Shown: one piece after another, positions 1 to 64,000 of the stretch
Layout of the letters: each line of letters starts with the position of its first letter
Position numbering within the stretch: position 1 is the stretch's first letter
Assembly: GCA_045534775.1 (NCBI GenBank)
Contig: JAZSKI010000049.1
Coordinates: forward strand, 9,254 to 73,253
Reading direction: 5' to 3'
DNA length: 64,000 bases
Source: Clostridia bacterium
Lineage (GTDB): Bacteria; Bacillota; Clostridia; RUG12999
Position numbers and translations under genes: made by a program
The notes under the pieces: generated by a model
What the model saw: the letters and a program-made list of their open reading frames with translations, nothing else
Database searches by the model: none
What the model was told of the DNA's origin: nothing

Positions 1-73
1 CAATTTTTTCACTGCCTGATGATGTACAACCGGTACCGCCGCAAACCAACACGTGAGCTCTGTATAATTCCAT
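1..73 (-). CDS. NuoF-like flavoprotein subunit of [FeFe]-hydrogenase/NADH dehydrogenase (HydB/HndC-like), N-terminal fragment; continues beyond the window start
   Basis: Reverse complement of 1-73 reads MELYRAHVLVCGGTGCTSSGSEKI. This is the thioredoxin-like [2Fe-2S] N-terminus typical of NuoF/HndC. The RBS AAGGAGGGG lies at 76-86 on the minus strand. It is the last gene of the operon 1528->1. Confidence 0.6.
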   Translation of the reverse strand, partial: MELYRAHVLVCGGTGCTSSGSEKI

Positions 74-92
74 TGTTTAAACCCCTCCTTAA

Positions 93-470
93 TTATTCCG
101 CCGCACCGATTGTATATTCGGTAACAACTTTACCGTTAACAATGTGGTCGTTTATAATTTTAACTGCCTTCTCAGGTGTAACCTTTACATAGGTAATCTT
201 TTCGCCTTCAGGTGAATATACCTCTACGATAGGCTCAAGACGGCACATACCTATACAGCCGGTCTGTGTTACCTTAACATGCTCCAGATTTCTTTTCTGA
301 GCTTCCTCAGCCAAAGCTGCAAGCACAGGTCTTGCACCTGCCGCAATACCACAGGTAGCCATACCTACAACTATTCTGTAGCCTGCTTCCTTATCGTTAC
401 GCATCTGTATGTTATTCTGCACTTGCTCTCTTATTTTTTTGAGTTCTTCAAGACTTTTCATTAAATTCAT
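93..470 (-). CDS. thioredoxin-like [2Fe-2S] ferredoxin (small hydrogenase-associated subunit)
   Basis: 125 aa. It carries the CGIAAGARP...TGCIGMC cysteine pattern of the NuoE/HndB-like 2Fe-2S fold. It is tightly packed with the neighbouring genes. Confidence 0.7.
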   Translation of the reverse strand: MNLMKSLEELKKIREQVQNNIQMRNDKEAGYRIVVGMATCGIAAGARPVLAALAEEAQKRNLEHVKVTQTGCIGMCRLEPIVEVYSPEGEKITYVKVTPEKAVKIINDHIVNGKVVTEYTIGAAE

Positions 471-476
471 TCCTTT

Positions 477-1028
477 CTAATAAGTTGTGGCACCAACGGA
501 CGCCAGCCCTTCATTTATATACTGTTTAATCCATTCCAGGACCTCGTATTCACTTAAAGGCACATCGCCCAAAGCATCTCTTATTTCCTTTGTATCGAAA
601 ACAAATTTCCCACTATCGGTAGTATGAGAATAAACAAAATCAAGCTCCGCATTCATAGATATAAGGGAAATCATCGTTCCCGTCATATCACCTAAAGGAC
701 TTCTGTCGATATTGTCATGCACAAAGGTCGCTGTGACCTTTGTTCCCACACCTTTTTCCGATTCAATTTTAAATTCACCGCCCGCCTGCTCTGCCGCCAT
801 TTTAAAAAGGGGCAATCCGAGTCCCACTTTTCTGGTAGTTCTAGTAGTGGTAAAGGGGTCAGTTACCTTACTCAAAAATTCCTCATCCATTCCGCAGCCG
901 TTATCGGTTATATGTATCGCAAGAACGTTTTTTTTAAGACTTTCTTCAATTTTAATACCTATCTCCGTAGCCTTTGCCGAAACTGAGTTTTGAGCTATAT
1001 CAAGTATATTAAGGGAGATCTCCTTCAT
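477..1028 (-). CDS. GHKL/HATPase_c-type ATP-binding protein (anti-sigma-factor/kinase-like) of hydrogenase operon
   Basis: 183 aa with the HATPase_c motifs ITDNGCGMD and GLGLPL. The 2-nt gaps to flanking genes indicate translational coupling. Confidence 0.65.
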   Translation of the reverse strand: MKEISLNILDIAQNSVSAKATEIGIKIEESLKKNVLAIHITDNGCGMDEEFLSKVTDPFTTTRTTRKVGLGLPLFKMAAEQAGGEFKIESEKGVGTKVTATFVHDNIDRSPLGDMTGTMISLISMNAELDFVYSHTTDSGKFVFDTKEIRDALGDVPLSEYEVLEWIKQYINEGLASVGATTY

Positions 1029-1030
1029 AA

Positions 1031-1528
1031 TTACATAGCCATATATTTAGCCAAAATTCCATCAACATCATCAACGGTAAGCTTGCCGTAAACCTCATCA
1101 TTTACAGTAAGTACAGGTGCAAGACCGCAGGCACCGATACAACGTGTTGCATCAATGGAGAATTTACCGTCAGATGTACAGGAGCCTACTTCAATACCAA
1201 GATTTTTCTTGAACTTTTCAAGAATATCGCCGCTGCCCTTAACATAGCAAGCCGTTCCGAGACAAACAGCAATCTGATACTGCCCCTTCGGTGTCAGCGA
1301 GAACTGCGTGTAGAAGGTAACAACACCGTAAATTTCCGTTAAAGAAATTCCTAAGCCTTCAGAAATAATTTTCTGAACCTCAATGGGCAAATACCCGTAA
1401 ATTTCCTGAGCGCCGTGAAGCACAGGGATAAGTGCACCCTGAACATCTTTGTAGCGTTCAATCAAAGCCAATAACTCTTTTTCCTGCTCTTTTGTACCCT
1501 TGAAAGCAGGCACTGCATTTTTAGCCAT
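1031..1528 (-). CDS. NADH-quinone oxidoreductase subunit E-like (HydC/NuoE) [2Fe-2S] protein
   Basis: 165 aa, containing CLGTACYVKG...CIGACGLAPV, the NuoE thioredoxin-like ferredoxin fold. Confidence 0.85.
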   Translation of the reverse strand: MAKNAVPAFKGTKEQEKELLALIERYKDVQGALIPVLHGAQEIYGYLPIEVQKIISEGLGISLTEIYGVVTFYTQFSLTPKGQYQIAVCLGTACYVKGSGDILEKFKKNLGIEVGSCTSDGKFSIDATRCIGACGLAPVLTVNDEVYGKLTVDDVDGILAKYMAM

Positions 1529-1582
1529 TATTTTTTCCTCCCATAATAGTAATTTTTAAACTCCATACCGCAAAGCGATACT

Positions 1583-1600
1583 TCGTTAAGTTTTTAACAA
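1583..1600 (-). promoter_or_regulatory. Rex (redox-sensing repressor) operator-like site upstream of the hydrogenase operon
   Basis: On the minus strand this reads TTGTTAAAAACTTAACGA. It matches the clostridial Rex box TTGTTAANNNNTTAACAA at 17 of 18 positions. A second palindrome TTGTGCACAA lies at 1605-1614. Confidence 0.4.
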
Positions 1601-1671
1601 TTTGTTGTGCACAAAAAACGCACAAATCAATTATAACATTTTTTTTAGAAAAAATCTATAGTCTTTTTAAA

Positions 1672-2388
1672 TTATAGTAGAAAATTATTCATGAAATTAA
1701 TGATTTTTTTTGTACATTTTTCACAATCCGACAAAAAATTCACTTTTTCGGAGATATCCCACAGAAAATGTGCATCGGAGCTACTGATGATATTATATGA
1801 CCTTTCAAGCCCGTTTTTAAGTACAAACTCCTCTGCTGTGGGCTTTTTTGATATTTCAACGGTGGTAAAACCATATTCCGGCGGTATCATACCAAGGTTC
1901 GAGATTACGGAATATGCCGATTTATCCACGTGCGCCGGAACAGGTGCTCCCCCGAAGCGTCGCACAAGGGCTGCTGCATCATCAATCTGAAGCGTCAACG
2001 CACAGCTGAGCAGCTGTTCAACATTTTCTTTAATGTTATCCTCTTCATCAAAAATGTACTGATTTCCGAAAATATCCACTCTGTTTTCTATGGGCTGACG
2101 ATATTTTCCTATTTCTTTTTCAAACTCTTCTGCCACATCTACGGTTTCGAAATAGCACAGCAAATGGATTTCTTCTGCCGTTTCCAGCTCCATACCCGGC
2201 AAAAGTAATATCCCCTGCTGCTTTGCAAGCTTTGATATAACCCGCAGATTTCCGACAGTGTTATGGTCCGTTACGGCAATGGCATCCAGCCCCTTTATCA
2301 TTGCCATATTAACTATATTATTCGGTGTCATATCATCGTCTCCGCAGGGTGACAACGCTGAGTGAATATGAAAATCATAATAAAACAT
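1672..2388 (-). CDS. PHP-domain phosphoesterase
   Basis: 238 aa. N-terminal MFYYDFHIHS...VTDHN shows the PHP metal-binding His/Asp pattern. Confidence 0.75.
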   Translation of the reverse strand: MFYYDFHIHSALSPCGDDDMTPNNIVNMAMIKGLDAIAVTDHNTVGNLRVISKLAKQQGILLLPGMELETAEEIHLLCYFETVDVAEEFEKEIGKYRQPIENRVDIFGNQYIFDEEDNIKENVEQLLSCALTLQIDDAAALVRRFGGAPVPAHVDKSAYSVISNLGMIPPEYGFTTVEISKKPTAEEFVLKNGLERSYNIISSSDAHFLWDISEKVNFLSDCEKCTKKIINFMNNFLL

Positions 2389-2413
2389 AATACTACCACT
2401 CCACAGCTGATAA

Positions 2414-3067
2414 TTAATAGCCTGCGTTTTCTCCCACTATAATCACCTTAATCCTGCCCTTGACCCGTTGTCTTGAGGAAATAAGCCAATCGGCACAAAT
2501 TCTGTCATCGCCGTCACAGCCCTTGAAGCTTTTCTCCGATACGCATACGCCTTTTTTACTGCAATAGGTGTCACAGCTTAATCTGACACAGTTTTTCGGC
2601 GCGGCTTCTTTTTTGATTCTTTGCACGCCTTCTTCTATATTTTTTACAATTTTATTTATACCTGCCACCATAATCACCGATTTCGGTCCGAAGGCAATAG
2701 CCGCTATTCTGTTGGCGTTTCCGTCACAGTTGATAAGCTCTCCTGTCTCCGTTAAAGCATTTGTACTGCAAAGATAATTATCTGCCCCAAAGGTTTTTCT
2801 GTAAATTTCAGGCACATCGGCATTTTCTGCATATCTATCAAAAAATTCGTATCTGCCGCCTCGGAGATAGTCTATAACTCCACATTCAAAAAGGCTCATA
2901 GACCCACCTACGGCTACACTCTCCCCTTCCGCCATCAATTTATCCAGAAGAGGGATAACCTCTGCCTTTGTTTCAACATAGTAGGCTTCCATATTATTTT
3001 TCTTTAAATTTTCCAATACCTTTTCAATATTCATATTCTCCGTCCTTTCTTCTGTTATATATAGCAT
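2414..3067 (-). CDS. LUD-domain protein (LutC-like, DUF162)
   Basis: 217 aa with lactate-utilisation C-like fold signatures. The start may be the internal Met at 3034, and there is a 44-nt overlap with the upstream MATE gene. Confidence 0.55.
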   Translation of the reverse strand: MLYITEERTENMNIEKVLENLKKNNMEAYYVETKAEVIPLLDKLMAEGESVAVGGSMSLFECGVIDYLRGGRYEFFDRYAENADVPEIYRKTFGADNYLCSTNALTETGELINCDGNANRIAAIAFGPKSVIMVAGINKIVKNIEEGVQRIKKEAAPKNCVRLSCDTYCSKKGVCVSEKSFKGCDGDDRICADWLISSRQRVKGRIKVIIVGENAGY

Positions 3068-4394
3068 ACAGCTTCTTAAAGCATCTCTTATAAAGCATCA
3101 GATGTGCAAGTGTTGTTATTATCCAAGAAATTAAATAGGATAAATAAAGGCACTCCATAGTCGGTACTATTTTAAACACTGTACATATCCAGATAATTCT
3201 GAAAACGCAAGCTCCAAGCAAGGATATGACCATAGGTTCTATTGAATAGCCTATTCCCCTCAACGCCCCTGCCGCTACCTCCATAGTGCCGCAGATGAAA
3301 TAACCGGTTATAATGTATTTCATTCTTAAAAGTCCATAATTAATAACCTCTATGTCCGTTGAATACATACCCAAAAGAGGCATTGCCAGCAGCATTACCA
3401 CCGCCGATAATACTGCACCTACCACCGTTACAAGTCCCATTGTAATGGGCAAGCCTTTCTTTATCCTGCCGAAATTCCCGCTGCCGATATTCTGACCGTT
3501 GTAGGTAATAATTCCGTGATGAAAAGCGTTCATCGCTATATAAACAAAGCCTTCTATGTTTCCTGCCGCCGCACTGCCTGCCATTGCAACTGCGCCAAAG
3601 GAATTTATTGAGGTCTGTATTATTATATTTGAAAAAGAAAAGCAAATTCCCTGTATTCCCGCAGGAAGCCCTGTTCTTGTAATATTCAGAAAGGCTTTTT
3701 TATGAATTTTAAGCTTCCTGATTTCCAAAAGCCCCTGCGACCCTTTTAAACAGCCGATGGTACAAAAAGCCGATATGTATTGAGATATTATGGTAGCAAG
3801 AGCAACTCCCGCCACATCCATTTTAAATTTTATTACAAACAGCAGGTTGAGTGCCACATTTATTACTCCCGATACGGTAAGAAAATAAAGGGGGCGTCTC
3901 GTATCGCCCATAGCACGAAGTATTCCGCTTCCGAAATTATACAGCATAAGCCCCGGTGCACCCAAAAAATATATCCGCAGATACAGGGTTGACAGGTCAA
4001 TGACCTCCTTCGGGGAATCCATAATTTTAAGCATCATCCTCGAAAATACTATCCCTATCGCCATCACTATAAGTCCGCTGAAAAATCCCATAGCTACAGC
4101 TGTATGAGAAACCTCTTCCATATCCCTTCGGTCTTTTGCACCTATCGCCCGTGACATAGTAACATTTACGCCGATGGAAAGTCCTACAAAGACATTGATA
4201 ATAAAATTTATCAGACTGCTCGTAGAGCCTACCGCCGCCAGGGAGTTGCCACCTGCAAACCTACCCACAATCACCACATCTGCCGCATTATAAATAAGCT
4301 GTAATATTCCCGAAAGTGCAAGAGGCAGTGTATAAAGCAACATATTTTTTACTATACTCCCCTTGCTCATATCTATTTCATATTTACCTTGCAT
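3024..4394 (-). CDS. MATE family efflux transporter
   Basis: 456 aa with 12 predicted TM segments and typical MATE N-terminal motifs. Confidence 0.85.
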   Translation of the reverse strand: MQGKYEIDMSKGSIVKNMLLYTLPLALSGILQLIYNAADVVIVGRFAGGNSLAAVGSTSSLINFIINVFVGLSIGVNVTMSRAIGAKDRRDMEEVSHTAVAMGFFSGLIVMAIGIVFSRMMLKIMDSPKEVIDLSTLYLRIYFLGAPGLMLYNFGSGILRAMGDTRRPLYFLTVSGVINVALNLLFVIKFKMDVAGVALATIISQYISAFCTIGCLKGSQGLLEIRKLKIHKKAFLNITRTGLPAGIQGICFSFSNIIIQTSINSFGAVAMAGSAAAGNIEGFVYIAMNAFHHGIITYNGQNIGSGNFGRIKKGLPITMGLVTVVGAVLSAVVMLLAMPLLGMYSTDIEVINYGLLRMKYIITGYFICGTMEVAAGALRGIGYSIEPMVISLLGACVFRIIWICTVFKIVPTMECLYLSYLISWIITTLAHLMLYKRCFKKLYAIYNRRKDGEYEY

Positions 4395-4415
4395 ACTATC
4401 ACTCTTTTCATATCT

Positions 4416-4444
4416 ATTCTACCACAAAAAAATCCATTTTGCAA
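4416..4444 (-). promoter_or_regulatory. sigma-A-type promoter for MATE gene (TTGCAA-17-TAGAAT)
   Basis: Read on the minus strand with a 17-nt spacer. The -35 box is embedded in a 15-mer that is repeated at 21277-21291. Confidence 0.4.
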
Positions 4445-4491
4445 TAGCTTTGGGTATTTATTTCCAAAATTTATTTTTTATTTAAAACATA

Positions 4492-4520
4492 TTGACTAAA
4501 ATGTAATAATATGGTATAAT
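4492..4520 (+). promoter_or_regulatory. consensus sigma-A promoter TTGACT-17-TGnTATAAT
   Basis: TTGACT at 4492-4497 and TATAAT at 4515-4520, with an upstream TG (extended -10). The RBS AAAGGAGG lies at 4538-4546. Confidence 0.6.
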
Positions 4521-4554
4521 CAAGATATAGAATTTAAAAAGGAGGTTTTGTCTT

Positions 4555-4959
4555 ATGAAATCCACCGGTATTGTTCGTAAGGTTGACCAGCTTGGTCGAA
4601 TCGTAATTCCGAAAGAGCTTCGCAGGACATTAAATCTTGTTGAAAATAAAGATTCCCTTGAAATTTATATTGAAAAAAATACTATTCTTTTAAAGAAATT
4701 CGTTGGTGGTGACGAAAAAAGCAGTATGACCCGCGGCATCGACCCTCTGGGTCGAATTGTTCTGCCTATTGAGCTTCGCCGTCGTCTGGATATTGCGGAA
4801 GAAAGGGATTCCCTTGAAATATATATAGACCACACCACCATAATACTTAAGAAATATGAACCGGCGTGTGTGTTCTGCCAGAACGCCCGCAATGTTTTCA
4901 CCTTTAAGGGTAAGAATATCTGCCCCGCCTGTCTGGAGGAGCTTAAAGCTATAAACTAA
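4555..4959 (+). CDS. AbrB/SpoVT-family transcriptional regulator with two tandem AbrB N-domains and C-terminal CxxC...CxxC zinc ribbon
   Basis: 134 aa. Residues 1-50 (MKSTGIVRKVDQLGRIVIPKELRRTL...) and 57-105 (MTRGIDPLGRIVLPIELRRRL...) are two copies of the swapped-hairpin AbrB domain. The C-terminus reads CVFCQN...CPAC. Confidence 0.75.
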   Translation: MKSTGIVRKVDQLGRIVIPKELRRTLNLVENKDSLEIYIEKNTILLKKFVGGDEKSSMTRGIDPLGRIVLPIELRRRLDIAEERDSLEIYIDHTTIILKKYEPACVFCQNARNVFTFKGKNICPACLEELKAIN

Positions 4960-4963
4960 ACCG

Positions 4964-5003
4964 ATGAGAAGTCTTGCGAGGGCAAGGGCTTCTCATACTT
5001 TTA
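4964..5003 (+). terminator. rho-independent terminator
   Basis: Nested hairpin atgagaag-tcttgc-gagg-gcaag-ggcttctcat followed by ACTTTTAAT. Confidence 0.55.
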
Positions 5004-5016
5004 ATGGAGGATTATT

Positions 5017-5832
5017 ATGTTTATTGAAATTATAAAATCTTGTGTTCTGGGAATAATTCAGGGTATTACCGAATGGTTGCCCATCAGCAGTACAGGTCAT
5101 CTTATTCTCGTAAATGAATTTCTGAAGCTGAACTGTTCAGAGGAATTCTGGAGTCTCTATGAGGTTATAATTCAGCTTGGGTCAATCCTCGCCGTGCTTG
5201 TGCTTTATTTTTACAGGCTCAACCCCTTCTCTCCGAAGAAAACCTCCGAAGAGAAAAAAAGCACCTTTAATATGTGGTTCAAGGTAATTATCGGCTCCTT
5301 GCCTGTAGCGGTTATCGGCGTGCTGTTTAATGACTATATCCCCGACCATCCTTTCGTTATTGCGGCGGCACTTATAGCTTACGGTGTGCTGTTCATTGTA
5401 ATCGAGAAGATGTCAAAAAAACCGAAAACCAATTCCATTGAAGGAATGTCCTTCTTGAAATCCTTGGGTATAGGTCTGTTTCAGACGCTTTCCATTATTC
5501 CCGGCACCTCTCGGAGCGGTTCAACCATCATGGGTGCTGTAATACTCGGCACTTCACGACCCGTGGCGGCTGAATATTCTTTTTTTCTTGCAATACCCGC
5601 TATGGTTGGTGCAAGTCTTCTCCGTGTATATAAATTCATAAAAGAATGCGGCCTTGTTTTTACTTCCACAGAAATCGTTGTAATGCTGACGGGTATGGCA
5701 GTCTCCTTTGTTGTATCGGTATTTGCTATTAAATTCCTGATGGATTATATTAAAAAACACGATTTCACTGCCTTTGGATATTACAGAATTATCTTAGGTA
5801 TTATAGTGCTTCTTTATTTTGCATTCATTTAA
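5017..5832 (+). CDS. uppP: undecaprenyl-diphosphatase
   Basis: 271 aa with the BacA/UppP motifs QGITEWLPISSTGH and PGTSRSG. Confidence 0.9.
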   Translation: MFIEIIKSCVLGIIQGITEWLPISSTGHLILVNEFLKLNCSEEFWSLYEVIIQLGSILAVLVLYFYRLNPFSPKKTSEEKKSTFNMWFKVIIGSLPVAVIGVLFNDYIPDHPFVIAAALIAYGVLFIVIEKMSKKPKTNSIEGMSFLKSLGIGLFQTLSIIPGTSRSGSTIMGAVILGTSRPVAAEYSFFLAIPAMVGASLLRVYKFIKECGLVFTSTEIVVMLTGMAVSFVVSVFAIKFLMDYIKKHDFTAFGYYRIILGIIVLLYFAFI

Positions 5833-5846
5833 AGGAAGGATAAAAA

Positions 5847-8213
5847 TTGAACACAAAGATATATAAAATACTTGAATATAATAAAATATTACAGTTTCTT
5901 GCCGACAGCGCCGTAACGGGCGAAGCCAAAAAGCAACTGCTTGCTCTTACCCCTTCGGTGGGTTTTGATGAGGTTGAAGCCTTGCAGAAAGCCACCTCTC
6001 AGGCTACTTCCATGCTTGTTATGCACGGGGCGGCACCGATTGTTGCCGTCCCCGATATTCGTGCCGCTGTAAACCGCAGTAAGCTTGGTGGTGTTCTCTC
6101 CCTTTCGGAATTATTGGGCGTAGGGGCTGTTTTGCGATGTGCAAAAAACCTGATTGCCTATATGGATAAAGGCGAAAAATTTGATATTCTGCAATCTATG
6201 TGCAGTAATCTTACCACCATGCCCGATTTGCAGCGGGATATTTCAAACAGCATTTTAGGCGAGGATACCGTAGCCGATAACGCCAGCGGTGAGCTGGCGG
6301 CGCTTCGCCGTAAAATTTTACAGCTGAATAATAAAATCAAGGATATTCTGAATGATATGCTTCGTTCGGCGGAAACTCAAAAATATTTGCAGGAGCCTAT
6401 TGTCACTATGCGCGGTGACAGATATGTTTTGCCTGTTAAAAACGAAAACCGCAATAATGTTCCCGGAATATTACACGACACCTCTGCTACGGGTGCAACA
6501 GCCTTTATCGAACCTATGGCTGTAGTGCAAACTAACAATCTTCTCCGTGATGTTATAGTTGCCGAGCAACGTGAAATTGAACGTATTATAGCTGATTTTT
6601 CAGCCCGTGTTGCTCTTTGTGCCGATATAATTTTGGAAAACTACCGTATTATAATTGAAAGTGATGTTTTATTTACAAAAGCGTCATTCTGCAACAAGTT
6701 GAAATGCACAGAACCTGTTTTAAACCGTGAAGGTCAGCTTGTAATCAAAAAAGGCAGACATCCACTTCTTGACAAAAAAACCGTGGTCCCCGTTGATATT
6801 TATATAGGTGGTGATTTTGACACTCTCGTTATAACCGGACCCAATACGGGTGGCAAAACCGTAACCTTAAAGACCGTAGGTCTGTTTGCCCTTATGTGCC
6901 AATCAGGGCTTCAGCTACCTGCAGATTCAGGCACGATAATGCCCGTTTACAGCAATATTTTTGCCGACATTGGTGATGAACAGAGTATTGAGCAAAGTCT
7001 CAGTACCTTCTCGTCTCACATGGTAAATATTGTAGATATTTTAAACCTTGTTGAGCCTAATACCTTAGCTTTGTTTGATGAACTCGGAGCAGGTACCGAC
7101 CCGGATGAAGGCGCAGCGCTTGCCATTGAAATTTTAGAATATATGCGCAGCTGCGGTGCGTCTTCCATTGCCACAACCCATTACAGTGAGCTTAAAATGT
7201 ATGCTCTTTCAACAGACAGAGTTGAAAATGCCTCCTGCGAATTTGATGTGGCAACTCTCAGACCTACCTACAGACTTTTAATCAGCGTTCCCGGGAAATC
7301 CAATGCCTTTGCTATTTCAAAGAGACTCGGACTCTATGATACCATTATTGAAAAAGCATCCGCCCGAATGACAGCAGAAAGTGTCAGATTTGAAGATATA
7401 GTATCAGAGCTGCAGCAAAAACGTGAAGCCGCTGCCACAGCTTATGATGAAGCGGTAAAAATGCGTAACGAGGCGGCATCCCTCCGCGGGTCCCTCAAAA
7501 AGGAGAAGGATACCATCAAGGACCGCCGTGAAAAGCTGTTGGAGGATGCTCGCCGTGAGGCTCAGGAAATAATTTTAAAAGCTCAGGAGGAAACGGATAT
7601 TCTGCTTAAGGAAGCCCGCCGGCTTTCTGCCGAGCTGGGCGAAAAGGACAGCATCAGGCAGATGGAGCAGGTGCGTTCGGAAATACGTCAAAAAGGCTCC
7701 GTTGCCGATAAACAGTTACGTAAAAATCAGCAGAAATCCAACACTAAAATCAGCGAAATCAAGCTTGGAATGACCATAGATATTTTATCTGTTGATGAGC
7801 GCGGTACGGTTTTATCCCTCCCCAATCAAAACGGTGATTTTACTGCTATGGTTGGTATTATGAAGCTTAAAACCAACGTCCGTGACGTTAAAATCGTAAA
7901 TGACAGCAGTGCAAAACAGGGTGTTAAAATTATTGAAAGCCGCAAAAATATATCCAGCCGTTCCATGAACATTAAAACGGAACTCGATTTGCGGGGTTTT
8001 ACCGCCTATGATGCTATTATGGAAGTGGATAAATTTATAGACGATGCCTTGCTCGCATCTCTGCCGAAGGTGTCCATTATTCACGGCAAAGGTACGGGCG
8101 CTTTACGTGCCGCACTCCATGACCATCTCCGTAAAAACAAGCTGGTAAAAACCTTCCGTCTCGGAAGTTACGGCGAAGGTGACAGCGGAGTTACCATAAT
8201 TGAATTTAAGTAA
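5847..8213 (+). CDS. mutS2: endonuclease MutS2 (MutS domain + C-terminal Smr)
   Basis: 788 aa. Walker A GPNTGGKT and a C-terminal Smr domain (LDLRG...IIHGKGTG). TTG start. Confidence 0.9.
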   Translation: MNTKIYKILEYNKILQFLADSAVTGEAKKQLLALTPSVGFDEVEALQKATSQATSMLVMHGAAPIVAVPDIRAAVNRSKLGGVLSLSELLGVGAVLRCAKNLIAYMDKGEKFDILQSMCSNLTTMPDLQRDISNSILGEDTVADNASGELAALRRKILQLNNKIKDILNDMLRSAETQKYLQEPIVTMRGDRYVLPVKNENRNNVPGILHDTSATGATAFIEPMAVVQTNNLLRDVIVAEQREIERIIADFSARVALCADIILENYRIIIESDVLFTKASFCNKLKCTEPVLNREGQLVIKKGRHPLLDKKTVVPVDIYIGGDFDTLVITGPNTGGKTVTLKTVGLFALMCQSGLQLPADSGTIMPVYSNIFADIGDEQSIEQSLSTFSSHMVNIVDILNLVEPNTLALFDELGAGTDPDEGAALAIEILEYMRSCGASSIATTHYSELKMYALSTDRVENASCEFDVATLRPTYRLLISVPGKSNAFAISKRLGLYDTIIEKASARMTAESVRFEDIVSELQQKREAAATAYDEAVKMRNEAASLRGSLKKEKDTIKDRREKLLEDARREAQEIILKAQEETDILLKEARRLSAELGEKDSIRQMEQVRSEIRQKGSVADKQLRKNQQKSNTKISEIKLGMTIDILSVDERGTVLSLPNQNGDFTAMVGIMKLKTNVRDVKIVNDSSAKQGVKIIESRKNISSRSMNIKTELDLRGFTAYDAIMEVDKFIDDALLASLPKVSIIHGKGTGALRAALHDHLRKNKLVKTFRLGSYGEGDSGVTIIEFK

Positions 8214-8239
8214 AAATATACAAATGCGGGGTGTCTATT

Positions 8240-8635
8240 ATGAAAATCAGTCATTTCACCGAAAAGGTTATTAAATTTATATTTGAATGTATAGTTGTTA
8301 TCTGCTGTCTTACCCTGTCCCATTTCAGTCACAGCATAATACTTGAGATAGCCGATGTCTTTTTGCTTGTATTTTTGTGCGTTACCCTGACGGTTAATAT
8401 TCTTAACGTCCTGAAACACAATGTTCATTACGACAAAGAAACTGTGCATAAAGAAAGAACTGCGGCAGAGATAGCAATAATAGGACTTATTATACTTATG
8501 ATGCTGTTCTCCCTGGCAAATACTTTTTTTGATTTGCATATTCAGGTTACACCTAAATTAACGGATATTATTTTATATTCGGTTTTAGCGTTGAGAGACG
8601 GCATATACATTTATCTCAGCAAAAGAAAAAAATAA
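8240..8635 (+). CDS. hypothetical small membrane protein (about 4 TM)
   Basis: The ORF track starts it at GTG 8231; ATG 8240 is more likely. It is hydrophobic and has no recognisable family. Confidence 0.45.
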   Translation: MKISHFTEKVIKFIFECIVVICCLTLSHFSHSIILEIADVFLLVFLCVTLTVNILNVLKHNVHYDKETVHKERTAAEIAIIGLIILMMLFSLANTFFDLHIQVTPKLTDIILYSVLALRDGIYIYLSKRKK

Positions 8636-8668
8636 TTTAACCGATATTCATTTTAAGGAGATTCAAAA

Positions 8669-9454
8669 TTGAAAAGGCATATTAAAAACGACCTGGTTTA
8701 TTATACAGATGAAGCGCTTGACCAATCAGGAAATATTACCCACGTTTTCACAACCCGCCTCGGCGGTGTCAGTAAAGGTAGTCTTTCTTCCCTTAATATG
8801 GGCGTTAACCGCCCTGACACACGTGAGAATATTCTGGAAAATTACCGCCGCGTTTGCGATACCGTAGGCTTGGATTATACCCGCTGTGTTTTAGCACAGC
8901 AAGCTCACACGTCAAATATCCGCATTGTAACAGAAGCCGATGCAGGTAAAGGACTGATTGTTCCTTCTGATATTAAAGATACTGATGGTCTTGTCACCAA
9001 CATAAAAAATCTCCCGCTGGTGATTTTTTATGCCGATTGCGTTCCTGTTTTACTTTATGACGAGACGTCTCACGTAATTGCGACTGTTCATTCGGGTTGG
9101 CGGGGAACCGTCTCTAAAATTGCCGAAAATGCAATTAATATAATGAACTCCCGGTTCGGTTGCCGTCCTGAAAATATTACCGCCGTTATAGGTCCTTCCC
9201 TATGCAGGGAGCATTTTGAAACCGGTCTTGATGTAGCGGAGAAATTTTCCTCTTATCCCCGGTGCATAGTCTATAAAAATGACAAAGCATATATAGATTT
9301 GTGGCAGGTTAACCGACAAATTCTGCAAAACTGCGGTGTCAGCAATATAAATATTTCAGGTCTTTGCACCGTCTGCGATACTTATGAGTTTTTCTCCCAT
9401 CGCGGGTGCGGTCCGGATACCGGCAGAATGGCTCTGATTGCTTGTTTGAAATAG
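8669..9454 (+). CDS. pgeF: peptidoglycan editing factor PgeF / YfiH (DUF152) family protein
   Basis: 261 aa with the conserved HSGWRGT motif. TTG start. Confidence 0.8.
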   Translation: MKRHIKNDLVYYTDEALDQSGNITHVFTTRLGGVSKGSLSSLNMGVNRPDTRENILENYRRVCDTVGLDYTRCVLAQQAHTSNIRIVTEADAGKGLIVPSDIKDTDGLVTNIKNLPLVIFYADCVPVLLYDETSHVIATVHSGWRGTVSKIAENAINIMNSRFGCRPENITAVIGPSLCREHFETGLDVAEKFSSYPRCIVYKNDKAYIDLWQVNRQILQNCGVSNINISGLCTVCDTYEFFSHRGCGPDTGRMALIACLK

Positions 9455-9463
9455 GAGGCGGAA

Positions 9464-10402
9464 ATGTTTTACAACCCTTATTCTGAATATTTAATGAAAA
9501 CTTATGGTGAAAAGGTATATAAGCTTCCTGTAAATCTTAAAACCACCTGTCCCAACCGTGACGGCACATCAGGCTATGGCGGTTGCATTTACTGCGGTGA
9601 AAAGGGTGCAGGCTTTGAAAATCTTTCAAACGACCTTTCGGTCACCGAACAGCTTCGCCGCAACGCCGAATATATCGGCAAAAAATATAATGCAAAGAAA
9701 TTTATCGCTTATTTCCAGAATTTCACCAACACCTATATGCCTGCAGATGAATTTGAAGGCTATGTAAAAGAGGCGACAAGCTGTAATATTATCGGTATTG
9801 ACGTTTCCACAAGACCCGATTGCATTTCAACTCAATATCTTGAAATTTTAAAAGAAACAGGACTTGACATTACCATTGAGCTTGGGCTTCAGACGGTGAA
9901 TTATCATACTCTGAAAAAAATTAACCGCGGTCACGGACTGGCTGAATTTATCGAAGCGGTGCTTCTCATAAAAAGCTACGGATTTAAAGTATGCACCCAC
10001 ATCATATTGGATTTGCCCTATGACAATATAACCGATGTTACAGAGGCCGCACGAATTTTATCGGCTCTTAAAATTGACTTTGTAAAGCTCCATTCCCTTT
10101 ACGTTGTCTATGATACTGTTTTAGACAACCTCTATACCAAAGGCGAAATTTCTCTTTTGTCGTACGAGGACTATATTGACCGATGTGTAGCCTTTTTGCG
10201 GAATTTAGATGAAAATATTGTAGTTCAACGACTAATCGGACGAGCTCCCAAAGAGGATTGCCGAATAGCGAATTTCAATATGAGCTGGTGGAGAATCAAG
10301 GATTTAACAGAAGAACGCTTCAAAACGGAAAATGCCCGTCAGGGCGATTTATGCGGCAGTCTTTGCGGCAGTGCCGTAAAAAAATTTGTAAAGAAGGATT
10401 AG
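9464..10402 (+). CDS. TIGR01212-family radical SAM protein (YhcC-like)
   Basis: 312 aa. The CPNRDG...GGCIYCG cysteine motif is characteristic of TIGR01212. Confidence 0.8.
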   Translation: MFYNPYSEYLMKTYGEKVYKLPVNLKTTCPNRDGTSGYGGCIYCGEKGAGFENLSNDLSVTEQLRRNAEYIGKKYNAKKFIAYFQNFTNTYMPADEFEGYVKEATSCNIIGIDVSTRPDCISTQYLEILKETGLDITIELGLQTVNYHTLKKINRGHGLAEFIEAVLLIKSYGFKVCTHIILDLPYDNITDVTEAARILSALKIDFVKLHSLYVVYDTVLDNLYTKGEISLLSYEDYIDRCVAFLRNLDENIVVQRLIGRAPKEDCRIANFNMSWWRIKDLTEERFKTENARQGDLCGSLCGSAVKKFVKKD

Positions 10403-10403
10403 A

Positions 10404-10892
10404 ATGTATTACGAAAAAGTAACCGATGCTATCGAAACCGTTGCCTCTCTTGCAGAGGAAATCTGGATTGAGCATTATAAGAAAATCATCCCCGAAGATA
10501 CCATCAGAATGATGGTGAAAAATCACCAGAGCAGTGATGCCATTGCAAAGAAAATTGCTGATGGATATGAGTATTTCTTAATATTTGACCCTTCGCCCGT
10601 AGGCTATTTCGCCGTAAAGGAAACAGAAAAAGGTCTATATCTGGATAAGGCATATCTTAAAAAAAGCAGCCGCAAAAAAGGCTATTTCAAAAAGATAATC
10701 TCAGATTTGTCGTCCAAAGGTTTTCCGAGAATTTACCTTTCCGTCAACAGTGAAAACGAAAGCTCTATCGCCGTTTATACCGCCTGCGGATTTAAAATCT
10801 GCGGTGAGTCTAAAAACGATTTCGGCGGCGGTGCTGTTTTTAAGGATTACATAATGGAAAAATTATTCAAAAATGATATTGCATATAAATAA
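10404..10892 (+). CDS. GNAT family N-acetyltransferase
   Basis: 162 aa with an acetyl-CoA binding core (RKKGYFKKII...). The start lies 1 nt after the upstream stop. Confidence 0.7.
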   Translation: MYYEKVTDAIETVASLAEEIWIEHYKKIIPEDTIRMMVKNHQSSDAIAKKIADGYEYFLIFDPSPVGYFAVKETEKGLYLDKAYLKKSSRKKGYFKKIISDLSSKGFPRIYLSVNSENESSIAVYTACGFKICGESKNDFGGGAVFKDYIMEKLFKNDIAYK

Positions 10893-10912
10893 AATATTGT
10901 ATAATAATATAC

Positions 10913-10941
10913 TTGAAATATTCACCAATTAGGTGTATAAT
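10913..10941 (+). promoter_or_regulatory. sigma-A promoter TTGAAA-17-TATAAT for nifS-nifU
   Basis: TTGAAA at 10913-10918, TATAAT at 10936-10941, with TG immediately upstream of the -10 box. Confidence 0.5.
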
Positions 10942-10976
10942 CAAAATATGTAATAATTTGACAAAGGATGGTACTT

Positions 10977-12140
10977 ATGAATACAGATATATATTTTGAC
11001 CACGCCGCCACTACTTATGTTAAACCGGAAGTGCTGGCGAAGATGCTTCCCTGCTATACCACTCATTTCGGTAATCCGTCCGGTGTTTATAAGGTAGGCA
11101 GAGAGGCTCGCGCCTTTGTGGACAAAGCCCGCGCCGATATAGCTATGTGTCTCGGCTGTCTGCCCGAAGAAATTTTCTTCACAGGCTGCGGTAGCGAAGC
11201 CGATAACTGGGCTATTACGGGAACAGCTTATGCTAATAAAAATAAAGGTAATCATATAATAACAACAGCCTTTGAACATCACGCCGTTCTTCATACCTGT
11301 CAGAAGCTTGAGAAAGAAGGCTTTGATGTAACTTATATAAAGCCCGATAAAAGCGGTTTAATTTCTCCCGATGACATCAGAAATGCCATCACCGATAAAA
11401 CTATACTTATTACTGTTATGTATGCCAATAATGAAATAGGCACAATTCAGCCTATCGCTGAAATCGGCGAAATTGCAAGAGAATTTAAAATCCTCTTCCA
11501 CACAGATGCAGTTCAGGCTGTAGGTACTCTCCCCATTGATTTACGTACCGTAAATATTGATATGATGTCTATGTCAGCACATAAATTCTACGGTCCGAAG
11601 GGTGTAGGCGCACTTTATATCAAAAAAGGCTGCCGTCCCGCAAACTTTATGCAAGGCGGTGCTCAGGAATCCGGCAGACGTGCAGGTACGGAAAACGTAG
11701 CAGGTATCGTAGGTATGGCAGAAGCACTTAAGCTTGCCTGTGCCAATATAGACGAAAACCGTCTCAAGCTATCTCAGATGAGAGATTATCTGATTACTGA
11801 GGTTTTAAATAAAATCCCTTATACCAGACTCAACGGTCACGTGACAAAGCGTCTCCCCGGAAACGCCAATTTCTCCTTTGAGTTTATCGAAGGCGAATCA
11901 CTTTTGCTTTTCCTTGATATGAACGGCATTGCGGCGTCCAGCGGCTCAGCCTGTACTTCAGGCTCTCTCGACCCGTCACACGTGCTTCTCTCCATTGGAA
12001 TACCCCACGAAATTGCCCACGGCTCCCTCCGCATTTCTCTCGGAGATTACAATACCTACGGGCAGATAGATTTTTTAATTGAAAAGCTTATTGAAATAGT
12101 GGCACGCCTTCGTGCTATGTCACCTTTATATAACGAATAG
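10977..12140 (+). CDS. nifS: cysteine desulfurase
   Basis: The PLP-lysine motif SAHKFYGPKG and the C-terminal active site SSGSACTS are present. ATG 10977 has the RBS AAAGGATGG 7 nt upstream, so it is preferred over the track start at GTG 10968. Confidence 0.85.
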   Translation: MNTDIYFDHAATTYVKPEVLAKMLPCYTTHFGNPSGVYKVGREARAFVDKARADIAMCLGCLPEEIFFTGCGSEADNWAITGTAYANKNKGNHIITTAFEHHAVLHTCQKLEKEGFDVTYIKPDKSGLISPDDIRNAITDKTILITVMYANNEIGTIQPIAEIGEIAREFKILFHTDAVQAVGTLPIDLRTVNIDMMSMSAHKFYGPKGVGALYIKKGCRPANFMQGGAQESGRRAGTENVAGIVGMAEALKLACANIDENRLKLSQMRDYLITEVLNKIPYTRLNGHVTKRLPGNANFSFEFIEGESLLLFLDMNGIAASSGSACTSGSLDPSHVLLSIGIPHEIAHGSLRISLGDYNTYGQIDFLIEKLIEIVARLRAMSPLYNE

Positions 12141-12155
12141 AAAGGAAGAAACATT

Positions 12156-12590
12156 ATGTATACAGAGCAGGTTATGGAGCATTTTGCAAATCCTCATAAC
12201 GTAGGCGAGGTTGAAAACGCCAACGCCGTAGGTCAGGTTGGTAATGCGAAATGCGGCGATATTATGAAAATGTCAATGTTGATTGAAGATAATATTATAA
12301 AAGATATTAAATTCAAAACCTTCGGATGCGGCGCGGCTATTGCAACCAGTAGCGTTGCCACCGATTTGGTTAAAGGAAAAACCATTGAAGAAGCGCTCAA
12401 AATCACTAACAAGCAGGTTATTGATATGTTAGGCGGTCTGCCTAAAGAAAAAATCCATTGCTCGGTTCTTGCCGAAGAAGCAATCCAAATGGCTATTCAG
12501 AACTACTATGAACGTCAGGGTCTGGAATTTCCGGGCAGCAGTCACAGATGTAACGGTTGCTGTGAAAGCTGCGGCGGTCACCACGAATAA
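12156..12590 (+). CDS. nifU: Fe-S cluster assembly scaffold NifU/IscU-like
   Basis: 144 aa with the IscU signature cysteines in GNAKCGD and FGCGAAIA and a Cys-rich C-terminus. Confidence 0.85.
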   Translation: MYTEQVMEHFANPHNVGEVENANAVGQVGNAKCGDIMKMSMLIEDNIIKDIKFKTFGCGAAIATSSVATDLVKGKTIEEALKITNKQVIDMLGGLPKEKIHCSVLAEEAIQMAIQNYYERQGLEFPGSSHRCNGCCESCGGHHE

Positions 12591-12597
12591 GTATTCA

Positions 12598-12632
12598 AAA
12601 AGGGGCTGTTTAAACAGCCCCTTTTAATTTTT
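12598..12632. terminator. bidirectional rho-independent terminator between convergent nifU and the ABC transporter gene
   Basis: aaaaaGGGGCTGtttaaaCAGCCCCtttt, with A/T runs on both sides. Confidence 0.65.
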
Positions 12633-14424
12633 ATTCATCTTCTTTAAAATTCAGCATTTCCTTAAACAAGCCTTCTTCACGGCTCAGCTCATCATAGCTT
12701 CCCGACTGGATTATTTCACCCTTATTGAACACCAGAATTTCATCTGCGTTTCTGATGGTGGTCAGTCTGTGTGCCACAATGATTACCGTATGAGATTTCA
12801 TCAGCTCGTTAATGGCGTTTTGAATGTGACGTTCAGATACGTTATCCAGCGCCGAGGTTGCCTCGTCAAAAATAAGAATATCAGGTTCCCCTAAAATAGC
12901 TCTTGCTATGGCAAGACGCTGTTTCTGACCGCCCGAAAGCCCGTAACCGCCATCGCCTACTATGGTATTCCAGCCCATGGGCAGGTCGTTGACAAATTCG
13001 TGGACTCTTGCCAGTTCCATTGCTTTGATAATATCCTGCATAGGTGCATCGGGGCAGGCTATTCTGATATTATCCATAATACTCATCTGGAAAATAAAGG
13101 GTTGTTGCGGAACGATACCTATACTCTTACGCAAATCGTGAAGACTGTACTTTTTAATATTACAACCGTGCATCTTGATTTCGCCGTCATTTACCTCGTA
13201 AAGTCGCATAATCAGCTTTATAAATGTACTCTTTCCGCTACCGGAGGAACCTACCAACCCGAAGCTTTTGTTATATTCAAGACTGCAGTTAAAGTTTTTA
13301 AATATTTTTCTGTCATCATAACCGAAGGTGACATCTTTAAATTCTATACAAGGTAAATCCTTTTCCGCGGCTCTTTTACGTTCTATCTCAATGCTGTGGC
13401 AACGCTCCGTTTCGGGAGTGCCGGAAGCCTCCTCCAAAATATCTTCAATCCGTTTAAGGCTGGCCTGTGCATTGGATTGAAGCAGACTTATGTTAAACCA
13501 GTTTGACATGGCATTCATAACAATACCCATGCTACTGATAAACGCCGTCAGCTCACCTAACGTGAGACCTCTGTAGATGCAAGAAATACCTCCCACGAGA
13601 TATATTGCCGCTACGCCGGCGCTCTGAACAAGCTCAGGTTTTGCACATTCTAACCATTGGGTAAAGGAAAGGTAGATACCCTTTTCTTTAAGCTGTTTTA
13701 TATATCCGTCAAATTTAATATGAACCTCATCCTCAACGGCATACATTTTAATGGCATCACTGCCGTGAATTACGTCGTTTATGTACTTGCTGGCTTCCGC
13801 CTCGCTTTTTAGCATTTCAGTTGAAATTTTTGTGATTTTTCCTCTTGCGGCAATATTTACACTTATGGTAATAAATGCTATGATGAGCATTAATACCGTC
13901 AGGAGCCAGTCATAGGAAAATAGGGCTACCAGCGATATAAGCGACGAAACTGCGTTCACCGGTATTGCAAGTGCAAACTGATGAAGAAAGTTCTTTAAAT
14001 TAGCCATTGGCGAGCCCATAATGTAGTTAAAAAGCTCTCCCGATGATGTGGTATCATAAAATCTCATACACAGATTTTGAATATGGCTGAAAAATTTTGA
14101 ACGCACATTGAACAAAAAGCCTTCAAGCCCTTTGAGAAGATTACGGAACCCTACTCCCCAAATCAACAGTCTTATGATATGCAATATCACATAGCCGCCA
14201 CACAGTATGGCTACCGTTTTGATTTTTTCTGCAGTCTGCAAAGCTTCATTAGCAATACCGTCATCAATAACATGTTTGATGACTATGTTCTGACTTGCCA
14301 CTATTGCGCCTGCAATCATAGCACCTATCATGGCAATAAAGAGATTCTTTTTGTTGTCTCCCACCAAGCTCCAGATGCTTTTCCAAAATCCGTTTTTAGC
14401 CTTCTTCTCCTTCATAAGAACCAT
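12631..14424 (-). CDS. ABC transporter, fused permease/ATP-binding (exporter type)
   Basis: 597 aa with 6 N-terminal TM segments, Walker A GSSGSGKST and the signature LSGGQKQRLAIARA. Confidence 0.85.
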   Translation of the reverse strand: MVLMKEKKAKNGFWKSIWSLVGDNKKNLFIAMIGAMIAGAIVASQNIVIKHVIDDGIANEALQTAEKIKTVAILCGGYVILHIIRLLIWGVGFRNLLKGLEGFLFNVRSKFFSHIQNLCMRFYDTTSSGELFNYIMGSPMANLKNFLHQFALAIPVNAVSSLISLVALFSYDWLLTVLMLIIAFITISVNIAARGKITKISTEMLKSEAEASKYINDVIHGSDAIKMYAVEDEVHIKFDGYIKQLKEKGIYLSFTQWLECAKPELVQSAGVAAIYLVGGISCIYRGLTLGELTAFISSMGIVMNAMSNWFNISLLQSNAQASLKRIEDILEEASGTPETERCHSIEIERKRAAEKDLPCIEFKDVTFGYDDRKIFKNFNCSLEYNKSFGLVGSSGSGKSTFIKLIMRLYEVNDGEIKMHGCNIKKYSLHDLRKSIGIVPQQPFIFQMSIMDNIRIACPDAPMQDIIKAMELARVHEFVNDLPMGWNTIVGDGGYGLSGGQKQRLAIARAILGEPDILIFDEATSALDNVSERHIQNAINELMKSHTVIIVAHRLTTIRNADEILVFNKGEIIQSGSYDELSREEGLFKEMLNFKEDE

Positions 14425-14467
14425 CTCCCCTGAAACGCTCGCACTATTATATTATTCAGTTTTCTTA

Positions 14468-14496
14468 AGTGTACCACATAACCTTTTATTTGTCAA
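14468..14496 (-). promoter_or_regulatory. sigma-A promoter TTGACA-17-TACACT (minus strand) for the ABC transporter gene
   Basis: The reverse complement of 14468-14496 gives TTGACAaataaaaggttatgtggTACACT. Confidence 0.4.
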
Positions 14497-14505
14497 CACT
14501 TTTTT

Positions 14506-17382
14506 CTATTTTTTCAAAATAATTTTTACGGTTCCAGAGAGGAGGGCTAAAACCACCTTGTCATCTGCATTTATTTCCGAAATATCCGTCTTTTTCAGCC
14601 TGCCGTTTTCTATTTCATAAACCACCGCCGAGGTGGTTGAGAAGTTCCTTTCGCCACCGGTTGACTCCGCTATAATGCGACCGTCATATTTTTTCAGTAC
14701 CTTACCCAAAAATACTGCTGTTTCTCCGAAGAAGAAATCCGCCGTTACAGTACCCCATTCGCCCGTTACCCATTCATAGAAATCTGTAGTATCGGCTGAA
14801 TGTAAAAACCGCACTGCATTTATTTCTCCTTTTTCGTCCGTACCGTATTGCAGAATATCGCCGACCGCAAGTGGGGTCCCCCCATCGCCCGGGTGCAGGA
14901 TTTTGTTTTTACAGGAACCTATTGCCGTTATATCTTCAATATCCCTTGCGGAAATTTTAATATCCGTTCCATTACTGAAGGTAAGCATATAAACCTCGTT
15001 TCCCGTTTCATCGAGGGTCACTTCTATTTCCCGGATTATGACAATTTCATTATAATTGGTAATATTCAGCATCTGGCTGTCCTTTTCGTGGACTATGACC
15101 GCCTCAGGTACATATTGTTCGTCTGTGCCGTAGATTTCTATATTATATCTGTTTGTAGCTTTGAAAAAATCTTTTTTCCTTACAAAGTAGCCTTCCTCGT
15201 AGGTTTTATCTTCGGGAATTACTATAATCTTTGTTTCGTCCGACAGGAAATATCTTGCGGCAAAAAGACTGTTGTGATAGAGACTGATGCTCTTATAATC
15301 CGCATTTTCCACGCTGAGGCTGCTTATTTTTCCGTCTCTCGCCAGGCTGTATTTTACGGTTTTCCCTTCAGGCGGCAGGGCAACGCCCTGCTTTAAAGTA
15401 AATATTTCTATTTTACCGCCGCCCGTAAAGAGTTTTATTTCCATATCATCCGAAATATTACCCGAGCTTCCCGTTTTTATCACATAGCCATAGTTTTCAT
15501 AGGGCGAGCTTTTAATATCGGCATAGAGGATTTTCCCCTGTCTGTCAAAATAAAAATATCCCCATTCACCCACCTGCGGTTGCGGTGTGTTTCCGAAGGC
15601 GGCTGAAACCGCGTAGGGTTTCCCGTCAATAATTAACTCCCTTTCACTTAAAGAGTCTAAGGTCCCGATGACCGCTTCCGTTGAAATTATAATTTCTGTC
15701 GCCCTGCCGTTTATGCTTCTTGCAATTTGCAGTACCTCGTCGGCATTATAGCTCAAATCATCTGTTTTTTCGCCGTCACGGATTACGGTTACCTGCCTGC
15801 AATCGGGCAAATTAAGCATAAGCTTTCCGCTGAATCTGCCGTAAACTTCTTTTTCGAGGCTTCCTCCGCTTTGGGCAACTACCGCAGTATAGCTTTTGAT
15901 TTTAACCGTTTCTGCAGGTGAACCGATAATCTCAGCCTCCCCGTCAGCAGGGCAATAATCGGCTAAATTGCAATCCCCTGCCGAGGCTAAAAACTCGCCG
16001 TTATATATAATTCTGGTATTGGGTGTGATGCTGACCCTTACGCCGCCACCTGCGATTTCGCTGTTATTAAACTCTTCAATATCATCTGCCGAAATCACCT
16101 TTACATCCTCTGTTTTATCAGTAAAATGTATAACCTTCCCCTCGTCATCCGCATAAAGCTTCACCCTATGACCCAACAGCTTTTTAATTCCTTCATCCCC
16201 GCAGCTATAGGTTTCAAAACCCAGTCGAATCTGAGTTTTCCTCACCGAGCTGTCACCCGTCAGGGCGGTTGTGCCGTTATCCGTCAAGAGAGACGTTACC
16301 GTATTAATTTTATGATAATATTTAAGAGCATTTACAGTTTTATCGTATACGATATTCTCTCCGAAGGAGCTTTGCTCCATAACCCTCGTTTCAAAAGCGT
16401 TTGCTAGAAGATTTACCATATCTCCTCTCGTTATATCGCCGTCTTTGACATTTTTCCCCAGCTTCAGCTCCCCGGCAATGGACAAATATCCTACGGGATA
16501 GCCGCCCGTGGTCTCGGCATAGTTACCATAGCCCAGTGCCGTTACAAGTATTTTTACGGCTTCCTTATAGCTGACAATCCTGTCCGGATAGAAAAGCCCG
16601 TCTGACGCTCCGGTGACAAGTCCATTTTCCACCCCTGCGTTTACATAAGGCGTATACCACGCTTCCTTAGCCACATCCTCAAAATAGGTGTAGCCACCGC
16701 CGTTTTCCGCATTAATCAGCTTTGCAACCGCAGTAATGTAGCCGGCACGGGTAACAGTCTCTTCAGGTCTGTAGCTACCGTCATCATAGCCGTTTAAGAT
16801 ACCGAGACTGTTTAAAAGCTTTAAGCTATCCAGCATATTTTCATCTGTTACATCAGCAAATTTTTCACTACCGCCCTTTTCGCCTCTGATAAAGCGAATA
16901 GCAGGGTTCCAGGAGTTTCCGCCCAAATTCTGAAATTCTATTTTTATGAATTTATCTTCGGTGTTTTTTATTTTATAGTCTATTGTCAGCCATTTATTTT
17001 CTATCTTGGGATGGATTTTAATGGACGGTTTAATTTGTCTGAACTTCTCCCCGTCCTCCGACAAATAGAAATTAAAATGAGACATTCCGTCACCGTCCCA
17101 GAAATAGGTTGAAACGGTAAGGTCGCATTGAATCGGGATTTCATATACAAGCCACTGTGGTGAAAGCTCCGTTCGCTGAATAAAACTGAAATCATCGGTG
17201 AAGCTTACCTCCTCATCCGTATGAGGGGTTGCCGTAAGCTTTTCACTATGAAAAACCGCACCGTCAAGGCTTGCGCAATCCTCAAAAAAAGGCAACGATA
17301 CCTCTTCTGCCGATACAGCGATCGGCAGAAGAAGTACTGACAGAATTATTAAAATATGTTTTTTTATATTACACTTTAACAT
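14506..17382 (-). CDS. large secreted cell-surface protein with N-terminal SLH (S-layer homology) domains
   Basis: Signal peptide MLKCNIKKHILIILSVLLLPIAVSA. Several SLH repeats are present (FADV...LGIL.GY.DG.YRP...TRAE...). The start is placed at the second Met (17382), which has a GGAG RBS. The ORF track starts at 17397, which would overlap the ilvD relic. Confidence 0.75.
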   Translation of the reverse strand: MLKCNIKKHILIILSVLLLPIAVSAEEVSLPFFEDCASLDGAVFHSEKLTATPHTDEEVSFTDDFSFIQRTELSPQWLVYEIPIQCDLTVSTYFWDGDGMSHFNFYLSEDGEKFRQIKPSIKIHPKIENKWLTIDYKIKNTEDKFIKIEFQNLGGNSWNPAIRFIRGEKGGSEKFADVTDENMLDSLKLLNSLGILNGYDDGSYRPEETVTRAGYITAVAKLINAENGGGYTYFEDVAKEAWYTPYVNAGVENGLVTGASDGLFYPDRIVSYKEAVKILVTALGYGNYAETTGGYPVGYLSIAGELKLGKNVKDGDITRGDMVNLLANAFETRVMEQSSFGENIVYDKTVNALKYYHKINTVTSLLTDNGTTALTGDSSVRKTQIRLGFETYSCGDEGIKKLLGHRVKLYADDEGKVIHFTDKTEDVKVISADDIEEFNNSEIAGGGVRVSITPNTRIIYNGEFLASAGDCNLADYCPADGEAEIIGSPAETVKIKSYTAVVAQSGGSLEKEVYGRFSGKLMLNLPDCRQVTVIRDGEKTDDLSYNADEVLQIARSINGRATEIIISTEAVIGTLDSLSERELIIDGKPYAVSAAFGNTPQPQVGEWGYFYFDRQGKILYADIKSSPYENYGYVIKTGSSGNISDDMEIKLFTGGGKIEIFTLKQGVALPPEGKTVKYSLARDGKISSLSVENADYKSISLYHNSLFAARYFLSDETKIIVIPEDKTYEEGYFVRKKDFFKATNRYNIEIYGTDEQYVPEAVIVHEKDSQMLNITNYNEIVIIREIEVTLDETGNEVYMLTFSNGTDIKISARDIEDITAIGSCKNKILHPGDGGTPLAVGDILQYGTDEKGEINAVRFLHSADTTDFYEWVTGEWGTVTADFFFGETAVFLGKVLKKYDGRIIAESTGGERNFSTTSAVVYEIENGRLKKTDISEINADDKVVLALLSGTVKIILKK

Positions 17383-17835
17383 CAAGCACAGCTCCATTTA
17401 TAGCAGAAGATACAAGCATTGCATAGCGGCTGAGATACCCTTCTTTGATTTTCATTTCGGGACAGTTCCATTCTTTCATTCGACTTGCGGTTTCCTCGTA
17501 GCGAATTATCGCCACATCAGCTTTTTCGATTTTACCGTCCATAATAGCAGCTATTGCCTCGTCCTCGCTGCCAAAACCTTTGCCTCTTATTCGTGTACCG
17601 GCATTTCCTCAGCAACAGCGGCACGTTTTGCCACACAGCCGTCCTTTGCGGCACGGGGTATTTTATACGTACGGATATGCCCGGGGATAATCTCATTAAA
17701 GGTACTCGCAACACCTGTAACAGGTCTTTTTATCTGTTCGCCCGTATATCCCATAGCATTAAGAAGGCTACGGTGAGAAGCTTTTTTTAAGCCCGTACCT
17801 CTCTTAAAATCAAACCTTTCAAAAGTTATATAATT
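17369..17835 (-). pseudogene. ilvD: dihydroxy-acid dehydratase (ilvD) relic: N-terminal ~65 codons fused to two C-terminal pieces, no start codon, internal stop/frameshift
   Basis: Minus-strand translation gives ...LKKASHRSLLNAMGYTGEQIKRPVTGVASTFNEIIPGHIRT... (IlvD residues ~10-75), then a stop, then in another frame GKGFGSEDEAIAAIMDGKIEKADVAIIRYE|ETASRMKEWNCPEMKIKEGYLSRYAMLVSSAINGAVLDV (IlvD ~395-420 joined to ~515-558). About 1.2 kb of ilvD is missing. Confidence 0.6.
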
Positions 17836-17893
17836 AGTATATCATATAGAAATTATAATTGCAAGAGTTATTTTAACAAAACCCGCGGAATAG

Positions 17894-18205
17894 TTAATTT
17901 CTTTCGTTACACACCTCTATGTAGAAGCTCACCGGTCTGAATCCGTCATTACAGGAAATCATAGCCGATTTTTCATTTTTCATCCAACCGTCGTAGAAGT
18001 TACCGCCGCCGGTTGCCAGCTCTTTTACAAAATATTCCATACTCTCCCAGGCAGAATCGCACATATTTTCAGGCTTTTCGCCGCGGACGGACATAAACTC
18101 CATACCGAGCCGCATTTCGCAGGCATGCTCGATTGGATTTTCATATTTTTCTATCAAATCCTCATACCGCATCATTTTCATAACGGTAATTTTTACGTCC
18201 TTCAT
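17894..18205 (-). CDS. hypothetical protein (103 aa, 4 Cys), last gene of PAS-Sir2-rhodanese operon
   Basis: 4-nt ATGA overlap with the upstream rhodanese gene. No family recognised. Confidence 0.5.
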   Translation of the reverse strand: MKDVKITVMKMMRYEDLIEKYENPIEHACEMRLGMEFMSVRGEKPENMCDSAWESMEYFVKELATGGGNFYDGWMKNEKSAMISCNDGFRPVSFYIEVCNERN

Positions 18206-18618
18206 TTCTCCACCTCATACTGCCAGTCAATGATACCGCCGAATTCTTTTACCTTGGTGTAGCCGAGCTTTACAAGGCTTTCCGATGCGATTTTACTTCT
18301 TCTGCCGCTACGGCAATATACAAGTATCTGCTTGTTTTTGTCCGAAATCACCCTTTCGGCTTCCGCCTCAATTTCGGTGTATGGAATTAAGATTGCTCCC
18401 GGAATATGTCCCTCGCAAAACTCGCTCTTTTCCCTTACATCAAGGATAATTATATCCTCGCCGCTATCCATTATCCTTTTTGCCTCTTCTGTTGAAATCT
18501 GTTCGTACATTACTATTCCTCCCTGCTTTGATACATTCTCACCGCCGTTATTATCCCCGCAAGCGGTGAGAAAAATACAAAACACAGCAGATATAATACA
18601 TAATATTTTCTTCATCAT
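18202..18618 (-). CDS. rhodanese-domain lipoprotein (sulfurtransferase-like)
   Basis: Signal peptide with lipobox LTAC. Single rhodanese domain with the active-site loop YCRSGRRS. Confidence 0.8.
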   Translation of the reverse strand: MMKKILCIISAVFCIFLTACGDNNGGENVSKQGGIVMYEQISTEEAKRIMDSGEDIIILDVREKSEFCEGHIPGAILIPYTEIEAEAERVISDKNKQILVYCRSGRRSKIASESLVKLGYTKVKEFGGIIDWQYEVEK

Positions 18619-19352
18619 AGTTTTTCCATCACCTTTTTGAATACCTCGCCGATATTTTCTCTTATTACCAAATCGGCGTGACCGTCGTATTCTGTTTCGG
18701 ATTTATTTATCATAACAATATATTTCCCTCTGAAATATCTTACAAAGGATGCGGCAGGGTACACCGCAAGGGATGTCCCTCCTACCACGAGCATATCCGC
18801 GTTTTCTATATGATACACCGCCGATTCCGCAATCCCCTCATAGAGTGCTTCGCCGTACAGTACAACCTGAGGCTTCATAATTCCGCCGCAGGAAACGCAT
18901 CTTGGTACATTTTTGTTTTTGATTTCCGACAAAAGCATATCTGTCGCTCCTTGTCTGCCGCAGGAAACGCAGGTAAATTTTTCTGCCGTTCCGTGAAGCT
19001 CAATTACATTTTTGCTACCCTCCCGTTGATGCAGTCCGTCTATGTTTTGGGTTATGACCGCCTTCAGCTTCCCCATTTTTTCAAGCTTTGCCAATGCTTT
19101 GTGGGCATCGTTGGGTTCTGCCTCGATTATAAAATATTTTCTGTAAAAATCATAAAAGGTTTCGGGATTTCGGAAAAAGAAATCGTGGCTTAAGATTTCT
19201 TCGGGTGGTATACCGTATTCTTTAACTGTATTATATAATCCGTCCCGACTCCTGTAATCCTTCACGCCGCTTTCGGTAGACACTCCCGCCCCTCCGAAGA
19301 AAGCTATTCTGTCACATTCTCTGACCATCTCTGTAAATTTTTCTATATTCAT
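18615..19352 (-). CDS. cobB: NAD-dependent protein deacylase, Sir2 family (CobB-like)
   Basis: 245 aa with GAGVSTESGVKDYRS, the Zn ribbon CVSCG...CVSCGG and a Rossmann fold. 4-nt overlap with the rhodanese gene. Confidence 0.85.
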   Translation of the reverse strand: MNIEKFTEMVRECDRIAFFGGAGVSTESGVKDYRSRDGLYNTVKEYGIPPEEILSHDFFFRNPETFYDFYRKYFIIEAEPNDAHKALAKLEKMGKLKAVITQNIDGLHQREGSKNVIELHGTAEKFTCVSCGRQGATDMLLSEIKNKNVPRCVSCGGIMKPQVVLYGEALYEGIAESAVYHIENADMLVVGGTSLAVYPAASFVRYFRGKYIVMINKSETEYDGHADLVIRENIGEVFKKVMEKL

Positions 19353-19365
19353 TTTACTTGCCTCG

Positions 19366-19731
19366 TCAAACCTTTTTAGGCTGATACAGCCCGACCGGCT
19401 CTCTGTTTCTGTACTCGTGTTTCTCGTAGTAGCCTATCAGAGTTCCGTCATCATCACGAAGTGCTACCATATAGACATCCTTGTTTTCTTCATCATTACG
19501 ATAGGTATAGATAATATTGTTACTCTTTCCTTCCTTAAACCACGCAAGGACCTTATCTATCATCTCGTTTGCCTTCTGCGTATGGCAGTCTCTTATGCTG
19601 CTGCCCGTCAAATTCTTGCGGTACCTCGCTATAGCCGACGGATTCATATATACAATTTTGTCATTCATATCGCAAATAACAACAGGTGCCGTATCCGCTT
19701 CAAGTACACTTTTTAATAATTTGTTTAACAT
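19366..19731 (-). CDS. small stand-alone PAS-domain protein
   Basis: PAS-fold pattern (VVICDMNDKIVYMNPSA...DGTLIGY). The start is placed at the second Met (19731), which has the RBS AGGAGGG 5 nt upstream. The track start is 19746. Confidence 0.55.
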   Translation of the reverse strand: MLNKLLKSVLEADTAPVVICDMNDKIVYMNPSAIARYRKNLTGSSIRDCHTQKANEMIDKVLAWFKEGKSNNIIYTYRNDEENKDVYMVALRDDDGTLIGYYEKHEYRNREPVGLYQPKKV

Positions 19732-19795
19732 CTTGTCCCTCCTCATTTTTTATTGTTTTGAATAAAAGCCTCTTGTTTAATTTTATCCGATGCTT

Positions 19796-20470
19796 TTATT
19801 TCAGACTTTTCAGATATTCCTTTTGCCTGTCCGTAATCCGATGGCTTTCCGCCGCCTTTTGGATTGTCTTGTTATGTACCCATTGGGGCAGGCTCTTGTT
19901 TTCTATATACCTAACAGCCGTATCATACTGTTTTACAAGTGCTGCCTGAAAATACCACGCCATCATCATATTGACATAGTATTCCTCCGACCTGATGTTT
20001 GCAACCATATCGGTGTATTCCTTCCTGAAGCTACAGTCCAGAAAATGCGTCATAAGCATACCTATTGCAAAACGTACTGTATACGGTTTATCCGATTTGA
20101 GCCATTCTTTAATTTTAATCAACAGCTGAGGCAGATTGTTCTTAAATGCCGCAGGTCTGAAACCGTCGCAGGTTGCCCAGTTATCTATCCACGGTAAAAA
20201 CCTTTCCGTCTCCGCCATACAGCTGTCATAATTCTTTATCTGCATTATCAAAAATGCGTGAAGGTTATTTTCTTCGTAGTATTTATGAGGCAGGCTGTCT
20301 AAAAATTCCCCGTATTCTTCCCTTTTAAAAAGCTCCTTAGCAAGTCGTTTAAGCTCAGGCACTCTCACTCCTATTACCCATTCTTTATCAACAGTCGGCA
20401 TAAGCCCGGAGTGAAAATCGCGGTATTTTAAGTCCTGCAAGCTAAATAATTCTTTTTGTATGCTTTTCAT
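19796..20470 (-). CDS. DNA alkylation repair enzyme (AlkD/AlkC HEAT-like repeat family)
   Basis: 224 aa. Family signature residues are present (WVIGVRVPELKRLAKEL...WATCD). Confidence 0.8.
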   Translation of the reverse strand: MKSIQKELFSLQDLKYRDFHSGLMPTVDKEWVIGVRVPELKRLAKELFKREEYGEFLDSLPHKYYEENNLHAFLIMQIKNYDSCMAETERFLPWIDNWATCDGFRPAAFKNNLPQLLIKIKEWLKSDKPYTVRFAIGMLMTHFLDCSFRKEYTDMVANIRSEEYYVNMMMAWYFQAALVKQYDTAVRYIENKSLPQWVHNKTIQKAAESHRITDRQKEYLKSLK

Positions 20471-20496
20471 TTTTACCTCAATGCTTTAAAATTTCT

Positions 20497-21239
20497 TTAA
20501 TTTTCAATCAAAAAGTCCGATTTTGCGGTTTGCCTGAATTTTATGGGCGATACGCCTTTTATTTTTTTGAAAATACGGCTGAAATAGGCAGCGGCAGAAT
20601 AACCCAGCATTTCCGAAATTTCTTCTATGCTGTAATCGGTGTTTGCCAGCAAATTTTCGGCTTTTTCTGTTTTTCTGAAATTTATATACTCACTGACTGT
20701 ACAGTGATAATAGCTGTGAAACAACCTGTACAGAGAGCTTTTTGAAATATATGTCGCTTGCGCAACCTTCGTTGCCGAAAGAGGTTTAAAAATATTTTCA
20801 TTTATATACATGGTTGCTTTTTCGATATTTTTATCCGACTTCGGTTTCATGATATTTTCAAGTAATATGTATTTTGCCAGCATAACGCCAACTGTGGTTA
20901 TACTTCGGATTTTCGCATCTTCAACCATCTCAAGGCTGTCATAGTATTCCTGTAGCTTCGGGTTTGTGCAAAAGCCTTTTCCAGTTTTTATCTGACCCAT
21001 AATAACATATCCTATAATTATGCCTTCATGGATGATTGGCACAGCAATGTCCGTAAGCCCTGCGTGGCAGATATGGCGTTCAGGCTTTTTGCTTTCCCCG
21101 CATCGCCGCAAAAGCTTTATATCAGAGCTACTGCAGGCACGCCTTCCCTCCGGCGTTTCCTGAATTTTTCTGCAATAGTCATTGGAAACGATGCTTTTTT
21201 TATATTTGAGTATATTAAATCATTATAATCAACTATCAT
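20497..21239 (-). CDS. AraC-family regulator with N-terminal PocR sensory domain; apparent -1 frameshift in a T7 run
   Basis: C-terminal AraC HTH. The PocR motifs DYCRKIQETPEGRRACSSSD and HICHAGL are present. The frame opens without an ATG. The true start MIVDYNDLIYSNIKK is at 21239 in another frame. The two frames join if the T7 run at 21195-21201 is T8. The gene lies 26 nt upstream of alkD. Confidence 0.6.
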
Positions 21240-21255
21240 TTTTATCACCCTTTAA

Positions 21256-21284
21256 ATTATACACCATTATATTATTTTTTGCAA
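21256..21284 (-). promoter_or_regulatory. sigma-A promoter TTGCAA-17-TATAAT (minus strand) for the PocR/AraC gene
   Basis: The reverse complement reads aaagctaTTGCAAaaaataatataatggtgTATAAT. It shares the 15-mer AAAGCTATTGCAAAA with the MATE promoter. Confidence 0.4.
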
Positions 21285-21362
21285 TAGCTTTTCCTCAAAA
21301 GTTTTCACAAAATTGGAATATAGTGCAAAAAAATAAAAATTTTTAATATTGTAGAATCTTTT

Positions 21363-22240
21363 TTGTTATGTTATACTTTAGGTAATACTGAAAAAAGATG
21401 TGTCTCTATGAATATATATAATGTAAATGAAACGTCATATCATACGGAAGATTATAAAATCAAAATCAACGGCATTGAGGTTACTCCCGATACGGCGAGG
21501 GTTTTTGCCGTTTTCTTCAACAGACGCCGGCCCGGTCATCAAAGACAAATTGAGCAGTCGGAGCTTGTAAATTTTGTTTCATTTTCCTGCTATGGTGAAG
21601 CTGTTATTGAAGTTACTCCTGCGGAAAACTTTGAAAGCTATGTTATAAGACCGAAATCTCTTGGTTTTAAGTCCCGCATTACCGAAAGCGGCAGTATTGA
21701 AATTATAATGACACGGCCTGCATATTTTACCGTTGAGCCTTTTGGAAGAAGAAATGCACTTCACGTATTTGCCGACCCCGAAAAAGCTTACGAAAAGGAT
21801 GAAAATACTATTAATTTCGGCAAAGGCGTTCATGATAAATATGGATTGCGCCGATGTCCATGATATAACCTATGAAAATATCAACGTGGAATTTGATGAG
21901 CTAATTCCTCAGCCTGTGCTTTAGCAGACCGATAGTGAGGTTTATAAAAACCCCAATCCTGACTATGCTCCTCCCCTTATTCCTTCGGAGGTTGTTTTCC
22001 ATTACGAATATTCGGCAGGCGGCAAAAGACGCGGCAAAAACAGAAGGCTTAAGCTTAAAAACATTCATCTTTTCGGCAGACAAAAGCCTATTATTCATTT
22101 TGAAGGCTACGACCATGAACACGGCTGTGATGATATTACTGTTTCAGGGTTGTTCCGGAATGAGAAAAAAATAACCGATTTAAACGAAACCGAAATGACC
22201 GCAAACGAATTTTGCAGAAATATTACGTTAAAATAACGTT
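21363..22240 (+). pseudogene. degraded glycoside-hydrolase-like gene (possibly right-handed beta-helix / GH28-like), pieces in three frames
   Basis: Recognisable fragments are NIYNVNETSYHTEDYKIKINGIEVTPDTARV..., then DCADVHDITYENINVEFDE in a second frame, then IHLFGRQKPIIHFEGYDHEHGCDDITVSGLFRNEK in a third frame. The total is far shorter than any intact family member. The family assignment is tentative. Confidence 0.35.
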
Positions 22241-22287
22241 GCTTTCTGCCTATAAAAATTTCATATTAAAATAGGAGGTAATTTAAA

Positions 22288-24187
22288 ATGAAAGAAATTA
22301 TTGTTCCGGTTGTATATAACACCGTCGACCGTTGCGGACGCAAGGAAATTACAGACGCTCTTAAGCAAGCGAATGTGTCCCGCGTTTTTATAGGGTTTGG
22401 TCAGTATTTTTACGATGAAAAAACGTCTGGAATCCTTTAAAATCCTTAAAGAAAGTATTGATTATTTTAAAAACCAAGGCTTTAAGGTCGGTGTGTGGCA
22501 TTGGTCCTTCTGGATAAAGGATTTTAGCCCTTTTACCATGATAACAGGTGCAGACGGCAAGGTATCCTCCGGCTTTACCTGTCCCTTTGATAATGATTTT
22601 ATAAAATTTGCCGGTGATTTTACTAAAGAGTTAGCCCATTTAGGTATTGACTCAATTCTCCTTGACGATGACTACCGTTTCGGTCATTTAGATGTTGCAA
22701 ACGGCTGTATGTGTGACAAGCATCTGACAAAAATCAGAGAAATTTCAGGTGAAGAAATAAGCCGTGAGGAGCTTAGTAAAAAAATTCTTGTAGGCGGTAA
22801 AAACAAGTGCCGCAGTGCATAGATGCAGGCAAACGACGAATCTTTGATTTCCTTCGCCAAGGAGCTGCGTAAAGCCTTAGATACAGTTGACAGCAGTATC
22901 AGAATGGGATATTGCAGTTGTATGACGAATTGGGATAACGATGGTACTGATCCTGTTTCCATTGCCAAAGCTCTTGCCGGCGATACAATCCCGTTTTTAA
23001 GACTTATCGGTGCTCCCTATTGGCATTATGACAGACTGTTCGATCAGGATTTGCAAGGTGTTATAGAGGTTGAACGATTAAAGCTGACCTGGGCAGGAAA
23101 TCAAGGTGTTGAAATAACCTGCGAGGGTGATGCTTATCCCCATATCAGCCATTATTGCAAGGTCAGCCATATGGAAGTCTTCCACACAGCAATGCTTGCA
23201 GACGGCAGAGCTGATGGTTATATAAAATATATGATAACCTATAACACCTCCCACAAAAGATATAATGAGAAAATAGCTTCTCATATCAGGAATATGCCTT
23301 TATATAAGGATGTTTCGAGAATTTTCGACAATAAGACTGCCGTAGGAGTACGGATTTTTGAGTTCCAGCACAAGCTTGAGAATATGGACTTGCCTGAGGA
23401 ATATTGCGGAAATGAAAAAATTGCTCATCTCGTATTCTCACAGGGAGCAAAAGCAATGGCGGCTCTCAGTATTCCTACAACCTATGATGAAACTGAATGT
23501 CCCGGTGTTATTTTTGGTGAAAATGCAAAATATGTAACAGAGGAAAATCTTAAATACGGTGCGATTTTAGACCTTGATGCCGCCAAAATTCTTGAAAAGC
23601 GCGGTATAGATACAGAGCTTGCAAAAATTGGAGAAAGCCTTAACGCCAACGGCGGCGGTGTCGATTCTGCAGAGGAATATTATGTGACTGAAGACGACTA
23701 TGCAAAGTGTTTCGGACGGTTTGATGCCTTTGCTACTGAGCTGAAGGAAGGGGCAACAGTAGAAAGCTATTATGTCATAGATGAGAAAAAGCTCCCTAAC
23801 GTATATACCTATGAAAACAAAGATGGACTGCGTTTTCTTGTGATAGCCGTTAAAATGTTTTCTTCCGATGACAGAGTATTCAAACATATTTTAAGACAGC
23901 TGCAATTTATCCGCTATATTGAGTGTATAAGCAGAAAGCCGTTGCCTGCTGTGTGCAGTGAGCATCCCGAGCTTTATATGATGGTGAAGCGAAATGGAAA
24001 AGAACCCGCAGTGGAGTTATGGAATTTGTCCGATGACGGTATTGAAAGCCCCATCATCATGGATAAAAATATAGAAAATGCAGAATTTATAAATTGCGCC
24101 GGTAGCTTCAAAGAAAATATCGTAAATATTTCTCCCTTGCAGCCGCACAGCTTTGCATTTTTTAATATTACGGAGGAATTAGTGTGA
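22288..24187 (+). pseudogene. hydrolase-like (TIM-barrel-like) gene interrupted by a homopolymer frameshift and an in-frame TAG
   Basis: ATG 22288 (RBS TAGGAGGT) opens a 50-codon frame ending at TAA 22438. A TTG at 22397 opens an overlapping frame that continues the protein if the A6 run at 22418-22423 is A5. That frame ends at TAG 22820-22822, immediately followed by in-frame ATG 22823 and a 454-aa ORF. Confidence 0.5.
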
Positions 24188-25035
24188 ATTTTTTAATACT
24201 TTCGGTTATAGTTTTAAGTGTTTCTTCCCGGAATATTTTCCGAAAAATATATTCTGACAAACGAGGAAAGGAAAATATTTACATATTTAATATGGTGGCG
24301 GCTATTACATCTATAATCTTTTTCCTTTTATGGTCAAGAGGAAATTTGAAATTTGATTTAACCACCACCTTATATGCTGTCGGCTTCGGTATTTGTTTTC
24401 TTACCTGTATGACAGGAATGGGCTTTGCCATCAAATACGGATCTTTGTCCCTTACTTCACTTGTGTTGTCTTATTCCCTGATAATACCGACTCTACACGG
24501 CATCATCTTTTTAAAAGAAGCTGTAAAGCCTGCTCTTATCATAGGTCTTTTACTACTTTTAGCTTCTTTATATTTAATAAACAAGAGCGATGAAAAGTCA
24601 AAAATCACTCTGAAATGGGGCGTATTTGCACTTTTGGCATTTTTAGGCAATGGTGGCTGTTCAACCGTTCAAAAAATGCAACAGGTTGCTTGCGGCGGTA
24701 ACTATAAAAATGAATTTATGATATTTGCCATGCTAGTGGTTGCTGTCGTTATGGCAGTAAAGGGACTCCTTATAGACCGCGATTTTGAACAGCTTTCTTT
24801 TAAAAACGGCGGCATTTGTGCCCCTGCTTACGGCTGTGCTAACGCCCTTGCCAACCTGCTTGTAATGGTTCTTTCAGGTTTAATGTCATCATCACTTATG
24901 TTCCCCACCATATCAGGCGGGGGTATAATCGTCACATGGATAGTTTCAAAATTTTTCTTTAAAGAAAAACTCACCACTATGCAAAACGCAGGAGTAATCC
25001 TCGGCATAGCGGCGGTAGTAATACTAAGCATATAA
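24184..25035 (+). CDS. DMT/EamA-like 10-TM transporter
   Basis: 283 aa, hydrophobic. The GTG start overlaps the upstream stop (GTGTGA), indicating coupling with the hydrolase-like gene. Confidence 0.65.
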   Translation: MNFLILSVIVLSVSSRNIFRKIYSDKRGKENIYIFNMVAAITSIIFFLLWSRGNLKFDLTTTLYAVGFGICFLTCMTGMGFAIKYGSLSLTSLVLSYSLIIPTLHGIIFLKEAVKPALIIGLLLLLASLYLINKSDEKSKITLKWGVFALLAFLGNGGCSTVQKMQQVACGGNYKNEFMIFAMLVVAVVMAVKGLLIDRDFEQLSFKNGGICAPAYGCANALANLLVMVLSGLMSSSLMFPTISGGGIIVTWIVSKFFFKEKLTTMQNAGVILGIAAVVILSI

Positions 25036-25057
25036 AGTTTTGATGTGATATAAGACA

Positions 25058-25096
25058 TTTGCAGGGGCGATTCGTGAATCGCCCCTGCAAAAATTT
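25058..25096. terminator. bidirectional rho-independent terminator between the convergent transporter gene and queA
   Basis: GCAGGGGCGattcgtgaatCGCCCCTGC at 25061-25088, with T-rich flanks. Confidence 0.65.
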
Positions 25097-25099
25097 CTT

Positions 25100-26125
25100 T
25101 TATATTATCAGCATCGCATCTCCGAAGCTGAAAAATCTGTATTTTTCTTCTACCGCTTGTTTATAGGCTTTCATAGTGGTTTCGTAGCCTGCAAAGGCGC
25201 TTACCAGCATTATAAGCGTAGATTTCGGCAGATGGAAATTTGTGATTATGGCATCGGGGATTTTGAATTCATAGCCGGGATAAATAAAAATATTTGTACT
25301 GCTGCTACCCGGTACTATATGTCCTTTCCTGTCCGCCGCCGATTCAAGACTGCGGCAGGAGGTTGTCCCTACGGCGATTACTCTTCCTCCCTGTGCTTTT
25401 GTTTTGTTTATCAGCTCCGCCGCTTCTTCCGATACGGTATAATATTCTCTGTGCATTTCGTGATCCTCTACGTTTTCCGTCTTGACGGGTCTGAATGTTC
25501 CGAGCCCCACGTGGAGGGTAAGATAAGCGATATTTACACCCATTTCTTTTATTTCCTCAAGGAGCTTATCCGTAAAATGCAGACCTGCCGTAGGAGCCGC
25601 TGCCGAGCCTTCATTTTTGGCATATACCGTCTGGTATCTTTCCTTATCTTCTAATTTTTCCGTTATATAATGCGGCAAGGGCATTTCGCCCAGCTCATCT
25701 AAAATTGTTTCAAATACACCATCATATTCAAAGGTTACTATTCTGTCGCCGTCATCCTTTACCTCGGCGATTTCCGCCTTAAGCCTGCCGTCGCCGAATA
25801 CTACGCGGTGACCCTCTTTCAGTCTTCTGCCGGGGCGCACTATAGACTCCCACTGTGTCTGCGAGAGGCGTTTTAATAATAAAAATTCCACCTCTGTACC
25901 GCTGTCCTCACGGCGACCATAAAGTCTTGCGGGAATAACTCTGGTATCATTTAAAACCAGACAATCGCCTTTTTTCAGCATTGACTTTATATCGGCAAAA
26001 TGCTTGTTTTCCACCTCGCCCGTAGTACGACTTACACACATAAGCCTCGAAGCATCACGCTGTTTAAGCGGTGTTTGTGCTATCAGCTCCTGAGGAAGCT
26101 CGTAATCAAAAATTTCTAATTTCAT
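25100..26125 (-). CDS. queA: S-adenosylmethionine:tRNA ribosyltransferase-isomerase
   Basis: 341 aa. N-terminus [20 protein letters not shown]. Confidence 0.9.
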
Positions 26126-27882
26126 TTCATCATCCCATTAATTTTATTTTCATCAGGTGTAATATATACCGTTTTATAATCCGTATATATTACCATACCC
26201 GGTTTTGCTCCCGATGGTTTTTTTACATATTTTATTGTGGTATAATCCACCGGCACATTCCCCGATTTTCTTGCCCTTGAATGATAGGCGGCAAGAGCCG
26301 CCGCTTCCTCTATGGTAGTATCGGGGACGCTTTTTTTATCCGTTATAATAACCGTATGAGAGCCGGGAATGTTTTTGGTATGGAACCAAATGTCGTGGTT
26401 TTTAGCTATTTTCAGGGTCAGATTGTCATTTTGCCTGTTGTTTCTGCCAACTAAAATTTCAAACCCGTCACTGCTTATATATCTGTCGGGCATAGACGGC
26501 TTTTCCTTTTTGCCTTTACCTTTATTTTTAATCCTGATATAGCCTTCTTCCTCCAGCTCAATTTTTATTTCGCCCAGCACCTTGACATCCTCGCAATTTT
26601 CAAGGTTGCACAAAACCGTTTCAAGATATTCAATATCCGCAAGTGATTGTTTCAGCTGGACTGCCGCCGCCTGAGCCGTACTTTTAAGTTTATTATATTT
26701 CCCGTAATATTTCTGCGCATTTTCCGAAGGAGTAAGCTCGCCTTCGAGGGGTATTTCTACAATTTTCCCTTCATCAAAATAATTTTCCAGCACAGCTCTT
26801 TTATCGCCCTTTTGAATGCGGTAAATATTTGCCGTTATTAAATCACCGCAAAATCTGTAATAATCGCACTTATCCGCTTCATCTACAGCTTGCTGCTGTA
26901 AAACAGCCTTCTTTCTGCAGCGTTGAAGTAAATTTGTAACAGTTTTAATTGTATCGGCACTTTTTTGTGCAAATCTGCTGCGGCGTTCACGCTCGCCGTA
27001 AAAGCTGTCGGGATATACTGCAAGTAGAGGTATTTTCTCAATTTTACCGTATTGTGTAAGCTCAATTGCTGAAAAATCAAGAGGTTTGCCCGTATCGTCA
27101 AACACTACAGACGGAGTGAAGCATCCGTCCCTGATTTTCTCAAATTCCTTTAAAATTTCTTCAGCAATTTTCAGAACCTGCGTTCGCGATACCTCCATAT
27201 AAGCTATGTCCGTTATGCCACAGCCGCGATAGACAAATTCTCTTGCAACAGCAGGAGAAATTCCACCGAATTTTTCCAATATATATTTATCGGTTTTCTT
27301 CTCGTTGGGGCAATCAAAAAGTGTTTCCGTTATCTCCTCTGCCGAAATCTCAAAAGGTGAAAGCTTTTCCTGAGCAGGAGGATTTTCATATTCAATCCCC
27401 GGCAAAACCATTCTTACGGAGCTGACAGAAGCATCTACCCTGCGCACACAGTCAACTACTCTTCCTTCACTATTTACGAGAATTATGTTGCTGTGTCTGC
27501 CCATTATCTCTGTAACAAACCTGAAAACTGTTATATCTCCAAGCTCGGTGCGGTTTTCTATCTCAAATTCTATTATGCGTTCTATCCCCAGTTGCTTTAT
27601 ATTTATAATTTTTCCGCCAAGAAGATGCTTTCTCATAAGCATACAAAAAGTCGGTGGGGTCAGCGGATTTTCTCTTGCAACAGATGTCAGATGTACTCTC
27701 GGAATTGAGGGATTGCAGCTGAAAAACACTTTATAATTATTCCCCTGTGACCTTACTGCCATAACAACGCTGTCGCTGTCGGGCATATAAATTTTATCGA
27801 CTCTGCCACCCGTAAGAAGGTTGCAAAGCTCGTGGGTAATACAACCTACCGTTATTCCGTCAAATGCCATTTCATCCTCCAT
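26122..27882 (-). CDS. rqcH: ribosome quality control protein RqcH (NFACT/FbpA family)
   Basis: 586 aa with NFACT-N, coiled-coil and NFACT-R domains. 4-nt overlap with queA. Confidence 0.85.
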
Positions 27883-27924
27883 TCTGCCACCGTAAACGGC
27901 GGCATATTGTGTCCTTGAACACTT

Positions 27925-28122
27925 TTAGATAACTATCTCGGGCTGGTCTTTTGATGTTTCAACAGCACCGTTAATAAGTACAAAATCCGGATTTGTCTTT
28001 ACTACCGGCATTTCAGGCTCTGTTGCCGCGCCTCTCCATTAAGATGCCTCCTCGCTTTGAGGGTCAGAAACAACCGGAATCACAAAATCGCCGTTTTCTC
28101 TGCATTTAAGAATACGTTTCAT
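27925..28122 (-). other. two tandem in-frame mini-ORFs (27 aa + 28 aa) separated by TAA, upstream of rqcH
   Basis: MKRILKCRENGDFVIPVVSDPQSEEAS, then TAA, then 9 codons, then MPVVKTNPDFVLINGAVETSKDQPEIVI. Both share a PVV / DFV(I/L) motif. A sigma-A promoter lies immediately upstream. Confidence 0.25.
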
Positions 28123-28152
28123 TTATGCCATCTCGAAAATAATAATATTTAT

Positions 28153-28181
28153 TATATGATTTTGTAAAGTTAGGGACAAAA
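28153..28181 (-). promoter_or_regulatory. sigma-A promoter TTGTCC-17-TATAAT (minus strand) upstream of the mini-ORFs and rqcH
   Basis: The reverse complement reads TTGTCCctaactttacaaaatcaTATAAT. Confidence 0.4.
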
Positions 28182-28195
28182 TTTTTTGATCCTTT

Positions 28196-28324
28196 TAAAG
28201 GCTTCCCCTCGAGGGGAAGCTGTCACGAAGTGACTGATGAGGTGTAGCTTGCAAGCAATAGTTGTTTCATTTTCACCTCATCCGAGTTGCTTCGCAACCC
28301 ACCTTCCCCTCAAGGGGAAGGCTT
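28196..28324. repeat. symmetric array of five inverted repeats (two near-identical 20-bp GC-rich palindromes flanking three nested hairpins)
   Basis: A=GCTTCCCCTCGAGGGGAAGC (28200-28219) and A'=CCTTCCCCTCAAGGGGAAGG (28301-28320). B=gtcacgaagtgac (28221-28233) and B'=gttgcttcgcaac (28285-28297). C=gatgaggtg (28235-28243) pairs with C'=cacctcatc (28273-28281) around a 29-nt centre. Confidence 0.5.
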
Positions 28325-28373
28325 TTATCCCTTACATATCAAAGTTTAGAATTCGCGAACGATTTAGATGCCG

Positions 28374-28814
28374 TCAAAAATGTGCCTCATAATAATAAAA
28401 GTTATCTCTGATTTTTTCTGTGTAATATCTGTTATACTGATAATCAGTTGAATATCCTTCCCCATCTTTTTTCAGTAAATCCGTATCACAATACATTGTT
28501 CCGCACCAAATTGCCTTTGGCAAATTGTCTTCCGTATAATAGAAACCATAATCATGTGATGATGGAGCAATACCAAAGCCTCCACAATAAAAATCAATTC
28601 CCTCTTCTGCAATGTCAACAGACTCAATTCTGCTTAAATTCAAAGAATCGGAGAAATCTTGTTCAACAACATCAGAAAGTAATAGTTCATAATTTTCATT
28701 CACAAGTATAAAAATTTCTTCTTTTGCATCTTTATCAAAAAAGACTTTTTTAAATAAGAATGTAATGACTATGACTAAAAGTATTGATAATATAATTTTA
28801 ATTGGTTTTTTCAT
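28374..28814 (-). CDS. hypothetical membrane-anchored (signal-anchor) protein with Tyr/Asn-rich C-terminus
   Basis: 146 aa. N-terminal TM MKKPIKIILSILLVIVITFLF. C-terminus ...YSTDYQYNRYYTEKIRDNFYYYEAHF. Its start abuts the stop of the upstream four-helix-bundle gene. Confidence 0.55.
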   Translation of the reverse strand: MKKPIKIILSILLVIVITFLFKKVFFDKDAKEEIFILVNENYELLLSDVVEQDFSDSLNLSRIESVDIAEEGIDFYCGGFGIAPSSHDYGFYYTEDNLPKAIWCGTMYCDTDLLKKDGEGYSTDYQYNRYYTEKIRDNFYYYEAHF

Positions 28815-29195
28815 TTAATCGCCTTTACTTTGGTTTTCCTTTGCAGTATTTACTGACTTAACAAGCATCCGCCTGATGATGCCACATTCATTCAATAGTT
28901 CCTTTGAAACCACTTCCGTTATGCAGTTTGAACCAACAAGCATTTCAATCCAATACTCAGTTTCTATACATTCTTTTGAGGCAATATGAAACTTGTTTAT
29001 AAAATCAGCTTTGCTTGCTGCACAATTTGCTTCGTGTATATTCGCTCCAATCGATGTTGAGCTACAAATGATTTGATTTATCAAAACACTTCTGCCTTTC
29101 TTCGAATCAATAGCATCGCAAACTGATATGATTTTAAGTGCAAGTTCTTTTGCTCTTTTGCGAAGTTCTGAGTCTTTCATAAATTTGTCCTTCAT
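28815..29195 (-). CDS. four-helix-bundle protein of the 23S rRNA intervening-sequence / Avd-like family (TIGR02436-like)
   Basis: 126 aa. Family signatures ...FINKFHIASKECIETEYWIEML... are present. Confidence 0.7.
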   Translation of the reverse strand: MKDKFMKDSELRKRAKELALKIISVCDAIDSKKGRSVLINQIICSSTSIGANIHEANCAASKADFINKFHIASKECIETEYWIEMLVGSNCITEVVSKELLNECGIIRRMLVKSVNTAKENQSKGD

Positions 29196-29330
29196 ATATG
29201 TCCAGTGAAGTTTTTGATTCTCAAAAGTGAAGTTAAGTTTGCCACTTCACCGCCAGGTGAAACTTCACTATCGCAAGATATCTTCACTTGCCCACAAGGG
29301 CAAACTTAGTTAATAATTTCATCTCCAATG
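29196..29330 (-). promoter_or_regulatory. structured 5' leader with five GTGAAG/CTTCAC repeats forming mutually exclusive hairpins (attenuator-like)
   Basis: AGTGAAG at 29204 and 29226. Its reverse complement ACTTCAC occurs at 29254, 29272 and 29282. One hairpin is 29227-29233/29254-29260, a 7-bp stem followed by UUUU on the minus strand. A second is ttgccc-acaa-gggcaa at 29288-29303. Confidence 0.4.
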
Positions 29331-29335
29331 AAATT

Positions 29336-29364
29336 ATTATATCATATTAAGCAAAAATTGTCAA
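29336..29364 (-). promoter_or_regulatory. perfect consensus sigma-A promoter TTGACA-17-TATAAT (minus strand)
   Basis: The reverse complement reads TTGACAatttttgcttaatatgaTATAAT. It drives the leader and the four-helix-bundle operon. Confidence 0.55.
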
Positions 29365-29395
29365 GAAAATTGTATTTAAATCCCATTTTGCATAC

Positions 29396-29424
29396 TTGAC
29401 ATATTTTACCGCAAGGTATATAAT
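29396..29424 (+). promoter_or_regulatory. perfect consensus sigma-A promoter TTGACA-17-TATAAT (plus strand)
   Basis: TTGACA at 29396-29401, TATAAT at 29419-29424. RBS AAGGTGAGG. TTG start at 29459. Confidence 0.6.
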
Positions 29425-29458
29425 ATATATGTGAATAAATCGAAGGTGAGGGATAAAA

Positions 29459-30403
29459 TTGAAGCTTTCTCTGATTGTTCCCTGCTACAACGAGCAGGAT
29501 AATGTTGATAAGCTCCTTGAAGCTTGCAATAATGCTTTTTTAAATAGAATAGAAGATTTTGAAATAGTCTTTGTGAACGACGGCAGTATTGACGATACCC
29601 GAAACCGACTCAGAGCCATTTTTGCCGACAATAATAATATAAAAGTAATAAATCTGTCGAGGAATTTCGGCAAGGATTCTGCCATATATGCCGGTCTTTC
29701 CCACGCCTGCGGCGATTATGTATCCATAATTGACGCCGATTTACAGCAAAGTCCTGAGATTGTAGTCGAAATGGTGGATTTTCTGGACAAGAACCCCGAT
29801 TATGACTGTATTGCCGCCTATCAGGATAAACGAATTGAAGGCAAAACTATGAGCTTTATGAAAAAGCTTTTCTACAAGCTCATTAACCACGTCTGTGAGA
29901 TACCCTTTAAATCAGGTGCCAGCGATTTTCGCACCTTCAGGAAAGCTATGGCTGACAGTATACTTCTGCTGAAGGAATATCACAGATTTTCAAAAGGAAT
30001 CTTCTCGTGGGTAGGCTTTAACACCTATTATATGCCTTACCGCGTGCAGGAACGCCACGCAGGCAAAACCGCCTGGAATTTCAGAAAGCTTCTGAAATAC
30101 GCCTGGAACGGGTTTGTCTCCTTCACCACCTTCCCTCTGAAGCTTGCTACGATAATGGGCGGCATCTGTGCTTTTTGTGCTTTGGTTTACACCGTTGTTG
30201 TAATTATTCAAAAGCTCTGTTTCGGTATAAATGTCCCGGGCTTCCCCACCATCGTGGTGTTGATTTTGCTTATCGGCGGTCTCCAGCTCATAACCTTAGG
30301 CATAATCGGTGAATATATTGCTCATATATATATCGAAGGTAAGCATAGACCTATCTATATCATAAAGGAATATTTAACCTATGACGAGGTGTCTGAAAAA
30401 TGA
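29459..30403 (+). CDS. family 2 glycosyltransferase, polyprenyl-phosphate sugar transferase (GtrB/DPM1-like) with two C-terminal TM helices
   Basis: 314 aa with LIVPCYNE, VNDGSID and the DxD motif IDADLQ, plus C-terminal TM helices. Confidence 0.85.
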   Translation: MKLSLIVPCYNEQDNVDKLLEACNNAFLNRIEDFEIVFVNDGSIDDTRNRLRAIFADNNNIKVINLSRNFGKDSAIYAGLSHACGDYVSIIDADLQQSPEIVVEMVDFLDKNPDYDCIAAYQDKRIEGKTMSFMKKLFYKLINHVCEIPFKSGASDFRTFRKAMADSILLLKEYHRFSKGIFSWVGFNTYYMPYRVQERHAGKTAWNFRKLLKYAWNGFVSFTTFPLKLATIMGGICAFCALVYTVVVIIQKLCFGINVPGFPTIVVLILLIGGLQLITLGIIGEYIAHIYIEGKHRPIYIIKEYLTYDEVSEK

Positions 30404-31704
30404 AGATAAACCAATCAAAAAACACTTTTTACATTATAAGCGGATTAATGTTTCTGCTTATGCTTTTATGTAATTTTCTGACAGGAAAATATTGTGACGA
30501 TTTCGCCTATTGCTACAGCTTTGCCACTAAAGAACGAATCGACAGCCTTTTTGATATTTTTCCATCCATCTACGCTCACGGAAACATTATGAACGGCAGA
30601 GCCGTTGCTCATTTTTTTGCACAGCTTTTTCTGATGCTTCCTCCCGCAATATTCAAAATAATCAATTCAGGTATGTTTGTACTGCAGATAATTTTAATAT
30701 ATTTTATTGCCAAACCCGAAAAAGAGCATAACAACCTGATTTTTATGGGTGTCTTCGGTGCGGTGTGGTGCTTTGAACCTGCTTTCGGTCAGGTTAACCT
30801 CTGGCTTGACGGTGCCTGCAATTATTTATGGAGTATAGTTTTCGGGCTTATATTTATCTATCCTTTTATAAATTTATTTCTCTATGACAGAAAAATAAAA
30901 AACAAGCTTATAAAGGTGCTTTTCGTATTTACAGGCTTCATTGCCGGCGCGTATCTTGAAAATGCCTCCGCCGCCATAATTTTTGCGGCAATTCTCCTGC
31001 TTATATTGACAAAATTCCATAAAAAATACAAACTACCCATCTGCAGCATCCTTTCCGCAGTCGCTTCAATCACAGGCTACGCCACTATGCTTATGGCTCC
31101 CGGAACCGCTAAAAACAAAGCTGCCGAGCTTACTCTCCAAACTCTTAGAGTGAATTTTATGACTGCCCTTGAAATGATGAATGAATTTCGTCCCCTTTTA
31201 ATTGCTTTTACGGTATTGCTCGTCATAGCCGTTGCAATAAAAGCCGATAAAGATAAAATCCTGCTTTCGTCAGTTTTTGCATTAACCTCGGTTTGTGCTA
31301 ATTTTATTCTGACGGTTGCCAGCTATTATCCTGAGCGTTGCGCCTTTTGCAGTGCAGTATTCCTGACAGTTGCCGTTGCAATTTTAACGGCACAGCTCTT
31401 TAAAACCGAGTACAAAATACCCGTTACCGCTATGGTATGGGTTATGCTTCTTATAACAAGCTATAATCTGATGCTCGGTATAAATGACATATATGCCACA
31501 GAAAAACAACGCCGCGCAGGCGAGGAATATATTATGCTGTGCAAATCGCAAGGCATAACAGAGGTTGAACTGCCTTTAATTCAGGCAACAACCAAATACA
31601 GTCCCGCCTACGAAATTAAATATCTCGATACCGAGGACCCTACTACCTGGCCTAATTACAGTATGGCAAAATTTTACGAAATTACATCAATTATAGGTCG
31701 TTAA
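30400..31704 (+). CDS. polytopic membrane protein, probable GT-C-type glycosyltransferase partner (GtrC-like)
   Basis: 434 aa with more than 10 TM segments. The 4-nt ATGA overlap with the GT2 gene indicates translational coupling. Confidence 0.5.
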   Translation: MKINQSKNTFYIISGLMFLLMLLCNFLTGKYCDDFAYCYSFATKERIDSLFDIFPSIYAHGNIMNGRAVAHFFAQLFLMLPPAIFKIINSGMFVLQIILIYFIAKPEKEHNNLIFMGVFGAVWCFEPAFGQVNLWLDGACNYLWSIVFGLIFIYPFINLFLYDRKIKNKLIKVLFVFTGFIAGAYLENASAAIIFAAILLLILTKFHKKYKLPICSILSAVASITGYATMLMAPGTAKNKAAELTLQTLRVNFMTALEMMNEFRPLLIAFTVLLVIAVAIKADKDKILLSSVFALTSVCANFILTVASYYPERCAFCSAVFLTVAVAILTAQLFKTEYKIPVTAMVWVMLLITSYNLMLGINDIYATEKQRRAGEEYIMLCKSQGITEVELPLIQATTKYSPAYEIKYLDTEDPTTWPNYSMAKFYEITSIIGR

Positions 31705-31746
31705 ATTATCAGATTATTAAAAATTTCATTTTTTTTTAAAAAACTA

Positions 31747-31775
31747 TTGATTTTTTAAAAAAACTGTGATATAAT
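31747..31775 (+). promoter_or_regulatory. sigma-A promoter TTGATT-17-TGaTATAAT for rpsT
   Basis: TTGATT at 31747-31752, TATAAT at 31770-31775, extended -10 TG at 31767-31768. Confidence 0.55.
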
Positions 31776-31810
31776 TATCAATATATATTCTTATTTGCGA
31801 GGTGAAATCA

Positions 31811-32074
31811 ATGCCTAACATTAAATCAGCTAAAAAAAGAGTAAAAGTTATTCGCACAAAAACTCTTAACAATCAGATGGCAAAATCTGCTCTTAAGACA
31901 TCTATTAAAAGATTTGAAGCCGCTGCAGTTGCAGGTGACAAGGCTACGGCAGAAACAAGCTACAGATTGGCTGTAAAGAAAATTGACCAGGCTGTGGCAA
32001 AAGGTATTTTGCATCAGAATACAGCAGCGCGCAAGAAGTCAAAACTTACATTGGTATTAAATAAAGTAGGTTAA
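31811..32074 (+). CDS. rpsT: 30S ribosomal protein S20
   Basis: MPNIKSAKKRVKVIRTKTLNN... with RBS GAGGTGA 8 nt upstream. Confidence 0.9.
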   Translation: MPNIKSAKKRVKVIRTKTLNNQMAKSALKTSIKRFEAAAVAGDKATAETSYRLAVKKIDQAVAKGILHQNTAARKKSKLTLVLNKVG

Positions 32075-32090
32075 TTTTGCATTTTTAATA

Positions 32091-32126
32091 CACGCAGTGC
32101 ATCAGCACTGCGTGGTTAATTTGGTT
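32091..32126 (+). terminator. hairpin downstream of rpsT (weak T tract)
   Basis: CACGCAGTGCatcaGCACTGCGTG followed by gttaatttggtt. Confidence 0.4.
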
Positions 32127-32143
32127 AATTGAATAATTACAGG

Positions 32144-32172
32144 AAAGATTACCGTTTGAAGTAATCTTTTTT
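32144..32172 (+). terminator. rho-independent terminator
   Basis: GATTACcgtttgaaGTAATC followed by TTTTTTT. Confidence 0.5.
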
Positions 32173-32179
32173 TCTGCCC

Positions 32180-32226
32180 AAAAACCGTAAAAGAGTCCGC
32201 ATAAATTCACGCGAACTCTTTTACGG
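32180..32226 (-). terminator. rho-independent terminator for the DUF378 gene (minus strand)
   Basis: 13-bp stem accgtaaaagagt/actcttttacggt, followed on the minus strand by TTTTTGGG. Confidence 0.5.
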
Positions 32227-32228
32227 TT

Positions 32229-32438
32229 TCATCTGTTTTCGTCTGAAACGAATTTCTTATCTTTGAATAATATGGTAATTGACCACAATCCCGCAAGGGC
32301 AACAACAGTATAAATTATTCTGCTGATAACCGCGAGCTGACCGCCAAAAAGCCAGCCTATGGCATCTATACCGAAAATTCCTATGCTTCCCCAATTAAGA
32401 GCGCCTACTATTACCAAAATAAGTGCCAAATTGTCCAT
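32229..32438 (-). CDS. DUF378 family small membrane protein
   Basis: 69 aa, 2 TM, family-typical LNWGSIG...GWLFGG. RBS GGAGG. Confidence 0.7.
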   Translation of the reverse strand: MDNLALILVIVGALNWGSIGIFGIDAIGWLFGGQLAVISRIIYTVVALAGLWSITILFKDKKFVSDENR

Positions 32439-32456
32439 TTTTATTTGCCTCCAAAC

Positions 32457-32493
32457 AGTAAATGCAGAGCAAATTTAATGCTCTGCATTTACT
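32457..32493. promoter_or_regulatory. perfect 14-bp-arm palindrome immediately upstream of the DUF378 RBS (operator or 5'-UTR hairpin)
   Basis: AGTAAATGCAGAGC-aaatttaat-GCTCTGCATTTACT. It lies between a TGTATAAT extended -10 element (minus strand, about 32506-32513) and the GGAGG RBS. Confidence 0.35.
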
Positions 32494-32602
32494 ATTTGTA
32501 TATTTACCTGAAATTATACATAATAAAACCCGCAATGCCGTAAAATGAGTTCACCAAAACCTGCCTCAGCAGGTGGGTATTTCCTGATTGCTTTATAAGT
32601 CC

Positions 32603-32632
32603 CCTGGCGTATCCGAAGATACGGGGGCATTT
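32603..32632 (-). other. stable stem-loop with UUCG tetraloop (minus-strand RNA) within a structured intergenic region
   Basis: Minus strand reads gCCCCCGUAUC-UUCG-GAUACGccaGGGG. A further hairpin CCUGC-ugag-GCAGG flanks it. Confidence 0.3.
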
Positions 32633-32782
32633 ACGCCACATTCAGAGAGCCAATTCCCTTATAAAAAATGTTGGTTTAGGTAATACTGTATTCACGAACA
32701 TTGCAGGCAATTTAAACTGCTCTATCAATACTTATTGTATCATATTCCGAAGAAAATATCAATAGTTTCGCAATAAAAATTT

Positions 32783-33088
32783 TTATTCTTCCTCGAAGTC
32801 ATATACGTCTTTGTTGTTTTCTTTGAAAATTCCATAGACATTGTCTAATAAAATCTCATCAACAACTGTTACAAGGGAATCATCGTCTTCGGTTTCTCCC
32901 AATTCCAGCTTCATGATTACAACTCCGCTGTCCTCGTCCTCTACAGGTACCATTACGAAATAGCAATCGCCTTCATAATCCACCTTATCGAGGATTTCAA
33001 AATCAACCTCGTTACCGTCTTCATCTACCAGGGTGTAAGGACCGTCATCCTCTTCTTCAATATTTATGTTTTCTCTTTCATCTGCCAT
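32783..33088 (-). CDS. DUF1292 family acidic protein (YrzB-like)
   Basis: 101 aa, very acidic. Family motif ...DEDGNEVDFEILD...YFVMVPVED... It lies downstream of ruvX, as in Bacillus yrrK-yrzB. Confidence 0.7.
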   Translation of the reverse strand: MADERENINIEEEDDGPYTLVDEDGNEVDFEILDKVDYEGDCYFVMVPVEDEDSGVVIMKLELGETEDDDSLVTVVDEILLDNVYGIFKENNKDVYDFEEE

Positions 33089-33116
33089 TTTTCTTTTCCT
33101 GCCTTTCTTTTAAAAT

Positions 33117-33524
33117 TTATTTATCTAAATATGCTTGCAACAAAATCACGGCAGATACTGTATCTACTACGTTTCTGCGTTTTCTGCTGCCTGACATATC
33201 TACATCGTTAAGTATTCTGTGAGCCTCTACGGTGGAGAGCCTTTCGTCAATGAATTCATACTCTTTTCCCGACATTGCCGACAGTTTTTCGGCAAATTCT
33301 CTCGCAAGCTGTGCCGATTCGCCTTCCGTACCGTCCATATTCTTCGGCAAACCCATTAATATTTTATCCACTTTTTCCGAAGATATAATCTCATTTACCT
33401 TTTCAAGCTGTATTCTGAAATTTTTTTCGTGGACGGTAGCATAGGGCGTGGCAAGTATTCCGAGGGCATCGCTTATTGCACAGCCTATCCTTGCTTTACC
33501 GTAATCCAGGCATAAAATCTTCAT
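33117..33524 (-). CDS. ruvX: Holliday junction resolvase-like protein RuvX/YqgF
   Basis: MKILCLDYGKARIGCAISD... RNase H-like. RBS AAGGAG 6 nt upstream of ATG 33524. The ORF track starts at 33545, which would overlap the upstream gene. Confidence 0.85.
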   Translation of the reverse strand: MKILCLDYGKARIGCAISDALGILATPYATVHEKNFRIQLEKVNEIISSEKVDKILMGLPKNMDGTEGESAQLAREFAEKLSAMSGKEYEFIDERLSTVEAHRILNDVDMSGSRKRRNVVDTVSAVILLQAYLDK

Positions 33525-33534
33525 ATAAATCTCC

Positions 33535-35745
33535 TTATTGTTCAATGATATTTATGGCTATTTCAGCAGATTTTTCGGATTTCTGTTTAAACTTTTCTGC
33601 CGATGCTTTAAGCTCTTCCCGGATAGTATCTCCGTTTTCAAAGGCTTTATCAATCATCATCTTATAATCTCCGCCCGTCATAGCGCGAGGGTCGAGAAAA
33701 TACGGTTGATTAATATATTTCAGGAAATTACTTACCTTCGGATCGTATGCAATTCCCACAGGCGGTACTCCGTAAAGAGTGGCGTAAATCAGCATATGCA
33801 ATCTTACAGATACTACCATACTGCTTTTTGCTACTATTCCGAGAGTTTCGGGGATACCGACTCTCCTGCTTATAAAGATGCCTTTGTTTTTCATTTTAGC
33901 TACAATGCTTCTGCTTATTGACGCATCATAAGGATATTGCATAGGTATAAATACGGGTCTGAGCTTGTAGTTGTCGTAAATGTAGTCCGCCATTTCTGCA
34001 CATCTCGTATCAAAATCCTCGGGACATTTATCCCATTTGCGAACAGATATGCAGACGAATTTTTCTTCCTCGCCCAAGCCGTATTGTGCGAGTAGCTTTC
34101 CCGCGTTTTCGGTATTATCCTCACTTATGCTGAAAACAGGGTCTGCCGTCACCTCGCAGGTCGGCGTTCTGACTCCTAAGGCTCTTAACTCCTCTAAGGA
34201 GTCGTCATCACGCAAAGTTATATAATCCACCCGATTAATAACTCTTTTAACTCTTCTGCGATTTAACTTTTTGTTTATGGGCCCGATACCGTTAGCATAG
34301 AGCACAACCTTGCAACCGTATTTTTTAGCTTTTGCTGTTATAAAGAGATAATATAAAAGAGATTTTGTGCTTGTTACGTCCTGAATCAGGCTTCCGCCGC
34401 CCAGGATAAACAGTTTGGAATTTTTTATCTCTTTAAATACCTTTATAATATCGTATCTGTGTGTGGCACGAACGCCGTACATCTCCGAGGTTTCCTTGGG
34501 GTTGAAGGACATCACATTTATTGAAATATCCTTTTTCAGTTTGCGGAGTGAATGAACTATCGCATATAAAAGGGCATCGTCGCCGCTGTTTTTATATCCG
34601 TAATATCCCAGAACGGTAACGTCGTTTTTACCGTTTCGGGTGCCGCGGCGATACAGCTCTAAATTATCTTCTGTCATTCTTTCCAGCGAATAGTGACACA
34701 TTACTATGTTTCTGTTGTATCTGCCCATTTCATAGAGCAGGCTGTCATCCGATTCAAGGATAGTTATCAAATCATTTTTGAGTATTTCGCTGTCAACAGG
34801 CAGACAGCCGCGGCAGGTGAAATTATTATTCCTTGCCACGTCAACATTCTCGCGCGTTAATATGCCGATATAGCCTTCAACTCCCGCCACTATTACAGGC
34901 TTTGCCATAGACATAGATTCAAGGATTGCACGGGCTACACCTACGCAAACGGCAGCAGAAGATAAGAGGCGGTTTACATCTATCCTCGCTCCCGTCATAA
35001 CGACGGCACGTCTGCCGAGATTTTTGTTAATCTGCGTTGCTCTTGCTTTTAAGGTTTTGGCAATGTTTCCTTCGCCTATTATCATCAGTTCAATATCGGG
35101 GATTTTCATTGCTATATCCTCAAAAACATCTAACAGCTTTATAAGCGGGAGGCACACATCATCGTTGAGTCTGCTCATATAGACTATTCTTTTTGCACCG
35201 GGTTGAAGCCCGAATTCTTCACAGATGTCATCATATCTGTTGTCGGGAGAAAATTTTTCCACATCCACGCCGTTAGTGCTGACTATAATATTTTCAGGGC
35301 TGACCTTATAGTTTTTCATCAGATATTTTTTTATATCCTCGCTGACAGCAAGACTGTAATCTCCCCAATTTGTCAGAAATTTCAAGCCCTTTGCCGTGAC
35401 GTATGTTCCGTGGGTTGAGGTCACGAAATTAAATTTAACGGTTTTCCTGATAAGCCCGCATATAAATCCCGGGATGCGGGCATGGGCGTGAACTATATCG
35501 GGTTTTTCTGTTTTTATTATCTCTTTAAGGATACCGTAAGCCTTTGCCATACATCTCAGGTCGCGCTTGCTTAAGGGAGCTTTATAGTGCTTTATACCGC
35601 ATTTTTCTACCTCAGGCAGATATGCTCCCCCATCGGATACCATAATTATATCGTGACCCTTTCGTTTAAGCTGTTTCGACAGCTCTACCACGTGGGTTTC
35701 GGCTCCTCCGATATCAAGTCCCATAAGTGTCATCAGTATTTTCAT
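33535..35745 (-). CDS. fusion protein: N-terminal GT4/GT-B glycosyltransferase + C-terminal polysaccharide pyruvyl transferase (CsaB-like)
   Basis: N-terminal MKILMTLMGLDIGGAETHVVELSKQL (GT4). The C-terminal half carries GYYGYKNSGDDALLYAIVHSL..., the PS_pyruv_trans/CsaB signature. Confidence 0.75.
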   Translation of the reverse strand: MKILMTLMGLDIGGAETHVVELSKQLKRKGHDIIMVSDGGAYLPEVEKCGIKHYKAPLSKRDLRCMAKAYGILKEIIKTEKPDIVHAHARIPGFICGLIRKTVKFNFVTSTHGTYVTAKGLKFLTNWGDYSLAVSEDIKKYLMKNYKVSPENIIVSTNGVDVEKFSPDNRYDDICEEFGLQPGAKRIVYMSRLNDDVCLPLIKLLDVFEDIAMKIPDIELMIIGEGNIAKTLKARATQINKNLGRRAVVMTGARIDVNRLLSSAAVCVGVARAILESMSMAKPVIVAGVEGYIGILTRENVDVARNNNFTCRGCLPVDSEILKNDLITILESDDSLLYEMGRYNRNIVMCHYSLERMTEDNLELYRRGTRNGKNDVTVLGYYGYKNSGDDALLYAIVHSLRKLKKDISINVMSFNPKETSEMYGVRATHRYDIIKVFKEIKNSKLFILGGGSLIQDVTSTKSLLYYLFITAKAKKYGCKVVLYANGIGPINKKLNRRRVKRVINRVDYITLRDDDSLEELRALGVRTPTCEVTADPVFSISEDNTENAGKLLAQYGLGEEEKFVCISVRKWDKCPEDFDTRCAEMADYIYDNYKLRPVFIPMQYPYDASISRSIVAKMKNKGIFISRRVGIPETLGIVAKSSMVVSVRLHMLIYATLYGVPPVGIAYDPKVSNFLKYINQPYFLDPRAMTGGDYKMMIDKAFENGDTIREELKASAEKFKQKSEKSAEIAINIIEQ

Positions 35746-35788
35746 ACCTAACTCTCCATTCTGTCATATCAATATTTTGCCGTCTTTA

Positions 35789-37663
35789 CTAATTCTTTTT
35801 TGTTTTTTCGGGCAATATACCGTTATCGTATAAAAATAACAAATTTTTTAACTCATTAATTTTCTCCGAAAGCCTTTTCCCTATATCCGTATCTTTAACC
35901 ATAAGTCTTTTTTTGTCTTTTTGAACTATATCTCTTTGTGACATCATCTCTTCATTACTTCTGATCAGTTCATCAATATTTTCAAATTCCTCGTGTGCCG
36001 TCAGCATCAGCCCGTGGGAATCGAAGGTAAGAGTGTATCCGGCAATACCGGTTTCTTTACGGTATGTTTTTGACATTCCGCCGTCAATCAGAATCAGCTT
36101 TCCGTTTGCCTTTATCGGGCTTTCGCCCTCTTTAAGCTTGACCGGTATATGTCCGTTTATTATATGCCCTTTCCTAATCTCCATATCAAATTCCTTCAAG
36201 ATTCTGTTACATACATCAACATCATCCTGGAAGTTAAAATAGGGTTGTTTTTCTTCAATATGAGCCTTTTTATCTTTAATATACATTCTCTCAAAGGTTG
36301 TCATATTCTTTTTGCCGAACAAGGGAGATTGCGGCGAACACCACATATACCAGAAAAAGTCCGGATTTTCTCTTGTAGCATATATTTTTCTCAATTCTCT
36401 TTCGCAATAATCGAGATGTTTTTTACCCGACAGCTTCGTTCCGCCAATATCAACAACCAAAAATTTGCCGTTCTCATCCATCGGAATACATCCGTGGTAC
36501 AATAAATTATCATTATAGCATTTGTAGATAGACCCTTTGTCAAACAAATATCTTAAATGCTTTTGCATCTTTTCGCTGTTAATAAAGCTGTGTCTGAAGT
36601 TTGCCATTATTTCTTTTTCTTTATCCGTCAGCTCGGATAATTCCGGGTTTCCCGAAGCAAGCAACTCTTTAAGGTTTATATCATATCCGCACCATTTGGA
36701 ATTAGCTACATCTACCTTGTCAAGCTTTGTCTGGGCGTCCATAGAAAATTGCGGATTATTACGTATCGTCATATCCTCCAGCTTAAATCTGATGACAGAA
36801 ATAGCCTTGTACATTTTTTCTGCGCTGTTTTTTCCGCTGTAATAGCGATTGGCAAAATGCTCCAGCTTTCGCAGGCTTATACCGTAGCCTTCCTCCAGAA
36901 ATATCGTATTCCCGTATTTCATGCTGTTGGCAAGAACTACAGCAATACAGACCTCACTACCCAGCATTGCTCCCATCCAGACAATATCATGATTCCCCCA
37001 TTGTATGTCAACCGACCTGCAATTCATTATTATATCCATTACCAAATCCGGTCTTGGACCTCTGTCAAAAATATCTCCGACAATATGCAGATGGTCTATT
37101 ATAAGCTTTCTTATAAGTGCCGATATTTCTATTATAAAGTCATCTGCACTTTCTAATTCTATTATGCCACCAATAATTTCGTTGTAATATTTATTTTTGT
37201 TAATACTTTTCGTATCACAGTTTAATAATTCGTCTATTATGTAGGCATACTTTTCCGGCAAAGCCTTTCTCACCTTTGAACGGGTATATTTTGCACACGC
37301 AAGATTACAAACCTTGATTAATCTTAACAAGGTTTCCTTATACCATTCCTTGTCCCTGTCCGCTTCCTTCAGTATTCTTTCCGGATAGTAAATAAGATTA
37401 GCCAGCTTGGTTTGTTCGGTTTCTGACAGACTGCTACCGTAAGCCGCAACCACTTTTTCTTTTATTGCTCCCGATGCTGTTGTCATAACGTGCGAAAAAT
37501 GTTCATATTCTCCGTGTATATCGCTCACGAAATGTTCTGTTGCTTTCGGCAAATTCACTATAGCTCTTAAATTAATTATTTCAGATTTTACATCTTTTAT
37601 TGTCGGAAAACTCTCCGCTAAAAGCTTGTAATACTTTAATTCGTCGTGGATAACCAAGCTCAT
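35789..37663 (-). CDS. fbp: fructose-1,6-bisphosphatase class 3
   Basis: 624 aa. Metallophosphatase motifs VSDIHGE and GNHD are present. YydE-type length. Confidence 0.9.
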   Translation of the reverse strand: MSLVIHDELKYYKLLAESFPTIKDVKSEIINLRAIVNLPKATEHFVSDIHGEYEHFSHVMTTASGAIKEKVVAAYGSSLSETEQTKLANLIYYPERILKEADRDKEWYKETLLRLIKVCNLACAKYTRSKVRKALPEKYAYIIDELLNCDTKSINKNKYYNEIIGGIIELESADDFIIEISALIRKLIIDHLHIVGDIFDRGPRPDLVMDIIMNCRSVDIQWGNHDIVWMGAMLGSEVCIAVVLANSMKYGNTIFLEEGYGISLRKLEHFANRYYSGKNSAEKMYKAISVIRFKLEDMTIRNNPQFSMDAQTKLDKVDVANSKWCGYDINLKELLASGNPELSELTDKEKEIMANFRHSFINSEKMQKHLRYLFDKGSIYKCYNDNLLYHGCIPMDENGKFLVVDIGGTKLSGKKHLDYCERELRKIYATRENPDFFWYMWCSPQSPLFGKKNMTTFERMYIKDKKAHIEEKQPYFNFQDDVDVCNRILKEFDMEIRKGHIINGHIPVKLKEGESPIKANGKLILIDGGMSKTYRKETGIAGYTLTFDSHGLMLTAHEEFENIDELIRSNEEMMSQRDIVQKDKKRLMVKDTDIGKRLSEKINELKNLLFLYDNGILPEKTKKN

Positions 37664-37702
37664 ATCTCCTTTCCGTCTTATTCCTGTTTCACGGCACTAC
37701 GT

Positions 37703-38548
37703 CTATTCAGCTTGTAAAATTGCCGCCTTAACTGTGTTTTTCATAAGCATGGCTATTGTCATAGGACCTACGCCACCCGGCACGGGGGTAATTGCTCCTG
37801 CTACCTTGCTTACTTCATCATAATCAACATCGCCGCACAGCTTGCCTTCGCTGTTTCTGTTCATACCAACGTCAATAACCACAGCGCCTTCCTTTACCAT
37901 ATCGGCTTTGATAAGACCTGCCACTCCTACTGCCGCTACCAGAATATCTGCTTCAAGGCATTTCTCCTTTAAATCGCGGGTTCTTGAATGGCAAATGGTA
38001 ACCGTACCGTTTTTATGAAGCAGAAGCATCGCCTGAGGCTTACCTACAATATTACTTCTTCCCACAACTACGCAGTTTTTGCCTGCAACCTCTACGCCGC
38101 TTTCGGCAATAAGCTCCATAACACCCGCCGGAGTACACGGCAGAAAATCAAAATCGCCTATCATAATTTTACCCACATTAACGGGATGGAAAGCGTCTAC
38201 GTCTTTGTTTGGATTAATTCTGTTTAAAACTGCCTTCTCGTCAAAATGCTTTGGTAAGGGAAGCTGTACCAGAATACCGCTTATGGTTTTTGTTTCATTA
38301 AGAGTATCTATCAGCTCCAACAACTCTTCCTGCGAGGTTTCCGCAGGAAGTGCATATTCCTCGGAATATATACCCGTCTGCTCGCAGGCTTTCTTTTTAT
38401 TGTTAACATACACCCTTGATGCAGGGTCATCACCGACTATAATTACAGCAAGTCCCGGGTTAATGCCTTTTCCTTTCAGCTCTGCCACCTCTTGTGCCAG
38501 CTCTGCCTTTATCCTTGTTGATACCATTTTTCCGTCTAAAATTTTCAT
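37703..38548 (-). CDS. folD: bifunctional methylenetetrahydrofolate dehydrogenase/cyclohydrolase
   Basis: 281 aa with [16 protein letters not shown] and PGGVGPMT. Confidence 0.9.
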
Positions 38549-40364
38549 TTTTTCTACCTCCGTCTTCTTTATGTTCAGGCCTTATAAGACAATCCTTACC
38601 AAACCCTATTAAATCCTCTCGTCCCGCTTTTTGTAAAGCTTTTCTTACTATCGCCGCATTCTCAGGGCGGTTAAACTGTAGCAATGCTCTTTGCATTTTC
38701 TTTTCTTCGGAGGTATTTGCCACATATACCTCTTTCATGGTCCCGGGGTCAATTCCCGTATAATACATACAGGTTGAGATTGTGCCCGGTGTGGGATAAA
38801 AATCCTGTACCTGCTGTGGATTAATCCCCTCTTTTTTCAGATACACCGCCAGCTCTACCGCCGATTTAAGGGTCGACCCGGGGTGACTTGACATAAGATA
38901 AGGTACCAGATACTGTTTTTTGCCTAATTTTTCATTTATCTTATAAAATTTCTGACAAAAGCTTCTGTACACATCATTGCCGGGTTTCCCCATTTTTTCT
39001 AAAACCTCGCCGCTTACGTGTTCAGGTGCCACCTTAAGCTGACCGCTTACATGATGTTCGCATATTTCCCGCAGAAACTCATCACTTTTATCTGCCATTA
39101 TATAGTCAAATCTAAGTCCCGAACGGATAAAAACTTTTTTTATCCCGTCAATTCTTCGCAGTTTCCTGAGCAGCTCAAGATAATCCTTATGGGACACCTT
39201 CATATTGGGGCATACCTTTGGATAAAGGCATTGCTTTGACGGGCAGACTCCGTTTTTCAGCTGATTGTCGCAGGCAGGGTCACGGAAATTCGCCGTCGGA
39301 CCGCCTACATCGTGAATATACCCTTTAAATCCGTGATGGTGGGTTATTTTTTCAGCCTCCTGCAAAATTGACTGATGACTTCTGCTTTGAACTATACGTC
39401 CCTGATGAAACGCAAGAGCGCAGAAATTACAGCTTCCGAAACAGCCTCTTGAGCTTATTATACTGAACTGCACCTCTTCAATAGCGGGAACTCCGCCCAT
39501 TTTTTCATATATGGGATGGGGTTCACGCATAAAGTTCAAAGAAAATACTCTGTCCAGCTCCTTACGGCTGAGTGGCATCGCAGGTTTGTTTTGTACCAAA
39601 TATCTGCCGGCACATTCCTGCACCACCGTTTTCCCTCTGACAGGGTCGTTATGATAATATTGCAGTTTCACCGCTTTTGCGTATTCCTCTTTTGACCCTG
39701 CAACCTCTTTAAAGGAAGGACACATAACGTAATCCTGCAATCCATCTGTAGTTTTGGCAATATACGCCGTCCCGTCAATATAGGTAAGCTGAGAAATATC
39801 AAAGCCTTCATTGAGCGCCTTTGCCACTTCGGCTATAATCCTCTCGCCCATTCCGTAGATAAGCAAATCCGCACTACTGTCAAAAAGAATTGACCTTCTC
39901 ACCTTGTTGTCCCAATAGTCATAATGGGCGTATCTCCGAAGACTTGCTTCGATTCCGCCTATGATTATGGGTACGTCTCCAAAGGCTTCACGGATTTTAT
40001 TACAATAAACTATCGTTGCTCTGTCGGGGCGGCTACCCGCCTTTCCGCCCGGTGAATAAGCATCGTCACTTCTCGGTTTTTTTGCCGCCGTATAATGTGC
40101 CACCATAGAATCTATATTCCCTGCCGATACTAAAAACCCGAGTCTCGGTCTGCCGAATTCCCTGAAGGCTTCGGCATTTTTTGTGTTCGGTTGAGAAAGA
40201 ATGGCAATCTTAAAGCCTTCCTTTTCCAGCACTCTTGACAAAATTGCCGCCGCAAAGGAGGGATGGTCCACATAAGCATCTCCCGTAACAAATACAAAAT
40301 CTGTCTCTGCCCAGCCTCTCTCTTCCATATCACGCCGATTTATGGGTAAAAAATCCTTTATCAT
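38460..40364 (-). CDS. ygiQ: YgiQ family (UPF0313) radical SAM protein
   Basis: 634 aa with N-terminal DAYVDHPSF and the radical SAM motif CFGSCNFC. Its Lys/Arg-rich C-terminal tail overlaps the folD start by 89 nt. Confidence 0.85.
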
Positions 40365-42628
40365 TTTTCATTTTCCATCATTTCATTAAATTGTTGTTTT
40401 GTCATTATAAGGGTACGGGGTTTGTTACTGCCGTCATAGGTTGATATTACCTTATGCTTATCCAGAATATCAATAAGTCTGCCTGCTCTTGCATAGCCCA
40501 CCTTAAGCCTTCTTTGAAGCATAGACGCAGAAACCTGACCCAGTTCAAAAGCTATTTCCGCCGCTTCCTCAAAAAGCTCATCCTGTTCGGGACTGCTGTC
40601 AGGGGTTGCCGCAGCCGCAGCATTACCTTCAATAGTTTTGAGTATGTCGTGGTTATAGTCGGCAGAAGCCTGTTCCTTTACAAAATTAACTATGTTTTCC
40701 ACATCCGTGTCCGATACAAAGGCACCCTGCACACGGTTTAATTTAGACGTTCCCGCCAGCATCATAAGCATATCGCCTTTACCCATAAGCTTTTCTGCAC
40801 CGCCCGTATCCAAAATGGTACGCGAATCCACCGCACTCGATACGGCAAATGAAATTCTTGACGGGATATTTGCTTTGATTACGCCCGTAATAACGTCTAC
40901 GGAAGGTCTTTGAGTTGCAAGCACCAGATGCATGCCTGCCGCCCTTGCCTTTTGAGCCAGTCGGCAAATATAATCCTGAGCCTCGCCCGGCGCTACCATC
41001 ATAAGGTCTGCAAGCTCGTCTATAATTATAACAATCTGCGGTACAATGGTAGCATTTTCATCTTCCTCAAGAAGCTTTTTATTATAGCCTTCCAGATCAC
41101 GAACAGCTTTTTCCGCAAATTTCTGATAGCGTTCCTCCATTTCTTTAACTGCCCAGCAAAGCGCGCCTGCCGCCTTCCTCGGGTCTGTTACGATAGGTAT
41201 GAGCAAATGAGGAATTCCGTTGTACATTCCAAGCTCAACCACCTTGGGGTCTACCATTACCAGCTTAACCTCTTCGGGTTTTGCTTTGTATAAAATACTT
41301 GTGATTATGGTGTTTATGCATACACTTTTACCCGACCCCGTTGCTCCCGCAATAAGGAGATGGGGTGTTTTGGCAATATCCATAACGGCAACATTGCCGT
41401 TTATGTCTCTGCCGACAGCAACTGCCAGCTTTGATTTATGATTTCTGAATTCGGGGGTTTCGATTATACTTCTCATATATACCGCCGATACCGTATCGTT
41501 TGAAACCTCTACTCCCACGTAGCCCGGCAGAACTTCAATTCTCACATTACTTGCCGGAAGTCTGAGAGCAATGTCCTGGTCAAGTGCCGTTATTCGGTTT
41601 ACTTTTATTCCTGCCGCAGGGACTACCTCATACCTGGTTACGCTGGAGCCTCTTGTGATGTTTGTTATCTTTGTTTCTATGCCGTAGCTGCTGAATATCT
41701 CCATCAACTTCGCCGCATTTTCCTTTAAAGTATCTAAGCTACCGCCCGTATGTACCTTGGGTCCTTCATAGAGAAGGTCAACTGACGGGAATATATATTC
41801 TTTCACAGGTTCGGGTTCCTTGACCTCTCCGTTTTCGTCTATAATCAAATCCTCAGCAATTTGAGCAGGCTCGGTCGGAGTTTCCTTTTCAGCAGGTTCC
41901 GGGGCAGGCTCAGGTGTAGCCGCTTCCTCTTTATCGCTCATAGTATCATTGATAACCAGGTTGTCTGCCCAATTATATTCTTCCAGGTCGAAGTTATCCT
42001 CCTCTTTCTCCTGTTTTTTGGTTTTTTTATGTTCCTTCACCGATTCTTCTTTTATCTTTTCTTCCTTCTCCGCCTTGCGTTCCTCAAGGTACTCTCTGAA
42101 ACCCGTAAGCATTTTCCTGAACAAACTAATGAGCGATATTTCAAAGAGAATTACCGTCATTATAAGCAAAATTGCAAATACGGTTATAAATCCGCCTACC
42201 GTTCCCATAAGCCATATAGCAGGCTCTGCCAAAAGTCCGCCTATAACACCGCCGCCGTGACCTTCCGTCCCGAGACGGAACAGCTCTGCAACTCCTCCGT
42301 CTGCGGCGGAGTTTGAAATCCTGTGTATAAGCTGAAACAGCATTGATAATGCAGGAGGTATACATAAGATTACCACTATTTTTGCTGTATTTTTTCCTAA
42401 AATTGCCATTATTGCCGCCGCAATAAAGGCTATAGGCAAAATATACGCAATATCTCCAAGCAATCCACAAGCCGCCGCTGAGAGCCATTCTCCTGCTTTG
42501 CCGCCGCCTTCCATCCAGAGGCTGACTATGAAAAATATGCCCAAAGCAACCGCTATGATTGCTATTACTTCCTTCTTTAAAAATCCCTGTTTTTCATTCT
42601 TCTTGCGAACAACCTTCTTTTTAGCCAT
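40361..42628 (-). CDS. ftsK: DNA translocase FtsK/SpoIIIE
   Basis: 755 aa with N-terminal TM helices, a Pro/Glu-rich linker, Walker A GATGSGKS and a C-terminal gamma domain. Confidence 0.9.
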
Positions 42629-42666
42629 TCACCTATCCTCGCCTTTCTGTTACACATAAAACGTAT

Positions 42667-43464
42667 TTACCGCACACCAAGCAGCTTTGCGGCGTTTTCA
42701 TATAATATTTTGTTTCTGTCCTCATCAGATAAATTAAGTCTGTATATATCCTCAAGCGCCTCACTTGTCCATTGTATGGGGAAATCGCTTCCGAAAAGGA
42801 TTTTGTTTACATCGTGCATATATATCATTTTATAAACTTTTTCGCTTTTTACAAAAGGCATAGTGCTTGAGGTATCAAAATACACGTCCTTGCCGTAAAG
42901 GCATTTTATGGCCTCTTCCCAGTCAAAAACCCCACCCATATGAGCGGCAATCACCGTCAGCTTCGGGAAGCTTTCAAGAACATTTGCAAGTCTTGCAGGT
43001 TTTGAATTATCGGTGTTTTTATCACCCATGTGCATAAGAATGGGAAGTCCTATATCCATTGCGCATTGATAAATTCTATCCATTGCCGGTTCGTCTATCT
43101 TAAAATTCTGAAAATCAGGGTGTAGCTTCAGACCCTTAAGTCCCATCGCCTTAACCCTTTTCAGCTCGTTTTCAATGTTTTCAAAATCCTTATGTATAGT
43201 GCCAAACCCGATATAAAGCTTTTCAGCCTTAGCATATTCGCCTATAAAATCATTAACCTTCTCCACCTGAGTCGCCTTTGTTGCCGAAGAGTGGATGACA
43301 AATCCGCGCATATCCAGCCCGGTGCTCCGACTTATCAGGGTTTCTGCTATTCCGCCGCCGTGCATATCCAGCCCATAATAGCTACCTACAAATTCTGTTG
43401 CCTTTGCCGCTATTTTCTCAGGGAAAACGTGACAATGGAAATCTATTATCTTTTGTTTGCTCAT
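42667..43464 (-). CDS. amidohydrolase-2 family metal-dependent hydrolase (TIM barrel)
   Basis: IIDFHCHVFPEK... and a His/Asp metal-ligand pattern. The start is placed at MSKQK (43464) with the RBS GAAGGA. The track start is 43491. Confidence 0.7.
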   Translation of the reverse strand: MSKQKIIDFHCHVFPEKIAAKATEFVGSYYGLDMHGGGIAETLISRSTGLDMRGFVIHSSATKATQVEKVNDFIGEYAKAEKLYIGFGTIHKDFENIENELKRVKAMGLKGLKLHPDFQNFKIDEPAMDRIYQCAMDIGLPILMHMGDKNTDNSKPARLANVLESFPKLTVIAAHMGGVFDWEEAIKCLYGKDVYFDTSSTMPFVKSEKVYKMIYMHDVNKILFGSDFPIQWTSEALEDIYRLNLSDEDRNKILYENAAKLLGVR

Positions 43465-43540
43465 CTGAATCCTTCTTCCCATACAAGCCATAATAGAGGC
43501 ACGGGAGCATTGCTCCCCGCCTCCATAATTATAGTTTCAC

Positions 43541-46303
43541 TCAGCCTATTACCTCAGCACAGCGTTTGCAGAGTGTAGGATGCTTTTCGTCTGTTCCGAC
43601 TGTTTCGCTGAACATCCAGCATCTTTCACATTTTTCGCCTGCCGCCGCCGTAACCTTAATTTTTACGTTTTCTCCTGCAAAGGCATCCTCGCAGTCGCCT
43701 TCGGCAACTCTTGCCGCAGATACTATGAGGAGAGTCTTTAAATCTTCCTCTATGCTCTTTATAAATTCATATTTTTTGCCTGTAGCATAGATTGTAACAT
43801 CTGCACCCAGAGAATGACCGATCACTTTACTGTTTCTCGCTTCTTCAAGTGCCTTTTGAGCATCGGCTCTTATTGCTTTAATGTCTGCATATTTTTCGTC
43901 CAGCTTTGTATCCTCGTATTTTTCATCTGCCGCAGGCATATCGTTAAAGTATACGCTGTCCTTGTTATCCTCAGCCTTATGAGGCATAAACTGCCAGATT
44001 TCCTCTGCTGTAAAGGTGATTATAGGTGCCATAAGCTTAACAATGGCATCAAGGATAAGATACATAGCCGACTGCGCGCTTCTGCGCTCACAGCTGTCTG
44101 CTTTTTCCGTATAAAGCCTGTCTTTGATAACATCAAGGTAGAAGTTACTCATATCAACAACACAGAAATTCAGAATTGCGTGATATAATACGTGGAATTC
44201 AAACTCGTCATAAGCCGCTTTTGTTTTTGCTATAAGCTGGTTTAATTTCATCATAGCCCATTTATCCAGCTCGTTCATATTCTCATAGCTTACCATATCC
44301 GTGTCGGGATTAAAGCCGTTTAAGTTACCTATCATATATCTGGCGGTGTTACGGATTTTTCTGTAGCCTTCGGAAAGCTGTTTTAAAATATCATTGGAAA
44401 TCTTAACGTCAGATTTATAATCCGAAGAAGCTATCCACATACGGAGAATATCTGCACCGTTTGTTTCGATTACCTCGTGGGGGTCAATGCCGTTACCTTT
44501 GGATTTGGACATTTTATTACCTTCAAGGTCAATTACCATGCCGTGGGTTAAAACAGTCTTATAGGGAGCCTTGCCTTTTGTGGCAATGCTCGTGAGAAGT
44601 GACGACTGGAACCAGCCTCTGTACTGGTCGTTACCTTCAAGATAGAGGTCTGCCTGATCGCCGAAGCCTCTTTCTTCAATAACAGCACCGTGAGATGAGC
44701 CTGAATCAAACCATACGTCCATTATATCTGTTTCTTTTGTAAATTCACCGCAACCGCACTCACATTTTGTACCTGCAGGCAGCATTTCGCTTGCATCTGC
44801 CGAGAACCAGATGTCAGGTCCTTTTTCTCTGAACAGGTCTGCGATAATTTTTATTGTTTCGTCATTTATAAGCTCTTTCCCGCAATCCTTACAATAGAAA
44901 ATAGGAATAGGCACGCCCCATACACGCTGACGTGAGATACACCAGTCGCTACGCTCGCTTACCATATTACTTATACGAAGCTCGCCCCACGAAGGAATCC
45001 ATTGTACCTTCTCAATAGCCGCAAGAGCTTCCTTTTTAATGCTTTCAACCGATGCAAACCACTGTTCCGTAGCACGGTAAATAATAGGCTCTTTACATCT
45101 CCAGCAATGGGGATAAGAGTGAGTTATAACCTTCATTGACAGCAAATGTCCTGTAGCTTCCAAATCCTCTAAAATAGCTTTGTTGGATTTTGCATAGAAC
45201 ATACCCGCAAATTTTCCTGCTTCTTCTGTCAGATAACCCTTTGCATCAACAGGTACCACGTTACCGATTTCAGGATATTTCTGACATACAATATAGTCCT
45301 CCATACCGTGACCGGGAGCTGTATGTACGCAACCGCTACCGGCTTCTAAGGTTACGTGGTCACCCAGAATTACCAGAGAATTTCTGTCTAAGAAGGGATG
45401 GCGGCAGGTAATGTATTCAAGGTCGCTGCCTTTAAAGGTTTTGATTATGCTGTAGTCTTCAATTCCTGCATCGGCACACACTGTTTCTACCAATTCAGAC
45501 GCAAAGACATACGCCTCGTCACCAACCTTAACCAGACTGTATTCAAAATCGCCGTTTAAGCAAATTGCAAGGTTCGCAGGAAGCGTCCACGTTGTAGTGG
45601 TCCAGATTACGAAGTAAACCTTTTCCTTTACGTCCCCGAACATACCCTTGCCGTCTTCAACCTCAAATTTTACGTAGATTGTTGCTGTTTCGTCATCCTG
45701 ATATTCAATCTCAGCTTCTGCCAAAGCTGTTTCACAGTCACTGCACCAGTAAACAGGTTTAAGACCTTTATAAATAAGACCCTTGCTTGCCATTTTACCG
45801 AACATCTCTATCTGTTTGGCAACATAGTTATTATCAAGTGTAATATATGGGTTTTCCCAGTCACCCATCACGCCCAGTCTCTTAAACTGCGACCTTTGAG
45901 TATCAACATATTTAAGGGCAAATTCCCTGCAGGTTTCACGGAACTTTACAATTCCTGCCTGTTGAGGATTTATACCGAGCTTTTTAATAGCCTGCTTTTC
46001 AATGGGTAGCCCGTGAGTATCCCAACCGGGAATATAAGAAGCCTTAAAGCCGCTCATGTTTTTATATTTAACTATTATATCCTTCAGGATTTTGTTCATA
46101 GTATGTCCAAGATGAATATTACCGTTAGCATAGGGAGGTCCGTCGTGAAGCACATAAGGTGTTTTTCCTTCATTCTTCTCCATAAGCTTGTTATAAAAAT
46201 CAACGTCATCCCACTTCTCCATTATTGTGGGTTCCTTCTGAGGGAGATTTGCCCTCATAGAAAAATCTGTTTGCGGCAGATTAAGCGTCTTGCCGTAATC
46301 CAT
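43541..46303 (-). CDS. ileS: isoleucine--tRNA ligase
   Basis: HIGH motif PYANGNIHLGH, KMSKS, and C-terminal Zn fingers CxxC. The likely start is MDYGKTLNLPQTDF at 46303. The track start is 46312. Confidence 0.9.
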   Translation of the reverse strand: MDYGKTLNLPQTDFSMRANLPQKEPTIMEKWDDVDFYNKLMEKNEGKTPYVLHDGPPYANGNIHLGHTMNKILKDIIVKYKNMSGFKASYIPGWDTHGLPIEKQAIKKLGINPQQAGIVKFRETCREFALKYVDTQRSQFKRLGVMGDWENPYITLDNNYVAKQIEMFGKMASKGLIYKGLKPVYWCSDCETALAEAEIEYQDDETATIYVKFEVEDGKGMFGDVKEKVYFVIWTTTTWTLPANLAICLNGDFEYSLVKVGDEAYVFASELVETVCADAGIEDYSIIKTFKGSDLEYITCRHPFLDRNSLVILGDHVTLEAGSGCVHTAPGHGMEDYIVCQKYPEIGNVVPVDAKGYLTEEAGKFAGMFYAKSNKAILEDLEATGHLLSMKVITHSYPHCWRCKEPIIYRATEQWFASVESIKKEALAAIEKVQWIPSWGELRISNMVSERSDWCISRQRVWGVPIPIFYCKDCGKELINDETIKIIADLFREKGPDIWFSADASEMLPAGTKCECGCGEFTKETDIMDVWFDSGSSHGAVIEERGFGDQADLYLEGNDQYRGWFQSSLLTSIATKGKAPYKTVLTHGMVIDLEGNKMSKSKGNGIDPHEVIETNGADILRMWIASSDYKSDVKISNDILKQLSEGYRKIRNTARYMIGNLNGFNPDTDMVSYENMNELDKWAMMKLNQLIAKTKAAYDEFEFHVLYHAILNFCVVDMSNFYLDVIKDRLYTEKADSCERRSAQSAMYLILDAIVKLMAPIITFTAEEIWQFMPHKAEDNKDSVYFNDMPAADEKYEDTKLDEKYADIKAIRADAQKALEEARNSKVIGHSLGADVTIYATGKKYEFIKSIEEDLKTLLIVSAARVAEGDCEDAFAGENVKIKVTAAAGEKCERCWMFSETVGTDEKHPTLCKRCAEVIG

Positions 46304-46784
46304 TATCATCATTCCTTTCTGTGTCTTCAGGTATATTATTTACCATATCATAAATTCCTCTTATGGTTGCAAGCATCTGCAGCTTATAATTGGAAATTTG
46401 CGTCTTAACCGCTTTCAGCTCAGTTTTGGCCACGCTTACCGCTTTTTGTGCTTCAAAAACCGTTTGCTGTGCTTTGTTTTCTGCATCCTCCATTATAATT
46501 TTTGCTCTGTCGTGAGCGGAGGATTTAAGCTCGTCACTTGTGGTCTGTGCCACAATCAATGTATTTTGCAGTACATCTTCCATAGATTTATATTTCGTAA
46601 CCGCCGCGGACAGCATATTTACCTTGTCTTTAAGCGCCACGTTTTCCATATAAATTGTTTTATAGTCCTGAAACAGCATCGCCATAAACTGGTCAATTTC
46701 TTCGCAGTCATAACCGCCTAATGCCTTCTTTTTAAATTCCTTTGTTTCCAAATCTATCGGAGTCAGCATCAAGGTCCACCTCAC
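46281..46784 (-). CDS. divIVA: DivIVA domain cell-division protein
   Basis: MLTPIDLETKEFKKKALGGYDCEEIDQFM... plus a coiled coil. Confidence 0.85.
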   Translation of the reverse strand: MRWTLMLTPIDLETKEFKKKALGGYDCEEIDQFMAMLFQDYKTIYMENVALKDKVNMLSAAVTKYKSMEDVLQNTLIVAQTTSDELKSSAHDRAKIIMEDAENKAQQTVFEAQKAVSVAKTELKAVKTQISNYKLQMLATIRGIYDMVNNIPEDTERNDDNGLRQDA

Positions 46785-46785
46785 T

Positions 46786-47511
46786 TTAAATATATTTACG
46801 TAATTTTATTATGCTTCTGCCTTTTTTGGATATATGAGAAATTCCGTCATACACGAATTTCCCATACCCTCTGACAGATAAAATATCATTTTCCTTCAGC
46901 ATATAAGCTGTATTGGTGTTTTCGGCAAAATTCACTTTAATGCTCCCCGATGCAACGACTGCCGATGCCGCTGTCCTGCTTTTACCTGTTATAATCGCCG
47001 CAATGCTGTCAAGTCTCGGGGCCTGCACCGACCCCGAAATTTCTTCATATTTTTTTGAAGGGATTTTCTCATTTAAGTCTCCCCGTTCGGTTTTTATCAT
47101 ACTGCGACCCACCGAAATAAAATTTTGCACGATATATTCCGAAATACTGCTAAGGCAGAAAATATACGCCTTGTTTCCTTCTATAAGAATATCACCCAAC
47201 ACCTCGCGTTTCAGTCCCAGTCCAAGTAAACTGCCCAGATAGTCGCGATGGGTATATTCCCTGCCGTCGGTAGTGACTGCCTTTACCATATCAATATCCC
47301 AATAAATTTCATCCTCGCTTCCATCGGGGTAAAACGCCGCTATTTTGCGTTCCGCCTCGTCAAAGCCACCCCACAGCTTCTTACTTTTGAATTTTAAAAC
47401 CAACTGTTGCTGCTGCGGTGTCAAAAATTTTGAAAACACACAGTATGAATATTTGTCACGCTTTAACGCCAGGTCTTCAAGTCTTGCCTCTGTGATTTTC
47501 ATTTCGTCCAT
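46786..47511 (-). CDS. ylmH: YlmH-like RNA-binding S4-domain protein
   Basis: 241 aa with a C-terminal S4 domain. Position matches dcw-cluster synteny. Confidence 0.75.
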   Translation of the reverse strand: MDEMKITEARLEDLALKRDKYSYCVFSKFLTPQQQQLVLKFKSKKLWGGFDEAERKIAAFYPDGSEDEIYWDIDMVKAVTTDGREYTHRDYLGSLLGLGLKREVLGDILIEGNKAYIFCLSSISEYIVQNFISVGRSMIKTERGDLNEKIPSKKYEEISGSVQAPRLDSIAAIITGKSRTAASAVVASGSIKVNFAENTNTAYMLKENDILSVRGYGKFVYDGISHISKKGRSIIKLRKYI

Positions 47512-47521
47512 ATTTTTATCC

Positions 47522-47821
47522 TCAAAGAAAAACAGAACGCATAACTACCAGAAGTGCCCCTTGTATAAATTGCAGTAAAAGCAACACTATGACAGGCGAA
47601 AAGTCTACGGGAAGCTGACCCATCTGCGTTTTGTTCAACAGATTTCTCACAGGTGCCATTATAGGCTCTGTAAGGGATTCAATCATATACAACAGCTTGC
47701 TGAAAACGCTGTTGTCATACAAAAACGGTAGCCAGCTTGAAAATACCCTTACAAGTATAAGAACATATACTATGTTAAATAACGAGTTTATGGCAAGCAT
47801 TATTGCCGGACCTATTCCCAT
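47522..47821 (-). CDS. yggT: YggT family membrane protein
   Basis: 99 aa, 2 TM, YGGT signature. Confidence 0.8.
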   Translation of the reverse strand: MGIGPAIMLAINSLFNIVYVLILVRVFSSWLPFLYDNSVFSKLLYMIESLTEPIMAPVRNLLNKTQMGQLPVDFSPVIVLLLLQFIQGALLVVMRSVFL

Positions 47822-47839
47822 TTTTAAATCCTTCCTTCT

Positions 47840-48298
47840 TTAATTGTTCCACAAAAAGCCTTTATTTTTAAGCTCATCCTTAAAGTCGCCCATAATGGTT
47901 ACATTATAGGGAGCTATAAGATATATGTTTGTAGCAACCTTTTGAACGCTACCGCCCAAAGCATAAATTGCACCGTTAAGGAAATCAAATATTTTTCTTG
48001 CGGCATCCTTTTCCATAAGCTCAAGATTAATTACAACCGGTTTTCTTTCTTTAAGATGATCTGCAATTTCTTTAGCCTCATCAAAGGTTTCAGGTTGGAT
48101 AACAACAACCTTGAACTGAGTAGTTGCATTAATGTTTACAACCTTGCTTCTTTTATTAAAAGCTTCAAAATGCGTTGTGGTTGTTTCCTGAGGCGCATTA
48201 AGCTCCTCGTACTCCTCGTAATCGTCCTCCTCGGTTGTGTTAAAGCCTATTGCGTTTAAAATTTTTGATGATAACTTCATGGTTTTCCATCCTTTCAA
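47840..48298 (-). CDS. sepF: cell division protein SepF
   Basis: C-terminal SepF domain VVVIQPETFDEAKEIADHLKERKPVVINLE. The start may be the internal Met at 48280. Confidence 0.8.
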   Translation of the reverse strand: MKGWKTMKLSSKILNAIGFNTTEEDDYEEYEELNAPQETTTTHFEAFNKRSKVVNINATTQFKVVVIQPETFDEAKEIADHLKERKPVVINLELMEKDAARKIFDFLNGAIYALGGSVQKVATNIYLIAPYNVTIMGDFKDELKNKGFLWNN

Positions 48299-48310
48299 TT
48301 TTAATATTTA

Positions 48311-48997
48311 TTATCTTGAACCAAAGATTGCACGACCTACTCTTACCATAGTCGCACCCTCTTCTATGGCTACTTCAAAATCGTTGCTCATACCCATAGA
48401 TAAAATATCCATACTTATATTATTATATTTTTTTTGCTTTTTGTCAATATATATTTTGTATAAATCTTTAAAAATTTTACGGCTGTTTTCCATGTTTCCG
48501 CTGTCAAGTGGCGGAATTGTCATAAGTCCTTTAACTTTTATGTTGCTCAGCCCTTCGATATATTCCAGCAGACCGTCCAGCTTTTCGGGCGCTATTCCCG
48601 ATTTGCTTTCTTCGCCCGATACATTGACCTGTATCAGTACATTTATATCACGCCGAGCCTTTCCTCCCTGCTTTGAGATTTCCTCTGCAAGCTTTTCGTT
48701 ATCCACCGAATGAATCAAGGCTATCTTATCAGCTATATATTTGACCTTATTGGATTGCAAATGTCCGATAAGATGAATTTCGGCATCCTCCGATATATCC
48801 TCATACTTTTCAACCAACTCCTGAACACGGTTTTCACCGATAACACGAAGCCCGCATTCTATGGCTTCATTAATAAGCTCCGGCGGTTTGGTTTTGCTTG
48901 CTCCTACCAGCACAACTTCCTCAGGATTTCTGCCGCTTCTTTTGCAAGCCTCTGCTATCCGCCCTTCTACTTCTTTTAAGTTTTCAGATATACTCAT
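48311..48997 (-). CDS. yggS: YggS family pyridoxal phosphate homeostasis protein
   Basis: 228 aa with PLP-lysine VGASKTK, an alanine-racemase N-terminal-like fold. Confidence 0.85.
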   Translation of the reverse strand: MSISENLKEVEGRIAEACKRSGRNPEEVVLVGASKTKPPELINEAIECGLRVIGENRVQELVEKYEDISEDAEIHLIGHLQSNKVKYIADKIALIHSVDNEKLAEEISKQGGKARRDINVLIQVNVSGEESKSGIAPEKLDGLLEYIEGLSNIKVKGLMTIPPLDSGNMENSRKIFKDLYKIYIDKKQKKYNNISMDILSMGMSNDFEVAIEEGATMVRVGRAIFGSR

Positions 48998-50184
48998 TGG
49001 ATCACCACCTCCTCGCGAAGCTCCAGCGCACCGTCTTTCGTATTATCCGCTTTTACTATGGCAAATTCGTCATTTTTAAACAGCACATCTACCTGTTTAA
49101 CTACTGTTTCCTTGCCACTACGTACCTCTACCGCATCTTTTCCTTCGTGCTTTTTAAGCGCCGAGGTCGGTATTTTTAATCCTTTATAATCGTCTACATA
49201 TATTTCAACCGAAACCTTGCGGTTTTTAAGCAAATATTCTATTTCCTGAGTTCCCTTAAGGAATATTGCCACCTTGCCGTTTTCCGCTTCGGTGCAGCCC
49301 GCGTACCTACAGGTTATTTCCTCTGTGTTACCGCCGAAAAATTTAACGTTGACGCGACCTATCTCCTCAAATTTTCCCACCCTGTCCTCTTCTGTTATAA
49401 CGGCAATCAGCCACGTAGAATTATCAACAACCTTGGCTACGGGATAGGGTAATATATCCTGAGACGGCTCATATACCTTGCGGCTGAGAAGCTCCTCTAT
49501 TCCCGACACCGTCATTGCAGAGGCTGTATCGGTTTTTAAAATCCCCTCCAGCCCGTCTACCGAGGCAACAAACACCCCCGAGGTTCCGCTGTACAAGGTT
49601 TTTACGTTGCTGCCGAGTTTTTGCTCCAGCTGACTTTTCTCGGCTTCCAAGGCTTCGATTACTGCCTTTTTACCTCCCGACGTGCCTGTTTTAATATTTT
49701 CCTTTCTTGCTATCAGCGCATCCATTTCTTTCCTGATTTTATTGATTTCTGCCTGATTTCCTTCTGCACTCAACGCGGAGATTTTAGCGGAATACTCTTT
49801 TAACTTACTGTCTATTGCCGAAATATCACCTGAAAACAGCGTATCACTTCCTGTGCTCGTCTGTACTTCTCTGATTTTTTCGTTTACGGCGTTAATCTCT
49901 CCCACTGCCTCTCTGTCGGGCGTTCCTTCGTAAAATTCGCCTACGGCTTTGCCTTTTTCCACCTTACTGATATTCGGAACACTGTTCTGGAAAAAACCCG
50001 TTGAACCTACTGTTATGGCCTGTTCATTGCGAATTACAAGAGCATCTGTTTTTATAATATCCACATATTCGCCCGCTTTTACCACAGCACTGTTTTTACT
50101 TATTTTTACATTATTATAAATGTTCCACATAGATAATATACCAACAACTATCAGCACTATCGGAATAAGCTTTTTCACAATCAC
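48994..50184 (-). CDS. HlyD-family / efflux-adaptor-like membrane-anchored coiled-coil protein
   Basis: 396 aa with an N-terminal TM, lipoyl-like hairpin, long coiled coil and C-terminal beta-barrel. It occupies the position after miaA where hfq sits in Bacillus. Confidence 0.5.
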   Translation of the reverse strand: MIVKKLIPIVLIVVGILSMWNIYNNVKISKNSAVVKAGEYVDIIKTDALVIRNEQAITVGSTGFFQNSVPNISKVEKGKAVGEFYEGTPDREAVGEINAVNEKIREVQTSTGSDTLFSGDISAIDSKLKEYSAKISALSAEGNQAEINKIRKEMDALIARKENIKTGTSGGKKAVIEALEAEKSQLEQKLGSNVKTLYSGTSGVFVASVDGLEGILKTDTASAMTVSGIEELLSRKVYEPSQDILPYPVAKVVDNSTWLIAVITEEDRVGKFEEIGRVNVKFFGGNTEEITCRYAGCTEAENGKVAIFLKGTQEIEYLLKNRKVSVEIYVDDYKGLKIPTSALKKHEGKDAVEVRSGKETVVKQVDVLFKNDEFAIVKADNTKDGALELREEVVIQ

Positions 50185-50227
50185 ACATCCTTTTATCCTT
50201 TGTTACCGTAATATCCTTCAGGTTCGT

Positions 50228-51133
50228 TTACTTTTTCAACCACCTGCTTAAATCGGGGGTTTCTTCAGGTTTAAGCCACGTTATATTATTCCTTTTAAAC
50301 CACGTGAGCTGCCTTTTTGCATATCTCCTGGTTTCCATCTTTATTTTTTCCGCCAGCTCCTCCTCGGTGTAAACGCCGTCAAGATAATCCAGTACTTCCT
50401 TATAGCCTATGCCCTGCATAGAGGTATTTTCTCTTTTGCAGCCCAGTCTTACGCATTTTTCCACCTCGGCTATCAGCCCCTGCTTCATCATTATGTCAAC
50501 CCGTCTGTTGATACGGTCATACAAGATTTCTCTGTCATATTCTATCGCAAACTCCGCCGTATCATAAATCTTCGGTGATTTTTTTGAGGTTTCTATCTGC
50601 TTTGCCATGGTTTTTCCCGTATTTTCATAAATTTCAATGGCACGGATTACCCTTTTTATATTATTGGGATGGATATTCTCAGCACTTACGGGGTCAATTT
50701 CCTTTAACCTTTCAAAAAGCGCTTCCTTGCCGCAGCTTTCATAAAAGCTTTCAATGCTTCGGCGGATTTCGCCGTCGGTTTCGATTTCTCCCGACAAAGC
50801 TATGTTATTCATTACCGTGTTGATATAAAGACCTGTGCCGCCTGCTAAAATCGCAATTTTACCGCGGCTGTGAATATCGGCAATCGCTTTATGCGCCGCC
50901 TCGGCATAGTCCCACAGACTGAAATTCTCCGTAGGCTCTACAATATCAATAAGGTGATGAGGCACGCCTTCCATCTCCTCGGCAGTAGGCTTGGCGCTTC
51001 CTATATCCATATGTTTATATATCTGCATAGAATCGGCAGAGACTACCTCGCCTCCTACAGCCTTTGCAATTTTTACTGCCAGTGCGGTTTTTCCGCTTGC
51101 CGTTGGGCCTTCAACTGCTATTAACGGTATCAT
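50228..51133 (-). CDS. miaA: tRNA dimethylallyltransferase
   Basis: P-loop AVEGPTASGKT at the N-terminus. Confidence 0.9.
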   Translation of the reverse strand: MIPLIAVEGPTASGKTALAVKIAKAVGGEVVSADSMQIYKHMDIGSAKPTAEEMEGVPHHLIDIVEPTENFSLWDYAEAAHKAIADIHSRGKIAILAGGTGLYINTVMNNIALSGEIETDGEIRRSIESFYESCGKEALFERLKEIDPVSAENIHPNNIKRVIRAIEIYENTGKTMAKQIETSKKSPKIYDTAEFAIEYDREILYDRINRRVDIMMKQGLIAEVEKCVRLGCKRENTSMQGIGYKEVLDYLDGVYTEEELAEKIKMETRRYAKRQLTWFKRNNITWLKPEETPDLSRWLKK

Positions 51134-51134
51134 A

Positions 51135-52961
51135 TCATTTTATCCTTTTAAACTGTTTTTCTATAAACTGCCTGTCCATAATTATCCACGCCGGTCTGCC
51201 GTGGGGGCAGGTAACGGTTTTTTCCGTTTCAAAAAGCCGCCTTACCAAATCATCCATTTCTGTGTGCGTTAATTTTTTGCCTGCTTTTATTGAACCTCGG
51301 CAAGCCACCGTATGCAGTGCCCTTTCTTTTCTTGCTCTGCCTGCATCCATTCTTCCGCTTTTAAGCGAGGCTGTGATTTCGCAAATCACGTGGAGTATCT
51401 CCTCCACATCCATGACCTCGGGAACACCGCGTACCGCTACATCATTTTCACCAAAATCCTCTGTTTCAAAGCCTATTTCGGTAAAAAATCCCACATTCTC
51501 AGCCCAGATGTTTTTTTCTTCCGCTGTCAGCTTCACTATAACAGGAAGCATCAGCATTTGCATATTAATCCCGCTTTCTTCCCATTGCTTCAGCAATTTC
51601 CCGTAGGTAATATGCTCGTGCGCCGCGTGCTGGTCTATCAGCAACAACTCGTCCTTTCTTTCGGCAATTATATATGTGTTAAATATCTGTCCTATTATAT
51701 TATAACCTATTTCCTTCTCCAGTTCAACCCCTAATTGAACATAGTCGGTCTTTTTTTCTCTTATCTCTTGTTTAATTTCCGACCTTTCCGGCATTTTTTC
51801 GCTTAAATCCACCATTTTTATCGGCATCTGAGCCGGTTTTTCTTTCACGTCTTCGGCGAACACGAATACTCCTGTTTTAAAGGGGTCTCTTACCGACCTT
51901 TGCGGGGTTTTAAACTCAACTGCCGAAGCCGGCACTGTTTCCGGTTTCTTTTCCGCTTCCGTCACCTTGGGTATAACAGGCGTTGCCAGGGCATTTTTCA
52001 CCGCCCAGTAAACACAGCTGTAAATTTTTCTGTCGTCAGAAAATTTAACCTCCAGCTTTGAGGGATGGACGTTTACATCTACAGCTTCAGGGGAAATGTT
52101 CAGTTTTATAAAGCAAACCGGATGAAATCCCAAGGGAATTAAACCCTTGCAGGCTTCCTCCGCCGCCGTTTGCATCATTTTGCTCACAACCGGACGATTA
52201 TTTACATAGAAATACTGCATAGCACGGGTTTTTCTCACATATACAGGGTTGCCCACAAGACCTTTGACCGCAATTCCGCCGTCATTATAATCAAGCGACA
52301 TCATCTGAGATGCTGTCTCCTTACCAAAAATTGTATGTACCGTATTTTCCAGACTTCCGTCTCCCGCTGTAAACAGCTTTTCTTTACCGTCAGAAATAAA
52401 TCTGAAGGATACCTCAGGGTGGGCAATGGCAGTTTTGCGAACTACCTCCTCCACATAGCCCGCCTCCGTTGAATCCTTTTTCAAAAACTTCATTCTTGCA
52501 GGTGTATTATAGAACAAATCCGTTACTTTGATAGAAGTTCCTGCAAAGCCCGGTGTTTCCTCGGTGTTCTCTATGTTCCCACAGTCTGCCCTGCAGGTCA
52601 TTCCCATATCAAAATCTGCCGCTTTGGTATAAAGCTCAACCCTTGCGACAGCGGCAATGCTCGCCAGAGCCTCACCTCTGAAGCCTAAGGTATATATGGC
52701 ATCCAAATCCTTCGGGGAAGATATTTTACTTGTGGCATGACGCAAAAAGGCAGTTGGCACGTCTTCCGGGTGTATTCCGCAACCGTTATCGGTCACTTTT
52801 ATGAGTGACATCCCGCCGTTTTTAATCTCAACCGTCACCATTGCCGCACCGGCATCTATTGAATTTTCAATCAATTCCTTCACCGCCGAGGCCGGGCGTT
52901 CCACAACCTCGCCTGCCGCTATCATATTCGCCAAATCCTTATCAAGTAATTTGATAAACAT
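51135..52961 (-). CDS. mutL: DNA mismatch repair protein MutL
   Basis: 608 aa with GHKL ATPase motifs and a C-terminal dimerisation domain. Confidence 0.9.
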   Translation of the reverse strand: MFIKLLDKDLANMIAAGEVVERPASAVKELIENSIDAGAAMVTVEIKNGGMSLIKVTDNGCGIHPEDVPTAFLRHATSKISSPKDLDAIYTLGFRGEALASIAAVARVELYTKAADFDMGMTCRADCGNIENTEETPGFAGTSIKVTDLFYNTPARMKFLKKDSTEAGYVEEVVRKTAIAHPEVSFRFISDGKEKLFTAGDGSLENTVHTIFGKETASQMMSLDYNDGGIAVKGLVGNPVYVRKTRAMQYFYVNNRPVVSKMMQTAAEEACKGLIPLGFHPVCFIKLNISPEAVDVNVHPSKLEVKFSDDRKIYSCVYWAVKNALATPVIPKVTEAEKKPETVPASAVEFKTPQRSVRDPFKTGVFVFAEDVKEKPAQMPIKMVDLSEKMPERSEIKQEIREKKTDYVQLGVELEKEIGYNIIGQIFNTYIIAERKDELLLIDQHAAHEHITYGKLLKQWEESGINMQMLMLPVIVKLTAEEKNIWAENVGFFTEIGFETEDFGENDVAVRGVPEVMDVEEILHVICEITASLKSGRMDAGRARKERALHTVACRGSIKAGKKLTHTEMDDLVRRLFETEKTVTCPHGRPAWIIMDRQFIEKQFKRIK

Positions 52962-52981
52962 AATCTATCTTCCTCCTTCCG

Positions 52982-55555
52982 TTACATTTTTTCAAGGTCT
53001 TTTTTTAGGCTGTAAAGCATTGACAGTCCTTCAATGGGTGTCAGGGTATCAATATCAAGGTCTTTGATTTTTCTCACAAGCTCCAGCTCTGCCGACATTT
53101 CAAAGCTCATCTGCGGTTCTTCAGCCACCGTCTTTTTAGGCACAGCCACCGCTTTGTCCTTCTCTAAACTTTTAAGGATTACCCTTGCACGTTTTACAAC
53201 GTTTTCGGGAAGTCCCGCCAGCTTTGCCACTTCAACGCCGTAGCTATCATCTGCTCCGCCTCTTACAATTTTTCTCAGGAAGATAATATCTTCTCCCCTC
53301 TCTTTAATGGCAACGCTGTAATTCTTCACGCCTTCCATACTGTTTTCAAGCTCCGTAAGCTCGTGATAATGGGTAGCAAAAAGGGTTTTCGCACCGCAGG
53401 TTTTCCGGGATGCAGTATGCTCTGCCACCGCCCAGGCTATAGCCAGCCCGTCATAGGTGCTTGTTCCTCTTCCGATTTCGTCATATATGATAAGGCTTTT
53501 CGGTGTAGCATTTTTGAGAATCGAGGCTACCTCACTCATTTCCACCATAAAGGTACTTTGTCCCGCCGCCAAATCATCTGATGCTCCGACCCTTGTGAAA
53601 ATACTGTCACAAATGCCGATGTGTGCCGAGGTCGCAGGCACAAAGCTTCCTATCTGTGCCAGAAGAGCGATGCTTGCCACCTGCCTCATATAAGTGGATT
53701 TTCCTGCCATATTGGGTCCTGTTATGGTAAGAAGCCTATCGGTAGTATTGTTTAAAAAGGTGTCGTTTGGTACAAACATCTCCTCCGACAGTCTCTCGAC
53801 TACGGGATGTCTGCCTTGTTTTATGTCTATAATATCCGATATATCAACCGTAGGCTTACAATAGTTATATTTTACCGCCACCTCAGCCAGAGAAGCAAGA
53901 CAATCCAGAATACCTATTGCCTTAGCTGTCTTCTGAATACGCTCGCGACAACTGCCTACCTTCTCACGAATTTCCTCAAAAAGACTGTATTCAAGCTGCA
54001 TACTCTTTTCGGATGCACCCAAAAGCTTTTCCTCAATCTTTTTAAGGTCATCGGTTATATATCTTTCTCCGTTAGTCAGGGTCTGTTTTCTTATATAGCG
54101 GTCGGGAACCCTTTCAACATTGGATTTTGAAACCTCTATGTAATAGCCGAACACCTTATTGAAGCTTACCTTAAGATTCCTGATTCCCGTGGCCTCCTTT
54201 TCCTTTGCCTCAACTTCCGCAAGCCAGCCTTTTCCGTCACTTAAGGCCCGTCTGTATTCGTCCAGCTCTTCGCTGTAATTATCTCTTATTATGCCTCCCT
54301 CACGGATTGTAACGGGAGGGTTGTCGCAAATACTCTTTTCTATGAGCTCACACATATCCTCCATAGCATCCATAGATTTGTACAACTCAGTTACGATTGT
54401 ACTTTCACATGCTCCGATTTCAAAAATAAGGGAAGGCAACATTCTGAATGATGTTTTAAGTGCAATTAAATCTCTTCCGTTGGCACTGCCACAAACTACC
54501 TTTCCGATAATTCTTTCCATATCCGATATGTTTCTGAGCAAATCTCTTACATTTGAGCGCAAAATCACATCTTCAACAAACTCTTCAACGCCATCAAGGC
54601 GTTTGTTGATACTGCCGTAGTTAATAAGAGGCTGTTCCACCCAATTACGAAGCCTTCTGCCTCCCATAGAAGTCTCGGTTTTATCAATAACCCACAAAAG
54701 ACTGCCTTTTTTGCTTTTATTCCTCATCGTTTCCGTAATTTCAAGGTTGCGCCTTGTATTTGCATCCATATTCATAAAATCGCCTATGGAATAATAGGAA
54801 ACGCTGTCTATATGGCTTATGTCCGTTTTCTGAGTTTCTCCTATATATTTTATTGCCGCTCCGATAGCTGAGTAAGAAATATCGCCTTCAATGAGAGCGC
54901 ATTTGTCGCCGAATTTTTCATTATTTATTTCTTTGACGTCCTCAAAATAGTCGTTACCTCGTTTTGTAACGTAGCATTCAACGGTTTTTAAAAGCTTTTC
55001 AATCATTCTGTCTTCAAATGCCTCTTCGTTTATGAGACATTCCGTAGGCATAAATCTTGAAAACTCAGTAATCAGATTGTCGTGAATATCCGCATTTATG
55101 ACAGTTGCATAAAGCTCGCCGGTGGAAAAGTCCAGGAAGGCAAGACCCAGCCTGCTGTCACGTTTATATGCGGAAGCAAGAAAATTGTTTTTATCTGCCG
55201 CAACAGCACCATCTTCGGTTATGGTAGAGGGTGTAACGACTTTTGTTACCTCACGCCTTACAATGCCTCTCATCACAGCGGGATTCCCAATCTGCTCACA
55301 TATAGCTACCTTATAGCCCTTTGAGACCAGTTTTGAAATATATCCGCTACAGCTGTGGAAAGGCACTCCGCACATAGGCGCGCGCTCAGGCATACCGCAA
55401 TCGCGACCCGTAAGTGTGAGTTCAAGCTCTTTTGAGGCTGTAAAGGCATCATCGAAAAACATTTCATAGAAATCGCCTAACCGATAAAATAATATACAAT
55501 CCTCATATTTCTTTTTTACCTCGAAATACTGTTCCATCATAGGCGTGTAACCCAT
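52982..55555 (-). CDS. mutS: DNA mismatch repair protein MutS
   Basis: 857 aa with Walker A GPNMAGKST. Confidence 0.9.
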   Translation of the reverse strand: MGYTPMMEQYFEVKKKYEDCILFYRLGDFYEMFFDDAFTASKELELTLTGRDCGMPERAPMCGVPFHSCSGYISKLVSKGYKVAICEQIGNPAVMRGIVRREVTKVVTPSTITEDGAVAADKNNFLASAYKRDSRLGLAFLDFSTGELYATVINADIHDNLITEFSRFMPTECLINEEAFEDRMIEKLLKTVECYVTKRGNDYFEDVKEINNEKFGDKCALIEGDISYSAIGAAIKYIGETQKTDISHIDSVSYYSIGDFMNMDANTRRNLEITETMRNKSKKGSLLWVIDKTETSMGGRRLRNWVEQPLINYGSINKRLDGVEEFVEDVILRSNVRDLLRNISDMERIIGKVVCGSANGRDLIALKTSFRMLPSLIFEIGACESTIVTELYKSMDAMEDMCELIEKSICDNPPVTIREGGIIRDNYSEELDEYRRALSDGKGWLAEVEAKEKEATGIRNLKVSFNKVFGYYIEVSKSNVERVPDRYIRKQTLTNGERYITDDLKKIEEKLLGASEKSMQLEYSLFEEIREKVGSCRERIQKTAKAIGILDCLASLAEVAVKYNYCKPTVDISDIIDIKQGRHPVVERLSEEMFVPNDTFLNNTTDRLLTITGPNMAGKSTYMRQVASIALLAQIGSFVPATSAHIGICDSIFTRVGASDDLAAGQSTFMVEMSEVASILKNATPKSLIIYDEIGRGTSTYDGLAIAWAVAEHTASRKTCGAKTLFATHYHELTELENSMEGVKNYSVAIKERGEDIIFLRKIVRGGADDSYGVEVAKLAGLPENVVKRARVILKSLEKDKAVAVPKKTVAEEPQMSFEMSAELELVRKIKDLDIDTLTPIEGLSMLYSLKKDLEKM

Positions 55556-55585
55556 GTTCTGTCCCTCCGTTTTTAAAACTGATAA

Positions 55586-55993
55586 TTAGTGGCATCCTCC
55601 GCAGGTTGAACAGCTTCCGCTGCAGCCCTCGTGGTCGTGGGCGTGTTCTTCCTCGCCCGTAACATAAAACTGAATAATTGAATTTACATCAGCAAGAAGC
55701 TTTTCCGCCGCTTTCTTAGCCGCAAGATAATTTCTTATTACTGCATTTTCGCTAAGCTTTGTAAATTCTCTCGAAATCTGCTGTCTGATTTTAATTATTT
55801 CGGGAGGGGTTATATCCTCTCTTTTAAGCTCCTCAGTGCATTTTGCACAGTTTTCATCATATTCAGCCGTCAGTCGCTGTGCTTCGCTGTCACCGTGAAA
55901 CGCCGCCTCTGCTTCTGCATAGGCTTTGAATTCATCGCTTTCGGCAATAGCCTGTCCCAATATTTTAGCCTGTTCTATTACATCCATTTTCAT
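55586..55993 (-). CDS. YlbF/YmcA (RicA-like) family protein with C-terminal His/Cys-rich tail
   Basis: 135 aa. It sits between miaB and mutS, as ymcA does in Bacillus. The tail reads EEHAHDHEGCSGSCSTCGGCH. Confidence 0.65.
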   Translation of the reverse strand: MKMDVIEQAKILGQAIAESDEFKAYAEAEAAFHGDSEAQRLTAEYDENCAKCTEELKREDITPPEIIKIRQQISREFTKLSENAVIRNYLAAKKAAEKLLADVNSIIQFYVTGEEEHAHDHEGCSGSCSTCGGCH

Positions 55994-57369
55994 TTACCTG
56001 CCTTTTCTGTTATTTCTCCTGCCATATAAAATGTCAGAACCTTATTTATTTTAACCTTTACAAAACTGCCTATCAGCGACTCGTCACCTTCAAAATGTAT
56101 AATTTTATTGGTGCGTGTTCTGCCGCTGAGCATATTTTCATTGGATTTACTTTTCCCTTCAACCAAAACCTCTACGGTTTTCCCAAAATAGCCTTCATTT
56201 ATCTCCAGCCCTATCTGCTTCTGGCGTTCCAGGAGAATATCGAAGTTCCGATGCTTTTCCTCGTCTGTCTGAACATCTGCCATTTTAGCCGCAGGTGTTC
56301 CGTTTCTTCTGGAATAAATAAAACTGAAAATCCCGTCAAACCGCACCGTTTCGATAACATCCATAGTTTCGGCAAAATCCTCGTCAGTTTCGCCCGGAAA
56401 GCCTACGATAATATCTGCCGTCAGGGCAATATCGGGTATTCTTTTTCTTATCTTGTCAATAAGCTCCAGATACTGAGCCTTTGTATATTTCCTGTTCATA
56501 AGCTTTAAGATACGGTCACTGCCCGCCTGAAACGGCAGGTGCAGGTATTCGCATACTTTTTCACATTCCGCCATAGCATCTATAAGCTCGTCACTTAAAT
56601 CCTTCGGATGTGAGGTTATGAACTTTATCCTTTTTATCCCTTTGATTTCGTTCACCCTTCGCAGAAGCTGTGCAAAGGTGGTTTTGTTCTCCAGGTCCTT
56701 GCCGTAGGAATTCACGTTCTGTCCCAAAAGAGTAACCTCTACAAAACCCTTTTCCGCCATTCCCCTGATTTCATTTATAATATTCTCAGGCTGACGCGAC
56801 CGTTCTCTGCCTCTCGTATAAGGCACAATGCAGTAGGAACAGAAGTTATTGCACCCGTTCATAACGGTAACGGAAAAGCTTCTGTCGCCCTCACGCTTTG
56901 TTGGTATGCCCTCTACGATTTCCTCTTTCTCTGTTATTTCAATGACTCTTTTTCCCGTTGTCAGCTTTTTATCAAGCATTCTCGGAAAATCATATATATT
57001 ATGAGTGCCGAAAATTATATCTACATAAGGATATGATTTCCGCATTTTTTCTACCACCTGCGGCTGTTGCATCATACAGCCGCAAACCACTATAACCAGC
57101 TCTTCTTTTATTTTCTTAAGCTTTTTAAATGCTCCGACATTGCCGTAAATTCTGAACTCTGCACCCTCGCGGACAGCGCAGGTATTTACCACGATAATAT
57201 CTGCATTTTCTTCTGTTTCGGTAAAGCCATAGCCCATTTCCTCAAGCATACCGCGGATTTTCTCCATATCCGCTTCATTTTGCGCACAACCGTACACACA
57301 AGTATACGCAAGAGGCTTGCTGCCACCCGACAAAATATTTTTAACTCTGTTTATATATGTTTTATCCAT
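55990..57369 (-). CDS. miaB: tRNA-2-methylthio-N6-dimethylallyladenosine synthase (MiaB-like methylthiotransferase)
   Basis: MTTase N-domain, radical SAM CNNFCSYC and a C-terminal TRAM domain. The start is assumed at MDKTYINRV (57369). The track start is 57405. Confidence 0.8.
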   Translation of the reverse strand: MDKTYINRVKNILSGGSKPLAYTCVYGCAQNEADMEKIRGMLEEMGYGFTETEENADIIVVNTCAVREGAEFRIYGNVGAFKKLKKIKEELVIVVCGCMMQQPQVVEKMRKSYPYVDIIFGTHNIYDFPRMLDKKLTTGKRVIEITEKEEIVEGIPTKREGDRSFSVTVMNGCNNFCSYCIVPYTRGRERSRQPENIINEIRGMAEKGFVEVTLLGQNVNSYGKDLENKTTFAQLLRRVNEIKGIKRIKFITSHPKDLSDELIDAMAECEKVCEYLHLPFQAGSDRILKLMNRKYTKAQYLELIDKIRKRIPDIALTADIIVGFPGETDEDFAETMDVIETVRFDGIFSFIYSRRNGTPAAKMADVQTDEEKHRNFDILLERQKQIGLEINEGYFGKTVEVLVEGKSKSNENMLSGRTRTNKIIHFEGDESLIGSFVKVKINKVLTFYMAGEITEKAGK

Positions 57370-57449
57370 TAAGGCACAAATCCTTCCGTTACCGCAAATT
57401 ATCATACACTTTTACAACACGATCCACGTATTGTATACCATAATATATA

Positions 57450-57478
57450 ATTGTACCATAAAATAATAAGTTTTGCAA
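57450..57478 (-). promoter_or_regulatory. sigma-A promoter TTGCAA-17-TACAAT (minus strand) for miaB-ricA-mutSL
   Basis: The reverse complement reads TTGCAAaacttattattttatggTACAAT. Confidence 0.45.
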
Positions 57479-57503
57479 GTAAATTTGAAAAATTTTTATT
57501 GGG

Positions 57504-58112
57504 TCAAAAATTATCGTAAATAATTTTCATACAATCGTTTTCAATAAGTCTTTCCCCGTGTTCTCCGAGATAGGATGCCTGCAAAAGGGAATTTTCCGAC
57601 AGGTTCCCGTATTCGCATATAATTCCCATAAATACGGGGACGAAGCTTTTAAGCTCAGGTGTTATATTTATCACCAGCATATACTCCCCGCCTTGTTTGA
57701 AAAGAGAATTTTTATGTTCAAACAAAAGGCAGTAATACAGATTATTCTTTGCAAATTTGCATAAATCCTCAAATTCTTTAAAGGAATACACCAGCACCGA
57801 CTCTCCTGCGGTAATTTTTTCTTTTGCCTTTTTGTATCGGTATTTTTTCTGTTCGTCAACCCCCGTAAACTGTTTTTTTGTAATAAAAATAACAAAGGTT
57901 TCCGCATCCTTTCGCATAGCCTCCACCGTCAGCTTGCAATTATCAAATTCTATACCCGTCTCCTCGGTTGCCCGATGTATTATTTCCCAGAATATTTCAT
58001 TCGCTTTGGGGTTTCCGGGTGTCAGATTCTCATAATTAACATTCCATTTTATCATATCTTCAGATTTAAGAGTTACTTTAAGTATATTATCGGAAATTAT
58101 TTCAAACTTCAT
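57504..58112 (-). CDS. mecA: adaptor protein MecA
   Basis: N-terminal MKFEIISDNILKVTLKSEDMIKWNV...ANEIFWEIIHRATEE matches the MecA N-domain pattern. Confidence 0.7.
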   Translation of the reverse strand: MKFEIISDNILKVTLKSEDMIKWNVNYENLTPGNPKANEIFWEIIHRATEETGIEFDNCKLTVEAMRKDAETFVIFITKKQFTGVDEQKKYRYKKAKEKITAGESVLVYSFKEFEDLCKFAKNNLYYCLLFEHKNSLFKQGGEYMLVINITPELKSFVPVFMGIICEYGNLSENSLLQASYLGEHGERLIENDCMKIIYDNF

Positions 58113-58246
58113 ATTGCCCTCCCTTAATCAGGTTTTATTTCAAAAGTTTATTTCAAAAGAAAATAGTTTTAAATATTTCCCCTAATACATTATACTAAAA
58201 AATTTGCAAATTGAAAAGCCTTTTTTAAAAATTTTTCAAAAAAAGG

Positions 58247-58275
58247 TTGTAAATTTTTTTCAAATATTGTATAAT
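58247..58275 (+). promoter_or_regulatory. sigma-A promoter TTGTAA-17-TGTATAAT for rnf operon
   Basis: TTGTAA at 58247-58252, TATAAT at 58270-58275. Confidence 0.5.
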
Positions 58276-58309
58276 AAAAGAGTAAACTCTTGAGAATGGA
58301 GAGATTGAC

Positions 58310-59632
58310 ATGAAAACAGTTACCTTTAAAGGCGGCATTCACCCGCCGTACAATAAGGAATGTACCAATTCGGGAAGGATTATTCCTCTTGCTCCCGGCG
58401 AAAAATTATACATTCCCCTGCTTCAGCACATAGGTGCAACCTGCAACCCTCTTGTGAAAAAAGGCGACTATGTAAAGATGTATCAGAAAATCGGTGACAG
58501 CGAGGCTTTCGTTTCAAGTCCCGTCCACAGTGGCATCTCGGGTACGGTTGTTGATATTAAAAAGCATCTTCACCCAAACGGCACAAAGGTTGAAACCGTA
58601 ATTATTGAAAACGATTTTAACTACGAGAAGGATACCTCCTTAAAGCCCGATAAAACCTATGAGGAAATGACCGCCGAAGAAATAATTGACCTTACCCACC
58701 GGGCAGGTATCGTAGGTATGGGCGGTGCAGGCTTCCCCGTACATATAAAGCTTTCTCCTCCCAAGGACAAGCATCCTGAATACATAATCATAAACGGTGC
58801 CGAATGCGAGCCTTACCTTTCCTCCGACCATCTGTCTATGCTGAATTATGCTGATGATATAATCTACGGCATAAAGGTTCTTCTTAAAGCTACGGGAGCA
58901 GGCTCTGCAATCATAGCCATTGAGGACAACAAACGCGATGCAGAGCAGGTTATTTCCGAAAAATTAACCGATATTCCCGAAATTAAAACCTGTCTGATGA
59001 AAACCAAATATCCCCAGGGCTCTGAAAAGCACGTCATCAAAGCCGTTCTTGGACGAGAAGTTCCCTCGGGCGCTCTCCCCATTGATGCCGGAGTTATAGT
59101 AAATAATATAGATACCTGTATTGCAATTGCCAATGTAATGCTTCGCGGCATTCCCGTAACCGGAAGAAGGGTTACTGTATCAGGCGGCGCTGTAGTAAGC
59201 CCGGGCGTTTTTGAGGCAACCGTAGGCACTCCCATACAGGAATTGATAGACGCTTGCGGCGGTCTTTCTGCCGATGTGCATAAGCTTGTTATGGGCGGTC
59301 CTATGATGGGTACTCCTCTGTTCGATACGGATGTGCCTGTAATTAAGACTACCTCGGGCGTTTTAGCATTAAACAGAAGCGAAACAAAGCGTTATAGCGA
59401 GTCTCCCTGTCTTCGTTGCGGAAAATGCGTAGAGGCTTGTCCTATGGGTCTTATGCCTCTTGAAGTTGCCGAAGCAGGTCGCCGCGAGGATGGCGAAAGG
59501 GCTGTTTCGCTTCACGCAAATGACTGTATAGAATGTGGTAGCTGTTCCTATATCTGCCCCGCCGGCAGGTTTATTGTTGAAAACATAAAGCTGGCAAAAG
59601 CAAACGCAATGGCTATCCTTCGTAATAAATAA
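58310..59632 (+). CDS. rnfC: Rnf electron transport complex subunit C
   Basis: 440 aa with an NADH-binding fold and two C-terminal 4Fe-4S CxxCxxCxxxCP motifs. Confidence 0.9.
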   Translation: MKTVTFKGGIHPPYNKECTNSGRIIPLAPGEKLYIPLLQHIGATCNPLVKKGDYVKMYQKIGDSEAFVSSPVHSGISGTVVDIKKHLHPNGTKVETVIIENDFNYEKDTSLKPDKTYEEMTAEEIIDLTHRAGIVGMGGAGFPVHIKLSPPKDKHPEYIIINGAECEPYLSSDHLSMLNYADDIIYGIKVLLKATGAGSAIIAIEDNKRDAEQVISEKLTDIPEIKTCLMKTKYPQGSEKHVIKAVLGREVPSGALPIDAGVIVNNIDTCIAIANVMLRGIPVTGRRVTVSGGAVVSPGVFEATVGTPIQELIDACGGLSADVHKLVMGGPMMGTPLFDTDVPVIKTTSGVLALNRSETKRYSESPCLRCGKCVEACPMGLMPLEVAEAGRREDGERAVSLHANDCIECGSCSYICPAGRFIVENIKLAKANAMAILRNK

Positions 59633-59697
59633 TTCACTCCTGCCCGCCTGCGGCAGGTGAAAACTCAATTTGCAGGCAGAAAGGCAATGAACACGGT

Positions 59698-60675
59698 ATG
59701 AAACTTGATGTTCCGGTGTCCTCATCACCACATATAAGCAGTCCGGCAACCACTAAAAGTATAATGCTTGATGTTATCGTAGCACTTATCCCCGCCGGCC
59801 TTGCAGGAATATACTTCTTTGGCTCCTACGCCAGTTCTGTTATCGGCGTATCGGTGGTCTGCTGTATTCTCTTTGAATATCTGTGGCAAAGACTAATGAA
59901 AAAGCCCAACTCCACGGGTGATTTAACTGCGGCAATAACAGGTCTCCTTTTAGCATATAATATGCCGCCTACCATCCCTCTTTGGATGGTAGTCATAGGA
60001 GCCTTATTCTCCATAATAATCGTAAAACAGCTTTTTGGCGGCGTAGGTCATAACTTTATCAACCCCGCTCTTGGAGGCCGCGCCTTTTTAATGGCGGCGT
60101 GGGCACCTCAGATGTCGCGCTGGATAATTCCGTCCTTCTTCGGAACGGATGCCCTTTCGGCGGCTACACCTCTTTCCGTTATGAAGGAAGGCGGCATCTG
60201 TACCGCCACTCTTACGGATATGTTTTTCGGTAACACAGGCGGTTGTATAGGCGAAACTTCTGCGGCACTCCTTATTCTGGGAGGTCTGTATTTAGTTGTA
60301 CGAAAAGTAATTTCTCTTAAAATACCCCTTTCCTACATATTGACGGTTTTTGTGCTGACCTTCTTCTTTGGCGGAGGACAAAACATATCTTCCTCCTTCT
60401 ATCTGGCACTTTGTCACCTGTGTAGCGGCGGTCTTATGCTGGCGGCATTCTTTATGGCTACGGATTATGTAACATCTCCCGTTACAAAGTGGGGGCAAAT
60501 TATAATGGGTATAGGCTGTGGAATCATCACTACCGTAATACGTCTTGCGGGCAGCTATCCCGAAGGGGCTTCCTATTCGGTTCTTTTAATGAACGTTGCC
60601 ACTCCTTTAATAGATAAATTCACTCATCCCAGGGTATTCGGACATACTTTAAAGGAGGCGAAAAACAATGAATAA
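59698..60675 (+). CDS. rnfD: Rnf complex subunit D
   Basis: 325 aa, polytopic, NqrB/RnfD family. Confidence 0.9.
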   Translation: MKLDVPVSSSPHISSPATTKSIMLDVIVALIPAGLAGIYFFGSYASSVIGVSVVCCILFEYLWQRLMKKPNSTGDLTAAITGLLLAYNMPPTIPLWMVVIGALFSIIIVKQLFGGVGHNFINPALGGRAFLMAAWAPQMSRWIIPSFFGTDALSAATPLSVMKEGGICTATLTDMFFGNTGGCIGETSAALLILGGLYLVVRKVISLKIPLSYILTVFVLTFFFGGGQNISSSFYLALCHLCSGGLMLAAFFMATDYVTSPVTKWGQIIMGIGCGIITTVIRLAGSYPEGASYSVLLMNVATPLIDKFTHPRVFGHTLKEAKNNE

Positions 60676-61195
60676 AGAAGCTGCTAAGCTTGGTCTTATT
60701 TTAGGTGCAATATCATTAGCTATTGCCATTTTGCTTTCCGTTGTAAACCTTGCCACCAGGGATATTATTGCCATGCGGCAGGAGCAGGATATTCAAAACG
60801 CTCTTGCAAAGGTTGTTCCCGATGCGGTATTTGAAAGGCTTGATACTGCAACCGAAGCCTATGCCGCGAAAAAGGACGGGAATATCATAGGCTACTGCGT
60901 TAAAACCGCACCCTACGGCTACGGCGGCGAAATCGTTATGATAGTAGGTGTGACTACGGATTTATCCGTTACCGGCGTATCTGTAACCTCTATGGAAGAA
61001 ACCCCCGGTCTCGGTGCTTTAGCACAGAAGGATGAGTTTTTGAGCGGATATAAAGGCAAAAAAGGCGAGCTTAAGGTCACCAAAGACGGTGGCGAAATCG
61101 AAACCTTAAGCGGTGCTACCATCACCTCAAGAGCCGTAACGGCAGGCGTTAACGAGGCTGTAGCCTTTGTGGCAAATCTGACAGGAGGTAATTAA
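60668..61195 (+). CDS. rnfG: Rnf complex subunit G (FMN-binding)
   Basis: 175 aa with an N-terminal TM and the flavinylation motif SGATITS. Confidence 0.85.
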   Translation: MNKEAAKLGLILGAISLAIAILLSVVNLATRDIIAMRQEQDIQNALAKVVPDAVFERLDTATEAYAAKKDGNIIGYCVKTAPYGYGGEIVMIVGVTTDLSVTGVSVTSMEETPGLGALAQKDEFLSGYKGKKGELKVTKDGGEIETLSGATITSRAVTAGVNEAVAFVANLTGGN

Positions 61196-61197
61196 AT

Positions 61198-61812
61198 ATG
61201 GATATTAAAAAATATGTTTCCTCATTTACCAACGGTATCATAAAAGAAAACCCTGTATTTGTTATGCTTCTGGGAATGTGTCCCACCCTTGCCACCTCCA
61301 CTTCCCTTATAAACGCTTTGGGTATGGGACTTGCGGCAACCTTTGTACTGTTTTTCTCCAATATAGTAATATCTGCACTTCGCAATGTAATTCCCGAAAA
61401 AATAAGAATTGCCTCCTACATTATAATAATAGCAGGCTTTGTTACCATAGTGCAGATGCTCCTTAAAGCATACCTGCCTTCCCTTGACAAAAGTCTCGGC
61501 GTATTCATTCCTCTGATAGTTGTTAACTGCATTATACTTGCGCGCGCCGAAGCCTTTGCTTCAAAAAACAACATATTCCTCTCCGCACTTGACGGACTTG
61601 GAATGGGTCTCGGCTTCACCCTTGCTCTTTCAATTATCGGTGCAATCCGCGAGCTGCTTGCCGTAGGCTCTATCGGCGGGCTAAACCTTTTCGGCGATAA
61701 TTTCTGCGGTGCCGTAATTATGATATTACCTCCCGGAGGATTTTTGACCTTAGGGCTTATAATAGCTGTTATAAACATTATTAAAAGTCGCAGAAAGGAC
61801 GGTGCAAAATAA
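61198..61812 (+). CDS. rnfE: Rnf complex subunit E
   Basis: 204 aa, 6 TM, NqrD/RnfE family. Confidence 0.9.
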   Translation: MDIKKYVSSFTNGIIKENPVFVMLLGMCPTLATSTSLINALGMGLAATFVLFFSNIVISALRNVIPEKIRIASYIIIIAGFVTIVQMLLKAYLPSLDKSLGVFIPLIVVNCIILARAEAFASKNNIFLSALDGLGMGLGFTLALSIIGAIRELLAVGSIGGLNLFGDNFCGAVIMILPPGGFLTLGLIIAVINIIKSRRKDGAK

Positions 61813-62399
61813 TGGATTTTATACATAAATTTATATCTCTTGTTCTGACCGCCGTTCTGGTTGAAAACTTCGTCCTTGTGAAGTTTATGGGAATTTGTCC
61901 CTTCCTTGGCGTGTCCAAAAGAATCGGAACCGCCGTGGGTATGGGTATGGCTGTCACCTTTGTAATGGCACTTGCTTCCGCTATGACGTGGCTCGTACAA
62001 AGATTTTTACTTGTACCCTTCGGGCTGGAGTATCTGCAAACCATAGCCTTCATACTTGTAATAGCGGCATTGGTACAATTCGTGGAAATGGCTCTTATGA
62101 AAAAATTTCCTGCTCTTTATGATGCTCTCGGAATATATTTGCCGCTTATAACAACCAACTGTGCCGTTTTGGGCGTAACAATTCTGAACCAAACCAACGG
62201 ATACGGATTTTTAGGCTCCGTTACCTACGCTGTGGCTTCCGCACTCGGATTTACCCTTGCCATTGTACTTTTTGCAGGCGTACGCGAAAGACTTGAAAAC
62301 AGCGACATTCCCGAATTCATGAAAGGATTTCCGATTGCACTTATTTCCGCATCGCTTATATCCTTAGCATTTTTCGGATTTCAGGGACTCAAAATCTGA
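61812..62399 (+). CDS. rnfA: Rnf complex subunit A
   Basis: 195 aa, 6 TM, NqrE/RnfA family. Confidence 0.9.
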   Translation: MDFIHKFISLVLTAVLVENFVLVKFMGICPFLGVSKRIGTAVGMGMAVTFVMALASAMTWLVQRFLLVPFGLEYLQTIAFILVIAALVQFVEMALMKKFPALYDALGIYLPLITTNCAVLGVTILNQTNGYGFLGSVTYAVASALGFTLAIVLFAGVRERLENSDIPEFMKGFPIALISASLISLAFFGFQGLKI

Positions 62400-62420
62400 T
62401 GTGGGAAGGAGAAAACTTAA

Positions 62421-63206
62421 ATGCTTAACATATTATTTGCCGCCCTTATTTTAGGCGGACTCGGACTTTTATTCGGTGTTGTTTTAGGTGTGGCTTCAAA
62501 GATTTTTGAGGTCCATAAAGACGAGCGTATAGCTAAAATTATGGAGGTTCTGCCCTGTGCCAACTGCGGAGGCTGCGGTTTCACAGGCTGTAGTGCTTTT
62601 GCGCAGGCGGTTGTCGAGGGACGTACCTCTCCTACAGGTTGCACTGTCGGCGGAAGCAGCTGTGCAGAGTGCGTGTCTCAGATTATGGAAGTCAAAACCG
62701 AGTTCGTAAAAAAAGTAGCTCGTGTAAAATGCTCCGCAAGCTGTGAACGTTCTCCCCTTCGCTATCGGTTCAAGGGACCCGATAACTGTAAGGCTGCCGC
62801 AAAGCTTGGTGGCGGACCTAAAGCCTGCTCCTACGGCTGTCTCGGACTCGGCAGTTGCGAAAAGGCTTGCCCCTTCGGTGCAATCCATGTTACAGATGGC
62901 GTAGCTACCGTAGATGAAGAGAAATGTACAGGTTGCGGAAAATGCGTCAACGCCTGCCCCAAATATCTCATTGAAATTGTAAGTAAAGAAGTAAAATGTT
63001 TTGTTGCCTGCAGTTCTCTGGATAAAGGCTCAGAAATGAAGGATGTTTGCTCCGGCGGCTGTATAGGCTGTAAGCTTTGCGAAAAAGCTTGCCCGCAAGG
63101 TGCTATCATTGTAGATAACAATTTAGCACGCGTGGATGAGGAAAAATGTATCTCCTGCGGTGCTTGTGCTGAAAAATGCCCAAGAAAAATTATTAAAATT
63201 TATTAA
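62421..63206 (+). CDS. rnfB: Rnf complex subunit B (polyferredoxin)
   Basis: 261 aa with an N-terminal TM and multiple 4Fe-4S CxxCxxCxxxCP motifs. Confidence 0.9.
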   Translation: MLNILFAALILGGLGLLFGVVLGVASKIFEVHKDERIAKIMEVLPCANCGGCGFTGCSAFAQAVVEGRTSPTGCTVGGSSCAECVSQIMEVKTEFVKKVARVKCSASCERSPLRYRFKGPDNCKAAAKLGGGPKACSYGCLGLGSCEKACPFGAIHVTDGVATVDEEKCTGCGKCVNACPKYLIEIVSKEVKCFVACSSLDKGSEMKDVCSGGCIGCKLCEKACPQGAIIVDNNLARVDEEKCISCGACAEKCPRKIIKIY

Positions 63207-63214
63207 AATTATAC

Positions 63215-63243
63215 TTGCAAAATATAATATTGTATGATATACT
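63215..63243 (+). promoter_or_regulatory. sigma-A promoter TTGCAA-17-TATACT upstream of manA
   Basis: TTGCAA at 63215-63220 and TATACT at 63238-63243. Confidence 0.45.
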
Positions 63244-63258
63244 ATAATCTGTGGACGG

Positions 63259-63279
63259 TATTTGTCGGCTCGCGACAAA
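63259..63279. promoter_or_regulatory. palindromic operator-like site ATTTGTCG-gctcg-CGACAAAT just downstream of the manA promoter
   Basis: 8-bp arms with a 5-nt centre, positioned at roughly +10 to +30 of the predicted promoter. Confidence 0.35.
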
Positions 63280-63327
63280 TTTACCAAACTCTGAAATTGC
63301 GAGCAGAAAGGCTTACGGTTTTTACAA

Positions 63328-64000
63328 ATGGACGATTTATACCCGTTACGAATGCAACCGGTATTTAAAGATTATATCTGGGGCGGTTCTTCACTTAAAA
63401 AAATGTTTAAAAAGAATACTCCGTACAAAAAAACAGCTGAAAGCTGGGAAGTAGCTGTACATAAGGATGGCTGTTCAACAGTAGCCAATGGAGAATTTAA
63501 AGGAAAAACCATTGATGAATTAATTGAGCTTATGGGCAAAAGTCTCGTTGGCGAGCTTAATGACAACAAAAAATTCCCCCTTATGCTCAAGCTGATTGAT
63601 GCCGAGGACAGTTTATCCGTTCAGGTTCATCCCGATGATATTTATGCAGGCGAACACGAAAACGGTGAGCTTGGCAAAACCGAGATGTGGTATATTCTCG
63701 ATGCCGAACCTAAAGCAAAGCTTGTATACGGTTTTAAAAAAGACATAACCGAAGATGAGTTCCGCAAGGCTGTCGAGACCGATGAGCTTAGCGAAATACT
63801 GAACTTTGTTGATGTACAGCCCGGCGATGTATTCTTCATTGAAGCAGGAACTGTTCACGCTATTGGCAAAGGTCTTATTATTGCAGAAATCCAGCAGAAC
63901 TCCAACACAACCTACAGGGTTTATGATTGGGGCAGAGTTGGTACCGATGGCAAGCCCCGAGAACTGCACGTAGAAAAAGCTATTGATGTTTCCGGTCTTG
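63328..64000 (+). CDS. manA: mannose-6-phosphate isomerase, class I (Bacillus-type ManA/Pmi), 3'-truncated by the window end
   Basis: MDDLYPLRMQPVFKDYIWGG... and the cupin motif SVQVHPDD. The frame is open to the window end. It is not listed in the ORF track because it is partial. Confidence 0.8.
   Translation, partial: MDDLYPLRMQPVFKDYIWGGSSLKKMFKKNTPYKKTAESWEVAVHKDGCSTVANGEFKGKTIDELIELMGKSLVGELNDNKKFPLMLKLIDAEDSLSVQVHPDDIYAGEHENGELGKTEMWYILDAEPKAKLVYGFKKDITEDEFRKAVETDELSEILNFVDVQPGDVFFIEAGTVHAIGKGLIIAEIQQNSNTTYRVYDWGRVGTDGKPRELHVEKAIDVSGL

Follow-up and report, generated by a model that had tools for sequence, protein, structure and literature searches.

Organization of the ilvD-SLH region

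The sequence analysed here (the window) is a 64-kb stretch taken from a single assembly of an uncultured genome. A gene for an SLH-domain surface protein is preceded and overlapped by the relic of ilvD, which encodes dihydroxy-acid dehydratase. Two relatives, GCA_054297345.1 (L083) and GCA_054285765.1 (L084), carry an intact ilvD and were used for comparison. The features of the region, listed in the direction of transcription, are as follows.

17836-17864, minus strand: putative former ilvD promoter found by consensus scan, with -35 TTGCAA (17864-17859), a 17-nt spacer, TG (17844-17843) and -10 TATACT (17841-17836)
17815-17820, minus strand: remnant of the ilvD Shine-Dalgarno (SD) sequence, GAAAGG, with no start codon behind it (alignment)
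17369-17805, minus strand: ilvD relic, 437 nt (profile, PDB and tblastn matches, and synteny)
17803-17805, minus strand: former ilvD start codon, ATG in L083 and L084 (DNA alignment)
17638-17802, minus strand: relic segment 1, ilvD codons 2-60 minus codons 4-7 (tblastn and gap table)
17500-17637, minus strand: relic segment 2, ilvD codons 385-430 (tblastn, alignment and gap table)
17369-17499, minus strand: relic segment 3, ilvD codons 514-555 and the stop codon TAA (17371-17369) (tblastn and gap table)
17392-17395, minus strand: new SLH SD sequence GGAG, inside the former ilvD codons Asn-Gly-Ala, the Gly codon being GGA in the window and GGT in L083 and L084
17380-17382, minus strand: new SLH start codon, across the former ilvD codons Asp-Val; GAT GTT here, GAT ATT (no ATG) in the relatives
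17365-17367, minus strand: former SLH start codon, ATG changed to ATA (alignment with orthologues)
14506-17382, minus strand: SLH-domain surface protein gene, 958 aa (Pfam SLH, E=2.7e-17)

Homology of the relic to ilvD

A first-pass annotation had proposed a heavily deleted ilvD at 17369-17835 and suggested a TBLASTN search with an IlvD protein. Both profile and tblastn searches bore this out, with similarity well above that expected by chance. A two-frame conceptual translation of the relic matched the NCBIfam models NF002068 (E=6.6e-26) and TIGR00110 (E=7e-25) in three stretches, and the same translation matched the PDB IlvD chains 6nte and 6ovt, also in three stretches. The profile scores were 91 and 88 bits, respectively, versus curated full-length cut-offs of 644 and 618 bits, and Pfam matches of single relic fragments were below threshold. 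In tblastn comparisons with the intact proteins of L083 and L084, identity was 73-84% per segment with E values down to 2.7e-24, and 14 intact IlvDs mapped three collinear pieces in the relic. Segment 1 was 73% identical to residues 9-60 of the L083 protein (E=2.7e-24), and segment 3 was 76% identical to residues 514-555 (E=2e-19). Segment 2 was 84% identical to residues 381-405 across a stop codon, with residues 404-432 found in frame -1.

Overall, codons 1-60 (without 4-7), 385-430 and 514-555 of the 555-codon gene are retained, which leaves about 145 of 555 codons. These limits replace the earlier residue ranges of approximately 10-75, 395-420 and 515-558; in particular, the stretch previously placed at residues 60-75 corresponds to residues 381-400 (AKDGCVAKRAAVAEEMPVHE).

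A word-indexed protein search with the relic returned one partial IlvD as its sole match, and among the matches listed in a scan of GTDB genomes there were only distant IlvDs (49-62% identity in the N-terminal piece) and no close relatives. Neither of two JGI metagenome scans, run with the SLH protein and with a four-orthologue alignment, detected a relative, and they thus yielded no independent assembly across the junctions and no intermediate stage of decay.

The relic occupies the position of an intact gene in both relatives

Both L083 and L084 contain an intact ilvD of 555 aa at the position of the relic, and the SLH orthologue starts 11-12 nt 3′ of it. The SLH orthologues of L083 and L084 are 56% and 54% identical to the SLH protein of the window, respectively, within a range of 52-56% for the SLH orthologues found. 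The ABC-transporter gene downstream of the SLH gene is common to the window and L083, and the genes upstream of the ilvD promoter region differ in all three genomes. Because the ilvD-SLH spacer in the relatives is only 11-12 nt, the two genes were almost certainly co-transcribed in the ancestor. From the homology, the multiple independent disabling lesions described below and above all the synteny, which is decisive, we conclude that the relic is an in-situ pseudogene remnant of ilvD.

Lesions in the ilvD remnant

The absence of a start codon noted previously was confirmed, as the orthologous ATG reads AAG at 17805-17803. An in-frame nonsense codon, TAA, is present in segment 2 (17589-17587), and a 1-nt deletion follows 17574, 13 nt 3′ of this TAA. 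Thus, the relic does occupy two reading frames as first described; however, the frame does not change at a deletion joint. This separate 1-nt deletion is the source of the shift, and the three larger deletions (12, 972 and 246 nt) are all multiples of three. The 12-nt deletion lies after 17797 and removes codons 4-7, the 972-nt deletion joins segment 1 to segment 2 (codons 61-384 missing), and the 246-nt deletion joins segment 2 to segment 3 (codons 431-513 missing). An additional 10 nt was lost from the spacer just 3′ of the relic. Altogether 1,231 of the 1,668 nt of ilvD (74%) are missing, in agreement with the earlier estimate of more than 1.1 kb; its minimum of two deletions becomes four within the gene, plus the one in the spacer.

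Short direct repeats of 4-11 nt are found in the intact orthologues at the end-points of the 12-, 972- and 246-nt deletions and of the 10-nt spacer deletion. For example, the 972-nt junction is GCAAAGGACGG (encoding AKDG) at the end of segment 1, and the same 11-mer is present at both deletion end-points in L083. Repeat-mediated deletion of this kind was classically described for lacI, and repeat-flanked end-points are the signature of slipped-strand or illegitimate recombination.

The remnant has thus lost its start codon, carries a nonsense codon and a frameshift, and has undergone three large or medium deletions; an uninterrupted reading frame of about 550 codons that opens with a start codon no longer exists. 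The motifs GVCDG, PNCDK, CPGCGSC and DGRFSG of the L083 protein, which in this family hold the cysteines that ligate the Fe-S cluster, the residues that bind Mg and the catalytic serine, all lie within the deleted codons 61-384 and 431-513. Every Fe-S ligand and catalytic residue has been deleted, and no dehydratase can be made from this locus.

Selective constraint on the remnant and on the SLH gene

The dN/dS ratio of the relic versus the intact genes was 0.12-0.14, compared with 0.05-0.07 between the intact genes over the same 140 codons. In addition, of 43 positions that do not vary among 14 intact IlvDs, 5 carry a replacement in the relic, compared with 0-2 in most intact sequences and 5 in one outlier. 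Constraint on the relic thus appears relaxed, with a dN/dS about twice that of the intact genes, a result that is supportive rather than decisive given the small sample and saturated dS. Neutral divergence since inactivation of ilvD was roughly estimated at about 0.09 substitutions per site. The dN/dS of the SLH gene was about 0.13, equal to that among its orthologues; it is under purifying selection and must therefore be expressed.

The SLH gene has acquired a new translation start within the remnant

In all five SLH orthologues the coding sequence begins ATG AAA AA(A/G/-) behind a GGAG-type SD sequence. The corresponding sequence in the window is TAA-T-ATA AAA AAA, and the ancestral GGAG was removed by the 10-nt spacer deletion. 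Hence both ancestral initiation signals are gone, and a replacement SD and ATG are found inside the remnant, 15 nt upstream of the old start. The new GGAG sits 9 nt upstream of the ATG at 17382. Each of the two new elements is one base away from the ilvD codons of both relatives; the polarity of these changes (GGT to GGA and ATT to GTT) is judged from two relatives whose distance from one another is smaller than their distance from the window.

The first-pass annotation had favored this second Met codon over one at 17397 on the grounds that the end of the relic overlaps the start of the SLH gene. The overlap is real, as the relic stop codon lies downstream of both candidate starts, and the choice of 17382 holds. 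However, support for this choice comes not from the overlap but from three other observations. First, GGAG precedes the ATG at 17382, and the sequence contains no purine-rich SD before the ATG at 17397. Second, an NCBI protein (P0002) is 100% identical to the SLH product, and its length of 958 aa places the start at 17382. Third, the orthologue N termini (MKK...) align from SLH residue 6 onward. As the old start site was destroyed and the new one lies upstream, the protein has gained a 5-residue N-terminal extension, MLKCN, which is ilvD sequence read in another frame.

Turnover of start codons, in which the initiation region is replaced by upstream sequence, is a general phenomenon. The SLH gene resembles such cases in that its own ATG and SD were lost, an upstream in-frame ATG and SD took over, and a short extension was placed ahead of the signal peptide. 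It differs in that its new signals are located within what was the coding region of a dead neighbor, in a different frame.

The former ilvD promoter and transcription of the SLH gene

The hexamers of the predicted ilvD promoter, their 17-nt spacing and the TGnTATACT element align upstream of the intact ilvD in L083 and L084, and the consensus scan also picked the copy in L084. The counterpart of the SD remnant in these genomes is AGAAAGG or AGAGAGG, 9-10 nt before their ATG. Within the relic the ends of ilvD and the signals around them have persisted, and we infer that SLH transcription would start at the old ilvD promoter and run through the relic, which would account for the persistence of both gene ends. 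We considered an internal promoter in the ilvD 3′ end as a source of SLH transcripts and rejected it: the only decent candidate (L084 5786-5813) is deleted in the window and absent in L083.

Our model is that the ancestor contained a stand-alone ilvD with its own extended -10 promoter and the SLH surface-protein gene 11-12 nt behind it. Once ilvD became dispensable, it would have lost its start codon, gained the nonsense codon and the 1-nt frameshift, and shrunk by deletions between direct repeats. The parts that were kept would be those needed by the downstream gene, namely the promoter, an untranslated stretch of roughly 450 nt and the ilvD 3′ end, in which the new GGAG and ATG would take over SLH initiation. 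We assign a probability of roughly 85% to this reading, in which an in-situ ilvD remnant now acts as the leader of the SLH gene and provides its initiation region; the leader and promoter part of this reading is putative and based on consensus matches.

A stronger version holds that selection, and not chance, maintains the remnant, with the promoter, the body and the last codons co-opted as promoter, long leader and initiation region for the SLH gene. We consider this version tentative, at slightly worse than even odds. A bolder extension starts from the finding that all three larger deletions are in frame: the shortened reading frame was perhaps still translated for some time, which could have served coupling to the SLH gene or avoidance of polarity, and the ilvD start codon might have disappeared only once the new SLH start was in place.

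The main competing explanation is that the remnant is purely neutral DNA still awaiting removal by deletional bias, that SLH transcripts originate at an unrecognised promoter or through read-through from the TIGR04076/rhodanese/Sir2 operon upstream, and that survival of the ilvD promoter is coincidental. Read-through is compatible with the finding that no terminator-like site was predicted between the TIGR04076 stop codon (17894) and the relic, and no role is apparent for the approximately 300 nt of segments 1 and 2. Furthermore, the low estimated neutral age means that the 14-nt promoter core could have survived by chance, and with a divergence of only about 0.09 per site the intact hexamers alone are no proof of selection. 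However, the ilvD promoter is the only sigma-70-like site on the SLH strand in the relic region upstream of the SLH gene; the scan of the minus strand from 17835 to 17383 found no other such site and no terminator-like site. In the relatives, the 11-12 nt spacer is also too short to hold a separate promoter for the SLH gene. Finally, sequence conservation with the relatives begins just a few bases 5′ of the -35 hexamer, and everything beyond differs. On balance we regard a purely neutral remnant as unlikely. The case for a new SD and ATG within the relic is unaffected by this explanation.

Remaining alternatives

It could also be proposed that the remnant is still functional, either as a structured regulatory RNA or through a small IlvD-derived protein. 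Two ATG-initiated open reading frames of 55 aa (17754-17587) and 57 aa (17542-17369) are present, and the latter stops 11 nt past the SLH start, such that translational coupling is possible in principle. Neither ATG, however, is preceded by an SD sequence at a usable distance, and the fragments lack any catalytic or cluster-binding residue and have replacements at IlvD-invariant positions. As for a regulatory RNA, Rfam searches of the whole window at the gathering threshold gave no match to a T-box, a riboswitch or a leader within or close to the relic, and at E≤1 the interval 17200-18000 yielded no match on the relic strand and one weak match on the opposite strand (E=0.59). No CodY-box-like site (AATTTTCWGAAAATT, with 3 mismatches at most) was identified in the vicinity of the promoter. 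A functional product of either kind is thus very improbable.

Least probable of all is an assembly or binning artefact, in which mis-joined or collapsed reads would hide an intact ilvD in the real organism: the source is a single 99-kb NCBI assembly contig, no second assembly of the same species was found and other fragmented reading frames lie nearby, one at an A-run, but the flanking genes are collinear with L083, amino-acid replacements are raised in the relic, and the nine independent differences are of varied kinds (start loss, nonsense codon, 1-nt deletion, four repeat-flanked deletions of which three are in ilvD and one in the spacer, loss of the SLH SD and ATG, and a compensating new SD and ATG), whereas mis-assembly yields neither point changes nor a working replacement start site.

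Relationship to known systems and implications

The relic is a derivative of the IlvD/Edd family (PF00920 and PF24877; TIGR00110/NF002068) and not a member able to function. Its pieces are collinear with the N terminus, a stretch in the middle of the C-terminal domain and the C terminus, and it lies at the genomic position of the intact ilvD in the two nearest genomes. In contrast to family members, it has no start codon, contains a nonsense codon and a frameshift, and lacks codons 61-384 and 431-513.

Erosion of bacterial pseudogenes by deletional bias has been described previously (Kuo & Ochman 2009, PMC2817411; Kuo & Ochman 2010, PMC2916853; Danneels et al. 2018, PMC6054270). The relic conforms to this pattern in that it shrank via several repeat-ended deletions and accumulated substitutions under relaxed constraint. 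However, bacterial genomes rapidly and completely eliminate most of their pseudogenes, whereas here both ends persist and coincide with signals that the downstream gene needs. We view the relic as a neat but unremarkable instance of gene decay in bacteria that does not overturn current understanding. It provides a clean, fully reconstructible example of repeat-mediated deletions eroding a dead gene, of operon partners limiting which parts of that gene vanish, and of a new translation start assembled from pseudogene sequence.

For annotation purposes, the 437 nt should be recorded as an ilvD pseudogene remnant, rather than as intergenic DNA or small open reading frames, with the SLH start at 17382. 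At least this copy of an enzyme required to make valine, leucine and isoleucine, as well as pantothenate, is lost from the organism. No second ilvD and no other ilv or leu gene was found within the 64-kb window, and the earlier suggestion that the organism either carries another intact ilvD outside it or is auxotrophic is reasonable. Unless a second copy exists, the loss would suggest that branched-chain amino acids must be obtained from outside.

Elsewhere in the window, fragmented reading frames at 21.4-24.2 kb received no name from Pfam, NCBIfam or PDB. Recoding of TAG, considered as an explanation for nearby in-frame TAG codons, was rejected because TAG ends 7 of 48 ordinary open reading frames.

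A decayed ilvD gene lies upstream of the SLH gene

Translation of the minus strand between 17300 and 17900 revealed two open stretches in different frames, ...FDFKRGTGLKKASHRSLLNAMGYTGEQIKRPVTGVASTFNEIIPGHIRTYKIPRAAKDGCVAKRAAVAEEMPVHE in one and GNAGTRIRGKGFGSEDEAIAAIMDGKIEKADVAIIRYEETASRMKEWNCPEMKIKEGYLSRYAMLVSSAINGAVLDVKV in the other. The joined translation matched NCBIfam models NF002068 (E=6.6e-26) and TIGR00110 (E=7e-25) as well as the IlvD structures 6nte and 6ovt, each in three stretches. Because tblastn with a partial IlvD as query also found no second ilvD-like sequence in the 64-kb window, we consider the similarity real and specific. A scan of species-representative genomes with the relic returned only distant IlvDs among the matches listed.

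A search with the 958-aa SLH surface protein (gene 14506-17382, minus strand) identified an NCBI protein that was 100% identical (P0002, on a 99-kb contig) and orthologues with 56%, 54% and 52% identity. The genomes closest to the window, L083 (GCA_054297345.1) and L084 (GCA_054285765.1), each have an intact 555-codon ilvD that ends 11-12 nt before the SLH orthologue. The ABC-transporter gene 3′ of the SLH gene is common to the window and L083; neighbours further upstream are unrelated (TIGR04076/rhodanese/Sir2 in the window, an ECF transporter in L083 and tRNA genes in L084). Judged by gene order and alignment, the sequence in the window is a decayed orthologue of the L083/L084 ilvD at its original location. 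Genes other than ilvD precede the remoter SLH orthologues (L085-L087, 36-52% identity), so the ilvD-SLH pair is confined to a small clade. In all genomes examined (L083-L087) the SLH orthologue lies 11-23 nt behind the preceding gene, which is ilvD, trmK or, downstream of an MBOAT/DHHW cluster, a gene of 371 aa whose product in L087 is PMT_2-like at best. This arrangement suggests that the SLH gene habitually depends on the promoter of an upstream gene.

Lesions in ilvD

Lesions were read from a DNA alignment of the window with L083 and L084, in which gaps were counted.

Lesions in the ilvD relic (all minus strand)
17805-17803: start codon lost, ATG to AAG
Codons 4-7: 12-nt deletion between two AAAAAG runs
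Codons 61-384: 972-nt deletion; both L083 end-points read GCAAAGGACGG (Ala-Lys-Asp-Gly)
17589-17587: in-frame TAA
After 17574: 1-nt deletion, the source of the frame change
Codons 431-513: 246-nt deletion between ATGAAG microrepeats

The relic (17805-17369) retains 437 nt of the 1,668 nt in intact ilvD, comprising codons 1-60 (less four), 385-430 and 514-555. The first-pass annotation had reported IlvD similarity at 17369-17835, in two frames, without a start codon, and with more than 1.1 kb removed by at least two separate deletions. All of this was confirmed, the similarity also by tblastn against L083. Its three-piece layout stood, with the boundaries (residues ~10-75, ~395-420 and ~515-558) now corrected; the piece AKDGCVAKRAAVAEEMPVHE, assigned there to residues ~60-75, is 84% identical to L083 residues 381-405. 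Thus the observation is confirmed and its interpretation as an ilvD relic is supported.

The sequence GCAAAGGACGG is an 11-nt direct repeat in L083, one copy of which is left in the window (17649-17639). The three larger deletions (12, 972 and 246 nt) are all in frame; the repeats may represent codon-phased peptide motifs, or the shortened reading frame may have been translated for a time. The GVCDG, PNCDK, CPGCGSC and DGRFSG motifs of L083 IlvD, which in this family carry the Fe-S ligands, metal site and catalytic serine, fall in the deleted parts, so the relic cannot produce the enzyme.

Over the 140 alignable codons, dN/dS between the relic and L083 or L084 was 0.12-0.14, compared with 0.07 between the intact L083 and L084 genes (0.05 over their whole length). 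Of 43 residues that do not vary among 14 intact IlvDs, five are replaced in the relic (P14S, L50T, V387A, G424A and V428I). A rough partition gave ~0.09 neutral substitutions per site since inactivation, a value that is indicative only because dS is saturated; it suggests a relic old enough for many lesions and not ancient.

The relic supplies a new start site

All five SLH orthologues have a GGAG-type Shine-Dalgarno (SD) sequence followed by ATG AAA AA. In the window, 10 nt of the ilvD-SLH spacer, including this SD sequence, are deleted.

Translation signals around the relic (all minus strand)
17820-17815: ilvD SD sequence GAAAGG, still present
17395-17392: new GGAG within former ilvD codons (GGT to GGA versus both relatives)
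17382-17380: new SLH ATG, nine nt past GGAG (GAT ATT to GAT GTT), fifteen nt upstream of the former ATG
17367-17365: ancestral SLH ATG, now ATA

The earlier proposal that the second Met (17382) is the SLH start held up, as the ATG at 17397 has no SD sequence in front and in NCBI the identical protein is modelled from 17382. The SLH gene has a dN/dS of ~0.13, similar to its orthologues, and is thus a live gene in need of this start; MLKCN is added at the N-terminus of its product, and a normal signal peptide follows. These data show that ilvD is dead and that the SLH gene takes its first five codons, along with its start codon and ribosome-binding site, from the 3′ end of ilvD.

Where the SLH gene encodes the signal peptide (codons LLLPI..SAEE), it contains a hairpin at 17298-17337 (minus strand) of 17-20 bp, perfect or near-perfect (about -31 to -35 kcal/mol), with a T7 run ~8 nt later, which a scan scored as terminator-like. 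The hairpin recurs in L083 (6030-6071) and L084 (about 6030-6072), and one or more pairs differ among the three in a compensatory way (C-G versus T-A); L085 has a weaker version, and L086 and L087 have none. Candidate roles are attenuator, mRNA-stability element and operator. SLH domains are usually anchored by pyruvylated cell-wall polymers; a family-4/1 glycosyltransferase fused to a polysaccharide pyruvyl transferase (CsaB-like) domain (33535-35745, minus strand) may be the anchoring partner for the 958-aa SLH protein.

The relic as probable promoter and leader

A candidate promoter at 17864-17836 (TTGCAA-17 nt-TG-n-TATACT) aligns with TTGCAT/TTGAAA-17-TGnTATACT before the intact ilvD genes, and a scan of the minus strand from 17835 to 17383 found no further promoter-like site and no terminator-like site. 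Since the 11-12 nt spacer is too small for a separate SLH promoter, the ancestral SLH gene would have been co-transcribed with ilvD. Transcription would still begin at the old ilvD promoter and cross a ~450-nt untranslated remnant, which would account for both ends escaping deletion. Read-through from the upstream operon, or survival of the ilvD promoter by chance, is a distinctly less favoured explanation; the relic probably serves as leader and promoter of the SLH gene. Nothing supports the view that the remnant instead encodes a small protein or RNA with a function: neither small ORF has a usable SD sequence, there is no Rfam match, and no CodY-like box lies near the promoter. Although two metagenome scans found no independent assembly of the locus, an origin in faulty assembly is very unlikely, because the locus shows nine independent changes, of differing kinds, and a new start site that compensates.

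Erosion of bacterial pseudogenes by deletional bias is a known process (PMC2817411, PMC2916853, PMC6054270), of which the relic is a textbook-type case. What is added here is that the gene that follows uses the remnant as its initiation region and probably as its leader and promoter. Rather than a novel type of element, the relic is a fresh instance of known processes.

Genomic context

The DNA of the window is chromosomal and ordinary in kind, and comes from an uncultured member of the Clostridia. Housekeeping genes are present in its 64 kb (IleRS, MutS/MutL, MiaA/MiaB, FtsK, FolD, QueA, Rnf), and ilv and leu genes are absent. The first-pass suggestion of a second intact ilvD elsewhere, or else auxotrophy, is a reasonable reading. 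The closest matches of the fructose-1,6-bisphosphatase in the window share only 65% identity; those that are named come from 'Clostridia bacterium' and Ruminococcaceae/Oscillospiraceae MAGs. The sole Rfam family at gathering score is 6S RNA (RF00013, 94.5 bits; 32523-32712, minus strand).

Disrupted-looking ORFs near the relic fit either a gene-losing genome or an assembly with some indel errors. One gene (21409-22236, plus strand) is apparently in three pieces, with an N-terminal part in one frame to about 21835, a frameshift near 21835-21850, an in-frame TAG at 21922-21924 and then 100 more codons; its product had no match in Pfam, NCBIfam or PDB, and this may be a further gene in decay or the effect of an indel in the assembly. 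An ORF from 22288 (plus strand) shifts frame at an A6 run (22418-22423) and ends at a TAG (22820-22822); the next codon, an ATG in that frame, opens a 454-aa ORF. The region (22288-24187) gave no family match and represents either adjacent genes or a single disrupted one of about 630 codons. The adjoining AraC-type regulator (20497-21111, minus strand; TTG start) has a PocR sensory domain whose match begins only at position 68 of the 162-position profile, and it looks N-terminally truncated. Together, the regulator and the two fragmented genes may be a decaying sugar-utilisation cluster.

Follow-up and report, generated by a model that had tools for sequence, protein, structure and literature searches.

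The four tightly packed genes described here, which encode a stand-alone PAS protein, a sirtuin (Sir2), a rhodanese lipoprotein and a member of the TIGR04076 family, likely derive, through compaction in one lineage, from a long and plastic array of small co-directional accessory genes found in uncultured gut Clostridia. The resulting set of sensor, sirtuin, rhodanese and uncharacterised protein is probably a chance product of gene loss and not a new pathway. The genes lie on the minus strand of a stretch of 64,000 nucleotides (the window), and their positions, together with those of neighbouring features, are listed in Table 1.

An earlier note on this DNA had described four adjoining genes that, in the order PAS, Sir2, rhodanese and TIGR04076, are spaced by 13, -4 and -4 nt. 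The open reading frames and the overlaps agree with that description, and both overlaps consist of an ATGA stop/start. The start chosen there for the PAS gene, at 19731, is the better choice, with a GGAGG 5-6 nt upstream of it and homologues that open with MLNKLLKSV. The note had further read the cluster as a four-gene operon. The tight packing is real, but the limit of four genes is unproven, as two co-directional genes lie 49 and 26 nt upstream: a DNA_alkylation gene precedes PAS, and a truncated AraC/PocR gene, with a stop codon just upstream of it, precedes the DNA_alkylation gene. The DNA_alkylation gene may belong to the same transcription unit as PAS, and both upstream genes possibly share a common transcript with the four. 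A consensus scan, in which the counts were about those of shuffled sequence, found neither a promoter-like site between the DNA_alkylation gene and PAS nor a terminator-like site directly downstream of TIGR04076. Likewise, the only terminator-like site among the four genes is one within the Sir2 coding sequence. Base composition marks no island (0.425 for the four genes, 0.416 for the window). As far as gene arrangement can tell, the cluster is probably an ordinary, lineage-specific gene string whose four genes are co-transcribed, and we infer translational coupling at both ATGA overlaps.

Table 1. Features of the cluster and of its surroundings, from high to low window positions.
Feature	Position	Strand	Remarks
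AraC-family regulator gene, PocR sensory domain 5'-truncated	20497..21111	-	Co-directional; PocR profile positions 68-138 of 162
DNA_alkylation repair-family gene	19796..20470	-	Co-directional, 49 nt upstream of PAS
Stand-alone PAS_10/PAS_9 protein, 121 aa	19366..19731	-	Alternative upstream ATG at 19746
PAS-Sir2 spacer, 13 nt	19353..19365	-	Deletion-like junction between two ribosome-binding sites
CobB/Sir2Tm-type NAD-dependent protein deacylase (predicted), 245 aa	18615..19352	-	Pfam and NCBIfam profiles, 1yc5 alignment
ATGA stop/start overlap, Sir2/rhodanese	18615..18618	-	Window only; ~10-nt spacer in relatives
Single-domain rhodanese lipoprotein (predicted), 138 aa	18202..18618	-	Pfam Rhodanese 69 bits
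Signal peptide and lipobox of rhodanese (predicted), MMKKILCIISAVFCIFLTAC	18559..18618	-	Pattern match; in 20/20 aligned homologues
Rhodanese active-site loop C102-R-S-G-R-R, six-residue sulfurtransferase type	18298..18315	-	Read from sequence
ATGA stop/start overlap, rhodanese/TIGR04076	18202..18205	-	SD and ATG both from rhodanese 3' end, GAGGTGGAGAAATGA
TIGR04076 family protein, 103 aa	17894..18205	-	Invariant H27, C29, C49, C85
ilvD remnant (tentative)	17369..17811	-	N- and C-terminal fragments, middle missing, stops present

Comparison with relatives spoke against the idea that PAS, Sir2, rhodanese and TIGR04076 form a conserved module. Our Sir2-centred sample covered 80 species, 34 with a Sir2 at least 74% identical (close species) and 46 with a Sir2 52-72% identical; because these relatives are represented by MAG contigs, often short ones, absences at contig ends are uncertain. 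The order seen in the window occurred in 0/34 close species and in 0/80 loci centred on TIGR04076. PAS was directly upstream of Sir2 in none of 32 close species and anywhere upstream in 16 of them, whereas YjbR was the immediate upstream neighbour in 14/32. The genes that flank the cluster in the window, DNA_alkylation and SLH, were next to Sir2 in no relative. One part of the neighbourhood did hold, contrary to the chance adjacency that the earlier note had named as grounds for rejection: despite turnover of the flanks, rhodanese immediately follows Sir2 in 20 of 30 close species, and the pair is found again in L168-171, where the surroundings are of quite another kind and an MBL-fold gene and LHH/SUKH cassettes precede it. 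TIGR04076 comes directly after rhodanese in 5/18 close species. At 52-72% Sir2 identity, rhodanese adjoined Sir2 in none of the 46 species, HMM search included, and an HMM search near these distant Sir2 orthologues for remote rhodanese, PAS, YjbR and TIGR04076 genes returned nothing beyond the BLAST clusters. Within these genomes, only one narrow clade has Sir2 and rhodanese as a pair. TIGR04076 abuts Sir2 in four more distant species (L042, L051, L053 and L058).

Samples centred on the other genes show that orthologues of rhodanese, TIGR04076 and PAS mostly occur without Sir2. Within 6 kb of TIGR04076, Sir2 was found in 1/80 loci and rhodanese in 2/80; Sir2 lay upstream of rhodanese in one of four distinct contexts and accompanied PAS in none of four. 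In place of Sir2, the gene that precedes a rhodanese orthologue may be CN_hydrolase, MGMT-like, HTH, PAS or ArsC-family. One relative (L178-L180) has the order PAS, MGMT-like, rhodanese, TIGR04076, with the MGMT-like gene in the Sir2 position, and the Sir2 slot is therefore interchangeable. The earlier note did not recognise a described module in the co-translation of a cytoplasmic deacylase with an exported sulfurtransferase. Such an overlap is ordinary operon architecture; in relatives the rhodanese 3' end gives an equal overlap to three unrelated downstream genes.

All four window genes belong to a pool of some 20 small genes, all read in the same direction. It comprises PAS, DUF5714, an LMWPc/ArsC-type phosphatase, TIGR04076, nitroreductase, Fe-ADH, an MGMT-like DNA-binding protein, YjbR, Sir2, the rhodanese lipoprotein, an ArsC/glutaredoxin-family protein, flavin reductase, nucleotidyltransferase, EamA, YeiH, MATE and others. 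The long form reads PAS–DUF5714–LMWPc–TIGR04076–nitroreductase–FeADH–MGMT-like–YjbR–Sir2–rhodanese–ArsC-family–flavin reductase, and long forms occur in L019, L021 and L085. Many different combinations of the genes are seen, the spacers are tiny or overlapping throughout, and conservation extends no further than short sub-blocks. Sir2-rhodanese is among these, and sub-blocks of functionally unrelated genes (e.g. nitroreductase-FeADH, c12-glycosyltransferase) persist as well as it does. The array is rich in thiol/redox proteins (ArsC family, LMWPc, CoA-disulfide-reductase-rhodanese fusions, nitroreductase, flavin reductase and the Cys-rich DUF5714), and its hosts are gut Clostridia of an uncultured clade, with MAGs that carry the labels Acutalibacteraceae, 'Ruminococcus' or Clostridia. 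Mixed-function, co-directional strings of small accessory genes are known as uber-operon-like or 'junkyard' arrays. With these the array shares co-directional tight packing, variable gene content and short persistent sub-blocks. In contrast to them, it has unusually clean junctions, with gain and loss of entire genes through SD-to-SD or ATG-sharing joins, no visible relics between genes, and spacers too small for integron-type recombination sites.

We propose that the gene order of the window arose through whole-gene deletions, because the anatomy of the junctions supports such an origin. The left half of the PAS-Sir2 spacer matches the PAS-nucleotidyltransferase spacer of L010 and L024 and its right half the Sir2 leader of L005 and L013; the junction would represent a deletion between two Shine-Dalgarno sequences. 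For the rhodanese-TIGR04076 junction, we rejected a simple microhomology deletion through GAGGTAG, a string common to the 3' ends of rhodanese and LMWPc, as it would fuse the reading frames, which the junction in the window does not do. A tidy-looking, translationally coupled operon can be what gene loss leaves of a fluid accessory array, which cautions against deducing a pathway from gene adjacency in a single genome. With its clean junctions of gene gain and loss, the array of gut Clostridia could be a natural system for studies of operon building and pruning.

The sirtuin is, by profile and alignment, a canonical CobB-type predicted deacylase. It reaches 196.5 bits against Pfam SIR2 (cut-off 24) and 304 bits against the NCBIfam equivalog NF001752, NAD-dependent protein deacylase (cut-off 221), and it aligns over its full length to T. 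maritima Sir2 (1yc5, E=3.5e-49). In that alignment GGAGVSTESG, IELHGT and CVSC...CVSC match GAGISTPSG, IELHGN and CVRC...CDDC, so that the NAD-binding GAG.ST motif, the catalytic HG and both CxxC pairs, which hold the four Zn-ribbon Cys, are conserved relative to Sir2Tm. Alignment length, NAD motif, catalytic His and Zn ribbon are common to this protein and the CobB/Sir2Tm class. Its setting is different, as window-type sirtuins sit in a shuffled accessory array, most often after YjbR and before a rhodanese lipoprotein. The enzyme would deacylate cytoplasmic proteins independently of its neighbours.

The rhodanese carries a conserved predicted lipoprotein signal, in line with the secreted rhodanese with lipobox LTAC that the earlier note had reported. 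Residues 10-20 (SAVFCIFLTAC) fit a PROSITE-PS51257-like pattern, K3 and K4 lie in the n-region, and a signal peptide with an L[TS][AG]C lipobox is present in each of the 20 aligned homologues. The active-site loop reads CRSGRRS in 19 of these and CRTGRRS in one. Within the rhodanese/Cdc25 superfamily, we take a six-residue loop to mark the sulfurtransferase type and CX5R the phosphatase type. PDB matches were 6mxv and the E. coli phage-shock protein E, PspE (2jtq), with E=1.3e-12. Like PspE, the window protein has a single rhodanese domain, one catalytic Cys in a six-residue loop and a (predicted) extracytoplasmic location. Unlike PspE, which is soluble and periplasmic, it is predicted to be lipid-anchored via its lipobox; it also misses the PspE equivalog cut-offs (58.1 bits for NF007627, cut-off 102; 57.5 bits for TIGR02981, cut-off 126.3), has no psp operon and belongs to a host of Gram-positive type. 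Anchored on the outer face of the membrane, it would handle sulfane sulfur or persulfides through Cys102, independently of the other proteins. A literature search on extracytoplasmic rhodanese lipoproteins in Firmicutes returned nothing useful.

The PAS protein scores above the gathering cut-offs of both PAS_9 (29.8 bits, cut-off 27) and PAS_10 (29.4 bits, cut-off 22.1), and among solved structures the PAS_10 domain of PF0695 comes closest to it (3cax, E=1.3e-5). All 10 sequences compared keep a Cys-His dyad (DCH); with regard to a possible haem or flavin cofactor, the dyad recurs in PAS_10 structures that lack an assigned function. With the PAS_10 domains of DUF438/hemerythrin proteins (PF0695, 3cax; SMU_1151c-type, 2qkp) the window protein shares the CH(P)(P)K motif and the PAS fold region, but it has no DUF438, hemerythrin or output domain attached. 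It may be a small Cys-His sensor that works on its own.

The 103-aa protein had been described as a Cys-containing unknown. It does contain Cys and is uncharacterised, but it is no orphan: at 84.5 bits (cut-off 33), its profile match makes it a member of the large, named TIGR04076 family. All 43 sequences compared keep H27, C29, C49 and C85, and the core GGGNF.DGWMKN...SCNDGFRPVSF is likewise invariant. A PDB sequence search with this protein gave noise only (E of at least 0.59), and a literature search on TIGR04076 yielded incidental mentions only, in two papers. It would be a cytoplasmic His/Cys3 protein, probably binding a metal or cofactor and working on its own. A confident model and a weak XdhC-like lead are now available for this very large and very conserved family.

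The earlier note had suggested redox or sulfur-stress signalling; the neighbours make this plausible only as a theme. A loose theme of thiol, redox and detoxification functions is plausible from gene content, and any link between the four proteins would lie in shared expression under thiol, redox or electrophile stress and not in a shared biochemical pathway. A stronger claim would be that Sir2, the rhodanese lipoprotein and perhaps TIGR04076 and PAS make up a genuine clade-specific functional unit, for example a thiol/sulfane-sulfur stress response that co-ordinates cytoplasmic deacylation with extracytoplasmic handling of persulfide or thiosulfate. The persistence of Sir2-rhodanese in about two thirds of close species through complete flank turnover, and its recurrence in a different genomic context, exceed simple synteny decay and count against derivation from the array, as does TIGR04076 abutting Sir2 in the four more distant species; the abundance of thiol/redox proteins in the array also suits such a unit. 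We nevertheless consider it unlikely, as the pair is absent from all 46 sampled species with a more distant Sir2, rhodanese orthologues follow a variety of other genes, an MGMT-like gene can replace Sir2 between PAS and rhodanese, and just one of the TIGR04076-centred loci has Sir2 nearby. Moreover, sirtuin and rhodanese act in different compartments, and the sub-blocks of unrelated genes are equally persistent. Two more speculative readings jointly receive only a small chance from us. Either Sir2 and the lipoprotein rhodanese, with TIGR04076 and PAS_10 loosely attached, form a clade-specific stress unit joining cytoplasmic deacylation to extracytoplasmic sulfane-sulfur chemistry, or the whole array is a cassette system without integron sites. 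In the latter, clean whole-gene swaps would occur by recombination between near-identical Shine-Dalgarno leaders, and 3' ends encoding SD and ATG would be universal adaptors for the next gene.

Sir2 domains are frequent as defence effectors, and the sirtuin could in principle be an NAD-depleting or ADP-ribosylating anti-phage effector (Thoeris, DSR, SIR2-HerA or SirTM-like) with its neighbours as sensor and partners. In a variant of this reading, the rhodanese would be a rhodanese-phosphatase that processes ADP-ribose products. Rhodanese-phosphatase-superfamily domains have been linked to ADP-ribose-processing systems (PMC9503650, the only paper found in a literature search on sirtuin and rhodanese gene neighbourhoods), and in one relative the upstream genes include toxin/immunity cassettes as well as an Apyc1-like MBL gene. 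A defence role, already judged unlikely in the earlier note given a canonical sirtuin with a Zn ribbon, is largely refuted and we regard it as extremely improbable: PADLOC defence models matched none of the four proteins, the sirtuin exceeds the NF001752 cut-off and matches Sir2Tm along its entire length, Zn ribbon included, and no TIR, SLOG, Macro, HerA, GcvH-L or LplA/LplA2 partner domain was found among the neighbours in the window and the 34 relatives. The ADP-ribose link was likewise rejected, as it does not fit a protein that is predicted to be exported and has a six-residue sulfurtransferase loop in place of CX5R. Adjacency might also be without consequence for expression, each gene being served by a separate internal promoter. 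Promoter-like hexamers do lie within the cluster (e.g. 19258-19230 and 18745-18717), but their number is no greater than in shuffled sequence (15 versus 10.4 +/- 3.4). The spacers are too small for independent promoters or terminators, the lone terminator-like site is inside the Sir2 coding sequence, and packing is equally tight across all related arrays. We find separate promoters improbable, and continue to favour derivation from the accessory array.

That the locus has been remodelled, as the earlier note had stated, is borne out by the ilvD relic, the truncated AraC/PocR gene and the deletion-like PAS-Sir2 junction. The identity of the relic is tentative: its N-terminal (E=0.0089) and C-terminal (E=0.0021) fragments both score under the Pfam cut-offs, and they lie in the correct order, interrupted by stops.

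Four minus-strand genes, encoding a PAS protein, a Sir2 deacylase (sirtuin), a rhodanese and a 103-aa protein, are tightly packed, with spacers of 13, -4 and -4 nt; both overlaps are ATGA stop/start. The earlier note had described them as a coupled operon. The ORFs, their coordinates and spacing were confirmed, with two caveats on the operon boundaries, and the observation holds because ORFs, spacers, families and lipoprotein signal all check out. The PAS start at 19731 is favoured over 19746, with GGAGG just 5' of it and MLNKLLKSV opening the homologues. DNA_alkylation and AraC/PocR genes lie co-directionally 49 and 26 nt upstream. Consensus scans gave no grounds for an operon start at PAS or an end right after TIGR04076; promoter and terminator counts equalled those in shuffled sequence, and base composition is uniform.

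Features of the four-gene locus and its remodelled flanks
Feature	Position	Strand	Remarks
PAS ORF	19746/19731->19366	-	alternative starts 19746 / 19731
Sir2 ORF	19352->18615	-	
Rhodanese ORF	18618->18202	-	
TIGR04076 ORF	18205->17894	-	
ilvD remnant	17369-17811	-	N-terminal GLKKASHRSLLNAMGYTGEQIKRPV...IPGH and C-terminal DGKIEKADVAIIRYE... fragments, stops between
AraC-family regulator	20497-21111	-	PocR positions 68-138 of 162 only

Each of the four genes belongs to a known family, and the string is an ordinary, lineage-specific one. The sirtuin scores 196.5 bits with SIR2 and 304 bits, against a cut-off of 221, with NF001752, the deacylase equivalog of NCBIfam. Its full-length alignment to Thermotoga maritima Sir2 keeps the NAD motif, the catalytic His and all four Zn-ribbon Cys; the enzyme would act in the cytoplasm. 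The PAS protein, matching PAS_9 and PAS_10 each slightly over cut-off, is of the PAS_10 kind, and its invariant Cys-His dyad is common to PF0695 (3cax) and 2qkp, both of unknown function. It would be a small sensor. The 103-aa protein, an unknown in the earlier note, is no orphan: it belongs to TIGR04076 (84.5 bits, cut-off 33), a named though uncharacterised family, and would bind a metal or a cofactor.

The N-terminus of the rhodanese (Rhodanese domain, 69 bits) fits the lipoprotein pattern, with K3 and K4, a hydrophobic core and LTAC with Cys20. All 20 homologues in the alignment carry a lipoprotein signal with an L[TS][AG]C lipobox, and all share the catalytic Cys loop, which reads CRSGRRS in 19 and CRTGRRS in one. 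This pattern match is consistent with the exported lipoprotein proposed earlier, which would act on the membrane's outer face, moving sulfane sulfur via Cys102. Most of the conserved post-lipobox linker SIGIIGGADGPTSI, which is borne by most homologues (loci L005-L042) and there weakly matches Pfam OAD_beta, is missing from the window protein (18520-18558, minus strand). Just past signal peptide and linker lies a strong internal Shine-Dalgarno (SD), AGGGAGG (18508-18524, minus strand), 7 nt before Met37; initiation there would yield a cytoplasmic 102-aa isoform.

A sirtuin scan of species-representative genomes gave 80 loci (Sir2 52-85% identical), all from uncultured-Clostridia MAGs of animal and human guts, onto which the window proteins and 23 recurrent neighbour families were mapped. 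The neighbourhood comparison suggested in the earlier note came out divided. Among close relatives (34 species, Sir2 at least 74% identical), rhodanese lies directly 3' of Sir2 in 20 of the 30 loci with downstream sequence, and one further locus has a His-rich ORF between them; the four-gene order occurs in 0/34 species. The set of four, which the earlier note did not recognise as a known module, has indeed not been described as one, nor is it conserved. PAS stands immediately 5' of Sir2 in 0/32 close loci and somewhere 5' in 16/32, with one to eight genes between. YjbR is the most frequent upstream neighbour (14/32), others being EamA, an MGMT-like DNA-binding protein and CDP-alcohol phosphatidyltransferase. 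The gene right after rhodanese is TIGR04076 in 5/18 close loci and, in the rest, DUF5714, an ArsC/glutaredoxin-family gene or one for a small membrane zinc-ribbon protein (c12). Where Sir2 identity is 52-72% (46 species), rhodanese never adjoins Sir2, profile search included, and TIGR04076 abuts Sir2 in four (L042, L051, L053, L058). DNA_alkylation and the SLH protein gene, which flank the four genes in the window, are not seen with Sir2 in any of the Sir2-centred relatives. In L085, the closest of the long arrays described below, Sir2 (9002-9726) is split over two overlapping matches of 64% and 82% identity, suggesting a frameshift or contig assembly error.

Sampling centred on rhodanese gave four distinct contexts. 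One has Sir2 upstream, preceded by an MBL-fold gene and LHH/SUKH cassettes; in the others a CN_hydrolase, MGMT-like or HTH gene takes that place. In that context (L168-L171, 1-5000), the MBL-fold gene has a Pfam Anti-Pycsar_Apyc1/Lactamase_B_2 match, and LHH toxin and SUKH/SMI1 immunity cassettes are lined up 5' of it. Sir2 was found in 0/4 PAS-centred contexts. L178-L180 carry PAS-MGMT-like-rhodanese-TIGR04076 flanked by housekeeping genes, which is the window's frame with another gene in the Sir2 slot. Of 80 metagenome loci centred on TIGR04076, whose protein shares 62-84% identity with that of the window, one has Sir2 and two have rhodanese within 6 kb. An ArsC-family gene is the most frequent recognisable neighbour, and at many loci the surrounding genes are altogether different. 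At those loci of L086-L164 where this is so, TIGR04076 is still 62-72% identical to the window protein, unusually high conservation for an uncharacterised 100-aa protein. In 15-16 loci a 197-aa protein is upstream and a 254-aa PAS/LuxR-type regulator convergent downstream.

The four genes are drawn from a pool of roughly 20 small genes; these make up variable co-directional arrays in which spacers range from -11 to about +30 nt. A long array (L019, L021, L085) reads RibD_C/MATE-PAS-DUF5714-LMWPc-TIGR04076-nitroreductase-FeADH-MGMT-like-YjbR-Sir2-rhodanese-ArsC-family-flavin reductase. The short sub-blocks YjbR-Sir2-rhodanese, DUF5714-LMWPc-TIGR04076, nitroreductase-FeADH, c12-glycosyltransferase and ArsC-family-flavin reductase persist.

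Homology upstream of Sir2 stops about 20 nt before its ATG in every context. The window PAS-Sir2 spacer (19350-19380, minus strand) looks chimeric, its halves, the PAS-nucleotidyltransferase spacer TTTGACGAGG (L010/L024) and the usual Sir2 leader GAGGCAAG.AAATG (L005/L013), meeting at the SD CGAGG; the junction looks like a deletion of intervening genes between two SD sites. The rhodanese 3' end GAGGTGGAGAAATGA (consensus ...GAGGT(G/A)GA(G/A)AAATGA in L001, L005, L006, L008, L010, L011, L014-L016 and L024) gives SD and ATG to three unrelated genes in relatives, TIGR04076, DUF5714 and c12, and whole genes swap exactly at the start codon. ATGA coupling is therefore a general trait of the rhodanese gene's end and no sign of special partnership. 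Remodelling, as noted before, is also evident in the flanks: the ilvD remnant lacks about 1.4 kb of the gene (both Pfam matches weak, E 0.009 and 0.002), and the AraC-family regulator, with a stop codon directly 5' of its TTG start, appears 5'-truncated. Promoter-like hexamers lie just 5' of the remnant (17879-17836).

We consider the four genes probably a lineage-specific compaction of the array, whose products would each act independently. The persistence of Sir2-rhodanese might reflect a genuine clade-specific unit, with or without TIGR04076; several sub-blocks join functionally unrelated genes, so pair persistence is weak evidence of a common pathway, and we hold such a unit unlikely. That Sir2 and rhodanese form a true stress unit, or that SD sites mediate a cassette-like exchange of whole genes, is decidedly unlikely. 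We infer co-transcription and translational coupling of the four genes; their adjacency without co-expression is very improbable. A defence or ADP-ribose system is improbable in the extreme, as none of the four proteins matches a defence family, in agreement with the earlier doubt about such a role.

Array content fits a loose, putative theme of thiol, redox, electrophile or alkylation stress, judged from gene families (ArsC family, LMWPc, CoADR-rhodanese, nitroreductases, flavin reductase, MGMT-like, DNA_alkylation). Rhodanese-containing proteins of about 558-565 aa at the array 5' side (L013, L017, L024, L064, L166), in many cases preceded by MATE or RibD_C, add to this thiol/sulfur flavour; that of L166 has a CoA-disulfide-reductase-like Pyr_redox_2 + Rhodanese architecture.

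Follow-up and report, generated by a model that had tools for sequence, protein, structure and literature searches.

Within 3.7 kb of the window (the 64,000-nucleotide stretch of Clostridia bacterium DNA analyzed here), four interruptions of apparent protein-coding genes had been noted, raising the question of whether a carbohydrate utilization module has truly decayed in this genome or whether the breaks have another origin. All four lesions of the original prediction were present on direct reading of the sequence: a T7 run in a regulator, a glycoside hydrolase relic, an A6 run, and a TAG directly followed by ATG. To these we add three: the loss of about 22 codons from a PocR sensor domain, the loss of 226 codons from the glycoside hydrolase gene, and an in-frame TAG at 21922-21924 in what is left of that gene. 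Three of the four genes of the cassette are pseudogenes, and a transporter gene is the only whole one. Lesions, homology, and synteny together support the predicted decaying module, and the 3.7-kb stretch is, judging from sequence comparisons, the broken remnant of a small, putatively sugar-degrading gene cassette that is intact in many gut Clostridia. We put at roughly 80% the probability that the region is a genuinely pseudogenized copy of a small carbohydrate utilization module, itself intact in many gut and rumen Clostridia, and that its state reflects ordinary pseudogenization, that is, common gene decay. The features on which the argument turns are as follows.

20497 to 21248, minus strand: PocR-AraC regulator pseudogene, AraC HTH half intact, PocR sensor half damaged
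21195 to 21201, minus strand: A7 run (T7 on the plus strand) at which the regulator is frameshifted; with A8 the frame would be whole again, and homologue alignments cross the run only in the shifted frame
21219 to 21224, minus strand: approximate junction of the in-frame deletion of about 22 codons, which removed the conserved PocR segment KLxxxLxDFYNATGIxIxLL
21249 to 21404, no strand: intergenic stretch separating the divergent regulator and GH28 relic, with a promoter-like site on the minus strand
21405 to 21836, plus strand: GH28 relic, N part, 52% identical to residues 24-168 of a 532-aa ORF (2954-4552) at locus L047 (tblastn E=3e-45)
21837, plus strand: deletion junction in the GH28 relic, with 226 codons gone and a change of frame
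21838 to 22236, plus strand: GH28 relic, C part, 47% identical to residues 395-526 of the same L047 ORF (tblastn E=2e-37)
22288 to 22422, plus strand: opening 45 codons of the GH42-like gene, still in the original frame (matched in frame +1 by residues 1-45 of P0004, an intact homologue)
22418 to 22423, plus strand: A6 frameshift site; A5 would restore the frame
22424 to 24187, plus strand: rest of the GH42-like gene, read in the shifted frame, with TAG at 22820-22822; its 3' part is the 454-aa ORF 22823-24187
24184 to 25035, plus strand: EamA/DMT transporter, an intact 283-aa ORF whose GTG start lies over the upstream TGA stop
25058 to 25091, no strand: bidirectional terminator-like hairpin closing the cassette, with a 15-bp stem, 8 GC pairs, and T-runs on both strands

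The regulator was predicted to be of the PocR-AraC type and to need one more T, and the first of these statements holds. On the minus strand the run at 21195-21201 reads ATA AAA AAA GCA, where one added A rejoins the frames, linking an 18-codon N-terminal ORF (GTG 21248 or ATG 21239) to the frame of a 204-aa ORF at 20497-21111. The overlapping plus-strand ORF earlier cited for the T count (21028-21228) does contain NDAFFIFEY. As the sequence stands, the gene is split at the run into ORFs of 43 and 204 aa, a single uninterrupted ORF of about 270-280 aa is absent, and the gene caller in the public record has only a 167-aa ORF here (P0124). The joined 250-aa product carries PocR and AraC HTH domains in Pfam, the latter as HTH_18 (PF12833) matched over HMM positions 2-79 of 80 (E=8e-20, 71.3 bits). 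Its 119 homologues, 261-329 aa long, share 40-49% identity with it. The gene is syntenic with module regulators in 13 loci, and it has in common with PocR-domain AraC-family regulators (PF10114 plus PF12833; named "PocR ligand-binding domain-containing protein" in Clostridia MAGs) the domain order, the N terminus (MIVDYN/D), and a divergent placement beside a hydrolase/DMT operon. Unlike those regulators, the window copy is frameshifted at the A7 run and lacks about 22 sensor residues.

That second lesion means that T8 alone would not yield an intact regulator, as had been supposed. The frame-corrected product matches PocR HMM positions 39-138 of 162, a complete PocR domain being absent; the syntenic regulator at L047, a locus with the same gene order as the window (regulator on the minus strand, GH28, GH42-like gene, DMT), covers positions 4-160. 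Only 25 residues precede the invariant Cys (22 from the Met of MIVDYN), against 43-47 in 101 of the 119 homologues, none of which is as short here as the window copy, and no hidden copy of the lost PocR motif was found in any frame of the locus. Because of this deletion, a restored T8 would still not give a normal regulator.

Across the divergent intergenic region lies the relic. The region holds a promoter-like TTGCAA-17-TATAAT at 21284-21256 on the minus strand, the total of such sites being not above the shuffled expectation. The predicted relic is real and extends over 21405-22236, but its homology spans two frames only, not three: the third-frame ORF at 21935-22174 was rejected as part of it, having no homology to GH28 homologues. 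By the kinship of its two parts the relic is a GH28 gene. Its intact L047 homologue matches Pfam Glyco_hydro_28, database matches of the parts carry PF00295 and PF13229, and the N and C flanks are 44-53% and 28-47% identical, respectively, to GH28 (polygalacturonase/rhamnogalacturonidase-type beta-helix) proteins of about 505 aa when intact. The center of those proteins matches PF00295 and the NCBIfam polygalacturonase/rhamnogalacturonidase models, the latter below their equivalog cut-offs.

Unlike the intact proteins, the relic has had the whole GH28-matching core deleted, with a frame change at the junction and a TAG in the remainder. The missing L047 residues 169-394 (146-371 counted from Met-24) span the sole GH28 HMM stretch (153-361 from Met-24), and a Pfam search of the relic fragments, the Glyco_hydro_28 core included, gave no match. 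The TAG falls in the C part, where the aligned homologue has Gln. Motif residues that are conserved in both intact homologues are altered as well (VSAVPFNRRWPGHQR at L047 and VSAYPFNRRWPGHQR at locus L053, against VFAVFFNRRRPGHQR in the relic).

The next gene was described as a hydrolase-like gene with its first 50 codons out of frame, and the 5' codons, which we count as 45, do form one gene with the 3' part. Residues 1-45 of P0004 align in frame +1 at 22288-22422 (E=2.6e-5) and residues 45-621 in frame +2 at 22418-24169 (E=9e-151), placing the frameshift at the A6 run; the 5' codons keep an invariant Pro7 and a conserved RVF motif, and an intact homologue (locus L002) reads GAC GAA GAA AAA CGC at this site, an A5 run. 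Once corrected for frame, the gene gives a product of 632 aa that can be aligned from end to end (99% coverage) with intact proteins some 620 aa long, at 35-42% identity and with E values as low as 1e-155. The TAG and the ATG that follows it occupy 22820-22825, and the column of the TAG holds Trp (TGG) in most homologues and another hydrophobic residue otherwise. Beyond these two breaks, 27 of 137 near-invariant residues (those at least 90% conserved) have been lost, compared with 0-19 (median, 4) in 57 homologues, one lost motif being YPRPR, which has become YPHIS. The window protein is also the most divergent member of its family (mean identity of 38%, versus 41-54%), and part of the excess loss may reflect divergence of the lineage instead of decay.

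Both frameshifts lie within A/T runs and would each be mended by a single-base change, and the remaining residues of the regulator are well conserved, with 3 of 35 conserved positions lost against a homologue range of 0-9. These facts would fit a reading in which one or both of the runs (T7 at 21195-21201, A6 at 22418-22423) are sequencing or assembly errors, the real genome having both the regulator and the start of the hydrolase gene (its 5' end) in frame. We consider this unlikely. Of the coding homopolymers of 6 nt or longer, two of seven break the frame in the locus, compared with 0 of 113 across the intact ORFs of the rest of the window, 55.5 kb in all (Fisher p=0.0029), which makes random homopolymer error improbable. 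The remaining 55 kb or so of coding sequence in the window is intact, with full-length Pfam matches for all other large ORFs. The two frameshifted genes also bear lesions of another kind, the TAG in one and the 22-codon deletion in the other, and treating both frameshifts as artifacts would still leave defects in the PocR sensor and in the GH28 and GH42-like genes. We agree with the original prediction that neither the amber codon nor the glycoside hydrolase relic can be explained as a homopolymer artifact. The nonhomopolymer lesions are the 226-codon GH28 deletion and the TAG that accompanies it, the amber codon at the Trp-dominated column, and the 22-codon PocR deletion. The lesions thus appear to be biological rather than errors of assembly.

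Another reading is that the breaks are bypassed or regulatory, full-length proteins still being made. The regulator would then use its A_AAA_AAA for -1 ribosomal frameshifting or for transcriptional slippage, and the other routes would be a +1 shift in the hydrolase gene, amber read-through, or phase variation. The zero frame of the regulator is ATA AAA AAA, in what we take to be a slippery heptamer of the X_XXY_YYZ type, and a -1 slip there would yield exactly the homologous frame. However, the RNA structure downstream is no better than that of shuffled sequences (z=-0.65 and -0.57), the hydrolase gene requires a +1 shift rather than a -1 shift, and A6 is, to our knowledge, not a recognized +1 frameshift signal. 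The homologues are all single uninterrupted ORFs, the length of the A-run at the hydrolase site varies freely among them, and TAG serves as a normal stop. The PocR and GH28 deletions show a loss of function whether or not recoding takes place. For phase variation, tracts of 6-7 nt are short, and no positive evidence emerged for either phase variation or programmed frameshifting, there being no downstream structure and no conservation of the split in relatives. Bypass of the breaks, by all of these routes taken jointly, is therefore extremely unlikely. TAG reassignment or pyrrolysine insertion was likewise rejected: TAG ends 7 of the 55 ORFs in the window, and the aligned column holds Trp or another hydrophobic residue.

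Genuine pseudogenization, then, is the reading that we carry forward, and the transporter gene is where the cassette remains whole. Its predicted coupling to the hydrolase gene is evident in the overlap of the GTG start at 24184 with the TGA stop at 24185-24187. The protein aligns over residues 1-283, at 40-48% identity, with transporters adjoining the GH42-like gene in 20 loci and keeps 51 of the 53 conserved residues, a number that falls in the intact homologues' range. Against EamA in Pfam it reaches 27.4 bits, just below the gathering cut-off of 28.2; the L047 orthologue, 44% identical to it, scores 46.2 bits over two EamA repeats. The terminator-like hairpin that follows is common to the cassette and the convergent queA.

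The module consists of a PocR-AraC regulator divergent from an operon that encodes an optional accessory enzyme (here GH28), an uncharacterized GH42-like three-domain putative glycosidase of about 620 aa, and an EamA/DMT sugar-type transporter, and we propose that at least seven lesions have accumulated in the cassette of this genome. The regulator would have lost 1 nt in its A-run and about 22 codons of its PocR sensor; the GH28 gene would have undergone an out-of-frame deletion of 226 codons, removing the catalytic beta-helix, and gained a nonsense TAG; and the GH42-like gene would have gained 1 nt in its A-run (A5 to A6), acquired a TGG-to-TAG nonsense mutation, and lost near-invariant residues in excess. 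The GH28 gene looks to be the oldest casualty, and the frameshift of the regulator looks recent because the remaining residues of that protein are still well conserved. More broadly, any decay of the regulator and the transporter would be recent or incomplete, since both, the two lesions of the regulator aside, are as conserved as intact homologues. The module is probably nonfunctional despite the whole transporter ORF, and its sugar utilization capacity should not be credited to the organism. In annotation, the three broken genes should be marked as pseudogenes and not listed as short "hypothetical" ORFs (three, of 166, 167, and 454 aa). The locus is a clear case of the piecemeal decay of an accessory catabolic cassette inside an otherwise intact chromosomal region, with the transporter as the last intact ORF.

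The intact relatives of the GH42-like gene merit attention of their own. That it is hydrolase-like was upheld, in that it has a GH42/GH164/GH35-type three-domain fold, but it could be assigned to no established family: searches of Pfam (Glyco_hydro_42 included) and NCBIfam at E<=0.01 placed neither the window protein nor its L047 counterpart nor P0004 in any. The architecture is a TIM barrel followed by an alpha/beta domain and a beta-sandwich, as in the three-domain glycosidases of clan GH-A, and the closest structural likeness is to GH42 beta-galactosidases, GH164 beta-mannosidase, and GH35 beta-1,2-glucosyltransferase. Where strand 4 of GH42 ends in an N-E motif, the family of about 620-aa proteins has an invariant DDD, and it has a Cys3His cluster in addition; in a weak profile alignment an Arg stands opposite the GH42 acid/base Glu of that motif. 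An invariant Glu (E279 in the window protein, E280 in P0004) falls on predicted strand 7, where the nucleophile Glu of GH42 is placed.

At least 538 loci of this family were confirmed among GTDB species genomes, mostly from gut and rumen Clostridia, and a literature search returned nothing relevant. It is possible, at somewhat less than even odds in our judgment, that the gene at 22288-24187 belongs to a widespread and seemingly undescribed enzyme family with a GH42-like fold and a noncanonical active-site motif, of which the window copy is a decayed member; in that case it would represent either a new family of glycoside hydrolases or a nonhydrolytic relative. The regulator and the DMT transporter flank the family gene in 11 of the 53 loci with enough flanking sequence (about one in five), and the module regulator was found together with the transporter in 11 of 11 cases. 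The GH28 and esterase neighbors hint at pectin or plant cell wall oligosaccharides as the substrate. Recognition of this common, uncharacterized GH42-like family and of its regulator/transporter module is the more useful by-product of the analysis, and the intact relatives are biochemically testable.

Might some of the truncated products now serve a new role? The regulator could survive as an HTH-only AraC fragment of 167-204 aa acting on the orphan DMT transporter or on the alkD-PAS-SIR2 string of genes downstream, or the 454-aa C-terminal ORF could keep some function. Both the transporter and the AraC HTH half remain intact, with good conservation, and no terminator-like site lies between the regulator and alkD, 26 nt downstream. 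Against this, the HTH frame offers no canonical start codon ahead of TTG 21111, the adjacency of regulator and alkD is not conserved (no AlkD in any of 80 related loci), and an Ada Zn domain is missing from the regulator. From the 454-aa ORF some 178 N-terminal residues are gone, and with them the Cys/His cluster, the invariant DDD motif, and strands 1-4 of the barrel; it therefore could not form a TIM barrel. We regard such a role as very improbable.

The neighborhood of alkD had also suggested an Ada-like arrangement. The 26-nt gap between the regulator stop at 20497 and the alkD start at 20470 is as described, and an AraC-type HTH gene upstream of an AlkD-family gene (PF08713) on the same strand does recall the Ada regulon. 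Unlike in the Ada regulon, the sensor is PocR, with no Ada Zn-methyl-acceptor domain in Pfam, and the regulator's homologues accompany the hydrolase/DMT module, with which the regulator is syntenic in 11 other genomes; AlkD homologues were found in 0 of 80 related loci. The Ada-like proposal is thus unsupported.

A close intact relative was sought by scanning genome contigs with peptide patterns of the window itself, and none was found; nor did any record among the contigs encode the 454-aa ORF, or any metagenome contig match the exact DNA across the TAG site. In a cluster look-up every window protein tested was a singleton cluster. Elsewhere in the window, two ORFs in one frame with no gap between them (28814/28815) resembled a second in-frame stop. 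Recoding was rejected there, the ORFs being two unrelated genes separated by TAA, one for a four-helix-bundle-type protein and one for a signal-peptide protein.

Piecemeal, ordinary pseudogenisation of an accessory sugar-utilisation cassette accounts for the state of the locus at 20497-25035, a reading that we hold at roughly four chances in five. When codons were re-derived over 20000-25500, all four lesions of the original prediction were found where it had placed them. The cassette consists of the following genes.

20497-21248, minus strand: PocR-AraC regulator, hit by two lesions, the rest still conserved
21405-22236, plus strand: GH28 relic, the most degraded gene of the cassette
22288-24187, plus strand: GH42-like gene, disrupted twice
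24184-25035, plus strand: EamA/DMT transporter, still an intact ORF within the decayed cassette

The regulator carries the predicted T7 run at 21195-21201. On the minus strand it reads GTG ATA AAA ATG ATA GTT GAT TAT AAT ... AAT ATA AAA AAA GCA, and one extra A would bring this short N-terminal ORF into the frame of the 204-aa ORF at 20497-21111. The frame-corrected 250-aa product, with PocR and AraC HTH domains (Pfam), shares 40-49% identity with 119 PocR-AraC proteins 261-329 aa long, and its N-terminus, MIVDYN, agrees with those of homologues (MIVDYD in P0138, for example). From that Met to an invariant Cys, however, there are 22 residues in the window versus 43-47 in 101 of the 119 homologues. 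The conserved segment KLxxxLxDFYNATGIxIxLL was not found in any of the three frames of the window regulator, which is why the Pfam match covers only positions 39-138 of the PocR HMM. An in-frame loss of about 22 codons is thus a further lesion, so that T8 alone would give no normal regulator.

The re-read sequence confirmed a spacing of 26 nt between the regulator's stop codon and the start of alkD (20470), and no terminator-like site was found between the two genes in the window sequence. The proposed "Ada-like" arrangement of this pair fails on domain content (PocR plus AraC HTH) and on synteny, an AlkD homologue having been found in none of 80 related loci. The same-strand gene string downstream of the regulator (17894-21248, minus) encodes AlkD (PF08713), a 126-aa PAS protein, Sir2, a rhodanese protein and a 103-aa ORF.

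A glycoside-hydrolase relic in three frames had been predicted; the relic is present, with homology in two frames, not three. Its counterpart, intact and about 509 aa long (a 532-aa ORF, 2954-4552 of L047, a locus from an uncultured Ruminococcus MAG), occupies the equivalent place in that syntenic locus. The N part of the relic matches residues 24-168 of that ORF (52% identity, E=3e-45), and the C part matches residues 395-526 (47% identity, E=2e-37). The L047 protein and a second homologue (L053) match Pfam Glyco_hydro_28 and NCBIfam polygalacturonase/rhamnogalacturonidase models, and the 226 codons gone from the relic are the beta-helix core that bears the GH28 match. The frame changes across the deletion junction at 21836/21838, a TAG at 21922-21924 stands in place of Gln, and a motif common to both intact homologues (VSAVPFNRRWPGHQR in L047, VSAYPFNRRWPGHQR in L053) is altered to VFAVFFNRRRPGHQR. 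The internal TAG and the large deletion add to what had been predicted.

In the GH42-like gene, both predicted breaks were borne out: an A6 run at 22418-22423, where the match to the intact family protein P0004 changes frame, and an in-frame TAG at 22820-22822 followed directly by ATG. Homologue residues 1-45 align in frame +1 (22288-22422) and residues 45-621 in frame +2 (22418-24169), uninterrupted across the TAG, the two pieces joining at the A-run. An intact homologue (L002) reads GAA GAA AAA CGC there, an A5 run, so an A5-to-A6 insertion would fit. The TAG column holds mostly Trp ("RSAWL"), otherwise Leu, Phe or Tyr, and a TGG-to-TAG transition would be its simplest origin. With one A dropped and TAG read as sense, the 632-aa product aligns over 99% of its length, at 35-42% identity, with several hundred Clostridia proteins of about 620 aa from Oscillospiraceae, Acutalibacteraceae, Christensenellaceae and Lachnospiraceae MAGs. 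Barrel strands 1-4, the DDD motif and the Cys/His cluster are all missing from the 454-aa ORF, which was therefore rejected as a working enzyme. Among 137 residues at least 90% conserved, 27 are lost, including YPRPR to YPHIS, more than in any of 57 homologues (0-19, median 4); the window copy is also the most divergent family member, so this excess is only suggestive of decay.

As to a bypass of the breaks by frameshifting, the regulator's A_AAA_AAA is in the correct frame for a -1 slip, but no RNA structure was found downstream, the hydrolase would require a +1 shift, and homologues are never split. A special meaning for TAG was rejected, since it is an ordinary stop in the window (7 of 55 ORFs). 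A second in-frame stop at 28814/28815 was likewise dismissed: at 28374-29195 (minus), two ORFs in one frame, separated only by TAA-ATG, encode a helical protein of 126 aa and one of 146 aa whose N-terminus resembles a signal peptide, and appear to be separate, unrelated genes rather than halves of one.

The main uncertainty is that one of the two single-base frameshifts could be an assembly error. At least five lesions (two deletions, two nonsense codons, altered conserved motifs) are not explicable as homopolymer errors, as the original prediction had held for the amber codon and the relic. Of the homopolymers of at least 6 nt, none of 113 in intact ORFs breaks the frame, whereas 2 of 7 do so within the locus (Fisher p=0.0029). 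Outside the locus the window is intact, with long ORFs and full-length Pfam matches, including FolD, IleRS, QueA and Sir2. Together with the conserved-residue loss, the non-homopolymer lesions and this intactness favour genuine decay. QueA, AlkD, DMT and the 454-aa ORF are each singletons when about 15 billion proteins are clustered at 90% identity, seen on a single 99,234-bp NCBI contig only; apparently the organism, low in GC and resembling Clostridia, has been sampled a single time.

The transporter is full length (283 aa), keeps 51 of 53 conserved residues, inside the range of intact homologues, and shows the predicted coupling to the hydrolase ORF, its GTG start (24184) overlapping the TGA stop (24185-24187). 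A divergent PocR-AraC gene stands upstream of the family gene in 11 of the 53 related loci whose flanks extend far enough, and each of the 11 has an adjacent DMT gene as well; pre-computed Pfam calls place the same trio on two more contigs. The L047 order (minus-strand regulator, SGNH esterase, GH28, 226-aa uncharacterised protein, family gene, DMT) is that of the window, and by this synteny the window copy is evidently a degraded recurrent module.

In itself the locus holds little interest, and only the uncharacterised GH42-like family, together with its conserved module of regulator and transporter, merits follow-up. Intact family genes include the following.

L047, 5326-7218
L081, 8001-9872
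L083, 8001-9899

No Pfam or NCBIfam model was found for the family with the frame-corrected window protein and intact homologues. An AlphaFold model of P0004 (57 sequences, pLDDT 93.8) predicts a TIM barrel, an alpha/beta domain and a beta-sandwich, and Foldseek aligned it full length with GH35 beta-1,2-glucosyltransferase, GH164 beta-mannosidase and GH42 beta-galactosidases (E about 1e-19), so the "hydrolase-like" label is supported at the level of the modelled fold. The family profile matches a GH42 LacZ chain weakly (E=0.0025); the Cys cluster aligns, whereas the GH42 acid/base Glu faces an Arg, and strand 4 bears an invariant DDD. Membership in GH42 is not demonstrable. The family, marked by the predicted three-domain fold, DDD and a Cys3His cluster, is frequent, with at least 538 loci confirmed among the 599 pattern matches listed from GTDB species genomes.

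Elsewhere the window holds two further features.

14506-17397, minus strand: 963-aa protein with S-layer homology (SLH) repeats, indicating a probable SLH-anchored cell-surface protein in the organism
32523-32712, minus strand: 6S RNA (Rfam RF00013, 94.5 bits, full-length model match), the sole gathering-level Rfam match in the window

Within a 491-nt intergenic gap, an 18-nt GC-rich palindrome occurs in two copies 101 nt apart (28197-28325; CTTCCCCTCGAGGGGAAG and CTTCCCCTCAAGGGGAAG), which jointly make a 26-nt inverted repeat, 88% complementary.

Follow-up and report, generated by a model that had tools for sequence, protein, structure and literature searches.

Dispersed palindromic repeats in Firmicutes are, to our knowledge, poorly characterised. 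The closest analogue of the repeat family described here is the REP/REPIN-RAYT system, together with the BIMEs, although three of its defining features fail. Both consist of inverted pairs of short GC-rich palindromes that can form a long hairpin, occur as dispersed intergenic copies without target duplication, use two alternating arm types (compare the Y and Z REPs), and are associated with a small gene flanked by repeats. The gene linked to the present family encodes a DUF559 PD-(D/E)xK nuclease, however, whereas the REP-linked gene encodes a Y1 (HUH) transposase. REP palindromes carry a conserved GTAG or CGTC tetranucleotide as their head (PMC3733652), whereas the arms of this family begin with WWW-G-S-CTTCCCC and have neither head. 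Furthermore, the arms are built from three modules (P, H and S), with S doubling as a Shine-Dalgarno sequence, and the hosts are mainly Clostridia instead of Proteobacteria.

Free-standing homing endonuclease genes provide a second comparison, since the Vsr/DUF559 clade includes a homing endonuclease, cf. the Vsr-fold enzyme I-Bth0305I (PMC3424549; PMC3239194). Here, a small ORF of this clade is embedded in a conserved sequence of which ORF-less versions occur as well. As for a homing cassette, a gene-bearing and a gene-less element occur between similar flanks (88-89% identical; the relation is mosaic and the genomes are not closely related). In contrast to homing endonuclease genes, the landing pad would be a multi-copy dispersed repeat and not a single host gene or intron, and cleavage is only putative. 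The Correia elements of Neisseria, which are MITEs, are also similar in size (about 130-250 bp), in having terminal inverted repeats, and in carrying promoter- and terminator-like sequences that can affect neighbouring genes. Unlike Correia-type MITEs, the present family lacks a target-site duplication and a related DDE transposase, and has hairpins within each arm.

DUF559 itself is found very commonly, even in E. coli (YcjD), and is a domain of unknown function. At the ycjD locus of E. coli K-12 (NC_000913.3, 1351040-1351830), an upstream 14-bp hairpin hides a ATGAGGTG box, which is shared with the family, and the start codon GTG. On the downstream side, the 3' part of a DUF559 gene is present as a duplicated remnant, together with a GC-rich repeat of which E. 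coli genomes contain a median of 16 copies. This repeat is probably boxC, to judge by the size and copy number given in PMC2267715. It resembles the family in being multi-copy and GC-rich and in having a pyrimidine/purine hairpin followed by a mirrored purine box, but it has no H hairpin and a different arrangement, and the likeness comes from this one locus alone. In the literature we found no earlier account of the palindrome described below or of such DUF559-linked repeats.

The locus studied here lies in a 64,000-nt stretch of clostridial DNA, which we call the window. Its type-A arm starts with P, a perfect 20-nt palindrome (GCTTCCCCTCGAGGGGAAGC, 28201-28220) with a pyrimidine-rich 5' half, a purine-rich 3' half and a core that is invariant across copies. 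P is followed by the H hairpin GTCACgaaGTGAC (28222-28234, plus strand, GTCAC-GAA-GTGAC), which has its C-GAA-G triloop on the strand that reads from the outside in, and, after T28235, by the S box GATGAGGTG (28236-28244), which pairs with 28274-28282. Beyond the 29-nt centre (28245-28273; minus strand AAA-ATG-AAACAACTATT-GCTTGCAAGC-TA), the type-B arm follows in mirrored order. Its S box CACCTCATC (28274-28282) reads GATGAGGTG on the minus strand, where it is Shine-Dalgarno-like and lies 3 nt upstream of a residual ATG. The type-B H hairpin GTTGCttcGCAAC (28286-28298, minus strand GTTGC-GAA-GCAAC) again shows a C-GAA-G triloop when read outside-in, and the P' hairpin CCTTCCCCTCAAGGGGAAGG (28302-28321) has C..G as its stem-base pair versus G..C in the type-A arm. 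P and P' are spaced 81 nt apart, the 9-bp stem GATGAGGTG/CACCTCATC encloses 29 nt, and the arms form a 26-nt terminal inverted repeat with 88% complementarity.

The original prediction, made from the sequence of this locus, had described a five-hairpin array, and every hairpin was confirmed where it had been placed. The palindrome pattern occurs four times in the window (two sites, both strands) against 0.05 expected from shuffles, a number reached by 0 of 100 shuffles; for the 9-bp stem pattern 0.00 occurrences are expected in the window. A 146-nt stretch covering the array folds to -69.1 kcal/mol on the plus strand (z -8.6) and to -67.7 kcal/mol on the minus strand (z -6.8), with 0 of 200 shuffles as good in either case. 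From these shuffles and z-scores it is clear that the array exceeds chance by far. Elsewhere in the 64,000-nt window there is no second copy or further arm-like structure.

Three options had been offered for the array, a structured ncRNA, a MITE/REP-like element and a recombination site, and this interpretation is partly supported. Additional copies were found by scanning one genome per species with the pattern TTCCCCTNNAGGGGAA, 72-102 nt, TTCCCCTNNAGGGGAA, which returned at least 120 loci. The MITE/REP-like option is supported by many copies in many genomes: genomes carry several copies, the flanks are unrelated among copies of one genome, and many copies are located at contig ends, as would be expected of repeats, which break assemblies. 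Hosts among the matches listed are mostly rumen and gut Clostridia MAGs (Oscillospiraceae, Acutalibacteraceae, Ruminococcaceae, 'Eubacterium'), and a single Selenomonas ruminantium MAG has at least six copies. Three loci were found in the isolate Bifidobacterium vansinderenii Tam10B (L009, L015, L066). Occurrence in an actinobacterial isolate and in a bin labelled Bacteroidaceae (L047) indicates horizontal spread, or mis-binning in the case of L047. The copies at L015, L066 and L047 are canonical, while L009 has a variant S box. A plasmid collection gave zero matches and a phage collection merely five partial ones, on unannotated gut contigs; with just eight matches in a scan of viral contigs, the family is not mainly phage-borne. 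No direct repeat indicative of a target-site duplication rose above expectation in 94 copies (k=3-5, offsets 0-4). Within 3 kb of the 120 listed copies no transposase recurs, and neither does an invertase or recombinase near the listed copies.

The 93 copies in the listed loci that show the full module order, together with the window copy, give 94 elements of the form WWW-G-S-[P]-T-[H]-[S box]-centre-[S' box]-[H']-[P']-S-C-WWW. P is a 10-bp CTTCCCC/GGGGAAG hairpin, H a hypervariable perfect hairpin and S a 9-10-nt purine-rich box (GATGAGGTG); the invariance of P and S is partly built in, as the search pattern demanded both. The terminal inverted repeat runs outward to WWW-G-S, and the centre is highly variable between copies. 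Type-A arms have the stem-base pair G..C followed by CTG-H-C-T-GATGAGGTG, and type-B arms have C..G followed by GTG or GGG-H-G-GATGAGGTG. In most elements one arm is of type A and the other of type B; those of Selenomonas are B-B. The orientation of the centre relative to the two arm types varies. Other DUF559 clades have the same architecture with other sequences, for example CCTCTCCC/GGGAGAGG with S box GGAGAGGG and CCTCCCTT/AAGGGAGG with S box GGAGGGATT.

The hairpin nature of H is conserved through sequence change. Its 134 distinct sequences have a mean hairpin score of 4.87 versus 2.78±0.09 in shuffles, and in a MAFFT alignment of 46 copies all six pairs of the H1 helix changed on both sides while 92% of the cells remained paired, which 0 of 500 shuffles reached. 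The minimum free energy fold of the window copy is a single long hairpin with arm paired to arm. Because H and H' differ inside one element, the conserved structure consists of five local hairpins and not of this arm-to-arm hairpin (A2 copies). A subclass of H carries tandem G.A mismatches (C-GA-G ... C-GA-G), and type-B arms have G.A beside the closing pair (GGC..GAC).

All ORFs within 3 kb of the 120 listed copies were clustered all-against-all. Leaving aside one 9-locus cluster, the one recurrent immediate neighbour is a DUF559 protein of about 120 aa. This protein matches PF04480 (E 1.9e-30), not Y1_Tnp, and PDB entry 3hrl (E 5e-19), and the nuclease motifs are invariant in alignment A1. 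At L079 and L027 the ORF is positioned exactly between the arms, in the order P-H-GGATGAGGTG, 4-6 nt, ATG to stop codon, a few nt, CACCTCATC-H'-P'. This makes S the Shine-Dalgarno box of the DUF559 gene and puts the complement of S after the stop codon. The SD-like S box lies 3-8 nt upstream of the start codon, and DUF559 is the sole gene found between arms. When arm pairs 100-4000 nt apart were considered, eight of nine were separated by 350-444 nt, and all eight of those enclose DUF559.

Scans of metagenome and viral sequences with the DUF559 alignment gave 91 loci. The gene is present in five of the 120 unbiased listed loci, L121-L211 having been chosen via DUF559. Among 75 DUF559 genes, 64% have flanks connected by an exact inverted repeat of 9 nt or longer, versus 8.6% of 187 control ORFs from the same loci, and for repeats of at least 12 nt the values are 41% and 0%. 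Protein identity is 70% within a P type and 54% between types, a difference reached in 0 of 2000 permutations. To judge from this co-divergence and from the inverted repeats that bracket DUF559 genes, arms and nuclease travel and diverge as one unit. An independent survey of predicted inversion targets, which are genes associated with inverted repeats, reported a 14-fold enrichment of DUF559 genes (PMC9881135), and the arm-gene-arm architecture explains their appearance there.

Half-elements consisting of single arms were also observed, in tandem arrays beside DUF559 genes (L027 5407-5560, L079 3425-3540, L015 5450-5800, L111 2460-2810). At L111, whole elements alternate with a repeated 77-nt spacer. 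The copy at L105 (7780-8000) is apparently nested in an element of another P family: the flanks of this copy, GTCGGCAGCCCCCTCCAA... and ...TTGGAGGGGACTGCCGAC, are mutual inverted repeats.

There is no DUF559 gene within the window; the array is the gene-less form of the DUF559 cassette, a point that the earlier reading had missed. On the minus strand, the direction of the neighbouring genes, the sequence runs through the B arm, GGATGAGGTG, AAA, ATG... and the A arm. The centre holds the beginning of the former nuclease ORF, with its start codon and the codons next to it, and a small palindrome, H3 (28247-28256). In L190, a full-length element, this H3 motif is situated 3' of the stop codon of DUF559. 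Of the two boxes of the former gene, the SD-like proximal S corresponds to 28282-28274 on the minus strand, and the distal S' has its complement at 28236-28244. What is left of the reading frame is a mini-ORF at 28223-28270 (minus strand; MKQLLLASYTSSVTS, then stop), with the codons ATG AAA CAA CTA TTG CTT GCA AGC TAC ACC TCA TCA GTC ACT TCG TGA. The window copy thus keeps an SD box, the ATG, 14 further codons and the 3' hairpin.

A gene-bearing counterpart was found on a viral-catalogue contig (L201/L222), which matches the window on both sides of the element and has a full DUF559 ORF. Window positions 28299-28353 are 89% identical to L201 1920-1975, and 28155-28243 are 88% identical to L201 2346-2433. 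The end of the L201 ORF (..TSSVTS, then stop) runs through S' and H' in the same frame as the C-terminal part of the window mini-ORF, which ends identically. No single neat insertion or deletion separates the two loci; L201 has H, S and the ORF where the window has H, S and H3, a mosaic replacement, and the two genomes are not closely related. The B-arm H and the centre of the window copy resemble a second, gene-less element in L201. This pattern suggests that copies may have exchanged modules at conserved boxes, rather than that the window copy arose by simple deletion.

The element had been taken to be about 130 bp long. That extent holds for the array, but the repeated unit is wider, spanning approximately 28151-28371, which is most of the gap of about 250 nt between the gene for a 146-aa protein (28374-28814) and the first small ORF beyond the array. 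An extra flank of some 45-55 nt on each side is common to the window and to L120, L064, L029, L086, L023, L101 and L201, with different neighbouring genes. Together the two flanks form an outer inverted repeat, TTTTTTGTCCCT-N16/17-TATAAAGAYTGT, in which each side resembles an outward promoter. On the rqcH side of the window, the flank module (28151-28200, minus strand) contains the outer inverted repeat TTTTGTCCCT and the outward promoter-like site, with -35 TTGTCC (28179-28174), a 17-nt spacer and -10 TATAAT (28156-28151) on the minus strand, agreeing with the consensus at 10 of 12 positions and facing a small ORF and rqcH-queA. The module on the other side (28322-28371, minus strand, GGCATCTAAA...AAACTTTGATATGTAAGGGATAAAAGC) is a degenerate partner of the outer inverted repeat and starts 3 nt past the stop codon of the 146-aa gene. 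Additional repeated modules, TGTCGAAAGATGTCGAA and TATACAGTCTTTATA, are found around elements (L201 2430-2470 and 2600-2700; L120 900-960; L023; L101), and L201 also has one copy of the upstream flank module without an adjoining arm. Such extra modules and the arm-less flank copy suggest what may be a mosaic of mobile modules.

The original prediction placed the array at the boundary with rqcH. It is not directly adjacent to this gene, as about 320 nt with two small ORFs and the promoter-like site lie between. These short ORFs, 28039-28122 (MKRILKCRENGDFVIPVVSDPQSEEAS, then stop) and 27925-28011 (MPVVKTNPDFVLINGAVETSKDQPEIVI, then stop), both on the minus strand and in different frames, sit right downstream of the element-borne promoter-like site and may be a disrupted small gene. 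Searches of Pfam and NCBIfam gave no match for either small ORF upstream of rqcH or for the 146-aa protein, which has no counterpart in L222. Exact-protein look-ups of RqcH and of the 146-aa protein matched no contigs, and the nearest RqcH relatives (76% and 63% identical) have only the rqcH-queA synteny in common with the window. Upstream of the element the window also contains a gene of the 23S_rRNA_IVP family (PF05635; 28815-29195, minus strand), which has the same upstream position in L222 (7209-7502, 48% protein identity). The one Rfam match in the window is a 6S/SsrS RNA (32523-32712, minus strand; Rfam RF00013, 94.5 bits, E 1.3e-17, full model covered). As a side effect, the element would supply a structured 3' region to the 146-aa gene, and its flank would offer a putative promoter to the small ORF and rqcH-queA; in this way it probably shapes expression around rqcH.

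We consider it likely, with a probability of about 0.72, that the array in the window is a gene-less copy of a dispersed palindromic cassette family built on a DUF559 endonuclease, which we infer to spread by means of the nuclease. Membership of the family and the link to DUF559 are well supported; the comparisons demonstrate multiple copies, an architecture conserved through compensatory changes, arms and nuclease that diverge together, and a gene-bearing element between window-like flanks. A full-length element consists of two inverted arms around the gene for a DUF559 (Vsr-like PD-(D/E)xK) endonuclease of about 120 aa, and the window copy has lost, or never received, the gene body. The cassette may be a selfish unit, the nuclease of which would recognise folded or cruciform arms. 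Breaks induced by the nuclease would be repaired from other copies, allowing spread and module exchange by homing or gene conversion at the P and S boxes. Such break-repair is proposed because neither a target duplication nor a transposase was found. PD-(D/E)xK nucleases hydrolyse DNA and cannot rejoin it alone, so that they do not have a complete transposition chemistry.

A different reading is that the repeats are maintained by the host as terminators or 3'-end stabilisers of mRNA, as REP/BIME sequences are in enterobacteria, with a merely historical link to the nuclease. We regard this as unlikely, even though the locations of the copies agree with it: 91 of 94 are intergenic (contexts convergent 17, divergent 6, tandem 48), and many lie 4-35 nt past a stop codon, with a preference for 3' sides of genes. 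Moreover, the flanks are A-rich on their outer side, hence a T run follows the distal P hairpin, and in the window P' (28302-28321) is flagged as terminator-like on the plus strand, where CTTTTAT directly follows it. However, transcription arriving from the 146-aa gene proceeds on the minus strand, where the distal hairpin is followed by just CCUUUAAAAGG (CCTTTAAAAGG). H hairpins with GNA loops, S/S' boxes and a nuclease gene would all be superfluous in a terminator, and purifying selection that removes insertions from promoters would lead one to expect the 3' preference just as much. A compound bidirectional terminator, the fallback explanation in the original prediction, is refuted as the origin of the array, though copies do prefer the 3' sides of genes.

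Somewhat less probable still is that the arms are RNA-level regulators of DUF559, with P-H-SD in the 5' UTR and anti-SD-H'-P' in the 3' UTR forming a long-range clamp that silences a toxic nuclease, so that gene-less copies are immobile decayed remnants. The position of the SD-like S box 3-8 nt upstream of the start codon fits such a clamp, as does S' being its exact complement, and pairing of S with S' could act in the mRNA by clamping the SD box. In E. coli, a local hairpin at ycjD (CACCTCATTCTGAC...GTCAGAATGAGGTG) likewise covers the SD box and start codon. Against this, decayed remnants should not outnumber genes, recur in one genome at unrelated loci, or stay intact. The loops of H are also difficult to reconcile with RNA function. 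When read outside-in they have the form C-GNA-G in both arms (CGAAG 46, CGCAG 22, CGTAG 11 and CGGAG 6 of 188 arms), and the complementary form CTNCG is absent from the outside-in reading of these 188 arms. The signature is therefore on the top strand at one end of an element and on the bottom strand at the other. Internal G.T pairs, the counterpart of G.U in RNA, are nearly absent from the H stems, with one among 134 distinct stems; the counts of G.T and A.C, 1 and 1, do not tell the strands apart. In DNA, a GNA triloop with a closing C-G pair is the classic example of a very stable mini-hairpin. Three features speak against one functional transcript: the loop signature, the near-absence of G.T, and copies that lie either way round with respect to the genes beside them.

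The same observations bear on the possibility that the array encodes an independent structured small RNA or acts as a cis-regulatory RNA, which we consider very improbable. In favour of it, the fold z-scores are strong on both strands, and the promoter-like site and the terminator-like hairpin could bracket a plus-strand transcript of about 160 nt. Against it, the element is nearly symmetric, its stems are perfect Watson-Crick helices and its centre is highly variable. A covariance-model search with Rfam detected nothing in the region at gathering thresholds or even at E<=10. The structured ncRNA option thus finds no support in Rfam, in the single G.T pair among 134 H stems, or in the loop signature on opposite strands. 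Two specific candidates were rejected: a hammerhead ribozyme, of which CTGATGAG (28234-28241) is reminiscent but which would require GAAA and a stem III context that are missing and which has no Rfam match, and a CRISPR repeat, suggested by the best sub-threshold Rfam match (CRISPR-DR57, 18.8 bits versus a threshold of 39) in a region without an array.

There is similarly little chance that a DDE transposase with the same terminal inverted repeats mobilises the family in trans, as it would a classical MITE; the 26-nt repeat with 88% complementarity, the small size, the multiple copies and the frequent location at contig ends would suit a MITE, but no target-site duplication appeared at any offset or length tested, no transposase recurs near the copies, and DUF559 is the sole gene found enclosed. 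It is highly unlikely, finally, that the centre or the gene is flipped by means of the inverted arms, which would make the array an invertible switch or a site of site-specific recombination: the centre varies in orientation relative to the arm types and DUF559 is enriched among predicted programmed inversions, but no invertase or recombinase recurs nearby, and one DUF559 locus sampled eight times (L174, L176, L181, L183, L186, L187, L192, L193) has a uniform orientation with respect to its flanks.

Within the reading of a nuclease-based palindromic cassette, the covariation between S and P deserves attention. Across families the S box mirrors, and does not complement, the purine half of the P stem, in a register that runs from stem base to loop. 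The match is 8/8 for GGGAGAGG with GGAGAGGG, 9/9 for AGGAGAAGG with GGATGAGGT, 8/9 for AGGGGAAGG with GGATGAGGT, and 8/8 for AAGGGAGG with GGAGGGAT when T is counted as equal to A. Examples are 28211-28220 with 28235-28244 in the window, and L180, L155, L027 and L210. A change of the loop-proximal pair from A to G is accompanied by a change of the aligned S position from T to G, and type-A arms, with their inverted stem-base pair, have T at the aligned S position where type-B arms have G. In permutation tests, 0 of 20000 permutations equalled the observed match with free offset and 0 of 20000 in strict register, whereas the same-polarity control was at background level; the families in these tests are not independent, and in type-B arms the parse used for the strict register placed H 2 nt off. 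As a lead only, the mirror covariation could follow the pairing rules of an antiparallel purine-motif triplex (G.G-C, A.A-T, T.A-T), in which H would be the connector.

The loop signature and the mirror covariation, two otherwise unexplained signals, would point to folded single-stranded DNA. In the fold envisaged, the outside-in strand of an arm would form a hairpin, a GNA mini-hairpin and an intramolecular purine-motif triple helix, with S in the groove of P. Tentatively, and with more doubt than confidence, one may picture DUF559 nucleases as defining a new class of small selfish elements, comparable to REP/RAYT except that they would rely on a Vsr-fold hydrolase, whose arms would fold as ssDNA with an S-P triplex recognised by the nuclease and whose gene-less copies would serve as substrates or landing pads.

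The palindromic repeat family is widespread in gut and rumen bacteria and apparently undescribed. Its identification reveals a repeat that breaks MAG assemblies of gut and rumen Clostridia, and the link to the nuclease suggests a function for DUF559 that can be tested, namely to serve a selfish palindromic cassette as its nuclease. If the ssDNA-fold reading is true, the same logic may also explain the E. coli boxC repeats beside ycjD, and if the mirror covariation reflects a natural DNA triplex recognised by a protein, it would add to the few cases in which a triplex has a function.
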